This document shows positions 1-64,000 of a DNA stretch of 64,000 bases, one piece after another. The number at the start of each line of letters is the position of its first letter. Position 1 is the first letter of the stretch. The stretch is from Microbotryum violaceum. Its lineage: Eukaryota. Position numbers and translations under genes: made by a program. Location: contig CDLV01000006.1 in NCBI GenBank assembly GCA_001244265.2, positions 1,612,001 through 1,676,000 on the forward strand. The letters are read 5' to 3'. The notes beneath the pieces were generated by a model that searched no databases, had not been told where the DNA came from, and was given only the letters and a program-made list of their open reading frames with translations.

Positions 1-535
1 GTGGGGAAAACAAGTTACAGGCGCAAGCCACAAGAAGGCGCGCATTCGCTTCTAATTCTCTTGTCTTCGCTTGTAAAGGCTTTGGATGTTTGGAGCTCTG
101 GACGGGCCCCCACAGCAGCCCCAGTTTGGCGCGGCGGTTGTGTGCCTGCGCTGGCTGCGCTGGCCCAGTCAGTGCCAGTTCAAATGAGTTTGTGAGATTG
201 GGCTTCCCCTGATCCGAGTCAGTCGCAGTTCGGGCGACCCGCATCTTTCCGCCTCAACTTGGGTGACTCTTCTCCAACGAGAGTCCGGCGGTCGTCCACC
301 TCAAGCTCGAGCACGCTTCACCTTGGTCTGGGCTCCCCTCCTTGGTGGCGGTACAACGTCGCCGGACCGAGCGCGCGGAGGGGGCAGCCTCATCGTCATT
401 GGGGACCGAGTGGGCGCAGCTTCCAGGGGTTCTACGGTGATTCGGCAAGGCGAATATCCGCATCTCTCTCTGACTCGAACACATAACATCGTTCAAGACG
501 TTGCTCTGTAGGCGGTTTTTGACCACCTACACGAG

Positions 536-2785
536 ATGGACAGGTCGTCTCAAGCTGGTCCGAGACCTTCGTCGTCGCCGTCGTCAAGTGATTCGCACTC
601 GCACTCGGTAGCGGCCCCACCTGTCACCGAAGCTACAGCAACGGCGCTCTATCCGGCTTGGCCCCACCGTGCCGCCCTTCCTCGAGTCTTGACCATCCAC
701 GATCCGGGACCCATAGCGACCTCGGACTCGGCCATGGTCAGCGCATCCACGTCAGGCAATCCATCGCTCGCTCCTTGGGCTTTCGACGATCCTTCGCTTC
801 AGGCTGAGCCACGTCATTCACAGCAGCAGACTCATCGAATGGATGAGCCACGCCGCCATGAAAGCAGGAACGGTGAACAAAGCGCGCATGATACTGGCCA
901 ACCTCAAGACCGGAGTCATCAGGCCATGTATCGCACCCTCAGACTCGCCGAAACCTTACGTCGCCGCGCGGCAGCTCAGGGTCGGACTTCCACCCGCCCA
1001 GAACTGTCTTTCCGAATCACCGGCATGGACGCACCCAGCCCCTTTTCCATGGCTTTCGACGACCACACCTACGAAGACTTTTCTAACATGGACGACGGTA
1101 TTGAACTGGCCCTTCCATCCGGCTTGGACCTCGATGACGATCGGGATCCTGAGCCGAGGTACGATGATGATAATCCACTGCACAACTGGATACCCGACCC
1201 CGAACCCTACTCCGAAACGGATAGCGACGCGGACGAAGCATTATTCTGGCCTGGGCTTTTGATCGAAAGACCCCTCAATCCACCTGGACGTTCACTCCTG
1301 CGCAGGTCTCTCACTCGGTCGATGCTTGATCGAGTTTCCCCTTGCCTTTTGGAAGAAACTTCCGGGTTGGGGTCGGGTCCGACACCAGCGCTCGACCCTG
1401 TTTCATCAACCTCCCCATCCTCGTTCTTGAAACGAGGCATGTTCTTCTCTGGCATCCAGGTCTACGTGGTCCCGCTACCTCCGCCCATTCCGGCACCGGC
1501 AACGCCGACAAGTCGGACCGAGCGACGGTCTTCCCACCCTCGACCACACCGGCAGCTCGCCGCGTCAACCATGGATGTATACGAGTCGGCCCGAGCTCTC
1601 GCCGAGGGGGTGAACCGTACCCAACAGAATCCAACTGTTTCTCGATCATCCTCTCTCCTGCCTCCCGCAAGGCCCTCCGCGCAACCTCCTTTCGCCGAAT
1701 CATCCCCCCTCATTCAATTACTGCGCTCCGCGAATCGACTCGACGACTTTGTCAACCACTCCTCGATAGAAGAAGCATTCGGTTCTTTCCCTACCGAGTT
1801 CTCTCCGGGTCATGTCACGGCGACGGCGACGACAACAACGAATGATGGGGTATCGGACTTGGATCTGTCCCCTTTTGCGAGGGCGAGGTTGAGGACCGAA
1901 CAGGATGTGAGGGAGATTAGGGAACGGACAGCTAGGGTTGCGAGAGCGAGGTCTGTGACAACGACGGGAACATGGGATTTGCTAAGACTGGCGGAACTGG
2001 GTGGAACGCTGTCGGTCAGTGAGAGGCAAAAGTATCTGGAACATGAGCGGTGGGAGGTCAAGGTGAGTTCTGATTGGGCGACTTGAATAGGGAAGTACCT
2101 TTATCTCGAGCAATGGTGGTTGACGGTATTGTCGCGACTGCCAATTCAGGTCATAATCGAATCGATAGATTTCACAATGAACAAGATCACCGGCTACATG
2201 CACGCGCTGACCGTACCCTTTTCGGTCTCCCGCGTAACGACCTGCTTCACAGGCGAGATCCTCAACCTCGCCAAAGATGGACTATGGTCTCCAGGGCATT
2301 GGGAGTCTAAAGTCCGCATCGATGCCGAGTCATGGAGTAAGTTGGGACCCTTCAAAGGGATGAAAACGAACGAGTTGATCCGAAAGGCCGATGGGGATCG
2401 ACAATGGTTGAATCAGGTCACGAGAGGGCATGTGTTGATGAGATGGAAGGAGAGAGATTTCGTCAATGTCACGCGTGAGTTCAGGATCGCGCACTGTACA
2501 AGTTTGCGGTCGACTGACGCTTCCACAGCGGATATATCTCACAGCTACTGAGAGCCACCTCTCCATCGCTGGATTTTACTTCATCGTCCTCGATCGGGGC
2601 ACTGGGATGCTCGAAGGTCAGCCCGTCTCTGGGCATCATGCTCCGAACCAGTCAGAATTGACTACCCGATCACCGCCCTGACAGGTCTCTACCATGATCC
2701 GACATCAAGTCCGTACCAACGGCTCGAGCTTTCACCATGGACGCAAGGCTTAGGTTTTTCAACCGGTACATTTGAAATTGCTTAG
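536..2785 (+). CDS. GID4: Gid4/Vid24-family (GID/CTLH E3 ligase substrate receptor-like) protein, 4 exons
   Basis: Spliced reading (introns ~2063-2149, 2475-2544 and one near 2617-2684) gives FLKRGMFFSGIQ...ERWEVKV|VIIESIDF..ITGYMHAL..TTCFTGEIL..VLMRWKERDFV|..LSIAGFYFIVLDRGTGMLEG|LYHDPTSSPYQRLEL..FEIA*, the characteristic Vid24/Gid4 motifs. TAG at 2783-2785. Confidence 0.85.
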
Positions 2786-3096
2786 AACGGGCCTTGAGCT
2801 TACAGGTGGTCTCTCTCCGACTTTCATGTTGTATTCACATTTCGCACCTCGCGCATCTTGCATTTTATCTTGAGTTTGGAAAGGTAGTCACTGCAGTTCT
2901 TTCTTGTGGAACATACGTAGTAACATGCGATATGTCGTATTCTGCTGTGGTAGTGTGAACGAGCGCCAAGCGTGCCAAGGCTGCTTCAGCCCGGGCTGGC
3001 GGGCCAAGTTGAGCCGGAGTCGTACCCCACCTTTCCTGAGTTGGACGGCTCCCAACTTCATCCCTTCATCTCCCTTCACACGCCCAATTCTCAACA

Positions 3097-4414
3097 ATGA
3101 TGCCTGCCTCAGCAACTAAAGGAGAACCCCAAGTAGGCGATCACCTCGTCATTACTTATCCCATGGACAAGGTGATGCAGTTGAGGTTGAACAAGCCCAA
3201 GGCATTGAACGCGATGGATGATAATGTAAGCTAGACTTACAGCCTCTGTGCGGTGACTTTGTGACGGCAAGAGCTGACAAACGTTCAATCATTTTCATTG
3301 TACAGATGGAAGACGACCTCAAGAATGTATCTCAAAGTAGCCCTCGCTCTCCAGGCAGGCACCCGATCGCAGTTGGGCTGACTTCGATCCTCCCCCACTC
3401 CTCGGATAGGTCCTCGATTGGTTCGAGGAAGAGCCTTCGCTTTGGGTCTGTGTCGTCACGGGTACCGGAAGAGCTTTCTGTGCCGGACAAGGTGAATGAT
3501 TGTGCTTTCCGATTGCTGCACTTGCATACTTAAGTGGCAACTCGGAATCCGATACCGACCAATTTTTTTCCGCCCCTCCCCCTCCTCGGGCCTCGACCAC
3601 CCAAACCAAACCCCAATCACCAGATTTGAAAGGCTGGAACTCGACCCAAGGATCCGACAAAGCCCCCCATGCCAAGATCCGTTCCAACCCATACGGCTTC
3701 GGATCGATCGCCCGACGTTTGTCGAAGAAGATCCTGATCGCTGCAGTGAATGGTATCGCTTTAGGTGGAGGGGCCGAGTTGTTGGTCAATTGTGACATCG
3801 TCATCGGGGTCAAGGGTGGGATTGTTGGGTTTCCGGAGGTTAGGAGAGGTAGGTTGGGGCATGTTTCTTAACCTGCCAAGGGCCTGGCCAACACCGAAAC
3901 GCAGAAGCTGATTATTTGGTTCTTTGACCGACTCACCCCTCAGGTGTCATGGCCTCCGTCGGCGGCATTCCCAACACCTACCAAAGATCGCCTCAGTTGG
4001 CTCCCTACCTCCTAACAGGCCTCAACATACCCCCTCATCTCTGCGAGCAACATATCTTCACCCAAACCGTTGCCTCAGCAGACCAAGTCATTCCCGCGGC
4101 CTTAGAATGGGCTTCCAAAGTCGTCGAATGTTCTCCTGATGCCGTGCAGGTAACGAAGGAGCAGATCAATCTGACTAAGAATGGGGTGGGCATTTTGGAT
4201 GTCGTCAAGAGGAGCTTGGATACCGAGTTGGCGCAGGCGACTTACGTGGGCGAGAATATGAAGGAGGGGTTGAGGAGCTTTGCCGAGGTCAGTTCAAAGG
4301 GGCGAGCTGCGGATCCGAGCTTTCGTGTCGCTGACTCTTTATGTTTCTGGCAATTATCAGAAACGTGCGCCGAGATGGAACGATCCGCCGCGTGTTGGCA
4401 AGACCAAGTTGTAG
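3097..4414 (+). CDS. Enoyl-CoA hydratase/isomerase (crotonase) family protein, multi-exon, C-terminus -TKL
   Basis: Exons read LRLNKPKALNAM / VCVVTGTGRAFCAGQ|DLK / KILIAAVNGIALGGGAELLVNCDIVIG..GFPEVRRG / EGLRSFAE|KRAPRWNDPPRVGKTKL*. These are crotonase motifs. Confidence 0.9.
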
Positions 4415-4527
4415 ACGTCTCAGGACACTCGAATATTTTTTCGTGCAATCGACGGTGGATGGTCCCCAGTCGGACTGGCTGAAGTCCCGGTCTCATAGCT
4501 ACGGATCGGAATCTTGAAAAGACCAAA

Positions 4528-4550
4528 GGGGGGGGGGGGGGGGGGGGGGG
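4528..4550. repeat. poly-G tract (23 G)
   Basis: Read directly; lies between the 3' ends of two convergent genes. Confidence 0.9.
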
Positions 4551-4672
4551 TGGAGGGTATGCAAGATAATGAACAAAGTCAAATCAAATATACAAATATC
4601 CAGAAGGTTTTCCTTCCGTCAGAGGGGTTGGCCATGTCGACAGTGATCATCTAGATCTTCATCGAGTTGACC

Positions 4673-6196
4673 TCATTCGTCATCATCGTCGTCCTCTTCC
4701 TTCATCGAGGCCTTGTGGGCTGTCCTCCTTATCGACGGCTTCCGCGGGGTCGGAGCAGGTGAATCAGCCTGGGAAAGGAAGCGGATGCATCATGATTAGC
4801 TTCAAGACGTGGGCCGGGAATAAGACGACACTCAGGTGAAAACTTGCCTCGGACTCGGACTTCCCCTTTTTGGACTTGGACTTGGATTTGGACGAACGAG
4901 CCTTCTTCTTCTTGGGTTTCTCCTGTGAAGATGAAAACCCACGATCAGCAACCGCAAGAGGTGTGACAGGTCGTGGGCTCTGGATGCTCACCTCCTCGTC
5001 AGTCGAAACAGCCTCAGCCTCTTCCTCCGAATCCTCATCGGGTGTAGCTTCCTTCTTCGCACGCTTCTTGGCCAGCGCCGCAGTCTTCTTCTTTTTGGGC
5101 TTTTCCTCCTCCAACTCTTCCTCATCTTCGGCTTGCGCCTTCTTGCTCTTGCTTTTGGCCTTGGGAGCAGGCGCTCTCTTGTTGGGCGAACTGTGTCCCT
5201 CTTTGGCGGGACGGCCTTCGTCCGCCGGCGACTCGTCACCTTCTTCGTCCTTGGCCTTGGCTGACTCGGGGATGTCTGCGAAGGGGTATCATCCAATCAG
5301 CTTGCATCTTCGAGGGGGGATACACCATTGAACCAACGTACCTTCAGGAGCAACTAATAGCTCGCAAAGCAATCGAGAGGTTCGGCGTATCAGCATCGGC
5401 AGGACGTCATGTCACTGCGAAGCTACAAACTAGGCTCACTGTGTCCCGTCTCGTAAGCCTTCTTCACTCGCTCCTGATCTTCCTCCCTAAGGTCTTCGAA
5501 ACCTGATACACTCGTAAGGTGGTGTCAGTCGCCGAGTATTGGGATATCATACCGTCGCAGACTCGACTCACCGTCGATGTCCTCCGCTTTGTCGATCTCT
5601 GTATGTTCCGAGACGGCCAAATTTGTTAGTCTGTGTTGATTGATCCCTACAGTTCAATCACTGACTGTTCTTGACGTTGGCCAGGACGGTTTTGGTGAGA
5701 CAGCCCCAGTGCCTCCATTGGAAGCTCGTCCTCCCCACTACGAATCATCGACTCAGTAAAGCCAACGGTCAGCGTACCGTCGACTGGGGCGAGGCAGCTC
5801 TGCTCTGTTTAATTAAACTCACTGATGTCTACCACTGTTCCAAAACGCAACTCTCCCTGCAAACCCAACAGCGACTGGGGTTAGATGCTTGACATGGCTG
5901 ACGCAGTGACGAGAGGCCGTCGGAGCTGGACCTGCTTTGCCAATCTTGGTACCCGAGCAAGGCTTAGGGCCTGCACACAAAGGATAAGACCTGATCAACT
6001 CAGTCAGCGGATCTCGAAGGAGAGGTTCCGGGGATATCGCATACCTTTGCATCCTGCTTGCGCGCTCTGCGGAGCGACGTCACATTGAGCAAGTGGGGCA
6101 CAGGCCGACAGCGTCAGCGCCTGTCGATCACTAGCACGCGTATCGATAGGGCAGAGGTGAGGAGCCTACCTTGGAGTATTCGAGTCGATAGCTCAT
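4673..6196 (-). CDS. PARP-type zinc finger (zf-PARP) protein with a Lys/Glu-rich tail, many small exons
   Basis: MSYRLEYSK..GPKPCSGTKIGK..FQWRHWGCLTKTVLANVK..IDKAEDIDG|FEDLREEDQERVKKAYETGH, followed by KPKKKK/acidic low-complexity sequence. Internal exon boundaries approximate. Confidence 0.8.
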
Positions 6197-7146
6197 CGTG
6201 ACTAGGGGCGAATCACGTCGGGAGGAGGGGCAAGGGTCTCGGTGACAGCTGGGGGTGTGCTGCACTTGCACTCGGTGGGGGTGTCATCAATTGGCGCGCG
6301 CAGGGAAAGGCAGCTCTCAAGCCCGTCCTTATTAGTCGTCCTTGGTTGCGCCAAATTGCCGATTAGCCTTGAGGCTGAAAAACAATGGACAAAATCGATC
6401 CCAGCGCACGCTCCGGCCCTGCCTGCTGCAAGAACGGACCCGGATCGCCACCGCTGTAGCGACTGCTGTCGCCCGTCGTAAGACCGTGTGAGCACGTCTG
6501 CGCAATCTCGACCACTTGTTGGATCGACTAGGACGTGATCTGGGCTCGTTGTGACGCCTGTTGTACGCGCAACGAGGGACAGGGGGCACCTCGTACCCGT
6601 AACCGCCCGCTGCCGCCTCCGTTTTGCCTTTTGGAATTCGGCCTGGCCCGAAAAAGCCGCGGCGCTCGCCCCAAGTCCACGCCCTCCCGCCCACGCCACG
6701 CACGCAACCGACTGGGCTGTGTAACACGAGGTCCCACGTCCGTTGTACAGCGCATCCACCGAGGCGCGGTGCGACCACGTGCACCCGTCAGGGATGAAGG
6801 TCAGTACTTGAATTCTTTGATGCGTCATTGTCAGGCTCTTGTATCGCGTCCAGAGGTTGCTGCAGCCGCGTCATTCGTTCGTGTATGCCCGCCCCCGTCC
6901 CCCTCTCCCCCCCTCGGCCTGTCCCCCTTCCCCTCCCCGCGATCGTCGGCCCGTGTGCTGTCCGCCGGTGCTCGCCGCGCGCCCTCGCGTGCGTTGCGCG
7001 ATGCGATGCACACACATAGGGGGCGATCAGCAAATCGACCTTCGAGCTGGGTTATCCTCGCCTGTGCTTCCATACTCTACATGCAGCTCGAGTAATTCCT
7101 CCACAATCATTTCGCTAAGCTCTACATACTCATGCTCCTCTCGTAG

Positions 7147-10137
7147 TACTTGTTCGAGGCGATCGAGCGACGATGTGGGAATCAGTCGAGCTCGGCTTTG
7201 TCCAGTCGCGTGCAATGTTCGGCTGTTGAGCTCAAGAAACTGGTCCTCGATGCCAGCGAGGGCGTTGTAAGTCAAAGTCATTGTCACGCGTTCATCACTC
7301 TGACACGTGAATACGTCGATCTCGCGACGCGTCCAGTTCTTTGCATATACTCACCTTTTCCTGGTCGCGGCTGCCTCTTGCGTCATTGCAGGATGACAAG
7401 TCCTCGGCCAACGATTTCATCGACACACTCGAGCGAATAGTGAACGAGATCAAAAACACCACCGTGAGTAATTTAACCAGGAGCCGGCGTTAAACGTGGC
7501 ACTGACGCATTTCATAATCTTCGATTGTGACAGGAGCATTCAGCAGCGTTCTTGCAAAAGGTCCGGAAGACCGACGTTCCGGACTATTATGACAGTACGT
7601 CAAGAACCGGAAACTCCGTCATGATCGAAGACTGCTTGCATGCTCACCTCTCCGAAATGCAACGCGAATAGTCATCAAGCACCCGATGGATCTCGCAACA
7701 TTAGCCAAGCGCGTCAAGCAACAAATGTACAGGTCCAAGAAAGCCTTTGCGGAAGAGCTTGATTTGATCTGGTCTAATTGCTTGTTGTACAACTCTCATC
7801 CGGTGAGCGCCACTCTGCCACCCACACTACGGAAGGAGAGTTCTCCAACTGATCTTGGCACCTTCACTGCGACAGGGACATCCTCTACGTCGATCAGCCG
7901 AAATCCTGCGCGCCAAATCGAACCAACTCCTCGAGTTTATCAGCGATCCCGCTCTACCCACACGGTCACTCTATGCTCAGACGGTCGCGACTCAGGTTGG
8001 TGGAGCTTCTAGTCGGCATCGTAACAGCGTGAGAGAGACACCCGCTCCCGGCGACGAAGCCGACGTCGAAGGCGATGACGGGAGCGAAGCTGGCGCAAGG
8101 GCAAGAAGCGTATCTGTCGCCCTCGGACGGCATAGCAGTATCCTGCAAGCCGCGAACGAGCGGCTGCTGAATGGCGTCAATGGCGATGCTCGGGAACGCT
8201 CCTCGTCGCCGATTTCGGGTCCTCACACACCGCTGGCGAGCACATTCGCGCCTCGCAACAAACTGGGTCGAGGCCCGCTGGGTCGATCACCCTCTCCTAT
8301 GCCCGAGCCCGAACTGCCCTTCGAGGAACGCCCTGCTCTCATTCGCACAGCACAGGGGATGCTCGATTTCGCCTCCCTTGACGATGAGCTCTCCCGACTG
8401 GACGCTGAACTCGAGCGCAACCCCGTCGCGTCGACGTCCAAGTTGATCTATACAAATCCAACCTCGCTCGTCGCAAAAGCGTCAAAGACATCGCTGGTCT
8501 CTGAAGCATCATCCCACGATTCCGCTGAATCGCAATCCTTTCTATACAAGCTCGTCCACTCTCTCAACCCTGCCGCATACCCCTCACCCCCTCCATCCAT
8601 CGCTCCGACGAACGGCGATTCCAGCTCGTCCGGCGCTACAGGTGAGGCAAGTCCACCCTCCGCCACCACAACCGTCACCTCCCGACCTAACCTCGACGAA
8701 CCTCCGGATAGTCTCTGGTGGGAAACTGTTGCTCCGAGTGCCGAGACGGCTACCTGCCTTCACGACGTCGATATTCCTTCGACCGCCTCGTTCAAGGCAC
8801 TCGCCGCTGGTATGCCCCTTGTTCCTTGGAGACCCGCACCGCCAGAAGCTAAGAATGGACATCGCGTCAAGCGGAGAAAACTCGCCAAAGGTCACGAGTC
8901 AGAAGGTCGGGGCGAGAACGGGGTTGCTGAGGTTCCCAAAGCTACGACGAACGGGAAGAAGGTCAGCAAGGTCAAAATGAATGGGACTGGCCAGAACAAG
9001 AACGCCGTCCCTTTGGTCGGACTAGGTCGCAAGATGCATCACAATACGGAAACACTGCGCAAGATCCGGCGGTTGCACAAGTTCCTTTCGAGTGGGACAA
9101 GAACGCCGACGTCAATGATGGAGCCGCGAGCAGAGGGTGACATCGTCCTTCCCGTCGCGGCCGACCTCTCAGAATCCGATGTCGAAGACTCCAAAAGACC
9201 GCGAGGCGCGGCGTACCTTGACTCGGGCGTATCGGCGTCGGCATTCCGCACCGCCGAGGCGCCCAAGGCGGCTCGGCAGAGCATGGAATTTGTCACAACA
9301 AGGGTGCTCGAGCACGTCGGGTTCGAGAGCTCGAGCTCCATCGCGCTCGACGTTATGACCCATGTTGCTTCCGAGTATCTTTCAAATCTGGGCCGCACGA
9401 TGAGATTTTTCGCCGATCGGTTTGGTGATAAGATGTCGACCGAACAGCTGTTGCTGCATGTCCTCAGTGAGAACGGCGTCGCTTCTCCATCCGACTTGCA
9501 CGCCTACGTCTCGGACGACATTGACAAGTACGGCGCGACTCTGGATGGATTACACGGCAAGATGGACAAGGCTCGACGAGATCAGATTCAGGCGACCGAA
9601 GTCGAGGCGACCGTCGATGAGTCCAAGGTCTTCCTTGAGGATGATGAATTGGCGATTGGTACTCTATCAACCGTGACGGGCGAGGACTTTTTCGGACTCG
9701 AAGCTCTGGGCCTCGATAAGGAGAATCATGGTGCGACGCATCTCTCGATCCCGTCGCGCCTCTTCAGTGGTCAGGCCGAACCAGTCCAGGAGATCGAATA
9801 CCCACCACCACCGCTCACGATCTCGGCCATCTCAGCCTTGCCTCGTCTCTTGCAACCATACTTTGCTCTCCGAGCCGCGAACCCCGACTTGGGTCTACAA
9901 GAAGACCACACGCGCTTGCTTCCGGGATTACCAGGATTCTTGCCCCGAGCCAAAATCTCGCCTTTGACTGGCAAGATCTCGGCCAAGGGAGCACTCGCTC
10001 AAAAGCGCAAATTGGACGAGCTGATGGGAGTCGAGGGTCTGCCTTCGCCTACAGTCACAGTCTCGGCTTCGAGCATCGATACCAATTTTATCACTCAGGC
10101 AACAAACAGAAAGAAGTCCCGGCTTGTGGACGGGTGA
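7147..10137 (+). CDS. SPT7: SAGA complex subunit Spt7 (bromodomain plus histone fold); 5' end uncertain
   Basis: Bromodomain exons EHSAAFLQKVRKTDVPDYYD|IKHPMDLATLAKRVKQQMYRSKKAFAEELDLIWSNCLLYNSHP|GHPLRRSA. C-terminal histone fold RVLEHVGFESSSSIALDVMTHVASEYLSNLGRTMRFF, and GEDFFGLEALGLDKE. Confidence 0.85.
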
Positions 10138-10337
10138 AGGTTCTGCGGAAGGAAAGAACTAGAAAGATGTGGAATCATGCAGCGTCCCAATCTTGCCGCT
10201 TTCTTTTGTTGTAGCCATGTCTGCGCTCGTATAAATCATGTTGACATGTCAAATACGCACCCACGCCCGCAAATCTCTCTTGGAAAAAGGGAGTCGTCAA
10301 GTAAAAGTTCTGCATTCGTCTTCCCAGGGCTCTGCGA

Positions 10338-13300
10338 CTACGAAAGGTCATCCTCATCGTCGTCCTCATCATCGGAAACCTGCATGAACGCGCTCCTCAT
10401 CCTCTGCTTATCCATCTTACGTTTCGAGCTCACATCCTCCAACAAGACGAGCAAATCCTCCTGCTCCTTATCCGCCTCTTCCTTCGCCGATTGAGCTTGC
10501 TCCAACTCCCTTCTCAAAGTAGACACTTCCTCCGCCAAGGCGTCGTCCGATCTTCCCGCTCTAATCGTATCGACGTCCAAAGGTGTCGCGTCCCTCAATT
10601 GATCCAATTCCGTACGCGTGGAAGCCAAGTGTTGTCGACTGGTCTCGAGTTGACTATTCGTCGATTCGAGTAACTTTTGCGTCCGTTCGAGTTCGGCGCG
10701 AAGGCGTTCGAGTTCCATCGGGTCGTGCGTCGGGGGAGGGGCGGGGGGATGCGAACCGAACGGCGAGTCGTTCGACGATATAGTTTGTGTAGAAGAGGAG
10801 TTGAAGAAATCGATACCGGACTGGAAGGACGAAGTCTCGTTCGCTCCTTGAGAAGTAGGCTGACCACCACCGAAAAGATCATCGACTGTCCTCGAATGTC
10901 GAGCTAGTTCTAGTTCGCTAAGCACACGTTGGTGTTCGCTATGCGCGGTATCGAGTTCGGTTCGCAATGTAGCGATCTCTTGTTCCAATATTTCGATTTT
11001 CTTCGATGCCTCGTGATCGACCACAGGGTCTAAAGGCGATGTTACTGCAGCTGCTGCGGGCAGCGATGGAGCGTAAGGGTCATCCCCCCGAGGCGCATAC
11101 GGATCATCCCCTCCTCGAGGTGTATAAGGATCATCACGGTTGTTGTTACTTCCTCCTCCGCCTCCTGTTCGAGCCGCGTTCACATCAGCATAAGCCTGTT
11201 CAAGCTCGGCTTGTAAACCCGAGATACGTGCGGTGAGACTTTCAATCTCATTTTGAAAAGCGATACGCTGTGAGTCGACTCTGAGATCAGCCCTCTCCCT
11301 ATCGTTCAAAAATGCGAGCCGCAAAAGCCAACAATCCAGAAGAAGAACTCACCTCTTCATCCCTCTCCGCTGCCAAACCCAAGATCTGATTCCTCATATC
11401 CTCCATCTGTTCGGTCTGCGTCGCGATCGACAACCTTAGAGCGGTGACGACCTCGTACGAATCGCCGTTCCCGTCCAATGATCGACGACTGGTCGTGTTC
11501 GCCGTTGGGTCCATCAGGATCGCTCGTTGGACCGAGACTGTTCAATATAGTCACAGCAGGCCGTGTCAGTTTGGAGTTCTTTTGAGAGAAGTGAGCGAGA
11601 AATGAACACGTACTGTAGTTGGTCTTCAAGAATTCAACGAACGAATAATCAAACCACAGTCCTTGTTCCTCCCCCAACTCTTCCTCCATCTCCTCATCAA
11701 TTAACTCCAACACCGCCGGTCCAACACTTCGGAACCTCTCGTCCTCCCTCAACCTCAAGATCCTCGAAACGAATTGATCGGCTCCAACACGAGAATGTAG
11801 GATCGGATGTAGGGTTTCACGAGTTATCGGTCCCGGTTCTCGGTTGTATTCGTAGCATATCCCGAGGAGAAAGGCACAGAGCCCTTGGACGACCGAATCG
11901 ACGCCCGAGGATTGGGTGATGGGTTGGATCAACTGTAAGACCCCATCAGCGATCGAGAGGGCGTTAGTCTTCTTCGAAACGAATTGTGGGCCTCCTGCGC
12001 TGTTGATTCAACTTTGCTACTCACGACTTGAAGATTGGAACCTTCGCTCAAAAACTCGGTAACGGTCGTCGGACTATCCCATAACCACAACGAAAGCACC
12101 ATCAAATAGCCCACCATGATTCGACTCCACTCCAAACCCCGATCAGGACCCAAGCCCGCATTGGCACTCTGGACTTGTTCCCTTTGCGCCATCATCAAAT
12201 TCCCGACCAAGATGGAGACCAAACTCGCTCGTTCTTCCTCGTCCCCATATCCCCCCGGTTCGGCATCATCACCGGTGAAATAAATCTTGCGAGCGAATTC
12301 TTTGGACGTTTCGGAGCCCATGATGAGGTGGGAGAAGAGGAGACAGGCGAAGAAGGGGACGTAGGAATCAAAGTGGTCTCGCGTGGCGGAAGGGAACGTT
12401 CGCATCGCGTGGAGGAGGATCGAGCCGGCGGATGGGATCTGAGGTCCAGAAGGATCGGTGTCGGGTGAGGGTGCGACCATGGTCGACAAGATGCCGAGTT
12501 GGGTTTCGGTCGAATTGGCAACGTAACTTTGGAACAAGTTCGCCGCTGCGGCTCGAACGCGTAGGCCTGATCGGCCGGGTGTACCGTCTCCGACCACGGC
12601 GAGTCGCACCACGGCGATCACAGCGGGCGCAGGCGTGCCCTTACGCCATTTGCTCCTGTTCGATCTTCGGTCCACCTCATCCTCATCCTCGTCGTCCGAT
12701 TGAGATCCACCACCACGTTGTTGAGCTTGTTCGCCGTCGTCGTAGTGCGGATTGTAGTGTTCAGCCGGCGGTAAAGCCATCGGTCGAATCAAAGGTACGA
12801 CGATGAGCGAGTTGAGCGCAGCTTGATTCGGTGGGGAGAGTCGCAAGATATCGGCGAGGGCGTTCATCGCCTGCGACTTGAGCATCGAAGGTGCATTACT
12901 CGCGAGCGCCATCTCGGCCAAACATCTCGACATGCCCGACGTCAGCAAAGCTTTTTGATTCGCTTCCCTTCCGGCACCGGCACCACCGACGAGCATGCGC
13001 ACGAGCGAGAGCACGAGCCCAGCGTTGACGACTTTTTGCTCCGACCATGATTGGAGCGCAAAAGCCGATAGCGAGGCCGGCGTTTGAGCCATGGGTAGAG
13101 GGAAGAGGAGGAGCGGGGCCAAGAGGGGGATGCAGGACGTTTCCCGAAAGTAGTTCTGTGCTTCAAAGTTTTGTCAGCACGTTGAAAATTCGCATCAGCG
13201 ATCTGCGGACGAAAACAATCGACGCACCTGATTGGACACGTTCCACCTCAGTAGTCCACCGATCGCGGCCAAGCAATCCTGTACGACGATTCCACCACTG

Positions 13301-14354
13301 CCGATGCCCCCCTCCTGGCGCACGATCGCAAAGAGCTTGTCGAACGCGCCCTCGAAGGCGAGCAATTTTTGAATGTCGGCGTTGGAAGTGGTGAGTGCGA
13401 TAATGAGCAAGAGTGATTCTGTTTGGGTACGTTTGATGTCAGTGGCAGTTCTATGCTTCACGATGAGCTGTACTGACCATTTCGAATGATCTCTCTCGTA
13501 TCGTCGAGCGTCTCGACCAATCTGCCGACACCCCCCGGTGCGGTGAGGACGTGAGCCTGGACCTGGGAGGACCTGTTGGCGATCAAGACGCCGAGCAGTT
13601 GGAGTGAGAAGAAGCGGAGATAGAAATGAACGGGTGTGAGGAGGGTGAGAAGGGTGTGCAGCGGTGCGGCGGTTTGCAAGAATCCGTCGGTGTTTCGAAG
13701 ACCCGAGTCGTCTCTTACGGGCTGTGGGTGGCGTAGATGGCGATTGCGTGAATGTGTTCAGCACGGATGCGTTTTGGGCGCCAAGTCCACTCGAGTGCCG
13801 TGCGATTGACTGACCCTCGAATCGACCTCTTCGACCTCGCACAGGAGCGAGAATGTTTCGACGACGGCTTTGGCCATCTCGACGTCCTCGGGAGCATCCT
13901 CCTCCAAGACGCCGAGGAGGATCGGTAATGCACGCTGTCCGACCTCCTGTTGAATTGACAATCATCTTTATGCGTCAGTGGTCGGTCGGTGCGGGAGCGA
14001 GCATGATCGGCGCGGCGCGGGCGCGGTGGAGCGGCTGGGTGGTGAGTGAACACGTTGGTTGACGCCGAGCTCGGACGGGGCCGACGGCACACCCGAGAGC
14101 CGTCACTCGTCTCCTAATATAGGGGACTAGACCCAGAATCGCAAATCACAAGGCACAAGAACAAACAGTTCTCTCGCACGTACCGACTTCCAATCCCTAC
14201 TCAACCCTTTCAGACCCAACAAAGCGGCCCTCCTATCCTCGAGGTGGGTCCCGTTCAGCAACCTGTCACACAGCTTGTCGATCGTCTCCACGGGGGACTG
14301 CTGCGTCGCGCCTGCACTCAACGCGCCGTAGCCTCGCGCCAAGGTCGAGAACAT
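10338..14354 (-). CDS. USO1: Uso1/p115 ER-Golgi vesicle tethering factor
   Basis: N-terminus ETIDKLCDRLLNGTHLEDRRAALLGLKGLSRDW; IQKLLAFEGAFDKLF; GGIVVQDCL; VQGLCAFLLGICYEY; coiled coil ending EQEDLLVLLED..KDKQRMR plus an acidic tail. Confidence 0.93.
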
Positions 14355-14916
14355 GTTGGGCCGCGGTTGGGGTGGTGCGGTGTGCGGTGTGCGGTGTGGG
14401 GATGAGCGCTGAGCGAGGCCGGTGTTTTGAGTCGCGGAGATCAGCGAGCGGGAGTGCGAGTGCGAAGTGGGGCCAAACAAGCCAACACACACCGAGTGAG
14501 AACACACCGAGTGAGTGGCTGTGAGTGGTGGTGGTGGGGGCCATTACCGAAGCGCGCAAATGCTCGACAATCGCCGTTCCTAATGCGCCCTAATTAGTCA
14601 GCGCGGATCGACTGACCGCGCGCTCGTTGCGCTCGTTCGCCGCTGGATCACCTCTCCCCGAACACGCCGAGCCACAACTCGTCGGCTCAAGCAATTCTCG
14701 GCTCTTTGGAGGAGCGAGCGAGCCCTGACCCCGGAGAGCATCCTTTAGCGCACCACAATACCTCACCGCGGTCACTTTCCCACCCCACCCCACTGGGGAT
14801 AGGCGACAAGTTGAGCCACCAATCGTCACCGGCGAACAAAGAATTCCAGCTCCACCTTTGCGCGGGATCACGTCGGCGGCTTGGCTTCAGAGTGCAGCCC
14901 CTTGAGAGCCGCGACT

Positions 14917-16043
14917 AGTCAGTAGCCAGACTGACCTCACCTCCCACTCCACCCCCAAGCTCACCCTCCTCCCCTCCCCGACCAGTGAACGCGCTCTACA
15001 CCCACGCCTTACGACAATCCACCTCGCTCCAATCCGACCTCGCCGCGCTCGAATTAGCCTACACCTCCCAAACCCAGCATGCACAGATCGCACAACTCAC
15101 AGGACAGATCACCGCCAGTTTCGCCGCTCTGGACCGCACGATCGATGATTATGATCATATGGCCAGGAGGGAGATTGTCGAGGTCAAGAGGGACAAGGCA
15201 CTAGCGTCAGTCAGCGTATCCAGCGGGCTTCCCTGATGGTGGATTCCCCCCCCCCCTGAATCCATGACGAGCCCCTTGAACAAAACAGTCGAGTCACACG
15301 GTTTAGGGAAGACTATTCCGCACTGAGGAAACAGTACGACCAAGTCAAGGCCGTCGGATCAGCCGCCGTAGGTCGCCCGCTCTCTCTCTCCTCTTGCACA
15401 AGATCCTGATCCTCCCCACCGACAGAAAGCGAACCTGGACCGCTCCTCTCTCCTCCCTTCCACTTCCGCTTCAACATCCTCCTCCTACTCCCCCAACCCG
15501 ACCACCAGCAGCACCGCGCAAACGTCCTCCCTCTCCTCCTCCCTCGGTGCCCCTGCCCAACGCTTGAACCGACAACCGTCCCTGGTTCCCGAAAGCCCCT
15601 TCTCGATCAACATGGCCCCCTCCCCCTCCTCCGACGGTTCAGGAAGATGGACGACGAACAACCCACCTGGATACGATTTGAGGACCAATCGCGCCCTAGA
15701 CGAACACGATAGGTTCGGAGGGATCAATTCGAGTCTGGATGGGTTCTTGGCGCAAGGGCAGGCCGTGATGGGTAATTTGGCGAATCAGAGGGATTTATTG
15801 AAAGGTAGGTCCTCCAGCATATCTTCCTATGCCTGTGTACCAAGGCCCTGACTTATCAACCCCCCTCCCCAACTTATAAAAGGCACCCAACGACGTCTTC
15901 TCTCCGCGGCCAACACCTTGGGTCTCTCGAGGGAAACCATCACCTTCATCGAACGGCGGACCAAAGCAGATTATTACATCCTCCTGGGAGGCGGCGCGTT
16001 TACGCTCGTATGTTTTTATTTCATCTTGAAATACTTTGGCTGA
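14917..16043 (+). CDS. BOS1: Qb-SNARE Bos1/membrin (GOSR2)
   Basis: MNALYTHALRQSTSLQSDL..IDDYDHMARREIVEVKRDKA..LDGFLAQGQAVMGNLANQRDLLKG|TQRRLLSAANTLGLSRETITFIERRTKADYYILLGGGAFTLVCFYFILKYFG*, i.e. SNARE motif plus C-terminal TM. The ATG appears to be split by intron 14918-14985. Confidence 0.92.
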
Positions 16044-16337
16044 ACGAAGGGGAAGGGGACTGGTGGGAAACGGGGAAGGGTGGCCTATATTGTTCGAGTG
16101 ATGTGGGGCGGTTTGGAGGGTTTCGATGTGTTTCCTGTCTTTGGGTGTAACGTTTTATTACTACCTTCAACTTTCACGCTGTATTTCACTTTTGATTCAC
16201 TTGCTTTTACTTACACCTCCTTCTGTGGGGCGCGATCATCGGTATCTGAAAAAAGCTGTCTTCGAACCGAAACTATTTGCAACAGATTTCCCACGGGGGA
16301 GGTGGATAAGCTACAACAAAAGGCAAAGATGTGATGA

Positions 16338-16361
16338 GGGGGGGGGGGGGGGGGGGGGGGG
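16338..16361. repeat. poly-G tract (24 G)
   Basis: Read directly; lies between the convergent BOS1 and bZIP 3' ends. Confidence 0.9.
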
Positions 16362-17022
16362 CTGTTTGCCGTTCAATGACGAAAGGAAAAAGGGGTTCAA
16401 GTAATACAAGTGACGCAATCACGGTTGAGCTGCGGGATGCTACGACGTCTGATTTTGGTGAGAACCGAACCACCGTTGACGAGATCGAGGGCCGGAAACC
16501 CTTCAATCCCGAATCAGTCAGCACCCCAAACACCGCCCCCAATCCCGACTCATCCTCGGCACGCTCCACCCAAGCAACCCACATCTCATCATCGATGAAT
16601 GCCCCACCTCAACGCGCGATCAGCTTTTGTCCCGTCTCCGCCACTTTCAGCCCAAGAACAATCAGAGCTCATCAAAACCACAAACACCCTTTTGAAGGCC
16701 TCTTGCAAGGTTTCCAGAGGCGAGCAGGAGAGACATTGAAAGGATGGATGAAAGAGGGAGACGGAAGGAAAACCAACAGCGATGTGAGGGGAAGCGATCA
16801 TCGAGACAGACGCGATGCTCAGATGGAGTCGTTGGGAGAAGGCACAAAGAGGGAGAGTGCGTAGGGCAACATTAACCGGAAATAGGGGGGACGACTTGAT
16901 GCGATGATCGGAGGAAGGGTTCAAAGACGAAGAGCGGCGCTCTCCTGGACGAAGCGAAATGCGAACGATGAAAAGAAGATCGAAAGTCGAAAGCAGCGTC
17001 AGGTTGAATAGGAAGTCACGGG

Positions 17023-18449
17023 TCACGGGCGCTTAGTAAACGGCTGGTAGCTGGACCTCGTTCTGGTCGACGACGTAAGAGAACATGTCGTCCGACTGCG
17101 CCTGGCCAATGAAATCATCAAGGAGCGAACTCGGCGAGAGCGGATGAGCAGCGAGCTCGGTCGAGGTTGCATCATCCTCAACGGCGTTCGTGTTGAGCCA
17201 CGCGTCAAAGTCGACAAGATCGTTGCTGCCAGCAACTGAGGCGACGGGGTCGAGGCTCGCAGCCCAGTTGGTCCAGGCGCGGTTGAGGGTCGCGCCATCG
17301 ACGGCGAGGGGGGAAGACGCGGTCGAATCGAAATCGCCGACAAGATCTCGTGCAAGCTCGGATTCGGGTTGGCCTTGAGCTGAAGGCGACGCATGCGGTG
17401 CAACTGACGTGAGGCACGCTCGGTCGAGAGAGACGATTTCGACAACCTCCGCGGCAGGGAGGAAGCTTCTCGTGCGGAGAGGCTAAGGTTGTCTACTAAT
17501 GACTCATCTTTCGCGAGGTCCAATACGTCCATCGCATCGGTGGCGAGGCCATGATTGCTGCTGGCGGCCGGGTTCGAGACCGTTGACTCGACATGTGGCA
17601 GTTCGGGGAGGTTGTCCAGTGCGAGGGAAAATGGCAACCGGATCAATGACGGCGAGGGTAGTGTCGAGAGCAACGAGGGGGGCGATGTCGTCGGGAGAGA
17701 GGTAGGTGCGACAGGAGGTGCGTCCGAAGTGGACGATGAAGGCGAGGCGAGGAGGCCCTCGAGGCGCAGGAACTTGGCCTCGAGTGCGCCTAACCGACCC
17801 TTGAGGGCGGCACTTTGCCGCCGTTCGGTCTCGAGTTCAGTCTTGAGTGTTTCGTTCTCCTCGGCGAGGTGTTGCGAATCGGCTGGGGTGATGGATCGCC
17901 CGCGCGACGGACTCGAGGTGGCCGAACCTGACAGGGCCTGAGCGAGCTGGCGTTCGAGGTGCTCGATCTTGGACTCTAGACTCTCTTGATGTACGCGCTT
18001 CCGATCTCGGGATGCTTGAGCGGCAACTGAGGTAAATCAAAGGGAGCACTGGTCAGCACATGCGCTGACTACGTTTTCTGCAGCTAGTAATCGAGCTGAG
18101 ACAGGTGAGACAAGCGGGCTCGGGCAGGGACATGTTGCCCGGTCGTGGTGGCGGCGAACGGCGGCGGCGCGCGCGCGTGCAACGCACCGCCCGCCCATTG
18201 TCCCTGGCGCCAGAGACCGGTTCGGCCTTGCGTTCGCCCGTTGGCACGTAGGATGTGCATGAACTTACTCCTATTCCGCTCCATCCTCAGTTCCTTCTTG
18301 GCGATCTTATCACTGACTTTGGTACCCGTCGCTCGCTTCTTGGTCGGCGGTGTCGGTTCAGACGAGGACGAGGACGACTCGGACGAACCGACGGAACTGG
18401 CGCGTTTCCGGGACGAGCGCGTGGAGGCAGGGGAAGATGCGGGGGCCAT
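17023..18449 (-). CDS. HAC1: HAC1/HXL1/XBP1-type UPR bZIP transcription factor (unspliced stop at 17023, IRE1-spliced stop at 17033)
   Basis: ATG in ACCGCCATGG context. bZIP KKELRMERNR|IAAQASRDRKRVHQESLESKIEHLERQL spans spliceosomal intron 18027-18268. Downstream 20-nt IRE1-type intron and two alternative C-terminal frames. Confidence 0.88.
17446..17484 (-). other. Unconventional IRE1-cleaved intron (17455-17474, 20 nt) with flanking stem-loops
   Basis: Minus strand AGCCTCT-CCG|CACG-AGAAGCT and CCTCC-CTG|CCGC-GGAGG: two stems with 7-nt loops. The 3' loop matches CNG|CNG exactly, and excision restores a long acidic frame. Confidence 0.85.
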
Positions 18450-19272
18450 GGCGGTCGCTTGGTGCTGGGTGCTGGGAGTGGGTGCAACTACAGAGGATGA
18501 ATATGGAGGGTCGACCCTTTCAATCGGTGATGCGATAAGGTGTTGATGGGGATGAAAAGAGGTCGACCCTCTGCTGTAGTGCGTTGGCAGAGTGGTCGCA
18601 GGCGCCGAGTCGCGCAGAGAACGGTGTGGAATGAAAGAGAAAGCGCCAAAGGCCCGCGCTCGCCCGGGTCACTCACGATTCGGTCTCCCTTTTCGCGCCA
18701 AAGCCTCAATTACGACAGCTACATCGCTGTCACCGAATTTTGACACTGTGGCCCGGGAGCTTTCTTACCTAAACACTGTCTTTCGGTGTTCATTCTCAGC
18801 CAAACAACTTTGAGGGGCGTCAAGACTTGGAGGCGGCGGCGATCGCTCGGTCAGCACCGCCGGAGGCGGCGCAGGACCGGCACCGAGCCCCCACTGGCAA
18901 GAGCGGCACTGGGCAGCGCCAGCAGCCTGAGGCTCGGACGATCGAGTCATTGCTTGTGAGGCAGCATGTCGGACGTTTTCTCCGGAGTCAGATGGTCCGT
19001 GTATGTTATTTCTACAGCATGGCGACCTTGCAAGGACGTGAATGGTCACCTCCGACTACACCAGCGCGGCAGCTCGACCGCTGCGCGCTGCAGTGCAGTG
19101 GTCCAGCTCTTGACCTACTAGGAATCAGCGCCACCTGCAAATGCAATACTGAACGATAAATGCAAATAACAACAGGGGTGTCCTATTATTTTTTCCGTGA
19201 CTTTCAAGCGGCCCTGTGATCAGGACAAATATTCGCTTTTGAGCGCACTCTGAGCCCCGAGGCTGAACCACA

Positions 19273-22036
19273 TCAAGCGATGATCGCAAAGCCGGCGAGG
19301 CCACAAATGACGAGCACGATCACCGAGCTTTGTGCAGGTGTGATCTGCGTCGCAGTAGAGGCCTTTCCACCACCCTTCGTTCCTGACGATCCAGTGGTGT
19401 TGGTGGTTGATTCGGTCGTTGCCGGTACTCCGCCTCCGGTTGAATTCGTCAGGTTGGTGAGCGAGGGCGCAACCGTGCTGTTCCAGCAGTCTGAGCGAGT
19501 ATGAACAGAAACATCTGTCACCAGGCTTTACGTAGCACCAGACCCTCGTTGAGTGACTTACATCGCTCGAACTGAGTCGAGCAAGCAGACGATCGGGGTA
19601 AGCCAGCCCGTTGACGAGCTCGGTCGATCGTCGCGCACTTAAGGGCCAGGGGCCAGGTGGGGTCCACGGTCTGACCAGCGGTGACGTTTTGGAAGCCCTT
19701 GAGCGCGTTCGACTTGCTCGCGTCGAGGAATTTGACAGTGTCTTTTAGGTTGTAATTCAAAGTGAGGGTCGATGTGTTGGTCTGATAGCCCGTGTAACCT
19801 TGCGTGTTGTTCGGGACGGGCGAGTTGGGGAGGTAGACTGTGTGTTTTGATTGTGTTGCCCATCAGTCACAAGCTTACTAGCTGCATTGAGTTCAGCGTA
19901 AATTTGAAATATCTCTTCAACGTACTGACGATGGGGTATTCTCCTTGGCCCGTGACGGTGCCGCTCGCGACATCGCATCCAAAGAATGTCGGGCGGAGGT
20001 TCAGTCCTTGCTGGACGAAATCCATGGCGCCTCCTGGAATCGAGGGGAACGACGTGTAGTTCTCGCCGAACTGCTTTACGCGCTCCGCCGTGGCAAGAAG
20101 CGAGGTGCCGTTGGGCCAGCCGTAGGTCGTGTCGGCACTCGAATCGATCGCAACAATGACATCAACGGCACGAGCCTTCACCAGCAAGGGATAGAGGGGC
20201 ACGTTCTCACCCTGTAGTACCATCAATTGATCAGTCATTCTGGTCACATATAGTTACTCTTTTCGAGGCACAAGCTCACGTTCTCTCCACCGTCGGTGAG
20301 TTGTAGGATGCCATTGCTGGCCGACTCGAACGTAGTTGTGGAGGGGGTGAAGCCGAAGAACGAATTGGGCACGTTGGAGACGAGAGGCACCGAGAAGTTG
20401 GTCGGCTGGATATCAGCGAGATCATTGATCAACGTCGAAATGAGGGACGTGAACGTCGAAGACGAGAATTCGTTCTGGATCGCGTTGAAAAGGGCGGCCG
20501 AGGTACCAATTACGAACCCAGCATTGTCGTAATCGTTGACACAGGCCGAACCGTTGATGGGCAAGCTGTTGTTCAAAAAGGTGCCAAAGTACTCCATCGG
20601 GACACGCGCCGATAAGGTCGGATCAAAGGATCCGAACGAGTACGGCGAGAGCTCGAATTGAGTATTGCTCAAAGAGATGACCGTCGACGATTTACCCGAG
20701 GTCTGCTGCTCCTCCGAAACACGCGAGGTGGCCACTACGATGGGGTACGGCATCGCGCCATTCTGGAAGTTGGTCGTCAACTTGATGGATTGGAACAACA
20801 GGCCCTGGTCGTTGAGGGCAGTGGTGTTGAAGAACGAGTTGCGCGTTGTTCCTGTATGGCCAATAGGAGTTCAGCTTGGTGTGACCAGACATCTTGCATT
20901 GGTTGAAATTGCCCGACCATTGAAGAAGTGGAGGGAAAGCGCTCGGCCTGTAGCGACATCAAAAGTTAGTGCATGCTTAGATTGTTGCTCTTCGGTCATG
21001 TACGAACCCCAAATGTCCACGAGAGAGACGGGGAACCCCGCATTTGCCTTGGCACGAACGTCGTCGAGGATGACGTTATAGTAGTCCTTGTTCTCCCTGA
21101 TGCCGAGCAAGCCTCCAGGTGCAAGAATGTCGAGATCGAGTTTCCACCCCGGCGCTCCGTTGAGACCCAGGACCATGCTATAGAGATCGGTCGGTCCCAA
21201 GTCGTTCAGAGCAACGGAAGAGACGGCCCATGATCCTCCCGAGAGACCACTGAGGTACGAGGAGAGCTGCAGAAGAGGTCCGGCGTAGGTCGTGTTCCGA
21301 GCATCGAGACCAGCGAGGGTGCCGACACAGTACTGGCTTGCACGAAGTCCACCACCAGAGCATGCGAGGGAGCTATCAAAGTGGGGCAAGTCGAGTTTCC
21401 GGGCGTCAGCATGTCAGCCCTCGCGCTCGTGACTCCGCCCCCACCCGCGGCCGAGGTCGATCAAGGCCGAGCGCCCAGACGTCGATAGATCGACGGCGGA
21501 AGTGCAAGCGCCAAGGTCCAAGGATGTTTCATGAAACTCACACCTGCGGCACGGCATTGATTATGGCCGAAGTGTTGTAACCAGTATCATTGCCATCCCC
21601 GAGGTAGCTGGACCATGTCCCACGCAGCACATTGTTCCTCGTGCTCATGTACGCCGCCTCTCGCGGCTCGAGCGTTTGGTTATTTGAGAGCGGAGAACCG
21701 GTGCGGTTCAGTAGAGGCGTGGAAGGGCATGAGACGAGACGGGGGGCATCTGTAGATGGAAGGTAAGGCAGAAACCTGGCTTGAGCTGATCCCAGCTTCT
21801 TCTCGCACAAGAGAAGAGGCGAGTGCGATTTCCCACACGAGAAGAGGTGGGTGCGATCTCGCACATGAGAAGAGGTGGATGCAAACTCCCACACGAGCTC
21901 GTCGAGATCCGTTCGGTCGGCGTGCGACGCGCCGCGGATTGCCTCGAGGTCCTCATTCACTCCTGAACTCACATGAGACTGCCTGTGCCGTAACATACGT
22001 GCTGAAGGTGAGCACGAGGTAAGGAATCAACGTCAT
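19273..22036 (-). CDS. PLB1: Secreted, probably GPI-anchored lysophospholipase / phospholipase B
   Basis: Signal peptide MTLIPYLVLTFSTYVTAQA; SGGGLRAS, catalytic GLSGGSW, LTDGGEN, VDVIVAIDSSADT; Ser/Thr-rich tail and hydrophobic end VIVLVICGLAGFAIIA*. Confidence 0.92.
21801..21898. repeat. ~28-bp minisatellite, ~3.4 copies, in the first intron of PLB1
   Basis: Units CTC(G/C)CACA(A/C/T)GAGAAGAGG(C/T)G..TGC.A. repeated in tandem. Confidence 0.75.
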
Positions 22037-22282
22037 GGCTGTCGGGTATCTCGTCCACTCTCGTTCACACGTGCGTGGACTTGTCCACTCGTGCAGAGAA
22101 GCTGAAGGTGAGAGAGAAGCTGAGGAACATCGTTTGAGCTTCAAGTGTTCCAAGTGGCATCACCGCCGCACCCTCGGCCTCGACGTTTGATCCTCGGACT
22201 CTGTTCTACCCAAACCATGAGAAAACAACTAAGAGGACACCAGACGGAGTCGTTGTACAACTCAGCCTGATACGTGCACGTG

Positions 22283-22337
22283 AAGAAGAAGAAAAAGAAG
22301 AAAAAGAAGAAGAAACAGAAAAAGAAAAAGAAAAAAA
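22283..22337. repeat. GAA/A-rich purine tract
   Basis: gaagaagaagaaaaagaagaaaaagaagaagaaacagaaaaagaaaaagaaaaaaa read directly. Confidence 0.8.
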
Positions 22338-22766
22338 GCGAACCCCCACACATCCCCATCCTCGAGTTTGACCTGTCCCGCCGCATTGCCCGTTGAAGCA
22401 GCTCAGCTGTTGACAGCGGGTGACCATGTTAGCAGCAGCTCGCAACTTCAGTTCGAGCGGACGGAACTACGTAGTCACACTTGGTGTGCATAAAACTCAC
22501 TTTTTGTGGAGAACGTTGTTGATTCATTGATACCCGTCATGACGTCACCGATTGGCGGACAAGAAAACTCCCTGTGACGCCAAATCCCGAGGTGGAGGCA
22601 AAGGTGGTGACGTAGAGGTGGATGACGTAAGCAAGAGGTTGACGGTGCGGTGAAGAGGAGGTTGATGGTCAAGATCAAGGTCAAAAAAGAGCGTGCATGA
22701 AATGAGGTTAAATCAAAGGTGTTGGAATCAGCGATGATCCCGAAATGATCAAGAAAAGAATAAGAA

Positions 22767-22839
22767 CGGCTGGACCAGGAGTCGAACCTGGGTCGCTTCC
22801 ATTCATTGGAAAAGCTTTGACCAACTAAGCTATCCGGCC
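22767..22839 (-). tRNA. tRNA-like gene or pseudo-tRNA (possible SINE head) with a non-canonical anticodon loop
   Basis: Minus strand GGCCGGA TA GCTT-AGTTGGTCA-AAGC T TTTCC-AATGAAT-GGAAG CGAC CCAGG-TTCGACT-CCTGG TCCAGCC G. Cloverleaf with intact A and B boxes, one acceptor-stem mismatch, no U33 in the anticodon loop; TTTT about 10 nt downstream. Confidence 0.65.
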
Positions 22840-22918
22840 CCTGATATCAGTGCAAGGTCTACTAACACCTTCAACACTTCCCCTTAGACCTTTGCACTGT
22901 TGCCAGGCTATTGCATAG

Positions 22919-25928
<3,010 letters not shown>

Positions 25929-26049
25929 TGCGTCGACTCTAAGTCCCAATTGGACTCTGTGTCAAGCTTCTGCGGCATCTCCGGTAACTTTGTGCAGCGT
26001 CATTGGAAAGATTTACATGAAAGGTTCTATAATAGATCCTCACAAAAGG

Positions 26050-26340
26050 TAGAGGTACAATGGGGAGGAACTGACGTAGAGGTGAAGGCAAGGGATGAAG
26101 GTGGAGGTGATTCGAGGTGGAAGCGAATGTGATGGTGATGGGGAAGGATGAAGGGTGAAAGTGAAGACGAGAATCGGACGTGGAGGTGAGGATGGTGATG
26201 AAGGTGGGGATGGTGTGATGTGCCAGTGTGAAGGTGATATGGTGTGAAGGTGGTGTGAAGGGGAGGTGGGGTGAAGGTAGTGTGAGGGTGGTGTGATGTG
26301 AAGGTGGATGCAAAGGTGAAGGTGAAGGTGAGAGCAAGGT
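26050..26340. repeat. G-rich degenerate repeat (GGTGAA/GGTGAT/GGTGTG units)
   Basis: About 300 bp almost free of C on the + strand, e.g. gaaggtgaaggtgaaggtgag. Confidence 0.8.
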
Positions 26341-26910
26341 CAGCCCAAGCCCGGCGTACAAGGTCGGGTCCGGCCGATGATGCCGCAGGCTGAGCTGCGC
26401 TGGCGGTGGCAGTGCATGCTCGGAGGTGGCCACAAGCGGAACTGACCCGATACAGTGACAACCAAAAACCTCTCCCAAACTCTATACCTCGCAAGACGAC
26501 CAGGACTGCCGTGGGCCCCTCTTCGATCAAGAGCGAGATCGGAGGCTGGTGACGATCCGAGTCAAGACCAGAGGAGGGCAGTGCCCAAGTCAGCGACGGT
26601 GGTACATAGGAGGTGAACTCACGGTGGCTGATGGTACACTACTGCCGACTTCCACCACCTACCGCCTCGGTGCTGCGTCGATGCGCTAGTCGGTTTCGGC
26701 CCAGTGGTGGAGGAGCCATGTGAGAGGTACTCATCAACGAAGAAGAAGGAAGGAGAGAGAGAGGTGGGAGTCATGTTGAGGGGTCAGAAGATCGAGCTGA
26801 TGAGCCAGGAGCGCGCCGGTCCCCGTCACGCGCAACCTGTTCACTTCTGACGCGACAAACACCTCGGGTACTACCCTCGCACTCCCTCATCTTTCGATCT
26901 CTCACCGACC

Positions 26911-27842
26911 ATGACGATCGCACACGCACACAAACTGCTCGACCAGGAACTCCTCACCGTTCCGGAAGCCCTATTGGGTCAGCATCAAGACGTGCGACAG
27001 GCGTTGGTTTCGCTGGTAGGCACCGTCGATGGCGAGTCCGAACACACCGTCGCTGCTGGTTCAACACTCCACCCACCGATGAACACCCTCCCCCCTCCCC
27101 CTCCCACCACCACACACACATCCGGCTGTCTACTAGTCGTGATTCTCGACGGCTCGACGCTGTTCTCCTCCGAGTGGTTCTCGGCCGCTCGGAGCGGCAC
27201 CTCGCAACAAAAACAAACGCAACGGTTCGTCGGCTCAGTTCGTGCAGAGGCGGATCGCATCGTCGCGGCGACGGCCGGACAAATCCACCTCGTGATCGTA
27301 TTCGACCACGCTTCGGCTCGTCCGGCCTTGAAGGCCCGTACCCACACGTCGAGAGACAACGGGAACGGCGTCCGGCGCTCGCCCCAAGTCTCTCCCGACA
27401 ATTTCCAAAGGAGAAGCTCCGACCGGAACACCGACCCTACGACCAAATGGGTCACCAATTTCGGCGGTCAAGGCGAGCTGGCCTTAGCGGGACACGTCCT
27501 CGACATGTCCTCGGAGGTCACCGTCGTCATCTCGGCGCACGAAGCCGACCCCCTGATCGCGGCAAGCACCCGACTCGGGGTCATCGGCGGCGTACGCGTT
27601 CAAGGCGACCGTACTGTTGGCCAGCAAGGATTCGGACTTCTTGCTGATGATCGGAAGCGAACGTGAACGCTACCGTATCATTCCTTCCGTCAAGCATCGC
27701 ACGACTCGAGTCATCGACCTCGAGATCCTCGAACGTCAGGGAAAGTTCCTCGGTGCGGAAGGAAGGTTTGTTGCGGGGTTGATGATGGGATGCAACTACC
27801 TGCCAACCGGTATCAAAAGTTTACGGTCCCGCCAGGCTCCAA
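26911..27842 (+). pseudogene. XPG/FEN1-type PIN nuclease gene fragment, frameshifted (left arm of palindrome)
   Basis: MTIAHAHKLL..LVVILDGS..LVIVFDH..LKARTHTSR..ISAHEADPLIA, then in a shifted frame LASKDSDFLL..GLMMGCNYLPTGIKSL. This is the order of XPG-N, XPG-I and H3TH motifs (VFD, EAD, SxDSD, GCDY..GI). Confidence 0.7.
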
Positions 27843-28458
27843 GTGGCGAGTTGGAACACTGACAGATCCAAATTTTCGAGCTTGGCCGGACCGTAAACTT
27901 TTGATACCGGTTGGCAGGTAGTTGCATCCCATCATCAACCCCGCAACAAACCTTCCTTCCGCACCGGGGAACTTTCCCTGACGTTCGAGGATCTCGAGGT
28001 CGATGACTCGAACCACCCGATGCTTGACCGATGGAATGATCCGGTACCGTGCACGTTCGCTTCCGATCATCATGAAGTAGTCCGAATCCTTGCTGGCCAA
28101 CAGTACGGTCGCCTTGAACGCGTACGCCGCCGATGACCCCGAGTCGGGTGCTTGCCGCGATCAGGGGGTCGGCTTCGTGCGCCGAGATGACGACGGTGAC
28201 CTCCGAGGACATGTCGAGGACGTGTCCCGCTAAGGCCAGCTCGCCTTGACCGCCGAAATTGGTGACCCATTTGGTCGTAGGGTCGGTGTTCCGGTCGGAG
28301 CTTCTCCTTTGGAAATTGTCGGGAGAGACTTGGGGCGAGCGCCGGACGCCGTTCCCGTTGTCTCTCGACGTGTGGGTACGGGCCTTCAAGGCCGGACGAG
28401 CCGAAGCGTGGTCGAATACGATCACGAAGTGGAGTCGTCCGGCCGTCGCGGCAGCGAC
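27262..28458. repeat. Long inverted repeat / fold-back palindrome, ~580-bp arms and ~30-bp spacer centred near 27860
   Basis: ORFs 26911..27666(+) and 27796..28425(-) share a long identical peptide stretch; the DNA arms are reverse complements. Confidence 0.95.
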
Positions 28459-28560
28459 CCGAGCAGCTTAGTCAACGTCCGCTCCCCACTCGCCAAGTCG
28501 GGCGGATTCCCTCGGAAAGCCGAGGCGTCGTAAAAGTGGACGTGAGCCCACGGCAGGGAC
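27873..28560 (-). pseudogene. Second, inverted PIN nuclease gene fragment (right arm of palindrome)
   Basis: Reverse-complement copy of 27262-27842 with the same motifs and the same frameshift. Beyond 28458 it diverges to HVHFYDASAF-like sequence. Confidence 0.7.
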
Positions 28561-28754
28561 TACGTCGAAGGATGTATATTATTGGTTACATAACATTGCG
28601 CAAGAGCTTGATCCCTTGATCTGAGCGTGCTAAATCAAGGAAGAATGTCCCAACGAGTAATTGCAAGTGCGCTTCCTGGCGGACTCTCCGACGTCGACTC
28701 GGTCGGGAGCTCCACGTGTACGTAGTGTACCGACATGAGCGGCGACGCCAATGC

Positions 28755-31700
28755 TCACCGCAAACCACCGTCGAGAAAAATCTTGGATGCCGGCCTGATT
28801 GTTGCCGAGCTGCCTTGTCTTCGGGGAATAATACCGCTCCGCAAATCCCGGACCGCAGCGTCGAAGCCCCCTCGGCCAATCGAACGTCTTCCCGCCTTGG
28901 GAGGCGATGCCGAGGGCTGTGCAAGGCGATATTAGACTGAGATCATGTGATACGTCCTTTGTATTCCTTAGACCTGGGATACGACTCACTGGATGCTTTT
29001 CTTTTCCTTGCTCGACTTCTGGCATCTTCAAGTGTTTCCCCCGGTTTGCTGGCTTCGTCCTTGCATCGATGTCTTTGAGCTCGTTCTCGCCGTGCTGTAT
29101 GCCCGGAAGCCTGATCAGTTCCAACCCTCAGATAAAACTGTACGGATGTTACACGTACGAGCAGAGAGTGGGAGAATGCATTGAACGTTTCGAACAGTCC
29201 TTCCGGCTTGAACGTTTTGCTGTCTTCGCCGTAGTACTCGAGCAGGGACACCAGATCGCCCTGTAGCTTATGGCTAGTTTGTTCGAGAGCAATGATGGCG
29301 TCCGAAGCATGGGACACGAATGTCTGTTGAGGTCAAGCAGTTAGACGAGGTTTCGGTTTCCCAGGCCTTCACACTCGGTCCCAACACTCACCTCCATCAA
29401 AGGAATAAACTGATCACCTTGGACAGGGGCTGTGTTCTCGTGCGCGAAGACTAACTCTTCTTGCACTTGGGCCATCCCATCAATTAAGCTTTTGACCGAA
29501 GCCATCACGGTCACAAACGAAACTGCTCGAGTTGCTTAGATGGACACGGTCACGACAGGTACGATGTCGATATCACGATCAACTTGAGACTTACCTCGTG
29601 AAGCAGCTTCCACATGCGGGGCCTCGTCTTCAGCCCAGGTCATCAGATCCGGATCCGATAGATTAATTGCCCGAACGAGATAATGCAAGAGAGTCGGAGT
29701 AGTTGAAGATGATGATTTGATATCCTTGAGCTGGAGTTCGTGGCAAACCTGGTCAGTCGTGCCGGCCTACTTGATCCTCAGGCTCATGAACCGTCTCACC
29801 TGCAGCAGCGCTCCAATGCGAAAACCCGCAGCGTTCCCACGAGAGGTGTTGGCGTTGAGGGTGTTTCCAAATTGTAAGACCATCTGGTACCGACACATAT
29901 AAACTATACGATCAGCATCTGCTCAAATGTATGGTCGTCTGAACTCACCGCCAGCAATCTCTTCAGCTTCATCCCCTCGCGTAACTCGGTCGTCGCGCAG
30001 CGAAGGATCGATAATTCGGGCTTAAGCTCCTCCATCTCCATTTCGAGCTGTCGTCGGTAGATCATTGCCTTCAAGCGGCTAGGTATTCGAGGGATGGTGA
30101 TCATCTGTGATAGTTGGAAAATGATGAGCTTCGAGGGTGTCAAGGCGCAGTAAGGCTTGCGCAGGCTCACCTCATAAAAGTATCGGTCGGCGGGTGAGAG
30201 CAACTTCTTGTCTCCGCCGTAGCTACGCAGAAGTGTAGTCTGAAGTACAAGACCCATCAGCAAGGAATACTGATCGTTTAGAGCACAGCTACGTACCTCA
30301 TCCGCCGTCGGCGCGAAATGCGCAATCTGCTTCAGCGTCTCGATCGACAGTTTCCCATCGTCCATAGAGAAGACTGCTTCTCGAATCTCTTGATGAGAGA
30401 TTCGGATTCTCGCTAACATGATTGAAACATTCTGAGCTCGAGTCATACCCAACAACGTGGTGACGCCAGCTTTCTTCTTGCCTTCCGTCACGGCCGCATT
30501 GGCAGTCGCTCCGCCGGGGCGGGCGTTAGGGGCCAATTGAAAAACCTCGATCAAGTCCGGCAGCTCAGGAACGATTACGGCCGTATCGATATGCGACCAA
30601 ACATTTGAACTAGCAAGTTGGTGAGGAGCGACTTTAGTCCAGAAGAAAGGGCGTGTTTTCTTCGGCGGTGAGTCAGGAGCCGTTCGTGGCTTAGCTTCGG
30701 CGGAGCTCGGTAGCGCATTTCCACCGCCAGCTTGGATCCAAGATGGTCCTATAGGTGGTGCGAAAGGAGCTGCTGATAGACCTTGTGGTTTCGAAGTTAT
30801 GATAGGAGGCGGTAGAGGAGGTGGGGAAGGAGCCTCAGGGGGAGTGGGTCCCTTGGCCGGGGAAGGGCTCGGCCCTGCGCTCGCCGGGAGGGCTATTTTT
30901 CCTGGCTGCCCGAGTGGAGGTGGAGGTGGAGGTGGAGGCGGAGGCGGTGGGGGTGGAGGGCCGAGTTCGCTCATGAGTGGCTGCCGGGAAGCGAGGGTAG
31001 CTTGTAGTTTACGGTCCAGGCGAGTCTTATCCTGGGATATTTCTTTGGGGCTGTCCGAGATCTGAACTGCGGGCATAGGGAACCCGAGCAAGGCCTCCGC
31101 TCCCCGAGCGGCTTGAAGGCGAGCAATGAGCGGGATCGATGCTGCGCAAGTCCGGACGCTTTGGACGGGAGGAGATGGAGGAGCGGGCGGAGGCGGCGGC
31201 GGCGGAGGGATAATCTCAACTGGAGTGGAAGTCAGAACATCGAATAATGTCTGGTTTGACGGCTCGAGGAGAGGTGCGTCCGGAGGGACAGGGGGTGTGG
31301 CCGGATCAGTTGGAGGAGGTGGGGCGGGAGCTCTCCTGCCAAAAGCGGTGAGAAGTTTGAGCCGTCTCTTTGCCTCGTCAAGCTCCATTCGGAGTCGCGC
31401 AGTCTCCTCAATTTTTCGGCTCAATTCGAGTGTCACGTCCGTCGAATACGGAACCGAGAGTGATTCATCGGTCGAAGTCTGAATGCTCGCGTCCGTCGAG
31501 GGCACAGGCCGAACACAACTCCGTGCGGCGATTTCTTCTTCCTTCTCGGCGAGGGCGTCTCGAAGTTTTTTGACCTTGTTAAGAAATGTAAACAGACATG
31601 AACATTCATGGATGTCAAAGATGTCTCTTGTAAGCGGCTCACCTCCGCCTCCTGAATTTCACCCTGACGCAACAGAGTCGTGATTTGACCCTGTAGAGCT

Positions 31701-34700
31701 TCAGAGCCTTGTTGAGGTTGATAAATTCCAGCGCCCGCTTCGTCGACGACTCTTCGCGTAGCTTCCACGACTTGCGGCCACAAGTCAGCTCGGCCTTGCA
31801 TGAGTTGCAGTAGTTCAACAGAGAGTGCGCCTTCGGTGCTCGCCGATCTGTGAATCACGCATGATCAGGACTTTGTCCGGAGCTCCTAGGAACCTTGGGG
31901 AGCACTCACAACTTGAGCCCATCCTGTCGCCTAAGCGTTTGTCCATGTTCAGTATCCTCATCCCTTACCTCAGCCCAGACGTTGAGTTGGGTCAGAAGAT
32001 ATTCGGGAGGTCCCATGTACCGAAGAGCCTGTGACAAAGACCAGATACATTCAGCGGCAGCTCAGGAGTGTCTTCGTCGGTTAGACTTACCACGAGGATC
32101 TCATTCAGGCCTAATCGAGCAAACTCTGCTCGGAGCTTAATTCGCACTTCAAGGAGATCGGGTGAGTTGACGAGTGCGTTGACCAGGCTAAGAGAAGTAT
32201 CATTAATTTTCCAGTTAGCGCCAGTTATTACCTCTACACACCAGACAGGCGGAAACTCACCTCATCGCCGAAGTTCTCCATTCCCATATTCCAACGGGTC
32301 CATCTCCACCCGTCTCCTCCTCACCCATCAACTTGACTCCTTCGACGAGACATTCGAACCGATGTGCGACGTCGGCAGCCGCGTGGTCAAAAGCTTCGAG
32401 TACAATGGTATGACCGTTCTCGCACGATAGAACACACAGTGCTGCTAGGATGTCCACGATATGAGACCGGAGCTTGTAGGAGGAAGGTGAGATGTGCAGT
32501 GAGCAGACGAGTAGCTTGATCGAGTCAGGTGAAGCAAACACGCTTGAGAAACCGATCTGACAAGTGAGACAACATATATGATATCAGCTTCGTTCGACGG
32601 CATATCTGTGACGACCCAGTGGAGGGCGGACTCACGTCGGTATTCATGAGTACTCGTAGACATTTGATGCATTCGGTCTGGACTGTTTCTTCTTCGTCGG
32701 TTGCGGCTTCGCTGCTGCGAGGCCATTCAGAACTCCTTGTCAGTGCACCGCCCCTACGATGATTGTGGAACTGTGCTGACCGAGTCTTTCTCTTCTTGAC
32801 AATCTTTTCTAGAAGTCTTTGGAGTGCTTCGAGGCCTCGACATTCCTGTAGAAACTCCTCTGCCCAGGAAACCTTCGCAGTGGACAGTCGAACTCGAAGA
32901 GCGATGAGGTGCTTGACCAGCGACCTTTCGGAAACCTTACTGTTGTGGCAAATCCCAAGTGATCAGCAAGAAACCAACACCTCGGAGAGGGATGGACTAA
33001 CGTAGACTTGAGTTGATCGACATAGAATGCAGGGGTATCTTTCATCCCTGAAACCGAGGTGGTTGACACCCCCGTAGGATTTGAAGCGACGGTCCACCAG
33101 CTTGTCCAACTCGTACCACCCGTTGGCGCAGCAGCCCCTGACGCATCGAACATCGATCGACCGACCGGTCGCGCCTCGATAGGGGTCGCAGTAGTCTCGG
33201 ACCACCCCACGACGCTTGCTAGGGATAAGCGCTTGAAGCTTTCGAAAGCTCCTGCTTGGCTTGGGGCAGGTCGATCGGGGCCTGTCTTGGAGGATCGTAG
33301 CGGGGTGGAGGTTGAGTGGTGTTGAGAGATGAGGTAGCACTTTTGGTCGATTGGGAGCGCTTGCATTGTCGCTCGCTGAGCGTCTTTGATACCCAGATCG
33401 CCCTGTGTAAATTGGATGAGACTTTCATGTCAGCTTTCAAAGTAATCATGTCTTTAGCCTTCCAGCTGCGTTCGTACCATAAGCTTCTCAATCTCACGGT
33501 CGACGTCTTCGTCCGCCATAGGTAGCTCAAGATCGTCGTCGGAGAAACTCTGCCGAGGTACACCACGCAAGCTCATGAACTGAGTGGCGGGGATAGGCTC
33601 TGAAACGAACGTCTTGGGTCGTTCAGACTTCGGGGTCGCGACCACTTCGGTAGGAGATATCCACTCTGCGAACATCGTCGACAGCCGGGTTCGGGCCAGA
33701 AGGGACTGCGAGGATGACTCGGATTGAGATGAGGTTTCATCTGGAGTAGAGGAGAAGGTAGGTTTGGATTCCCGTTTGATCGTGGATCCACCTTCTCTCG
33801 GCTCCGGATCTTCGGCCTCCCCAACTTGCGACTGAACGGAGCCGCCTGGATCCCGGGCATGACTGCTCGTCGCTGTCGCGGAGGCCCAGAGCTCGCCAAA
33901 GATGGACGCAGGCCTCCAAAGGGAGTCAGGTCGCTTGTACTGGCTCTCTTTTGAGGCTTGGGGCGTCATCACTAGTCGTGATGCGGGGTAGGTCATTCGC
34001 CAGGATTGGACGGGCACATCTAGACTTGAGCGCGACAGAGTTCCGTCCGAGGCCTTCTCCAACAGATCTAAGCCGACCAGAGAGGGATCATCTTCCAGAA
34101 GCATGTCGAAAGCGTCTCTCATGGTTGTATGCTTGTTGATGAAGATACGTCTCTTAGAAAGAGGGGTTTCGACGTCGACAAAATGCAAGCGATGGACGAG
34201 TCGAAGCCGTGGCTCTTGTGCGCGTGTCGACGCGGCGATTGGCGGCGAGGAGCTCGAGGAAATTTCGACGCCGAGGTTAGGGAAGAGGTCTTGAAGAAGC
34301 ATTGTCAAGAGCAACAAGCCTGGTGAGGTTGAGAGACATCAATTGAAGTGTGGGACAGGATATTGAGGTCACAGTAGAGCGCTTCGCTGCCTTGTGGCAT
34401 TTGACGACCTCGTGAAGCTCGAACCCCGAGGAGCTGCACGAAAGGACCCACCATGTTCGCCGAGTACCGGAAGGTGACTGTTAGCTGTTGAGTGCTGCAG
34501 ATCCACACCTTGCAACCCCCATAGCGAGTCATCTGAACTCTCCTCCGTCGCCTCGTCATCGTCATCGACAATCGAGCGACGCACGGTGCCTGCCTCCGGC
34601 TCATTGAGCACCTGTCGCACCAAATCACCGAGCGAACACGACGGGGAGATGAAGGTGATCAACGAGTGAGAGGTCGAGATGGGCTTGCCGGGGAGGAGGA

Positions 34701-34716
34701 TGTGGAGCAGCTCCAT
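28755..34716 (-). CDS. Diaphanous-related formin (GBD/FH3, poly-Pro FH1, FH2, DAD)
   Basis: LPIDQKCYLISQH; LVKHLIALRVRLSTAKVSWAEEF; poly-Pro runs; FH2 KTRPFFWTKV..RAQNVSIMLARI..LQFGNTLNANTSRGNAAGFRI; last exon GGFDAAVRDLRSG..KIFLDGGLR* (DAD-like). Confidence 0.9.
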
Positions 34717-35804
34717 TTGCGGTTTAGCATGGATCAAATGGGGCAAGGTCAAGAGATTGGGCTTGTCCGTGCGTGGTTCGTGGTTCGGAGAACGCTGTCG
34801 GATTCAGACAAAGTCCAAGCTTAAGGCCTTGAGGTACGTGCACGACCGGAGCTCAATCACGTGATCTGGGGCCCACCTGATCGCTGGAACCGCGATTGGC
34901 GCGCTGGGTCCTTTTGACCTCTGGGCATACGGCGCTTTGCTGCGAGACCATGGCTCTGGGCCCGCTCTTGGCGGAATGCTTCGTCGTATTGTTTCATGGA
35001 GTGCTACTCAATTGTATACAAAGTGAGCCCATGACCTCACGCGTTGCTTCAGCTCCTCTGCGCTGGAGCGGGGCCACGCATACACCCAGCTTGCGTGAGA
35101 TCGGGGACTGACTCCGTCTTCGCGATGCGACAGCTTCAACCAGCCTATGCCGAGCATGCTGCCCGACGTATCAACTACCCTGTGACTCGGACGATTCCCT
35201 CCACTACGACGCACTAGAGGACGACGAGGAATGGCAAGCCAGTCGAGATTCGCGAACGGCGCGTGGTGAACGATCGAGTCATTCTCCGACGGCGGCGGCA
35301 TGATGGACCGACCAATCCGTGCAAACAGACCCACCACCGCCACAAGAGCAAGGCAGCTCACGGAACGGCAAATCATCCGGACGGGTTATTCGAGAGGAGC
35401 GCCAGGGAAAGCAAGATGGAGAGGACGCCCCTATTGCCTTCGCACAAGTCGCGCCCCGCAACGATCACGCCCGGCTCCAATTCTCGGTCATGAAATTTGG
35501 TCATCATTTTGATCGTCATCGTCGATCCGTACGCGTATCCGGGCACAGTGGCCCGCCGATGTTCCTTGCAAGACGATCAAATACCATCCGTTCTTTGTGC
35601 AGTCCAGCTGTACAATATGGGCTCATTTTTGTAATCGATCCCCTTACACTACTTAGTCCCGATGCTGAGCCTCCTACACGCGACATTGGCGATTGTGAGA
35701 CCATTTTGCTGCCGCGGCGCCGATAGCCGATCGCCGCTCTTCGGGAAGCTCTCTCGCTCTCTCGCTCTTACCACGCGCAGTGCTCTCCTGGGGCTTCCAC
35801 CAGG

Positions 35805-38800
35805 ATGGCTTCCCCCACAGTCGACCATGCGTCTTCCCCATCAGACGCAAATGAACCATCCACCTCTGCCTCCAATCAACGGGCACCGGTCGTCGATCCA
35901 CTCCCTCATGGCCTTCCGATCCGCTTCTCTCGCCTGTCGGTCCCATCGTCGTCATCGCCGCTGCTCGGGACGCCCGCCGGTGGGGGAATCTCGGAGGCGC
36001 TCGTCGCGACCTTGGGAAGTGCGATGATCGACTTGATCAGCCTCGGTCCGGTACGGAGGGCTGTGAGGTCGACGATCAACCAGCGGCGTCGGGCACAAGA
36101 GGATCCGGGGACCCTGAGCGAGCGAGAGCGAAGAGATCGGACGAGATCGATCGTCGCCGGCGTAGAGGGCGTCGTGCACCAGGTAAGTCGAGAGAACGTC
36201 GAGAGTTGTCACGGTGGAAACACGGTCCGCTGACTTGGGATACTCACGCATTACAGAGCGAGATGCTACTGATTGTGGGGCCCCCATCGGCGAACGTCTC
36301 GACTTTGCTTCGAGCGCTCTCATCTCCGTCCGATCTGCCCATCTCGGCCTCGTCCCATCTCGACTATGGCCAATTACCACCTGCGACCGTTAACAGACCG
36401 TCCATCATCCCGCCCTATCCCGCCAACGCGGGCAAGCTCCGATCCCAGGTCGTCTACATGAACGACCACGACGTCCACTTTGCCACCCTCTCGCTTCGCA
36501 ATTCGATGCTGCCTGGCTCGCTCGCCAAAACCCCAGGGACACGGGCACGACTCGATGGATCGACGAGGAGACAATGGGCTGACTCGCAACTGAATCGACA
36601 TGTCGATGCCATGGGCCTGTCTCACGCGATGGGCACCAAGGTTGGCTCTTCCGTCGTCCGAGGGCTTTCGGGTGGCGAAAGGAAGCGAGCATCCCTCGTG
36701 GAAGCCCTCTTGACAAGGGCTTCGGTCCTGCTTTTGGAAGCTCCAACATCCGGTCTCGATTCGTCCACGGCTCTGAGCGTGTTGACGTACCTCCGAAATT
36801 GGGCCAAGCGGGGCAAGCGGTCGATCGTCGCGACGGCCCCCCACATTGCAGATCCGCTCTACTTTCAGTTCGACAAGGTGCTCGTTCTCAACTCCGCCGG
36901 TCGACAGATCTACTTCGGCAAGGCGAGTGATGCGCAGGTATACTATGAAACGCTCGGACTTGGTTTCCATCGACGCACCGAACTCGGCGAAGGAGTGGCC
37001 GAGTTCCTCGTGGCTTGCAACGAGGGCCGTGGTAACGACGTAGTGCTAGAAAAAGCATGGATCAAGAGCGAGGCCCGACAGCAGGTCGCGAATGAGATTG
37101 CAGACTATGACAAGATATACCCCCTCGAAGAATGTGCTCAACCTCTGCTAAAAGCCCTGGATCTGGAAAAGAGCCGAACGACCCAGGCCCACTATACCGT
37201 TTCGTTCCTGTATCAGGTAAGCTGAGCGCCACAGGTGGCAGATCGGAAGACGAGGCTAAAGCATGGACTTTACTTTTCGGAAGGTCCTCCTTCTCACCCG
37301 ACGACAGTATGCTCTTGTCTACTCCGAGCTGCCCGGCTACGTCACCAAGACAGTTGTCAACATCTTGCTGTCCATCACTGTGGGCACACTCTTCTTCCGA
37401 CTGCCATCAACCTCGTCTGCCGCTTTCACTCGTGGGAGTTTGTTGCTTCTCTCGATCATGTTTAACGCATATCTCTCTCTGGCCGAACTCGGAAAGGCGA
37501 TCGAAGGCCGAGACATCGTTAGGCGGCAAGGAGACTGGGGCTTCTTCGGAAGCAGTGCATTGGCATTGGCTCGAGTGGCCGGTGATATCCCGCTCATTTT
37601 TGCACAATGTCTGCTCTTCGGTACCGTTACCTACCTCATGGCGGGCTTGCAGGTGAGTGGGCCGTGGTCGCCCCTAGAATGCGCAGCAGTGCGGCGCAAA
37701 TGGCTTAGTTGCTGAATCAAAGCTCCCTCGTGGTCGACGCGTGCCTCTCTTCAACCTGCACAGTCAACATGGTCCCATTTTTTTATCTACATCATCTTCG
37801 TGAATGCGACAGCACTCAATCTTTCATCGATGTTCCGCATGTTCGCCGCCTTTTCCCCTGGCTTTGAGGAAGCCATCCGCTTCTGCGGCATTTGCCTCAA
37901 CATCCTCGTCATTTTTGCTGGTTACTTTATCCCGACACCATCGATGCGGAAGGGTCTCAAGTGGATTCATTACGTCGTTGACCCTATCTCTTATTCATAC
38001 GAGGTGAGCCATTTGCGTGTACCTCGAGCCTTCTGACATGACCTGACCAGGTTCAATGGGCACATCTAGGCTGTGCTCGCCAACGAGTTCCATAATCTCA
38101 GCCTTAGTTGCTCTCCGGACGACATCGTACCCTTCGGACCGACCTACACCCGCCCAGAGTACCAAACTTGCTTGCTAGCGGGGTCGACCTCCGGCTCGCT
38201 CATGGTATCAGGCGACGCCTATCTGGCCATTTCGTACGATTTCCACTACTCCAACATCTGGCGCAACCTCGGCATCATGGCTGCTCAAGCCCTAGTCTTC
38301 CTCGTCATCGGCGTCGTCGCGACCGAGTTCTTGCACTTTGCACCTGGAGGCACGAAGCGCGTGTGGGCTCGCACGAAGCGCGTGATGAAGAGGTTGGAAC
38401 GAGCCAATCGGTGGTACAAGCAACGTAAAAGTGACGAGGACGACTATGGGGTTGACTTGGTGCCGATGTTTGAGGAAGATATGGACGATGACGAGGACGA
38501 ACTGATTTGTCAAAGTCAAGGGGTGCAAGATGGGAGCACACTGATGTGGAAAAACGTGTGTCTGTGGGTCGATACCGAGTCGGACACAAGAAGGTTGTTG
38601 GATCATGTCGATGGTTACATCAAGCCTGGTCGCGTCTGCGCACTGATGGGCGCCAGTGGAGCGGGCAAGTCGACCTTATTGAATGTGCTTGCAGGAAGGA
38701 CGGTGGGAGTCGTCCGGGGAATCGTCTTGGTGGATGGTATCCCGCCCGACGAGCAGTTCTACAGGACCACCGGCTTTTGCGAGCAATTTGATTTGCATGG

Positions 38801-40897
38801 TAAGGCACCTATCGTTCACTTTTGATTGATATGATCCCATCGAGCTCAAATAATGCCTCCTTTTCGTGCAGATGAGCGATCTACCATTCGTGAAGCACTC
38901 GAATTCTCGGCACTCTTGCGTCAAGACGCCAGCATCCCACGAGCGGAAAAGCTAGCCTACGTTGACCACGTGCTCGAGCTTCTCAACCTGACCTCAATTC
39001 AGGATGCGATAATTGGCACACCTTCGGAAGGCTTGAACGCCGAGCAGCGTAAGCGCACGACCATCGCCGTCGAAGTCGTCAGTCGACCTCGCATCCTCTA
39101 CGCCGACGAACCGACGACGGGCCTCGATTCTAAATCGGCTCTCAAGGTCGTCAAGTTGCTTCGTCGACTTGCGAGGACCGGCCTGGCGATAATCTGCACG
39201 ATTCATCAACCTTCGGCCGAAACGTTCAACGTCTTTGATGACGTGCTTCTCCTTCAGCGCGGTGGGCGACAGGTCTACTTTGGTCCGAGGGACGAGTCGA
39301 TCGCCTTTTTCGCCAGTCTCGGGAAGGAGAGTACGCACCAGAACCCTGCCGACTTTTTACTCGATGTCGCTGGAGCCGGTCTGGCATCGACGGATGGAGA
39401 AGACCTCAACAATGAGCCCTTCGTTGAGGATCCCCCTCCCGACCAGAACGTTGCCCTAAAGTGGAAGGACTCGAGGGAATGCGATCAACTCGCCGAAGAA
39501 CTGGACACTCTCTGCGCGGCACCCAAGAGGCTTCGACGCAAGGTCGCCGTACCAGGGACGTGGTTCGAATGCGTCGAGTTGACGAAACGAGTGACTAGGC
39601 ACTACTGGCGAGACCCATCGTTCTCTTACACGAAGCTCTTCACTTCAACCATCGTCCCGTTCGTGATTGGTCTGTCCTTCTTCCGGGTCGCACAAGAGTA
39701 CTCGATCGTCTCGTTCCAGAATCGACTGTTCTCGGTCTTTTTGCTCTTGTTTGTGCCGGTTGTCTGGTTGGTGAGTGCGACTCTCAGAATGCACGCCCTG
39801 CCTTCCCGCACTGAACTAGGAACCTTCTTTATCGTTTCCAGAACGTTATCATCTTCAAAATCTTCAAGCTCCGAGGCCTGTGGGAGGCTCGCGAACGCCC
39901 GTCGAAAATTTACGGTCGCACGGCGTTCGTCACCAGTCTTCTCGTCTCCGAGCTGCCCTACTCGCTGGCATGCGCAACGCTCTATTTTGTCATTTGGTAC
40001 TTCCTCGTTGGGTTCCCACTCAAGTCGGAGACACTCGGGTTTGGTATGTCCTGATTTCGAGATGATGACTGGCGGGGAGCGCCCACTGACTTGGTCTTCC
40101 ACACCTACAGCCTTCCTCATGATCCAGCTATTCTACCTGTTCCAGGTGAGCATCCAGATTTCACTCTTTCTACATACCTCTGCTGATTCGATTTTACAAA
40201 GCTTCTCTAGTCGACATGGGCGTTGTGGATCGTTTCACTCTCGCCCGACATCGGAACGATTGCGAACTTGCTTCCTTTCTTCCTCGTCAGCATGGAAGCC
40301 TTCAATGGCGCTCTGATGTGAGCAAAGCTTCCTACACCCAGCCGTCGGAAGTGCATCACTGACGAAGGTTCAGCCCTCCTTGCGTCCCACAGGCCATATT
40401 CCCAGATGCCAAGGTATTGGCGATGGCTCTATTACGTCTCACCCTTCCAGCACTACGTACAGTCGATGCTCGGCAATCTCTTGCACGGACAGCCCATCTC
40501 ATGCCTCCCATCCGAGCTCGTCACCTTCGAATCGCCCTACTCAGTTTCATGCGTCGATTACATGCGCAACTACCTCCGCGAGAACGCCGGTTACCTCACC
40601 AACCCAGCCTCAACGACGACGTGCTCATTCTGCAAGTTCTCGAATGGGGATGATTATATGGCGACGCTCAACATCGCCTACCAGGATCGATGGCGTTCGC
40701 TCGGCGTCTTGTTCGTATACACGATCACGAACGTCATCATCGCTTATGGGTTGGTGTTTTACCCTGTTCCTTGGGGCAAAGTGCTGTTCTGGCGCCAAAG
40801 TGGAGGGAGACAACATGCTCGAGCCGAGATGGCTGCGACGAAGGAGTATGAACGCGAAGTGGCTGAGATGTTGACGGCGACGACGCTGAGGACTTAG
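35805..40897 (+). CDS. Full-size ABCG/PDR-type ABC transporter (NBD-TMD)2
   Basis: NBD1 VRGLSGGERKRASL; PDR extracellular loop LANEFHNLSLSC..YQTCLLAGS..WRNLGI; NBD2 LMGASGAGKSTLLNVLA, GLNAEQRKRTTIAVE, DEPTTGLDS, CTIHQPS; end MPRYWRWLYYVSPF..CSFCKF. Start uncertain. Confidence 0.93.
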
Positions 40898-41069
40898 AAT
40901 GGAAACCGACTGCACAGAAGAGAAACGTGGCCTGATTGACCGGACTGTTACGAAAAGATATGCTTTGCAATGATTTCACGGACTTCTGCTTTATTGCGAA
41001 ACAACGAAAAGGGGGCAAAACGAGAAAGACACAGCTGCACATGATAAAACGTGAGACCTACCTACCTCA

Positions 41070-44000
41070 TTAGCCCGCTAGCGTGCCATTCAACCTCTTC
41101 TCCAGCTCGGACAAGATCTCCCCATCCGTGACAGCGGACAACCACGTCATCCTGAACCCTTCCAAACCACCACAACGTTGAACCACCATGCCCAATTGCT
41201 GCGAAATGAACGTCAAAACTTTGACGCTTCGCACGGGATCGATCCTCGCCAACGCCCCTCGTCGAGTGGTTTCCAACGTATCGACGTAATCGACTTGGGC
41301 GTCGGATTCGACTTCGTACACCTCGGCGGCGCCGAGTTCGTCTTCCTCTGTTTGAGCGAGGACCGAACACCATGTCGAGAGGATCGGGATGAAGTGGTGG
41401 TGTAATGTTGGAGCGAGCGCGGGTGGACAGGTAGAGGTGAGGGACGCAAGCGCGAGTGCGATCAGTTTGCGATGGCCCTCGGAGGAGATAAAGTCGAGCT
41501 GTGCGAATTTTAGCGTCAGCAAGCGTGAAATGAGAAAGACGAGTTCCGAACCTCAGCTCACCTTCTCATTACAAGCAACGATGATGGTCTCCAAGATCGC
41601 AGCTTGGCCCAATCCCGTCCTGGCAGCACTTGCCTCGATCAATTGGAAGAACGTCTCGGGTCCGGCCAAGACGATCCTCGCAAGCGCCAACAAGTACCTC
41701 GTCACCGTCCTCGCCTCCCTTCGATCCTCAGGTTGGGGCCTCATCGCCGTCCATAGTTTGACGAACACGATCGAGTCTTCTAGCTGCGCTGCCCACAGTT
41801 GAATGGGACACGTTTGGAAGATGGTCGTGAGTCCATGGAGAATGACTTTGGTTGGTTCGAATCTGAGGTCCGCTGAATCGTCACCCAAGACGGTCGAGAG
41901 GGCTCGGAACAAATCGCTTGAACAAAGCTGAAGGATCTGAGGCCCGTCAAGAAGGAGGTAGGATTCGAGGATCGCGAGACATCGTGGGAGGATATCGGTT
42001 GCGGCTGCGAGGAGGGTGATGAGCAATGGAATGAGCGCGACTAGTTCCGGTGACAGTGCCGAAGAGCGCTTGAGTAGGGCCTGCCAGAGCTCGAGGCTGT
42101 CTTCTTGCAGGTAGACGTGCGAAGGCTGTCGTGTTCGAATTCGTCAATATCAGTGATCTGCACCATGTGGTAATTCGACACATCGCACCCCAAACTCACC
42201 GATGACGGGGCCGCGCTGTGCTGCACGATAGGACAAACCTGAGCGTGCAACGCCTGTGCTTTATCACCAAGTGCCTGCAAATTCAATCATGATCAGTGCC
42301 AGCTTGACCACAGCAAAATCTTCCGTGCTCACCTCGACGAGCTTGGTCAAAGTCACAATCACCGACACTTGGAAATGGTTCTCTGCCGTTCCCGACCAAA
42401 GCGTAGCGAGGATCCCGGCGAGTTGTGGTGCATAGGGGGCGATCTGGTATGGTCAGATATGTGTCAGCCGAGAGTTGGCCATATCGTCAACCTGCTCTCA
42501 TAGCACGGTCACTCACATAAACGCCGACTCGATCGATTACGATCCCCAGAGCCTGATTCACCCTCATTTGCGTATCACTCGAGGTCACTTCACCCAACAG
42601 CTGCACGACTTCCTCGATCGCACTAGGTAAGAACGGCAAGAAGCTCTGTTGATCAAAGTCCCAGGTATCGCACTTGGACAAACTCGTCGCGGCGGTCAGT
42701 CGAATGGCTTGGTCCGTCGAGGCGTTGCGTCCCAAGAGGTGAACAAGGACCCCATAGACCTGACTTCGCGTCGCGGGGTTGAGGTCCTCACCGACCCAAT
42801 TGCCGACGAGCCAAGCTATCCTTCGGCGAATGATGCGCTCGTTCGGTGACGTCCCATGCGCCTCGGGGATCAACGTCGTCGTTAACCAATTCTCAAAGTC
42901 GATCGATTCTTTGAGGTCGGCAGGGCAGTGCCCCAAAGCGCAGTACACGCCTTCTTTGAACAGCAACGCCTCCCATTCGTTGTTCTGTCCATCCACCGAG
43001 ATGGACCTCCTCAACCATGCCTTCATCATAGGCGCCAAATCGTCCTTGTAGTGCGAGAGCAAGGAACGGAAAACGTATTCCGCGCAAGGACGGAGTTCAA
43101 ACTCTTCCCGATTGGCGGCCTCTTCGTTCATCCATTCCTCGGGGTCGTCTCGCCACTTTTCGAGATCGGTCTGGCGCAAGGGCATCAACCGTGTGACGAG
43201 GATCTCTGCGAACTGGGGAGCAAAATTGGCCGGTAGGCTCGTCAAGGGCGACGTCGAGGCCCAATCGCCTAGGGTGGACCGGAGGAAGAGGAGGAGATGT
43301 ACGACGAGTCGTTCGGGGTAGGGTGAGGTCACCTCATCTGATGCAGACACGACACCCACCATCAGTCTCAAAGGAACCCCTCCAGAACGAGGTTTTTTGT
43401 TCCCACTCACCTGAGATGAGACTCGTATCGACACTAGCCTGCTGAATGATTGAAGAGAAATGGGCCACAATCTGCTCGCTCATACCCATTTTGTCGAGCG
43501 AACCCGGCGCTTGGGTCAGCAGGTTGCGGTAGAGTTTGCAGTAGGAGATGACAAGCTTGGTGAGGTAGCCGAGACGGGGGCAGGTCGGGACCTTGACATG
43601 GCAGGCGGAGAGGATTGAAAAGCGCTCTTCGAACTGGGACCCGAAAGATTCGAGAGTCGAGACAAAGAAAGACTGAATGGAGGGGGGAGGAGTCTAATTG
43701 GGTCAGCTCCCAAGAGAGACAAGGGGATCGTTAGACGGCTCCTCACTGACCTTTGCTCTTTCGTCCTGCGAGGGGTCCTTGAAGCCGTAGACGGTCATTT
43801 TGGACAGTATTTTGAACGCGAGCAGGGTCAACTCGGCTTCTTCAATGTCGTCCCCTCTGTAGCCAAGGTCCGCCGCCGTTAAGGGGGTGCCTTTGCACCA
43901 CCCATGTTCTGCCAATCTTGCTCGGGCCATTCCCAGGGTTGCGACGTGCGTTTGGTGAACGGTGGAGAATAAGATATCGGTAAAGAGGCCGATTATGGTT

Positions 44001-44885
44001 CGCCCACGCAGAGTGCGGTTCGACGAGAGGGATTTGACGGTCTGGTGGATGTAGAGCAGCGTTCGATGGACGACCAAACGAGCATATCGAGCGTCTTGGC
44101 TGGTGAGTCCGACTTGGAGTGACTGGAGCAAGGACAGCGGCAACTGTTCCCTGTAGACGCATGATCATCACCCAAAAGACACCGGTCAATGTTTTTTGCT
44201 CGTTTTGTGATTCTCGTAAGCGCGTACCAGTCTGTGCCATACTCGAGTCTTGCGATCTTGCCGATCGAAAGCGCCACCGTTTTGGCGAGCTTTTCGGCAG
44301 GAGAAAGGAAAAAAACGAAAGAGCGCGCGTCAACGGAAGCACGGAAGCACGGAAGGGGACGAAAGCTCTGAACCACCAACGCACCACTCGATCAGGCACA
44401 TCGACCATGGCCAGCAGCTTTGATCGGATCGCTGCCTTCTCCTCGTCACTCAAAGGGCTGAGAAAGCCGCGACGAGTTATCAGCTGTACGACTCGACCTG
44501 CGTGCGATATTGACTGCCACCTGCGAGCTCACTTGATCGCTGTCTTTCTCCACTGTCGATCGACACCGTTCTTGAACTGCACCCCGGCCTGCAACTTGAT
44601 CTGTCGATCCAGGTTCGCACTCGTGCCGGCGCTCGCACTCGCATTCGCATTCGCATTCGCATCCGTCACCGGCTCGCGGCACGAGAAGATGGTCACCAGC
44701 GCATCGTAGTAGCCCGGATGGGTCGTGAGGGATTGCAGTTGGTCCGACGCATTCTTTCGTGCGGTCGGGTCGGGGGAGAGTGCCGAGGCCAAGGCGGGGA
44801 GGACGTGTTGCACCAACGGGGAGCTCGACGACGAAGCCAACGAGGGCGACGACGACGACTGTTCAGCCCCAGATCCGTTCGCCAT
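41070..44885 (-). CDS. KAP120: Importin-11 / Kap120 karyopherin-beta
   Basis: IBN_N region (LQAGVQFKNGVDRQWRK..EEKAAIRSKLL..IGKIARLEYGTDW); DLEKWRDDPEEW..LRPCAE; KEGVYCALG; RIIRRRIAWLVGNWV; HRKLIALAL. Confidence 0.85.
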
Positions 44886-45247
44886 AGCTAGAACACCACC
44901 GAAGTTTACAAAAGTCGATCGCACGTTCGACAGTGAGAGGATCCAAAGAAAAGGTGCGGCGAGACCGACGTGGGGGGAAGGAGAGAAAGAGAAGAGAGAG
45001 AGAGAGCCAACTCTGCACCGGTCGCTCTAGTCCATTGCCCGACTTCTCGGAGAGGCTTCCTCCACTAAGACCTCTACTGTGGAAGGGAGCTCCCTGAACC
45101 TTTGTTCGTGTGATTTAGAAAACAACATCGTCGCCCGACACTGCATCCGGGCCAGGTATTTACCACAGAGCATCAAGATTTGACGGAAAAGGAACAAAGC
45201 GCCGACGGTTCTGCTGAAAGCACCCATCGTGCCCTTTTCTGCGCTTT

Positions 45248-48133
45248 CTACATCAACTTCCTGGCCAGTTCCCGATAATGGGCCACCTCGGATTGGCTCT
45301 TGGAATGACTCGTATTGCTTCCCCCCTGGCGTTCGCACGGAAAGAAACTGTATCAGCCCAGCCCAGCACTCCATAAGAAACGAGAACCCCGGACCAGCGC
45401 GCCGAAATAAACTCACCGACAAGATCGCTCCAATCTCTTGGTAGTGCGCCTTCAAGAACAAACCCCTCTTGTCCGGATCCTGGATCTTGTCCGCTTGATG
45501 AACCAACAACTTGTCGACTTCGTTCCTCAGTTTGATCAGATGATCAAACACCACAGGAAGTTGATCCTCTCCGATCGGTCCACTGGTTTGGACTCGAGTC
45601 GGATCATCACTACCTTCCATCAAAGTCGTTGCTTTGGAGGTAGTGCAAGTTCCAACCACGAGTTCAAGAACGGCATTGAACATCTCCGCATACCTTTTAA
45701 TGATGATTCTCACCACCGAATCCTTGACCGCCCCACCCGTTCTCCCACCCGTCATGGTCCCAAACATACTCGCCATCGAAGAAGTTGTTCCCGAACCCGA
45801 ACCATTGATAGCTTTGATCGAATCAAGCTCGTTCTCCATTGAGCTGATGAAGAGAGGCCAGAGTTGCATGCGGATGGAGATGAGGTGCGTTTCCATCGCT
45901 GGACAGGTTGGGGTGGAGGGAACGATGAGTTGGGGTGGTTGTTCGGCTTCGTCTTGCATTTGTTGGAGCATGGCGGTCGAGTTGATCACTTGGACGGGTG
46001 GTGCGGAAACGAGTCGGTTTAGGAGCGCTTCGTTGAGACGTATCATGGAGAGCAGGGCGATGGGCGAAGGTGGGAAAGCAGGGTCGAGCAAGGCGGCCGT
46101 AAAGTTCTAACATCATCATCCTCGCGCATGTGAGTCACTGCCTCCTCCTTCATAGACAGCGAGTTAAAAACACTCACCCTCATGTATTCCTGAGCGGGTT
46201 CCATAATCAACTTCCACAAACCCCCCACAACGGTCCTATTCAGCCTCCCACTCTTCTCCTCCCTTGTCGTTGTCGTCATCCAATTCGAAATCGACATCGA
46301 CAAACCCGAATTCGACTTGAGCTCCAACTCGAACTGACTACCTGATTCATCCTCGCCCAAAGGTGTCCTCGTTCCCGCTTGTCCAGGTCCGGAGACGGAG
46401 ATCCAACTCGCCGTGGAAGTGTCCCCCGCGCCAGGCACCTTGGCTCCATTCCCACCCTCGGCAGCGAACAAGGAAGGCGTCCTAGGCTCATTGACGTTCA
46501 ATGACGAATGTGTACCGAAAAAGGTCGATAGGAACGCATACTCCGTTTCGGCGTTGTCGGACATGACCAACGAAGCGGAGCGAAATAGGTATTCGGGCGA
46601 AGGTTTGATCGTCGTTGAGGTCTTGTCGGTCGGAGCGACAGTCATGATCGGTGGACCCCCTTCGATCCTCGAGTTGGCGATCGCAGAGTTCAAGTCTCCC
46701 GTCGCAGAAGTGAAAGTCGCCGAGAGATGTTGACTCGCCGGTCTCTTGGCGAGTAAGGACAAGCCTCCATCCGCTCCTGCTCCGACGACACCGATCGGCT
46801 CGGGGACTTGAACGCCCTTGACCCTAACTTTTTCCAATGTTCGGACGTAGCGTCGGAAACCGGTCTCGTAGTACCATCTCATCGTGTTCGTGTAGGCTTT
46901 CTGAAACTCGTGCGCTTGACGAGCGGCGTGACGACGCAGGAAATCAAAGAGGGGTTTGAGGGGGAGGAGGACGAACGTTTGCAGCGAGGAGAGGGGCGAG
47001 TTGATGGAAGTTGTGAAGGGCTTGATGAGCGAGATCAAGTGCGTCAAGATCTTTTGCGCGGCCTATCTCGAGTACGTCGCGTCAACTGCTGCGATCGCAA
47101 TGGGTCAGGCCGTACGGGAACTCACAGCCACACGAAGAGCCTCCGCAATCTCATCCAATGCTTTGCGAGCCTGGATCCTGGGACCACTCCTGATGGCGCC
47201 TAGCTTTTGGTCGAGCTCGGGGATGGCATCGATCCAGTGGTCGCCCACGGGTGTTTCGATGATGGTGTGGATCAGAGGTGGGGAGAGGGTGATGGATTCG
47301 AGATAGGGGTGGAGCGAACGTTCAACGGCCTGTGGAGAACATGGTGGGGCGAAGAGACGCATCGATCAGTACCAGCTTCGGATACGGCGCCTGAGGTGGA
47401 TGAGGGTTGCATACCTTTCTAGCCTGCAGTCGCCCTTCGATCGTTTTGCTGCGCCCCTGAAGTTCAGCGACGTGGCCCGAGACGGCCGAGAGGTCCTTCT
47501 GGAACGTCGACAGGAACGCGGACAGATCTTTCAAGAGGCTCGTACTTGTCTGTGATGCGAAGCAGAGCGGGCCATCAATACGGAGCACTGTTGCACGTGA
47601 TGACCAGACCGCCCACAAACTCACGTCGACCTGTTCGTTCAATTCGACAAACTCATGCGCTCGATCGAGGTCTGACGGAGTTGCAACACCGAGTTCAGCT
47701 CTTGAGCTGCTTTCCACGTGGCTCCAAATCTCTTTCGAAAAGACACACAATCTCTATCCTGCTGTCGTTCGAATGCCTGTTGCTCCTGCAAGGCGTCGAC
47801 ATAGGCGGCGCGCACGTCGGTGCCGAGCTCTTTGGCTGCCCCGGCCCAGTTCGGGTAGACTGTGGGGGTTCGGTCAACATGGAGATCTGCTAGCGATACA
47901 GCGTGCGATGAAACTTGCGATCTGGGTTGAGGTTGGGATCGGTGGCCAAGCTGGTCTGTGGGTTAGGTATTAGGTGGCCACGGAGGTGGGTAGCGGTGAC
48001 GAGTCAGAGTCACGGTCGGGGGAAGGGACGTCGAATCCGCGGGAGGCGAACTTACGCCGGTCAGTTTGGAGGTGGAAGCGAACGTTCCACCTTGGGAAGG
48101 GGAGAAGCCAATCAACTCCGAGAGGGTCGCCAT
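45248..48133 (-). CDS. VPS52: GARP complex subunit Vps52/Sac2
   Basis: LLKDLSAFLSTFQKDLSAVSGHVAELQGRSKTIEGRL..; EFQKAYTNTMRWYYETGFRRY; FRSASLVMSDNAETEYAFLSTFF; ALLSMIRLNE; RMQLWPLF; last exon ..EVAHYRELARKLM*. Confidence 0.9.
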
Positions 48134-50051
48134 CGTGGGGCCGAGGTGTGGTCCAGCGCGCTGAGGTGGAGGGAGCGAGGCGTGGTGCAGGGGAGGGAGA
48201 GCGAGGGAGACGTGGGGGGACCCGCTGACTGAGCCAGACTGAGCCCGCGGCTGCAAGTGGCCCAAGGAGCCGAGTCTGAGCGCTCTGAGCACTGTGGGGT
48301 GAACTGCGCCAGGTAGCCGAGACGTGACGCTGAGCTGAGCGGAGTAAAAGGCAGGCGCACGTTCGAATTTCAAATCCGTGGTGCATGCGCATCTCGATAC
48401 GTGCACTCAAAAACTACAAAACACGAAAAGGGTTGACGAGGGAGGCTCGGTTATTTGCCAAGCGCCGGTCCAGTTGAGTTGCGGAGTACGACTTAGCACT
48501 TCAATGGGAGGAGTGTGAAGATCCGTTACTGACGCTGGGTGGGAGATGGGCAGGTAGGAGAGAAGGCGCGTCTGCCCGACGGACGGTGAGACAGCACAGG
48601 TCGAAACCTGCAGCACGGGTTGGGATCTCGACTCGACGAGCCGAAACGCCCGATTCGCAGCCGCCAGCCGAGGTGGAAGGACGGTGCCAGCTGCCACGCC
48701 TTGCCGCCACGCCTTGCCAGGTGCGGGGGGTTTGCAGTGCTCAGTCGAACTCCGGGGTAACCCTCGATTCAAGCTCGGAGATCTCGGACACGTCCTCCTT
48801 GGGTCTGCAGCAGCCGTGGAAGAGGCCTTGCGAATCCGCCGCGTTTTCCATGAGACCAAAAAGTGGACACAGCCACGCAATAAGAGACTGACGAGCGTGT
48901 AATCCAACCGTCAGTTAATTGCAACAAAAGTGGCTGTGAAGCTAAACATGCGTACCTGACGAGCGTGTACTCTAACCGTGGAGAGAAGACAACGGTTGGT
49001 GCGCATCGTCAGGCTTCACTAAACAGACGAGCGCTTCTAACCAGATTGCCAATGAGCGCGCCATTCCTAACCCTCATTCCCAACACACCAACTCGCGCTT
49101 TCTCCCAACGTTCAGTGCGCGAAGTCGTAGACTTGACGAGTTCAGAAAAGGGGCCAGCCAGGTCAGGCTACGGTTCTGCCTATCAGTATCTGGTCATTCA
49201 GGGCAGTTAGTCCGTAGGTGACAGCTAAAAATGTAGTAAACTAAAAAGGACTCATTTATTTTCATTTAAATATCTCACCAATTGCCTACCCATCTGTTTA
49301 CACTTCACAAGCCGACCGTAGATCAACAGGATGTGTCCGAGGCGCTCCGAGCGAGAATCGCAGATCGTTTACCCCAGGGCCGCCAGCGCATTCTGCAATT
49401 CTGCGCGCGCACATGAAATGCATAAAGGCGGCGTGCCCTCGAATGCCGCGGCTCCAACCGCTGTTCGGTCAAGACAGGGAAATGGCGTTGAATGCATAGA
49501 AAAACACCTTCTTTTTTGATACAGGCTTTACGTTGATCACGAGCCATGGGCTGTGCCCGGGTTTTTTATCCTCATTGCCTGCGGCATCGATGAGCTGAGC
49601 GCGTCAAAATCGATTGGCTCGGTTGCAAACAGCTTTTGGGGTGGTGTTTACCCCGCCGTTTTCTGAAGCGAGGCGGGCATCAGTGGGCTTCCGTGCACCC
49701 CGAAGAGCCGATGAGAGACAAATAAATTGACGAGAGCCCGTAAATTAATGAGGATTTACCCGTTTCCAAGCCTTGTATCTGAAAAGACATTATAGGAGCC
49801 CTTCTTCTCGCCCGCAGCCGCCGCCCGGGAATCCCCCCAACCCTGGGCCAGATCAGTTGCGTAGGGAGTTAGTATACAGGTAGCTGTGCCCGAAAGGTAA
49901 CGATAGCCCCACTCACCCTCTGCGAAAAGTACCTCGAGGTGAATTAACGCCCGCGGTCGGTCCGTGCGCCACCGTCTGGACCCCTTTTCAGTATAGCATG
50001 CTCGTCTCGCCGAACCGAGCGTCTTCGCAGGCTTGGACTCGTACTATCAAA

Positions 50052-50174
50052 GTTCCTCAGATAAGTTCTACTATCGTTGTTCCTCGGGCCAATATCAATG
50101 TTCCTCGGGTCAGTATTATTCTCGATGTTCCTCAGGTCAGTATTACTATCGATGTTCCTCAGGTAAGTATCAAG
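50052..50174. repeat. Minisatellite of 27/21-bp units (GTTCCTCAGGTCAGTATTACTATCGAT), 5 copies
   Basis: Units start at 50052, 50079, 50100, 50127 and 50154. Confidence 0.85.
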
Positions 50175-50386
50175 GTTGACCACATGAAAACGGCTTAACT
50201 GCACGCGCGGACATTGACGCCGGAGGACAGGGGCTCGTTCGCCTACCACGACGCCCAAGCAGGGTCACGGTTAAGAAACTGATTGACAACCCCACTGTAC
50301 AACTTAGGAGCTGCTACATCTAATTCTCTGCTCGAGAATCAGGTGTCCCACGCGCGAGCGACTGGGCTCGGCACGATAATTGTTTC

Positions 50387-50464
50387 CTGACTTTGACTTT
50401 GACTCAAACTCGACCCGACTTCGACTCTGACCCGACTTTGACCCGACTTCGACCCGACTCGGAC
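50387..50464. repeat. Degenerate GAC(T/C)-based short tandem repeat (GACCCGACTT(C/T) units)
   Basis: tgactttgactttgactc..cgacccgacttcgactctgacccgactttgacccgacttcgacccgactc. Confidence 0.7.
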
Positions 50465-50641
50465 GCGCGTCTCGCGACGCTCTACGCGGCCGCGGCAAGT
50501 TGAAAGAGCACCTCAAGCCCTCCCTTGGATTCAATGTATTCGGTGCAAGTTGCGTCACATCATGCATGCGTCGACCTGCCTGGCTGGCTTGTTTTGCATG
50601 GTCATGCTGAGCTGGATTTCTCGCGGAGCGCCTGCCTGTGT

Positions 50642-51671
50642 GACAAGGCTACTAGTACGCTTAAACTTAGTGAGTTAACTAACTACGCCACCGCAAATAG
50701 TTAACTAACTATCCCAACTATTGAGGCATAGTTGATAGTCAGTTCGTTCGTGTCGGAGGATACCATAGTTAATTATTGTAACTATGGCAACTATATAGGG
50801 GTCGCCGAGGACTGTCGGGGCAAGGAGCATTGGCCGAGATGGCGACGACGACTTCGACCGCCGGCGATGCGGAACGCGCCTTTTCCGCTGGGCGCCTCTG
50901 TACCATTAATTAACTGCAACACGCCACTTCCGGATCCATCTTGAATGCCAAGATGTGCGTTGGAAGTGGGTCGGCGCCGTTGCTGATGATGACGCTGCTC
51001 GTAAGAAATTGATTGATCGGCGAGTTACGATGATACTTACTCCTGAGTTTATTTTGTTGTCCTGCCGCACCTTCCGGTCTCATCACTGACTCCAACTCTG
51101 CATACACAATTTGGCATATCTACAGCTATCGTCAGATTGTCATACAGTGCGCAGCCCTCAAAGGTCGTGCCCGCCAAGAGGCGCGCCACAGGAACTAGAG
51201 AAACAATTTAGCTCGATGATGATGATGAGGTGTAGGTCTGTCATGTAGAATCTCGTCCAAATGACAGATTACCGCGTCAATGGTTGTTTCAAGAGTAGTT
51301 TATACCGCTGAGTTCATACACACTATACTATTACACTATCATAAGAGGGTAGTTTGAGAGCATGGCATCGAGCGGCTCTCATAAGTCGGTGGCAGAACCA
51401 GAGAATCAATAGGCTCAATACAACCAAACAATTGCAGTCTACTGCTGAGCCGTATGGGGTCATTGCCTTGGGTAAGCCCTCAACGACGCTCGGCGTGCGC
51501 CATTATTAGGGGCCATTTTGATAGTTTTTCATAGTTAACTATCCCAACTATAGTTAGTTAACCAACTATTGGGTCATAGTTGATAGTTAGATAGTTGTGG
51601 CTGGAAGGTGGGATTTTACACATAGTTAAATAACTAACTACGGAGCAACTAAGCTTAAGCGTAGCCTTGTC
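50642..51671. mobile_element. Non-autonomous TIR DNA transposon (~1.03 kb, MITE/hAT-like architecture)
   Basis: Left end GACAAGGCTAC(TAGTAC)GCTTAAACTTAGT; right end reverse complement GACAAGGCTACGCTTAAGCTTAGT. Both subterminal regions are packed with AACTA/TAGTT motifs. No transposase ORF and no clean TSD seen. Confidence 0.7.
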
Positions 51672-51952
51672 GGTGTGTGATGTTGAAACCGACCCCACAC
51701 CTTAGTAAAAGCGTCCACTGGCTGGCAGGTCAAATCGTAGCGCACCCCGTTGATTCGTCGAGCGTCGTTGTTTGATGACTCGAGAACCAGCAGTGCGACT
51801 CAGGAGGTCGGCCTTAGCTTCATGGCCAGCTTAAGGGTTGGCCTCAAGGTCAATCATTGAGTCAAGAAAGGTTCCAGAGGGTGAATTGGGTTAAATCGCA
51901 TCAGGCTGAAGGCTTGAGGTCAATAGGGGGAAGGAGTTGTGTATTTATGTTA

Positions 51953-54900
51953 TTACGACAATCCTATGAGCGACATGACGACCCAAAGAAGATCCTCTAT
52001 CCTCGCTTTAACCTCTGACTGCATCCGCTGCACAAGGGTGACAAGCGCTGTACCAATGGTTGGAGCTGGGGATAGGTTAATGTTTGAAAAGGGCCGGGGA
52101 ATAGGGGTCTCATCGGAGAGAGGGCTGGGACTCGGCGGAGAGGGAATGTCCTCCACTTCTATCGGAGCAGGTGTGTGTGCTGGCGCCGAGGGTGCCGCTG
52201 TCGGAGATACAACGGGAGCAGCATCGAGGGTGAGGATCGGTAAGACCTCGGTGTGGACGCCCGCAGACGACAGAGGTACTGCGGGGAATGAAGACGGCGC
52301 CGAGGACTTCGACTGCGTGGCCAGCTCATACATTGAAGCGAATGACTCGAGGCGGGCGATGGAGCCCAACAGAATCGAAGCGAGCATAGCCAGAAGTGGC
52401 CAAGTCCATGGACGGGACGTGTTCCTGAGGTTCTTTTGTGGTACAACTTGGTTGTCGAGTTCGAGGGCCGGGATCGGAGAAAGTGGCGGCGTCCCCACCG
52501 CAGACGCGGGTGAGCCGAGCGCTTGCAAAGCTAGAGGTGATGGCGAGCGTAGGATGGTCGGCGAGGACACAAAACCGACGCTCGTGCTTGGTGATGCGGG
52601 CGGTGTGGCGACCTTGGCCTCGAGGTGGACGGAAAGTTTGGACATGTCCCGTGGAGCGATTTGGAATTTTGAGAACGTTGTCGGCTTGCCTTCGACTACA
52701 GGCGTGGCCGAGTCAAAAGTCTGCCCGTCCATTTTCAGATCGTACCCTGTAACACAACAATGTCTGGGCTCCTTGACCTTTTTCTCGGCGTGGGTCACAT
52801 CGCATGAATCGTTGATTCACCTGCGACAGGAACGACTTCAACCTCCATGCTGGCAACTTTGACATTGAAAGCGGGCAAGATGTCACCAATCTCGACACTA
52901 TCGCCTTCCTGCACCATTTCAACCTTGTACAACATCTCCTTCATCCCCCCCTGGCGTTGACGTGCCTCTCTCGGCGACTCGCGCACCGTCATCCGATTAT
53001 TCGACACTTCCCCTTCGACGAAGACCTTCCCCTCCCTCGTTTCCGTTTCCACCTCGGTCGAAAGACCGCGAGCATCCCACGTGTCGCACACTTCGACTTT
53101 CTGATCACTCCCGCCTCGAAGGGGAAGCTCGAGTGATCCGACTGGCCTGGCGAGTGTGAGATGACTGAACAGCCGCCACGGCTGATAGAGTGCTAAAGGC
53201 GGCACGGGCGTGATTCTCAGCTTGACGAGACCCAAATTTGAAGCCGCGAGCCCCACGAGGGAGGAAGAAGACATGCGGTGCCCCAAAGTGAGCGAAGGTT
53301 GTGAGGCCTGCGATCGAAGGGACTGCGTCGAGGTCGTGCGACGAAGCAATGGCGGTAAAGCTCGCTTGCGCGCAGACCCTCTTCGAGCTCGGGCCAGGGA
53401 AGGAGATGCCTCGTCCTCGGCGGCGGAGCCATCGGGAGAAGAGTCCATGTCGTCGAGGTCGATCCGAATCTTGGCCGGAGAGGGTTGAGCCACCGGACGA
53501 GTGACGATCTCGATCTCGACCAGCTCGTGCTGCTCTAGCGCATCCTCGTCCGAAGCGTGTCGTTCCGTTCTCCAGCGAGCTTTACCCCCTGCGGCGGGCA
53601 AGGGCGAGTCGAACTGGGATCGCTCGAAATCGCCGTCGAGCATTGAGTTCGAGGCTAGCATCTCGACGCTTCGACCATCGCCGGCTGAAACCGAAACGAC
53701 GGCATCTTCTTGCGCAGCAGCGGCGATTGAAAAGTTGGGCAGGACGAGGCGTAGTGAGCCAACCGAGTTGGAAGAAGGGCTGGACTCTGCAACCTCCGTC
53801 GAAGATCGCAGTGGGCCCGATGCGAAGTCGAGGGCCATTTCAAACGCAAACGCAGGATTTGGCATGGCTTCGGGCGTCAAAAGGGTGTTGAGATCTAGTT
53901 GGACGCGAACGATGGTTTGCTGTACAGTGCTAGGCTCATCGTCACTGTCGCTATCGGCTTCTCTGATCTCCTCGCCGGGCTCGGGCTCCGGCTCGGACGA
54001 GCTAGTCAACCACGAGTCGATCAAAGCGGCCCTTTGGGGTGTGACGAAGCCCGCAATCTCCATCTGTATTGCCTCGGATACGAGACGCTCATTTTCGGAA
54101 GTGTCCTCGAGCGAGTCGTCAATAGAATCATCCGCCTGCGAAGGAAACGGCGCCACCTGCCGCAGAAGACTCGGCTCCTTCAGCTTGGCTTGCACGCGCT
54201 CGGGATCGATGCGTGCGGCCAGGCCAGGGTTGATCTCGGGTGCTTCGGGCGCAGTCGTGTCGAATAGCGAGGTGTAGGAGAGAGGGCGACTTTCAGCGAT
54301 ACCAATGGCGCGAGGTCGAGCCTGCGTGGTCGGGGTCGCATGCGCCATCGACTGCACCGCTAGGGGAGTTTTACATGGCTGACGTTTGGTGCGAGTCCGT
54401 GTCATCGTGCTCGGAGATGCCGCGACGTCCCATTTGAGCACGCCTGCACCCCTAACTTCTGCCACTTGTACGACATCCCTCTGGTCCACATTTTCACGAG
54501 CGAGATGCGAAATGAAGATTTCAATCCATCGTTTGCCCTTAAGCCCCGCATAGTCAAAGTCGCCCGTGCACGCGAGCATGGCTCGACCGGTGCCCGTCGG
54601 CCCAATGTTCCATCTCACATCGAAGTGCGAATGTGGGATGATGAAATCGGCTGGAGGCCAGTCAAGCCGGATCCCAAGACAGCACGACAGAGGACGTCGA
54701 CTTGAACGATGCGGTGAACGAGGTCGTGGGCAAGGACGTGACGGTGGAAAGTTTGCTCGAGAGGTTCCGCAGATCCGGCTTCATCGAGAGACCCCACTGG
54801 CCCTCAGTAGACGCGGACAAAGAAGTCGAAGCTATCGACGACGGCGAGGGTAGCTCGAATGTCAAGAGAGTGCGTAGACACGCCGGTCGGGGATCACGAC

Positions 54901-55431
54901 CTGCGTGAAGATTATTTGCGGATTAGGTTCCGAAATTGAGGAGAGTGAACAGTCAATAGACGGTACCTTGTTGGGGAAGCGAGGTAGCTTCAAGTCCCCA
55001 TACTGCGACTCGATTCGCAAGACGAGGATCCACTCAATCGGACCCACCGGAGGCAAGGGATTTGCTGGCCTGCCCAAATCGACACCGGAAGCGGCTTCGT
55101 GTTCGACAACAAGCGATATCTCGTTCGCATCCTGGGAGGTCTTGAATATCCTAATCTCCCTGTTGTGCGGTATAGAGAAGCGAGCGTTGGCCAGACTCGA
55201 TCTTCGACCCGAGGGTGTAGTTCGACCAGAGAGGTGCTGCGAGTCGTCTGCAGCGATGCCGAGGATGTGCGCCGCCTGAGCTGCTTCGGTGACGGAGGCG
55301 TGCAGAGAGGTCTCCAAGGGGAGAGGGCAGGAAGAGTAGTGCTTGAGTTGAGCAGTAACGGGCAGGGTGAGGAAAGGAATGGTGCGCTGCGTCGACGCGT
55401 AGTCGGATGGGCTCCCCGTGGCCATTGACAT
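51953..55431 (-). CDS. Uncharacterised multi-exon protein with a predicted membrane segment near the C-terminus
   Basis: Long minus-strand ORFs (189, 607 and 281 aa) joined by plausible GT-AG introns; hydrophobic WTWPLLAMLASILLGSI. No family recognised. Confidence 0.65.
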
Positions 55432-55890
55432 TTAATAATTGAAGCTGGAATCGCGAGTCATTCTCTCTTGGAATTCAAATTCTCATCAGCCTGCTCCTGC
55501 TCCTGCTCCTGCGGTTGCGTTCCTCACCCCACCGACTTGCTTTGACGTCGGCTTCGGATCCGGTACACCATGTTGCTTCGGATCCGTGGTCGTACACGTG
55601 CTCGTGCTCGTGCCTCGTCGAGTAGGTTATCGCGCGCATCGCTCGTCGTTGGAGTGAGAGAGATTGGTCGGTCATCCGTCGAGGTGTGACTTGGGGTGCA
55701 CCACCGCCCCACCGCCCCACCGCCCCACTCGACGGCACTCGCGTCGGTCGCACCACGCCCCACGCCCTGCACAGCTTGTACTGACCCTCCTTATGTTCGA
55801 ATCACAGGTGAGGACGAGGCTTTATCGTCTGCTCCAACGAGCAACGTCAACTCGCCCGCCCAGCCGGCCCCGAAACGACCTCGCTTCACG

Positions 55891-58993
<3,103 letters not shown>

Positions 58994-59756
58994 GAAGGTG
59001 CATTTGGTTTTTGGCAATTCGACGAGTGTTGTAATTTAGGCAAGACTTTATGTGATTTTGGAAGTGGCGTAGTGGGATGTGAGGGGTAAGTGTGGGGCGA
59101 TGGTGGAGCTTTGCTGGCGGTTGACCAAAAGGCGCCGCTTACCCGCCCAGGACTGCCAAGACCTCGTCCTCGACGCCGACGGAAAAGACCGAGCTCACTG
59201 TCGCGTTTGCTCATATCTACGCGATATGCGCGAGGAGGCAAAGCTCGGGAAAACTTACAAACCACCTAGACTAGCCGTTCATGCTAAGTGATAAGTCTAG
59301 ACTTTGTCATGACGAATGGAAGACATTTGAGAGAGAAAAAGCCCGAGCGCGACGACGCTGCTCAGCTGACCGGGTCGGCGGTTAAGCGGTTGGTCGGCAG
59401 ACTTGTCGGCAGTGTCTCACAAGTGCCCCAAGCTCTCTCTCCTCTCTCTTTTGCGACCACGTAATCCCATCCATCCATACACAGTCAGTACTCCAAGGGC
59501 TTTGAATTCGATCTGATTCGATTCCATGATCTGATCTTCTACGGTCTCTTTTCTCGTACAGCCCACTCCCTCTTCGGCGTATACTCTCGGGTGCGCTCGT
59601 TCCGACGATCGAAACCGCCGTAACGCGCCCGATCCGCTTCTTGCGAACGAACACGGGCCTTCTCACACGTCCACGCGGAACCCCACGACGAATTTCAGGT
59701 CAAGATTCGACCCCAAAGATAGGCTGAGAGCCCAGAGTGGTCTGGGAGCTGGCAGG

Positions 59757-62742
59757 ATGGATGGACCTAGTCGGGTCCATGGTGCTACAGCTTCGCTTTC
59801 GGCCTCGACGACGTCCACGGCTCGAGCGCTCGATCAGGATGACGAAGCGAGGCGATCGGAGGCTATGGGCATGTCAAATACAATTATGAGGGAGGAACCT
59901 AGACGATTCGCACCTTTACCTAAAAGGCAGAGACTACAACGGGTACAGCCGAGTAGGGACGAGGACGGTCATCATACGTTATCGACGAGCACGGCGAGAT
60001 CGGTTCCTCCGCGAACGATGACGATGGCTACGACGGGTAAAACTCGAGCTGCTTACGTCGCTTCGTCGAAATCGGCCAGTACGCTGATCAAACCTCAAGA
60101 TCTCGAAGTCGAGGATGAGCAATGGGACGAACATGTCGAGACGAATCGCATGATGGAACAATCTAGTCTAACCACGAGGAACCAAGAAGCGCACCAAGCT
60201 CTACTCGAATATCGCTCGAACGACCACGAGCATGGCGAGGACGATCAGGGGAGGACGAGCAATCACCCTACACCAAATAGGAGGCCACCGTTGGTCTCGT
60301 CGTCGTCTGAATTTTCATTCGTATCATCGTCTTCGGCGTCAGATGGGTATCAATTGGGGGAAGGCACGTCTTCCGGACAGACATTTCGTGGGAACACGTC
60401 GTCGTCGCCTAAGTTGGGGTCGGCGGAGGGTGATGGCGAAACAGAAGATCTGGACGATAGTAGGGTCGCTTCTTCTTCTTCGAACACCCCTTCAACAGTC
60501 GTAACATCCCCTGCATCGACCGCATCAAGCCAAGCTCGTCGTCCACGAGCTGGGGACAAGTCTGCGGGGGTGTCACACGATTTTTCCCACGACCCGCGCT
60601 ACGCCGAAGCCCTTTTTCCCGAACTCGAGGCCGATGAAGAAGAAGTCGACCTTTCAGAGGAGAGTCTGTTTGGTCAAGTCGGGAGGGACGTCTTGCGCCT
60701 CTTGAGGACATCGATGCAGAGTCTAGTTTTGTCGATCCCTCACAACGCTGAACTCGTCCTCGATGATACCGATATTGGTCGGCGAATCAATTCTTTGACG
60801 GGTGAGGTTTCGTGTTTGCGACCCAATCGACAATCAAGCGAGGAAAGGGTCCCCGAAGCGGACGAGGATGAGTCGTATCTGCATTTGCAGCCGTCGATTC
60901 GACAGGAATTGTCAACAACGATGACGACGAGTGAAGACGCCCCCGCTCTGACCAGGTACGATTCCCCGAGCCCAATCGAGAGTCAGTACGAGAGTTCGAA
61001 TGGAGATGGGAGGATGACCAAGAAGAGGAAGAACCCTTTGGGGTCGATCTCGATTGGGGAGGACGAGGAGGATGAGGAGAGGGAACGCGAGGATGGGTCG
61101 ACGAGGGAAGGGATGGGTGCGGAGGGGTTGACGAGGTACGAATCCGCTGGGGGGACGAGAGGGAAGTCTAGATCAGGTAAGGTCAGCGTGAAGGAACGCG
61201 ATTCCAAGAAAATCATTGGTCCTAACTGTACTTCCTGCTCTCTTCGATCGCACGCTAGTTCCAGCGAACCCACCGACCACGGCGAAAGCGGCGCTGGCCA
61301 AACTACGCCACCTGCCACCTCGCCTCTCGCGTGACTTTTGGACTCTAGGTCGCCGCCGACGCGAAATTATGGGCGATCAGAACCACCACCAACCTCTCGA
61401 ACTACCACCCGTCCCCATCTTCACCCCACCTGTCGTCCCTCGTCGAAGCGTACCCCCACCTCTGAAACCAGGTAGCGGGCTCAAAGGGTCGAAAGCGATC
61501 AAAGCCGCTGCCAAAGCCGAAAAGGAACGTCTCAAGGAACAGGAGCGAATCAATGCGCTTTTAGGAGGGTCCAAGTTTCGGTTGATCAATCTTTGGGATC
61601 CATTGGGATTGGAAGAATCCGCAGCAGCGATCGAGAGGGCTCGACGGAAGGCGTTGGCGAACGCGCTTCAGGAGTGTGGGGAGAAGAGAGCCGAGGTGCC
61701 GACTTTGGACGCGTTCGATGTGGATGGAAAGACTCCGCCTTCGATTGTCAAGAGGTATCGGGTGCTTAATGCGGCCAAGGATCGACTTCGGGTCGCCGAG
61801 TTGAATGCTGCGAAGGCGAGAGAGGAGGAGAATCTGAGGAGGTTGCAAAAGGAGAAGGAGGAGTTGGTTCGCGAGGTCGAGGCGAGCGAGGCCGCAGCCG
61901 CAGCCGCAGCCGGGGCCGATGCGGTGGTCGACCCGCTTCCCACTACACCTTCTGCACCCCCAACGGCATCCGTTCTGACGGCACCTCCTTCTCCCAAGGC
62001 CACTCGATCGACGAAGACTCGCCCATCGTCACCATCGGCCACTCGCTCCTCGTCGGCACAACCCCCGCCACCCTCTGCGGCGCCTACTGGTAAACCCTCG
62101 ACTGCGACCACGGTCACGCCTCTCAGTGCAGATCGCACGAACCTCCCCATCACGAGCTCAACGACATATACGACCGAGCCCCCTTCCGCAATCCCACTTT
62201 CGACACGCAAGCCTCCTAAGAAGGGCAAAAAAAAGCGTTCTGCCCACGCCAACGCTCTGAACCCTCACCATCTCAACAACTATACTCCTTCACGTATGCC
62301 CAACCGATCTTCATCCGGTGTCGCAGGTTCTTCATCGCCTCATGCCGACGCCCCTCCATCCCTTTTGTCCATCCTAGATGACGAGGTTCAACCTTTATCC
62401 TCCTGGCCCGCATCGGACCAAGTCATCTCCCAGGCCTTGCTCACCATCCGCAATCGAAGTGCAGGTGACGCATTGAGGTTCTTCGCTGGACCAGAGGAGG
62501 ATATTTGTGCGTTTTGCGATTATGAGCTTTGGTTTGGTGGGGAGGGAAATTTGGAGAGGTCTGTCAGGAGGAGGAAGAAGGTTTTGAAGGTTAGGAAGAA
62601 GGCCAAGGAGAGGGCGAGAAAGGCGGCGAATGGGAAGGTGGCGGCGGCGACGACGACAACGACGACGACGGTGGAAGACCAGGGAGGGGAGAGGCTGGAG
62701 TCTGGGAGTGGTGGGCGTGAAGTGGGGGATGCGGTGGAGTGA
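59757..62742 (+). CDS. Uncharacterised low-complexity, probably nuclear protein, 2 exons
   Basis: 525-aa and 508-aa ORFs joinable by an intron (GTAAGG near 61177, acceptor near 61258); basic clusters KKGKKKRSAHANALNPHHLNNY and an ICAFCDYELWFG motif. Confidence 0.65.
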
Positions 62743-64000
62743 GAGGGGGCTTGGATTGGTTTTCGATTTCGGACAAAGCGGCGCGGGGACGGATCTGTGG
62801 AAGTAGCGCATTCTCACTTGGGGGTTTGTTTCGCCCCACTCTCATTTCGTGCCTTTCTTGGTGTACATACACGCCATCTGGCATTTTTCGCATGCGCTTT
62901 CCGTTTTCCATACTCGAAATTCGCGGGGAAGGAGGATTCTCCGGCTTCTCACGTGGGAACGTGACCTTTCGTTGCTGGCTTGACGGAAGCCGGAGGCTGT
63001 ACACTTTTATGTACTCGTATCTTGAGATATGTCCCATTGGTCAGTTAGAAGGAGAAAATAAGTAGAAAAGACAGTAATCGTACGAGAGGAAAGGGCCGGT
63101 GCGGTTTGGTCCCTTCCGACGCGGAAATGCTTTCGTTAGATAAACAGCTCCGAGGAGCTCCGAGGAAAGCCAGTAATAACGGAGGAGGACCGCGGAAAGC
63201 CCAGCCTGACGCGCGTAGGCAAAATCCGGCAAAATCCCAGGTTTTGGACCCCCTTTGTCCAACATTTTTTGAAGTCTTCGCTCCAAAAAATCCTCCAAAA
63301 GTCCAGTCCAACTACGCGCGTCCAAAAATAGTTCTAGAATAGCTTCGAAGAATCGCGAAAACGCCGTCCGGACGTTACTCGCCCCGCCCGCACCGGCGCA
63401 GCCTGATTTATCCACCCCCGACCACGTACGCGCCTTCGCGATTTTGGCCCGTCTGAAGCCTTGTCTAGTCGGGCGCTATTACGCCAGCCCGGGCCTTCGG
63501 GGGAAGACCCCGAGTCAGCCCAATGTGCGTCTCGGAGATTTATACTTATCGGGCCCATTTATGCCTTGTAACATGCTACATGAGGTAATTTTTGATGGTA
63601 GAGTGACCTTTTCAACATGACGCGATAATTTGATCTTACAACGGAACACATACACCCCTTGGATAGGGGTATTCGGTGTACAAATCGGCTCCAAAACGGG
63701 GTTTAAATTTGTCGAGACGCCGGTCATTTCGGGGGTCGTGGCGGAGGGCCAATGTGAGCGAGCGCTCAACTTTGCGCACTCGGCCCACCTCAGCTCTTCC
63801 CCTCTGCACTACGTTTTCTTCGATCAGATCAGCTCCCCGCGTCTCGCGTATAACTTTGTCGACTAGTATATCTTCAGATCCCTTGACCCTGTCAGGTAGT
63901 GTGGCCGAATCTGGACCTCGATCGCCCGAACAACAAACACATCTCTACCGTGGTCATCGGGCAGTCATGGCGCCCGGATGGTTGCCCCAAGTTTCGCGAG

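Follow-up and report, generated by a model that had tools for sequence, protein, structure and literature searches.

Does the bZIP gene on the minus strand of this locus encode one protein or two? Two small hairpins downstream of its bZIP region bracket 20 nt whose removal would replace the C-terminal tail with one read in another frame, and the question is whether these 20 nt are an intron of the kind that Ire1 removes from the mRNAs of unfolded protein response (UPR) regulators. We analyzed the locus within its whole 64,000-nt stretch of contig, referred to here as the window. We estimate a probability of roughly 0.85 that the gene is an Ire1-spliced switch of the HAC1/HXL1/cib1 type.

A protein query with exon 2 identified the gene as MVLG_04215 of Microbotryum lychnidis-dioicae (P0001; 100% identity, 394 aa), for which the public annotation gives the unspliced 394-aa protein only. 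RNA contigs establish a gene model of two exons joined across a conventional intron (Table 1); the original prediction had included neither this intron nor the outer exon-exon stem described below. Exon 2 alone matched Pfam bZIP_1 with an E value of 1e-4, under the curated cut-off, and the precomputed domains of P0001 are bZIP_1 and bZIP_2. AlphaFold2 modeled both the bZIP helix and a second coiled-coil helix with pLDDT values of about 90 to 96 in their cores. A 15-residue Ser/Pro-rich break (17934-17886) separates the zipper helix from this second coiled coil of 47 residues, which is conserved to the same degree as the first in two distant relatives, L001 and P0004.

The exon 2 query also recovered orthologues from M. 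saponariae (92%) and M. intermedium (81%), together with the distant protein P0004, and M. silenes-dioicae has a further annotated protein, P0006. The public model of P0006 retains 27 codons of the first intron in the bZIP basic region (window positions 18268-18188), which looks like a wrong donor choice. A protein search with the bZIP region returned three Microbotryum proteins only, and HXL1 and cib1 proteins were absent from the matches of both searches. Matches in the PDB were generic bZIPs with E values above 0.1, and the prokaryote and viral collections held no relative of the gene. Its neighbors are a Uso1/p115 vesicle tether exon, a lysophospholipase exon, and a long ORF (11929-13173, 20244-20870, and 23425-25281); a weak zf-RVT match in the long ORF suggests a retroelement.

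Table 1. Features of the candidate switch gene, in window positions.
Feature	Positions	Strand	Remarks
Exon 1	18269..18449	-	ATG at 18449; Ser-rich N-terminus, basic clusters, first part of bZIP basic region; product = P0001
Spliceosomal GT-AG intron, 242 nt, within basic region	18027..18268	-	Skipped in RNA contigs, 4/4 runs
bZIP (predicted helix aa 43-92) and second coiled coil (aa 108-154)	17746..18323	-	Pfam, AlphaFold2
Outer exon-exon stem, 5' arm GACAACC	17487..17493	-	In window minimum-energy fold
5' hairpin, 7-nt loop CCG^CACG (^, inferred cut)	17464..17484	-	One C.A mismatch in stem; inferred cut between 17475/17474
Candidate Ire1-type intron, 20 nt	17455..17474	-	Bracketed by inferred loop cuts; ends CA..TG
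3' hairpin, 7-nt loop CTG^CCGC	17446..17462	-	Inferred cut between 17455/17454; fits consensus
Outer exon-exon stem, 3' arm GGTTGTC	17441..17447	-	Bases overlap 3' hairpin, so both compete
Unspliced-frame basic tail, 149 aa, net charge +26	17023..17474	-	Stop 17025-17023
Spliced-frame acidic tail, 139 aa after junction, net charge -20	17033..17454	-	Stop 17035-17033
Unspliced-frame motif PSLHEILSAISI, residues 283-294	17326..17361	-	Conserved predicted helix, export-signal-like hydrophobic spacing
Spliced-frame motif D-x-A-T-x4-W-x2-W-x2-S-L	17252..17299	-	7/16 residues common to L001
Second spliced-frame patch N-D-L-x-D	17224-17210	-	Common to L001

The original prediction had placed two hairpins on the minus strand with cuts exactly 20 nt apart and no GT-AG ends between them. 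Their positions and cuts are as it described, and both equivalent one-base shifts of the 20 nt, with ends GC..CT and AC..GC, are likewise non-spliceosomal. Each hairpin forms when isolated (folding z scores of -1.85 for the 5' and -1.51 for the 3' hairpin), but a fold with both loops open has an energy of -11.0 to -11.8 kcal/mol, against -16.8 for the minimum, in which the 3' hairpin is lost. Competition for bases between the outer stem and the 3' hairpin puts the twin-loop fold these 5 to 6 kcal/mol above the minimum.

A twin-loop pattern, defined after the candidate site had been seen, matched twice in the 128 kb of the window's two strands, compared with a mean of 0.13 matches in 30 shuffles. 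We attribute the second match (52047-52028, minus strand) to chance; its loops, CAG^CGCT and CAG^CGGA, are also spaced 20 nt apart, near the end of ORF 51953-52816, but the twin loops are absent from its minimum-energy fold. That ORF encodes a hydrophobic C-terminus and has no Pfam family. Rfam gave four matches within 16500-18800, all far under the gathering score and none on the hairpins. By itself, the window sequence makes only a moderate case above chance.

Translation bore out the stops and peptides that had been quoted and the claim that both frames remain open for about 140 codons. The protein has 394 aa when unspliced and 384 aa after removal of 17474-17455, and the third reading frame of the tail region contains stops. 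Two of the 62 blocks (139 codons each) taken from within long ORFs had a given second frame open. The stop of the unspliced frame comes 10 nt past that of the spliced one, with an identical 10-nt offset in L001; such a late stop could protect the unspliced mRNA from decay. The acidic tail is likely an activation domain. Searches with it returned none among longer proteins, no usable ESM Atlas match, and no Pfam family; a bacterial repeat protein, P0005, matched with an E value of 2e-4 and was rejected as chance. The acidic isoform whose sequence is given by these coordinates is absent from all four annotated Microbotryum proteins seen (P0001, P0002, P0003, and P0006), each of which carries the basic unspliced tail, so annotation does miss it, as had been anticipated.

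No ATG precedes 17086 in the spliced-frame ORF, which has a stop upstream at 17485-17483; therefore, this ORF can be used only through a frame change. Ordinary alternative splicing could supply that change while the hairpins served something else, and the spliceosome does act elsewhere on this gene. We find this explanation scarcely credible, as there are no donor/acceptor pairs of 40 to 400 nt in the right phase within 17760-17300 for the donor patterns tried, no such joint appears in the RNA contigs, and a spliceosomal intron needs more than 20 nt.

Stronger evidence for an Ire1-type intron comes from a distant relative. A metagenome scan yielded two loci, L001 and L002, among 382 pattern matches. 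The L001 protein is about 35% identical to the window protein over the best segment, and a 144-nt GT-AG intron interrupts its gene at the same basic-region codon as the 242-nt intron of the window. Its candidate Ire1-type intron has 17 nt (L001 positions 1454-1470) between the loops ATG^CAAC (5') and CTG^CCGC (3'), the latter identical to the 3' loop in the window. An alignment of the two DNA sequences contains a single internal gap of 3 nt, located between the hairpins. Because the L001 intron is 3 nt shorter, its removal would shift the frame identically. Conservation of the hairpins and of the shifted frame in relatives had been proposed as a check, and both are kept in L001, in this 17-nt version.

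The RNA structure is conserved. Among 17 base pairs compared between the window and L001, 5 were changed on both sides, 1 was changed on one side, and 2 were unpaired in one species, with the double changes in the outer stem (3 of 7 pairs) and the 5' hairpin (2 of 7). Overall, 94% of the cells pair. Slid controls gave zero or one double change, and 16 of 500 shuffles scored as high, a comparison that rests on two sequences only and on helices that were first seen in the window and then delimited with the window and L001 both in view. The minimum-energy fold of L001 also lacks the 3' hairpin. In both species, the spliced flanking exons fold to one extended hairpin.

The protein sequences are conserved in the corresponding frames. 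Without its 17 nt, L001 encodes a 114-aa tail with a net charge of -20 in place of a 123-aa tail with a net charge of +22. The spliced tails of the window and L001 aligned with a score of 57, against 34 +/- 7 for shuffles, 1 of 500 of which scored as high; in the cross-frame tail comparisons, 132 and 62 of 500 shuffles scored as high, i.e., there was no resemblance. It is because of the comparison with L001 that the candidate intron rises above chance. P0004 probably carries the 17-nt form as well, because the number of codons across its site equals that of L001. L002, a more distant bZIP, has no hairpin pair and did not enter the count of changed pairs; the twin structure is thus present in one of the two metagenome loci. 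L002 may be another bZIP or may come from a lineage with a different switch. Its short bZIP ORF (L002 2489-2986) has a like basic region without an intron there.

Splicing of the 20 nt would leave a trace in RNA, and we examined the contigs of four runs (X1, X2, X7, and X10) of the 20 listed, which were recognized as RNA by their skipping of the 242-nt intron. The unspliced mRNA is expressed: contigs from X7 and X10 bridge the site unspliced, and a contig from X2 contains the 20 nt, 14 bases from its end. X1 has no coverage of the site. The predicted deletion of 17455-17474 was absent from the contigs of these four runs, which drop minor forms, come from unrecorded growth conditions, and can show the presence of the skip but not its absence. 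A minor X7 contig retains the first intron, at a depth of 34 compared with 548 for the spliced joint; thus, minor forms are not always lost from contigs. According to PMC3154848, 20 to 30% of Cryptococcus neoformans HXL1 is spliced without stress. The candidate frame-switching intron originally proposed is well supported by conservation; the contigs of the four RNA runs show no matching 20-nt skip.

That all covering contigs are unspliced is what would be expected if splicing had been lost or had become negligible in Microbotryum, leaving the 394-aa protein as the sole product and the hairpins and acidic frame as relics. A 5' loop that departs from the Ire1 consensus, a conserved motif belonging to the unspliced frame, and annotations that give the unspliced form only would also fit such a loss. 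We nevertheless consider it quite unlikely, for in a relic, compensated stems would not have persisted across the divergence from L001, and differences among close relatives also argue against it. Runs X7 and X10 come from diverged relatives. We had 40 of 153 tabulated differences, of which 4 (16996-17009, 3' untranslated) were dropped and 36 were classified by frame. These omit most differences found in X10 only; the X7 differences seem complete over 16996-17679, because all 10 substitutions and the deletion that distinguish P0002 from P0001 in the unspliced tail are present.

Among these 40 of 153 differences, none falls in 17437-17499 or in 17181-17322. The hairpin region thus has zero listed X7 differences, compared with about 5% in its flanks, and the 20 residues encoded over the hairpins are identical in P0002 and P0003. 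Insertions and deletions in the two-frame region of X7 and X10 total multiples of 3 (6 nt; 2+1 nt). Within 17180-17036, 6 of the 12 X7 changes are silent in the spliced frame only, 3 in the unspliced frame only, and 3 in neither. The distal tail of P0003 likewise leans toward changes that would be silent in the spliced frame, with 14 residue changes at what is the third position of spliced-frame codons and 6 at the first codon position; the corresponding counts for the single-frame part are 11 and 15, and the lean is a trend only (14 versus 6; P = 0.08).

The loops themselves were compared with the sequences that Ire1 is known to cut. In PMC8104961, Ire1 of Saccharomyces cerevisiae requires CNG^(C/A)NGN within a 7-nt loop, and PMC8071499 gives CNG^CNGN as the consensus of fungal HAC1 introns. 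The 3' loop matches the latter in both the window and L001. The 5' loop departs from it, lacking the G at +3 in the window and both the C at -3 and the G at +3 in L001. The variant 5' loop CCGCACG that had been pointed out is therefore real, and the loop is further off in L001 (ATG^CAAC). All that the two 5' loops have in common is G^CA, at positions 3 to 5 of the 7-nt loop. Of the alternative upstream consensus words, nine in the window and six in L001, none combined the right phase with a stem of two or more pairs.

A tolerant Ire1 would explain such a site. PMC8104961 describes cutting, in loops of variable size, at UG^C by Schizosaccharomyces pombe Ire1 and at G^C by S. cerevisiae Ire1 with K992D,Y1059R, and it reports a tolerant interface pattern in 175 of 230 Ire1 orthologues. 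The 5' loop of L001 resembles these substrates in its UG^C, and that of the window does so in its G^C. The S. pombe decay sites, however, end in decay and not in ligation, whereas here a strict site accompanies the loose one. Introns with such an off-consensus 5' loop will escape any search that demands CNG^CNGN for both loops.

It is also conceivable that Ire1 cuts the 3' loop alone, with decay of the mRNA as the outcome, and that translation enters the acidic frame seldom or in some other way, such as -1 ribosomal frameshifting. In both species the consensus is matched by the 3' loop alone, and a -1 slip would reach the same frame as removal of 20 nt. This seems very unlikely to us: the 5' stem covaries more clearly (2 of 7 pairs) and folds better in both species, and G^CA occupies the same place in the 7-nt loop. 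Moreover, 17482-17290 contains no slippery site of the form X-XXY-YYZ, and the only one in L001 (position 1607) lies well inside the acidic tail.

Taken with what is known of HAC1, XBP1, HXL1, and cib1, the Ire1-spliced switch would operate as follows. The 242-nt intron is spliced normally, and the cytoplasmic mRNA would keep the 20-nt intron in a three-way RNA junction, a structure that covariation supports. Without stress, this mRNA would be translated as the 394-aa form with the basic tail, the form seen in the RNA contigs. Upon ER stress, we infer from these four genes that Ire1 would cut both loops at G^C, that the flanking exons, held together by the outer stem, would be joined by tRNA ligase, and that the frame would move to the acidic tail, which would activate UPR genes. 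A 5' loop reduced to its G^CA core would point to a lineage whose Ire1 is of the tolerant type, and the unspliced form would act as a brake.

The proposal that this gene is the UPR master regulator of the fungus draws on the same analogy. The gene could be a true substrate of Ire1 and yet be a paralogue or second substrate instead of the main UPR regulator, for the ESM Atlas neighbors of this candidate orthologue, basidiomycete bZIP clusters of which one is named X-box-binding protein 1, score 0.80 to 0.82, in the range of leads. To our knowledge, each species has only one bZIP whose mRNA Ire1 splices with a frame shift, and we see very little chance that this gene is such an additional substrate. 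In C. neoformans, one of five candidate bZIPs is spliced, according to PMC3154848.

Known fungal introns of this class resemble the candidate in different respects. Those of hacA/hac1 in the filamentous ascomycetes Aspergillus, Trichoderma, and Verticillium have 20 nt, and that of Candida albicans HAC1 has 19 nt; the unspliced overlapping ORF of Aspergillus is conserved and thought to be functional (PMC13703316, PMC7580959, and PMC8071499). The window gene shares with the ascomycete genes a short intron downstream of the bZIP, twin stem-loops, a frame shift, and a long overlapping unspliced ORF, but their sites fit CNG^CNGN at both ends, whereas its 5' loop does not and its host is a basidiomycete. 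The 17 nt of L001 falls below the 19- to 29-nt range given in PMC3154848. Among basidiomycetes, the introns of C. neoformans HXL1 and Ustilago maydis cib1 have 56 and 65 nt, and a regulatory role has been proposed for unspliced cib1 (PMC3154848 and PMC8071499). HXL1 is an Ire1-spliced bZIP gene with one conventional and one unconventional intron, an arrangement proposed for the window gene as well; the window's candidate intron is about a third as long as those of HXL1 and cib1, its conventional intron lies inside the basic region, and its borders differ from the CAG found at both borders of HXL1 (PMC3154848).

The basic mechanism is well known and would not surprise a specialist; what differs here is the off-consensus 5' loop, and what is new is a conserved helix in the unspliced frame. 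A likely UPR switch can now be named for a model plant-castrating fungus; in the related smut U. maydis, the UPR pathway governs growth in the plant. Literature on Microbotryum, Pucciniomycotina, and Rhodotorula (Rhodotorula by title) yielded no such intron in a search that most subscription papers lay outside, and off-consensus 5' loops or Pucciniomycotina introns may already be in print.

The unspliced tail had been treated as a by-product, but a motif in it, PSLHEILSAISI, is under selection of its own. Compared with L001, 7 of the 12 residues of PSLHEILSAISI are common in the unspliced frame, whereas translation of this DNA in the spliced frame keeps 3 of 12 and shows radical changes. The top-ranking 12-residue windows in this comparison all overlap the motif (8/12 and 7/12, versus 21/79 in the distal tail), and between P0004 and L001 the region is identical at 12 of 12 residues. 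Changes in it by unspliced codon position 1, 2, and 3 number 7, 1, and 5, position 2 coinciding with spliced-frame wobble. All four X7 changes within 17364-17320 leave the unspliced-frame residues unchanged but replace spliced-frame ones. AlphaFold2 predicted a helix at residues 285 to 292, the best-scored block of the tail (pLDDT 68; model mean, 54).

The spacing of hydrophobic residues in PSLHEILSAISI resembles that of a nuclear export signal. The stricter pattern Lx(2,3)-[LIVFM]-x(2,3)-L-x-[LI], from PMC2063676, is missed by one residue, the third hydrophobic position being Ile (judged by eye). A broader pattern allowing any of LIVFM at these positions matched once per protein in 5 of 5 proteins, always at the motif. 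We take this broader form to describe export signals generally; matches to it are common by chance, and it is thus the conservation and not the match that constitutes the evidence. The motif would be equally compatible with a degron or a binding helix.

The closest parallel is animal XBP1, which also has two long overlapping frames. In PMC2063676, the unspliced product XBP1u has a tail of its own with a conserved leucine-rich export signal (residues 186-208) and removes the spliced form. The window motif lies about 40 residues past the junction, in a tail that, unlike that of XBP1u, is strongly basic and has Ile for Leu in the export pattern. No membrane-like hydrophobic stretch was found in the tail; the best 19-residue hydropathy of the protein, 1.18, is outside it. 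By analogy with XBP1u, the unspliced protein is probably not waste, and its conserved helix may export or destabilize the protein together with its dimer partner, a proposal to which we give somewhat less than even odds. A single 12-residue element makes the role of unspliced fungal Hac1 proteins directly testable.

A fuller account can be put forward tentatively, although we regard it on balance as rather doubtful: Microbotryum and its relatives would have a two-protein UPR gene with a strict 3' site, a 5' site reduced to G^CA, an intron of as few as 17 nt, and an XBP1u-like unspliced brake whose helix exports or destroys the active factor. If so, the gene would supply a fungal counterpart of the export signal in animal XBP1u, and its two loops would be a natural substrate pair for studying how one Ire1 reads two unlike sites.

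One further stretch of the two-frame region stood out among the close relatives. The 142 nt at 17181-17322 are without a listed X7 difference, compared with about 5% around them. This is longer than the peptide motifs need, and an RNA element may lie within it.

Follow-up and report, generated by a model that had tools for sequence, protein, structure and literature searches.

A palindrome in a broken nuclease gene of a dispersed element family with a Fanzor-like second gene in Microbotryum violaceum

A long palindrome in the genome of Microbotryum violaceum was found to lie in a dead copy of a mobile element. It was studied in a 64-kb window, by which we mean the whole stretch of DNA that was analysed (contig CDLV01000006.1). 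We show here that the repeated sequence belongs to a dispersed family, that the copy in the window is dead, how the junction between the two arms is built, and that the arms are mosaics. The plan of the element is a left end followed by ORF1, which encodes a FEN1/XPG-like nuclease, and ORF2, which encodes a Fanzor-like nuclease. The palindrome alone is of little weight, and the element family matters more. The new observations are a common left end preceded by a TCG-N motif, an asymmetry of 24 left ends to 2 right ends, and the history of the junction. The mechanism that produced the palindrome is probably an ordinary one; of greater interest is the one-ended and apparently transposase-free mobility of the family.

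The palindrome and its fold junction

Local alignment pairs a left arm at 27265–27842 (plus strand) with a right arm at 27875–28452 over 578 columns, with 21 mismatches and no gaps. Ungapped extension takes the pair to 27250–27842 and 27875–28467 (593 nt, 95% identity), and the right arm as annotated (27875–28467, minus strand) is a 5'-truncated, inverted fragment of ORF1. It is the sole self-inverted match in the whole 64-kb window at E≤1e-4. The loop between the arms is 32 nt long and contains TTGGA at 27851–27855 and TCCAA at 27867–27871. A previous sequence-only reading had described inverted arms of about 580 nt, a spacer of about 30 nt and these two motifs within it, and all three descriptions were borne out.

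The two arms are identical over 27290–27638 (349/349). Differences are concentrated in a divergent patch at 27639–27705 (plus strand; mirror 28012–28078), where 13 of the 21 mismatches fall within 67 nt, a clustering reached in 0 of 20,000 permutations. Because 5 of the 11 codons changed in this patch are synonymous, it appears to have been imported from a paralogue and not made by decay. The right-arm version of the patch agrees with locus L035 at 65 of 67 positions, and the left-arm version reaches at best 52 of 67 against any of six copies. At its outer end the right arm departs over ~40 nt from both the left arm and intact copies. Right-only sites are found at this outer end (nine in 27250–27289) and left-only sites in the inner patch (11).

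The fold junction (27835–27874, minus strand) consists of an imperfect inverted microhomology at 27835–27842, in which 6 of 8 nt are paired, and the 32-nt loop. The loop is the right arm's own gene continuation: read on the minus strand, this arm can be aligned with intact copies as far as 27835. The arms had been said to end alike at the H3TH motif at the fold point; since the loop continues the gene of the right arm, the ending is asymmetric. Beyond the right arm, 28468–29400 gave no family match when compared with the fetched loci and proteins. The element family as such lacks the palindrome: none of the three other copies that span this region (L025, L026 and L027) is folded there.

The palindrome is genuine and not an assembly chimera. 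Contigs from the public short-read runs X1, X5, X11 and X13, 4 of 24 listed runs, were compared with the window. The X5 contig crosses the loop (27794–27923) with one difference, contigs of X1, X5 and X13 match the left patch with no differences, and contigs of X1, X5 and X11 join the right arm from 28398 to unique flank. In addition, protein P0008, an independent record named as a Microbotryum silenes-dioicae protein from another assembly, ends in a peptide specific to this junction. Several of its residues are unlike those of the left arm in the window, and its mix of left- and right-arm residues is a different one. An assembly fold-back chimera would fit the fact that no listed contig covers the full stretch, but it is extremely improbable given that both junctions and the left patch are spanned by contigs, that the arms differ at 21 sites, and that P0008 carries the same junction peptide. 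Read depth, which is not a copy-number measure here, was about twofold in the identical arm part relative to the flank in X1 (164.6 vs 82.3) and X5 (88.1 vs 43.2), with no doubling in X11 (6.2 vs 7.8).

The nuclease gene and its element family

The element copy in the window lies directly downstream of TCGAC (22180–22184, plus strand), a probable target motif in a TAM-like position, and lacks about the first 10 nt of the element. The left end and the first part of the 5' non-coding region occupy 22185–22721 (plus strand; 80% identity to L025:2290–2821). The element is then split by a nested insertion at 22720–26044, a small repeat that is itself broken by other repeat DNA including a LINE-like piece. 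The ends of this nested repeat (22720–22896 and 25927–26044) are contiguous in L124, and an ORF inside the insertion (23425–25278) gave a zf-RVT hit at E 6.6e-4. The rest of the 5' non-coding region follows at 26045–26910 (plus strand). It carries a ~320-bp deletion at 26767–26770 that is common to L030, L031 and L032, and 26770–26910 is identical to L030 and L032 (141/141).

The 5' half of ORF1, from the PIN core to the H3TH, is present at 26911–27842 (plus strand) as a pseudogene of an XPG/FEN1-fold nuclease, and it ends just after the H3TH. This copy is dead, because both arms carry the same two frameshifts, near 27613–27619 and 27820. The Asp of the H3TH also reads as Asn in both arms. Nuclease motifs had been noticed in both arms, and VFD, HEAD, SKDSD and GCNY are indeed found in each, but split over two frames, and GCNY and GIK derive by mutation from the GCDY..GI(E/K)G of the family. 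The acidic motifs DG, VFD, HEAD, DSD and GCDY align across family copies and homologues. The gene had been taken for intronless, which is probably incorrect: a putative GC-AG intron of 105 nt lies at 27032–27136 (plus strand), a stretch that varies in length among copies and is left out of the gene models P0005 and P0018.

Profile and model comparisons identify the ORF1 product as a predicted PIN/FEN1/XPG-fold nuclease with an H3TH. A profile built from eight genome pieces matches yeast Rad2 (E 2.6e-5), and Atlas places an intact-frame ORF1 piece beside the XPG_I and Pox_G5 clusters (0.92). For a model of the P0005 homologue (mean pLDDT 51), Foldseek gave eight matches at E≤0.001, all of the FEN/EXO family, and VIA comparison with EXO1, GEN1, XPG and FEN1 gave Z scores of 9.5–10.4, the best match being EXO1 (Z 10.4, rmsd 4.8, 233 aligned). 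These matches agree with the initial suggestion of a PIN/XPG-like nuclease, although Pfam found no XPG/PIN family in the ORF1 pieces and homologues scanned. The intact family resembles FEN1/EXO1/GEN1/XPG 5' nucleases and poxvirus G5 in having a PIN core, an H3TH and the motifs DG/VFD/EAD/DSD/GCDY. It departs from FEN1/EXO1/GEN1/XPG in sharing only 9–18% identity with solved enzymes, in the missing Pfam XPG hit, and in that ORF1 is multi-copy and mobile, with a dead copy in the window. A search of representative proteins yielded 18 homologues, of which 17 are named as Microbotryum and one as Rhodotorula pacifica. The longest Microbotryum homologues have 560–610 aa, and a word-index protein search with the L025 ORF found nothing among longer proteins.

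The window's ORF1 is the ORF1 of a dispersed element. Searches of the 33-Mb genome gave 24 DNA matches and 29 protein matches, which fall into at least three subfamilies. As the sequence-only reading had proposed, the gene is part of a repeat family and not a housekeeping nuclease, and the family is an uncharacterised mobile one. Further copies do exist, but every copy examined is broken.

A sharp left end ~1.65 kb upstream of ORF1 has 24 matches in the genome. TCG-N stands directly before it in 19 of the 24 copies of the window's subfamily (16 of 21 anchored copies and three others read separately). In subfamily B, TCGA precedes a similar end in 6 of 8 places, with the duplicates L158/L191 and L190/L191 taken once each. 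TCG is followed by AC, A, C, G or GC, and the flanks further upstream are unrelated. From this variation we infer that TCG-N is a probable target motif and not part of the terminus. A separate subfamily B left-end stub of 86 nt, also after TCGA, is found elsewhere in the window at 48363–48448 (plus strand; 99% to the L074 left end).

The right ends are ragged, and internal deletions occur often. Compared with 24 left ends there are two putative right ends: a common right end occurs only in L123 and L160, ~530 nt after the ORF2 stop. No terminal inverted repeat (TIR) was seen, the left end and the putative right end of these two copies having at most ~5–6 nt in common. Target site duplications (TSDs) were not consistent in 32 and 31 rows compared, with no null computed and with the rows of L123 and L076 mis-anchored; candidates were 8 nt in L076 and 7 nt in L032. 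Folding of the element ends is weak (-3.0 to -8.1 kcal/mol, without a shuffle control). No transposase was seen between the ends in the copies read, and there was no complete copy among the 52 sequences compared; in subfamily A, ORF1 and ORF2 occur together in 0 of 52 sequences (51 loci and the window). Three further candidates were rejected. An antisense transposase in the 1.7-kb leader has no conserved frame or coding signal between subfamilies, the Helitron-like piece beside L069 that suggested a Helitron link is a separate high-copy repeat, and so is L025:6705–8232, which had been considered as the 3' part of the element.

The family shows one-ended truncation together with a target motif, as do non-autonomous Helitron2 elements. 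In PMC3627910, the CRe-1/2/3 elements of Chlamydomonas (non-autonomous Helitron2-Fanzor1) likewise have one fixed and one ragged end, internal deletions, a short target motif and no transposase of their own. According to the same text, the fixed end of CRe is the 3' end, whereas here it lies upstream of the genes, and truncated CRe copies have TSDs of 7–19 bp, which are not the rule here. Neither an ATIR nor a terminal hairpin of the kind described there was seen in the present element.

A Fanzor-like second gene

ORF2 was located by walking downstream of subfamily B copies. L070 and L074 of this subfamily contain the left end, ORF1, and then the first half of a second gene. A homologue of ORF2 (E 1.1e-17, 30%) is present in L123, a copy that shares the left end of the window's element and has lost ORF1. 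In L123, ORF2 ends with IGIDLG, VFVGEGG, DEYNTSSVCSDPTC and CEKECRPPIHRD, the order of motifs being IGIDLG, VFVGEGG, DEYNTSSVC..C and C...C....HRD. The three parts of the TnpB/Fanzor motif are located at positions 5410, 4602 and 4345 on the minus strand and are spread across frame breaks; from the frame changes, ORF2 appears to be interrupted by introns.

A Rhodotorula protein of 1721 aa, P0020, fuses the ORF1 domain and a Fanzor-like part. Its start corresponds to the ORF1 domain (hhalign 97%, E 3.1e-11), and VGVDPG is found at 1425, NEAWTTKSC at 1616 and CMHCGRVYHRD at 1660. The motif of TnpB/Fanzor proteins is given in the portion of Bao & Jurka 2013 consulted (PMC3627910) as D-X(125-275)-[TS][TS]-x-x-C4-X(5-50)-RD, and both P0020 and the L123 ORF2 contain it. 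The catalytic Glu of Fanzor lies about six residues before the zinc finger, as stated in the accessible part of Kojima 2026 (PMC13565253), and this position is occupied in DEYNTSSVC of L123 and NEAWTTKSC of P0020. P0020 matches PF07282 (E 7.3e-5) and NF040570 (E 0.0036), both below curated cut-offs, and two pieces of L123 match adjacent halves of PF07282 (E 0.02 each, likewise below the cut-offs). Atlas relates P0020 to a TNB-domain cluster (cosine 0.97, 200/256 features). Judged by these motifs, ORF2 carries the RuvC and zinc-finger signatures of Fanzor/TnpB proteins, and a link between the nuclease gene and a TnpB/Fanzor-like RuvC gene, one of several partners initially suggested, is found in L123, L070 and L074 and in the P0020 fusion.

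Other searches were negative. Genome searches with P0020 and PF07282 missed ORF2, and two PF07282 rows lay in other repeats; direct sequence comparison of the L123 ORF2 with P0020 was not significant. A word-index protein search with the N-terminal and RuvC regions of P0020 returned only P0020 itself, and no Fanzor came up when the PDB was searched with the A5 profile, P0020 and a piece of L123. The RuvC model was poor (pLDDT 48.8) and gave no match at E≤0.001 or Z≥8. The last 240–241 nt before the putative right end, which is represented by two copies only, fold no better than shuffles (z +1.28), and folding at this end does not support an omega-RNA there.

We consider it quite likely that ORF2 encodes an RNA-guided cutter of the Fanzor type with TCG-N as its TAM, and that ORF1 would trim 5' flaps during copying or repair. 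The sections of PMC3627910, Saito 2023 (PMC10432273) and PMC13565253 that were available describe Fanzor1 proteins with the same D...TS-x-x-C4...RD arrangement and Glu before the zinc finger as ORF2 and P0020, and in Fanzor1 Spu-1 a conserved motif abuts the left end, as here; the apparent interruption of ORF2 by introns is a further point of likeness. The present element is unlike the Fanzor1 elements in these sections in several respects: its partner is a FEN1/XPG-fold nuclease (separate, or fused in P0020) and not a listed transposase, it has no TIR or consistent TSD, and its flank motif contains CG, whereas the TAMs described there are AT-rich. L123 also has DLG in place of DPG. Where these sources name a partner of Fanzor, it is a transposase of the DDE, HUH, tyrosine or serine type; other Fanzors have none. 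No pairing of Fanzor with a FEN1/XPG nuclease was found in the portions of the literature searched, among them 10.1101/2023.08.09.552727, PMC10432273, PMC11423790, PMC10530073, PMC13565253 and PMC5499597; the papers that mention Fanzor together with a flap endonuclease or FEN1 deal, by title and opening of abstract, with editing tools or virus surveys, with supplements, Repbase and subscription journals lying outside this search, and the element family and its way of moving look undescribed.

The FEN1/XPG-fold partner, separate here and fused in the Rhodotorula protein, suggests a module that cuts and trims in concert with homology repair. A direct prediction of the TAM follows from the motif at the left end, namely TCG-N, unlike the AT-rich TAMs in the available descriptions of Fanzor1. 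The whole could form an autonomous element without a classical transposase. An RNA-guided Fanzor would open TCG-N sites, host repair synthesis would copy the element from its left end, and the FEN1/XPG-like nuclease would trim flaps; early stops and template switches would give ragged right ends, deletions and fold-backs, some of which would silence the family. As a complete scheme this is unlikely. If it is true that no transposase is needed, eukaryotic DNA elements would have a means of spreading that is new.

Origin of the palindrome and a possible hairpin RNA

For the palindrome itself we hold, with moderate confidence, that copies of this two-gene element, already broken, underwent a fold-back (inverted) duplication. 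A break just after the H3TH of a minus-strand ORF1 fragment, today's right arm and loop, would have produced a 3' end. This end may have annealed to the 6-of-8-nt inverted microhomology ~32 nt away and copied itself back over ~550 nt. Recombination with a fuller family copy on the left, with a switch near 27290, would have healed the new end. The 67-nt patch would stem from subsequent gene conversion, both from arm to arm and with dispersed copies. The palindrome would then have no designed role, and a hairpin RNA would be a by-product if the element promoter or the neighbouring formin gene reads through.

Both the loop that belongs to one arm and the microhomology at the turn argue for a fold-back. 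Over 27290–27829 the arms have in common a 3-nt deletion and 46 differences from the majority of L025/L026/L027, and 30 of these 46 are also seen in L029 or L034. DNA just upstream of the left arm is 99–100% identical to L030/L031/L032, and 27355–27638 is 91–93% identical to L025–L027, the comparison copies being different ones in the two bins; in its outer 40 nt the right arm departs at nine sites from the left arm and those copies. This identity pattern, with the outer right-arm differences, fits a fold-back begun in the right fragment and ended in the fuller left copy. Inverted duplications induced by double-strand breaks in wild-type yeast, in the available sections of Al-Zain 2023 (PMC10622511), made use of a 5-bp inverted repeat whose spacer was 35 bp long, and dispersed repeats were the place to which their far ends mapped. 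According to these sections, the present case resembles them in the short imperfect inverted repeat at the turn, the ~30–35-nt loop from one arm and the far end resolved at a dispersed repeat. It is unlike them in that it spans 0.6 kb, is old, lies in a transposon remnant and has been reworked by conversion. The mismatches at 27830, 27835 and 27840 in the junction and the donor of the left patch are unaccounted for by the fold-back model.

The order of events is not fixed, and joining two paralogues tail to tail would lead to the same arrangement. It is conceivable, if somewhat unlikely, that two diverged paralogous copies were joined in this manner at the microhomology, and that later conversion or crossover erased most of their differences. 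In favour of such a join, the leftover differences form codon-like clusters, one at the outer end and one in the inner patch, and the left arm in P0008 carries right-arm residues. This join requires breaks in two copies at places no more than ~40 nt apart, a coincidence that follows directly from a fold-back, and the match of the right patch to L035 (65/67) means that conversion from outside the palindrome can explain the patch. The residue mix in P0008 seems to point to conversion between the arms.

Repair is known to yield fold-backs, and the repeat patches of this genome contain them frequently. Other family copies contain them at L033 (twice), L070, L152 and L189. Excluding the index case, ~64 kb of family sequence gave four centred fold-backs and one at an edge, compared with 10 in 420 kb of flanks; control loci (109 kb) gave two rows at one place, and the family excess is small. 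These counts, the 24 left ends against two putative right ends and a 42-nt inversion at the same spot in L069 would be expected if fold-backs were a regular product of the family's copying, which would start at the left end, stop early and switch templates. We regard this as quite unlikely for the present palindrome. The numbers are small and carry no formal test, and the loci were chosen by family membership; the left part of the window is near-identical to unfolded copies, and the right arm is joined to host DNA without an element end.

A transcript through the palindrome is predicted to fold into one long duplex of about 580 bp (-1259 kcal/mol), as the sequence-only reading had expected of it, and a hairpin RNA from this locus is possible. 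Of the listed runs that contain the sequence, none is on record as RNA; X13 may be an RNA run and is given no weight as evidence of expression. There are two possible sources of read-through, the element promoter region on the left and a host formin gene on the right (28946–31658, minus strand), which points at the right arm. The formin FH2 domain was detected in 29907–31658 (E 2.7e-31) and in 28946–29332 (E 1.9e-5), and the 3' end of the gene is approximate. The expressed genes of a Microbotryum genome include those for Dicer, Argonaute and RdRP, according to PMC4469406. The duplex, the flanking sources, this expressed RNAi core, the junction in another assembly (P0008) and the broken state of all family copies examined here are each compatible with a functional hairpin-RNA silencer of the family, similar to Mu killer and kept for its siRNAs. 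Such a role is nevertheless very unlikely, as palindromes occur outside the family too (the 10 centred fold-backs in the 420 kb of flanking DNA), close assemblies can share the junction without selection, and the arms cover ORF1 alone.

Mu killer of maize is reportedly a hairpin-RNA silencer that consists of a partial inverted duplication of a transposon, expressed possibly from an outside promoter. The present locus is similar in being a partial inverted transposon duplication beside a possible outside promoter, and differs in that its hairpin is a prediction made from the DNA. Should siRNAs arise from the hairpin, it would provide a natural example, in a fungus, of a transposon that silences its own family. 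The palindrome had also been proposed as a cruciform fragile site, a suggestion that the 32-nt loop appears to weaken.

Captured ORF1 sequence and inverted repeats at other loci

A 140-nt fragment of ORF1, the FEN1/XPG-like nuclease gene of the element, lies inside another repeat elsewhere in the genome (L035:4589-4728, L036:5289-5428, and L037:4613-4754). The captured fragment spans almost exactly the patch over which the two arms of the window palindrome differ most (27639-27705, mirrored at 28012-28078), and there it matches the right arm at 65 of 67 positions. L035 and L036 are themselves an inverted segmental duplicate on contig C2 (∼9.7 kb, 99%).

Inverted repeats were also seen at other loci. 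A Fanzor-like ORF2 copy on C5 contains one of 1079 nt (L189:6518-9358; 100%, spacer 683 nt), which looks to be of very recent origin. At L069:6486-6528, a 42-nt inversion is combined with a deletion, and its position at the H3TH motif is identical to that of the window fold point. Centred palindromes of ∼800 nt (78%) at L039:3117-3922 and L127:3667-4420 both lie outside the element family, and perhaps represent a single type of fold-back repeat.

Paired 3.7-kb units on C14

Two 3.7-kb units, 98% identical and each beginning at the left end of the element, are located on C14 of the same assembly, G000 (L124:525-4197 and L125:5726-9376). They point away from each other across ∼9.4 kb, have different left flanks, and contain DNA also present 3 kb downstream of ORF1 at locus L025, where an ORF resembles, by eye, a glycoside hydrolase. 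The units possibly carry foreign DNA.

Other features of the window

The nested insertion in the window copy (22720-26044) is a repeat of ∼295 bp, intact in L124 and here split into 22720-22896 and 25927-26044, and other DNA is nested within it in turn, among it an A-rich tail and an ORF of LINE-like type with a zf-RVT match. Sister subfamily B is represented at 48363-48448 by a stub of its left end, 86 nt long and again lying directly after TCGA. Ordinary host genes, assigned by Pfam, encode Bromo_TP (7807-10134), Uso1/p115 head (11932-13173), ABC-2 type transporter (35855-40313), and helicase C3 domain (55690-56964) proteins.
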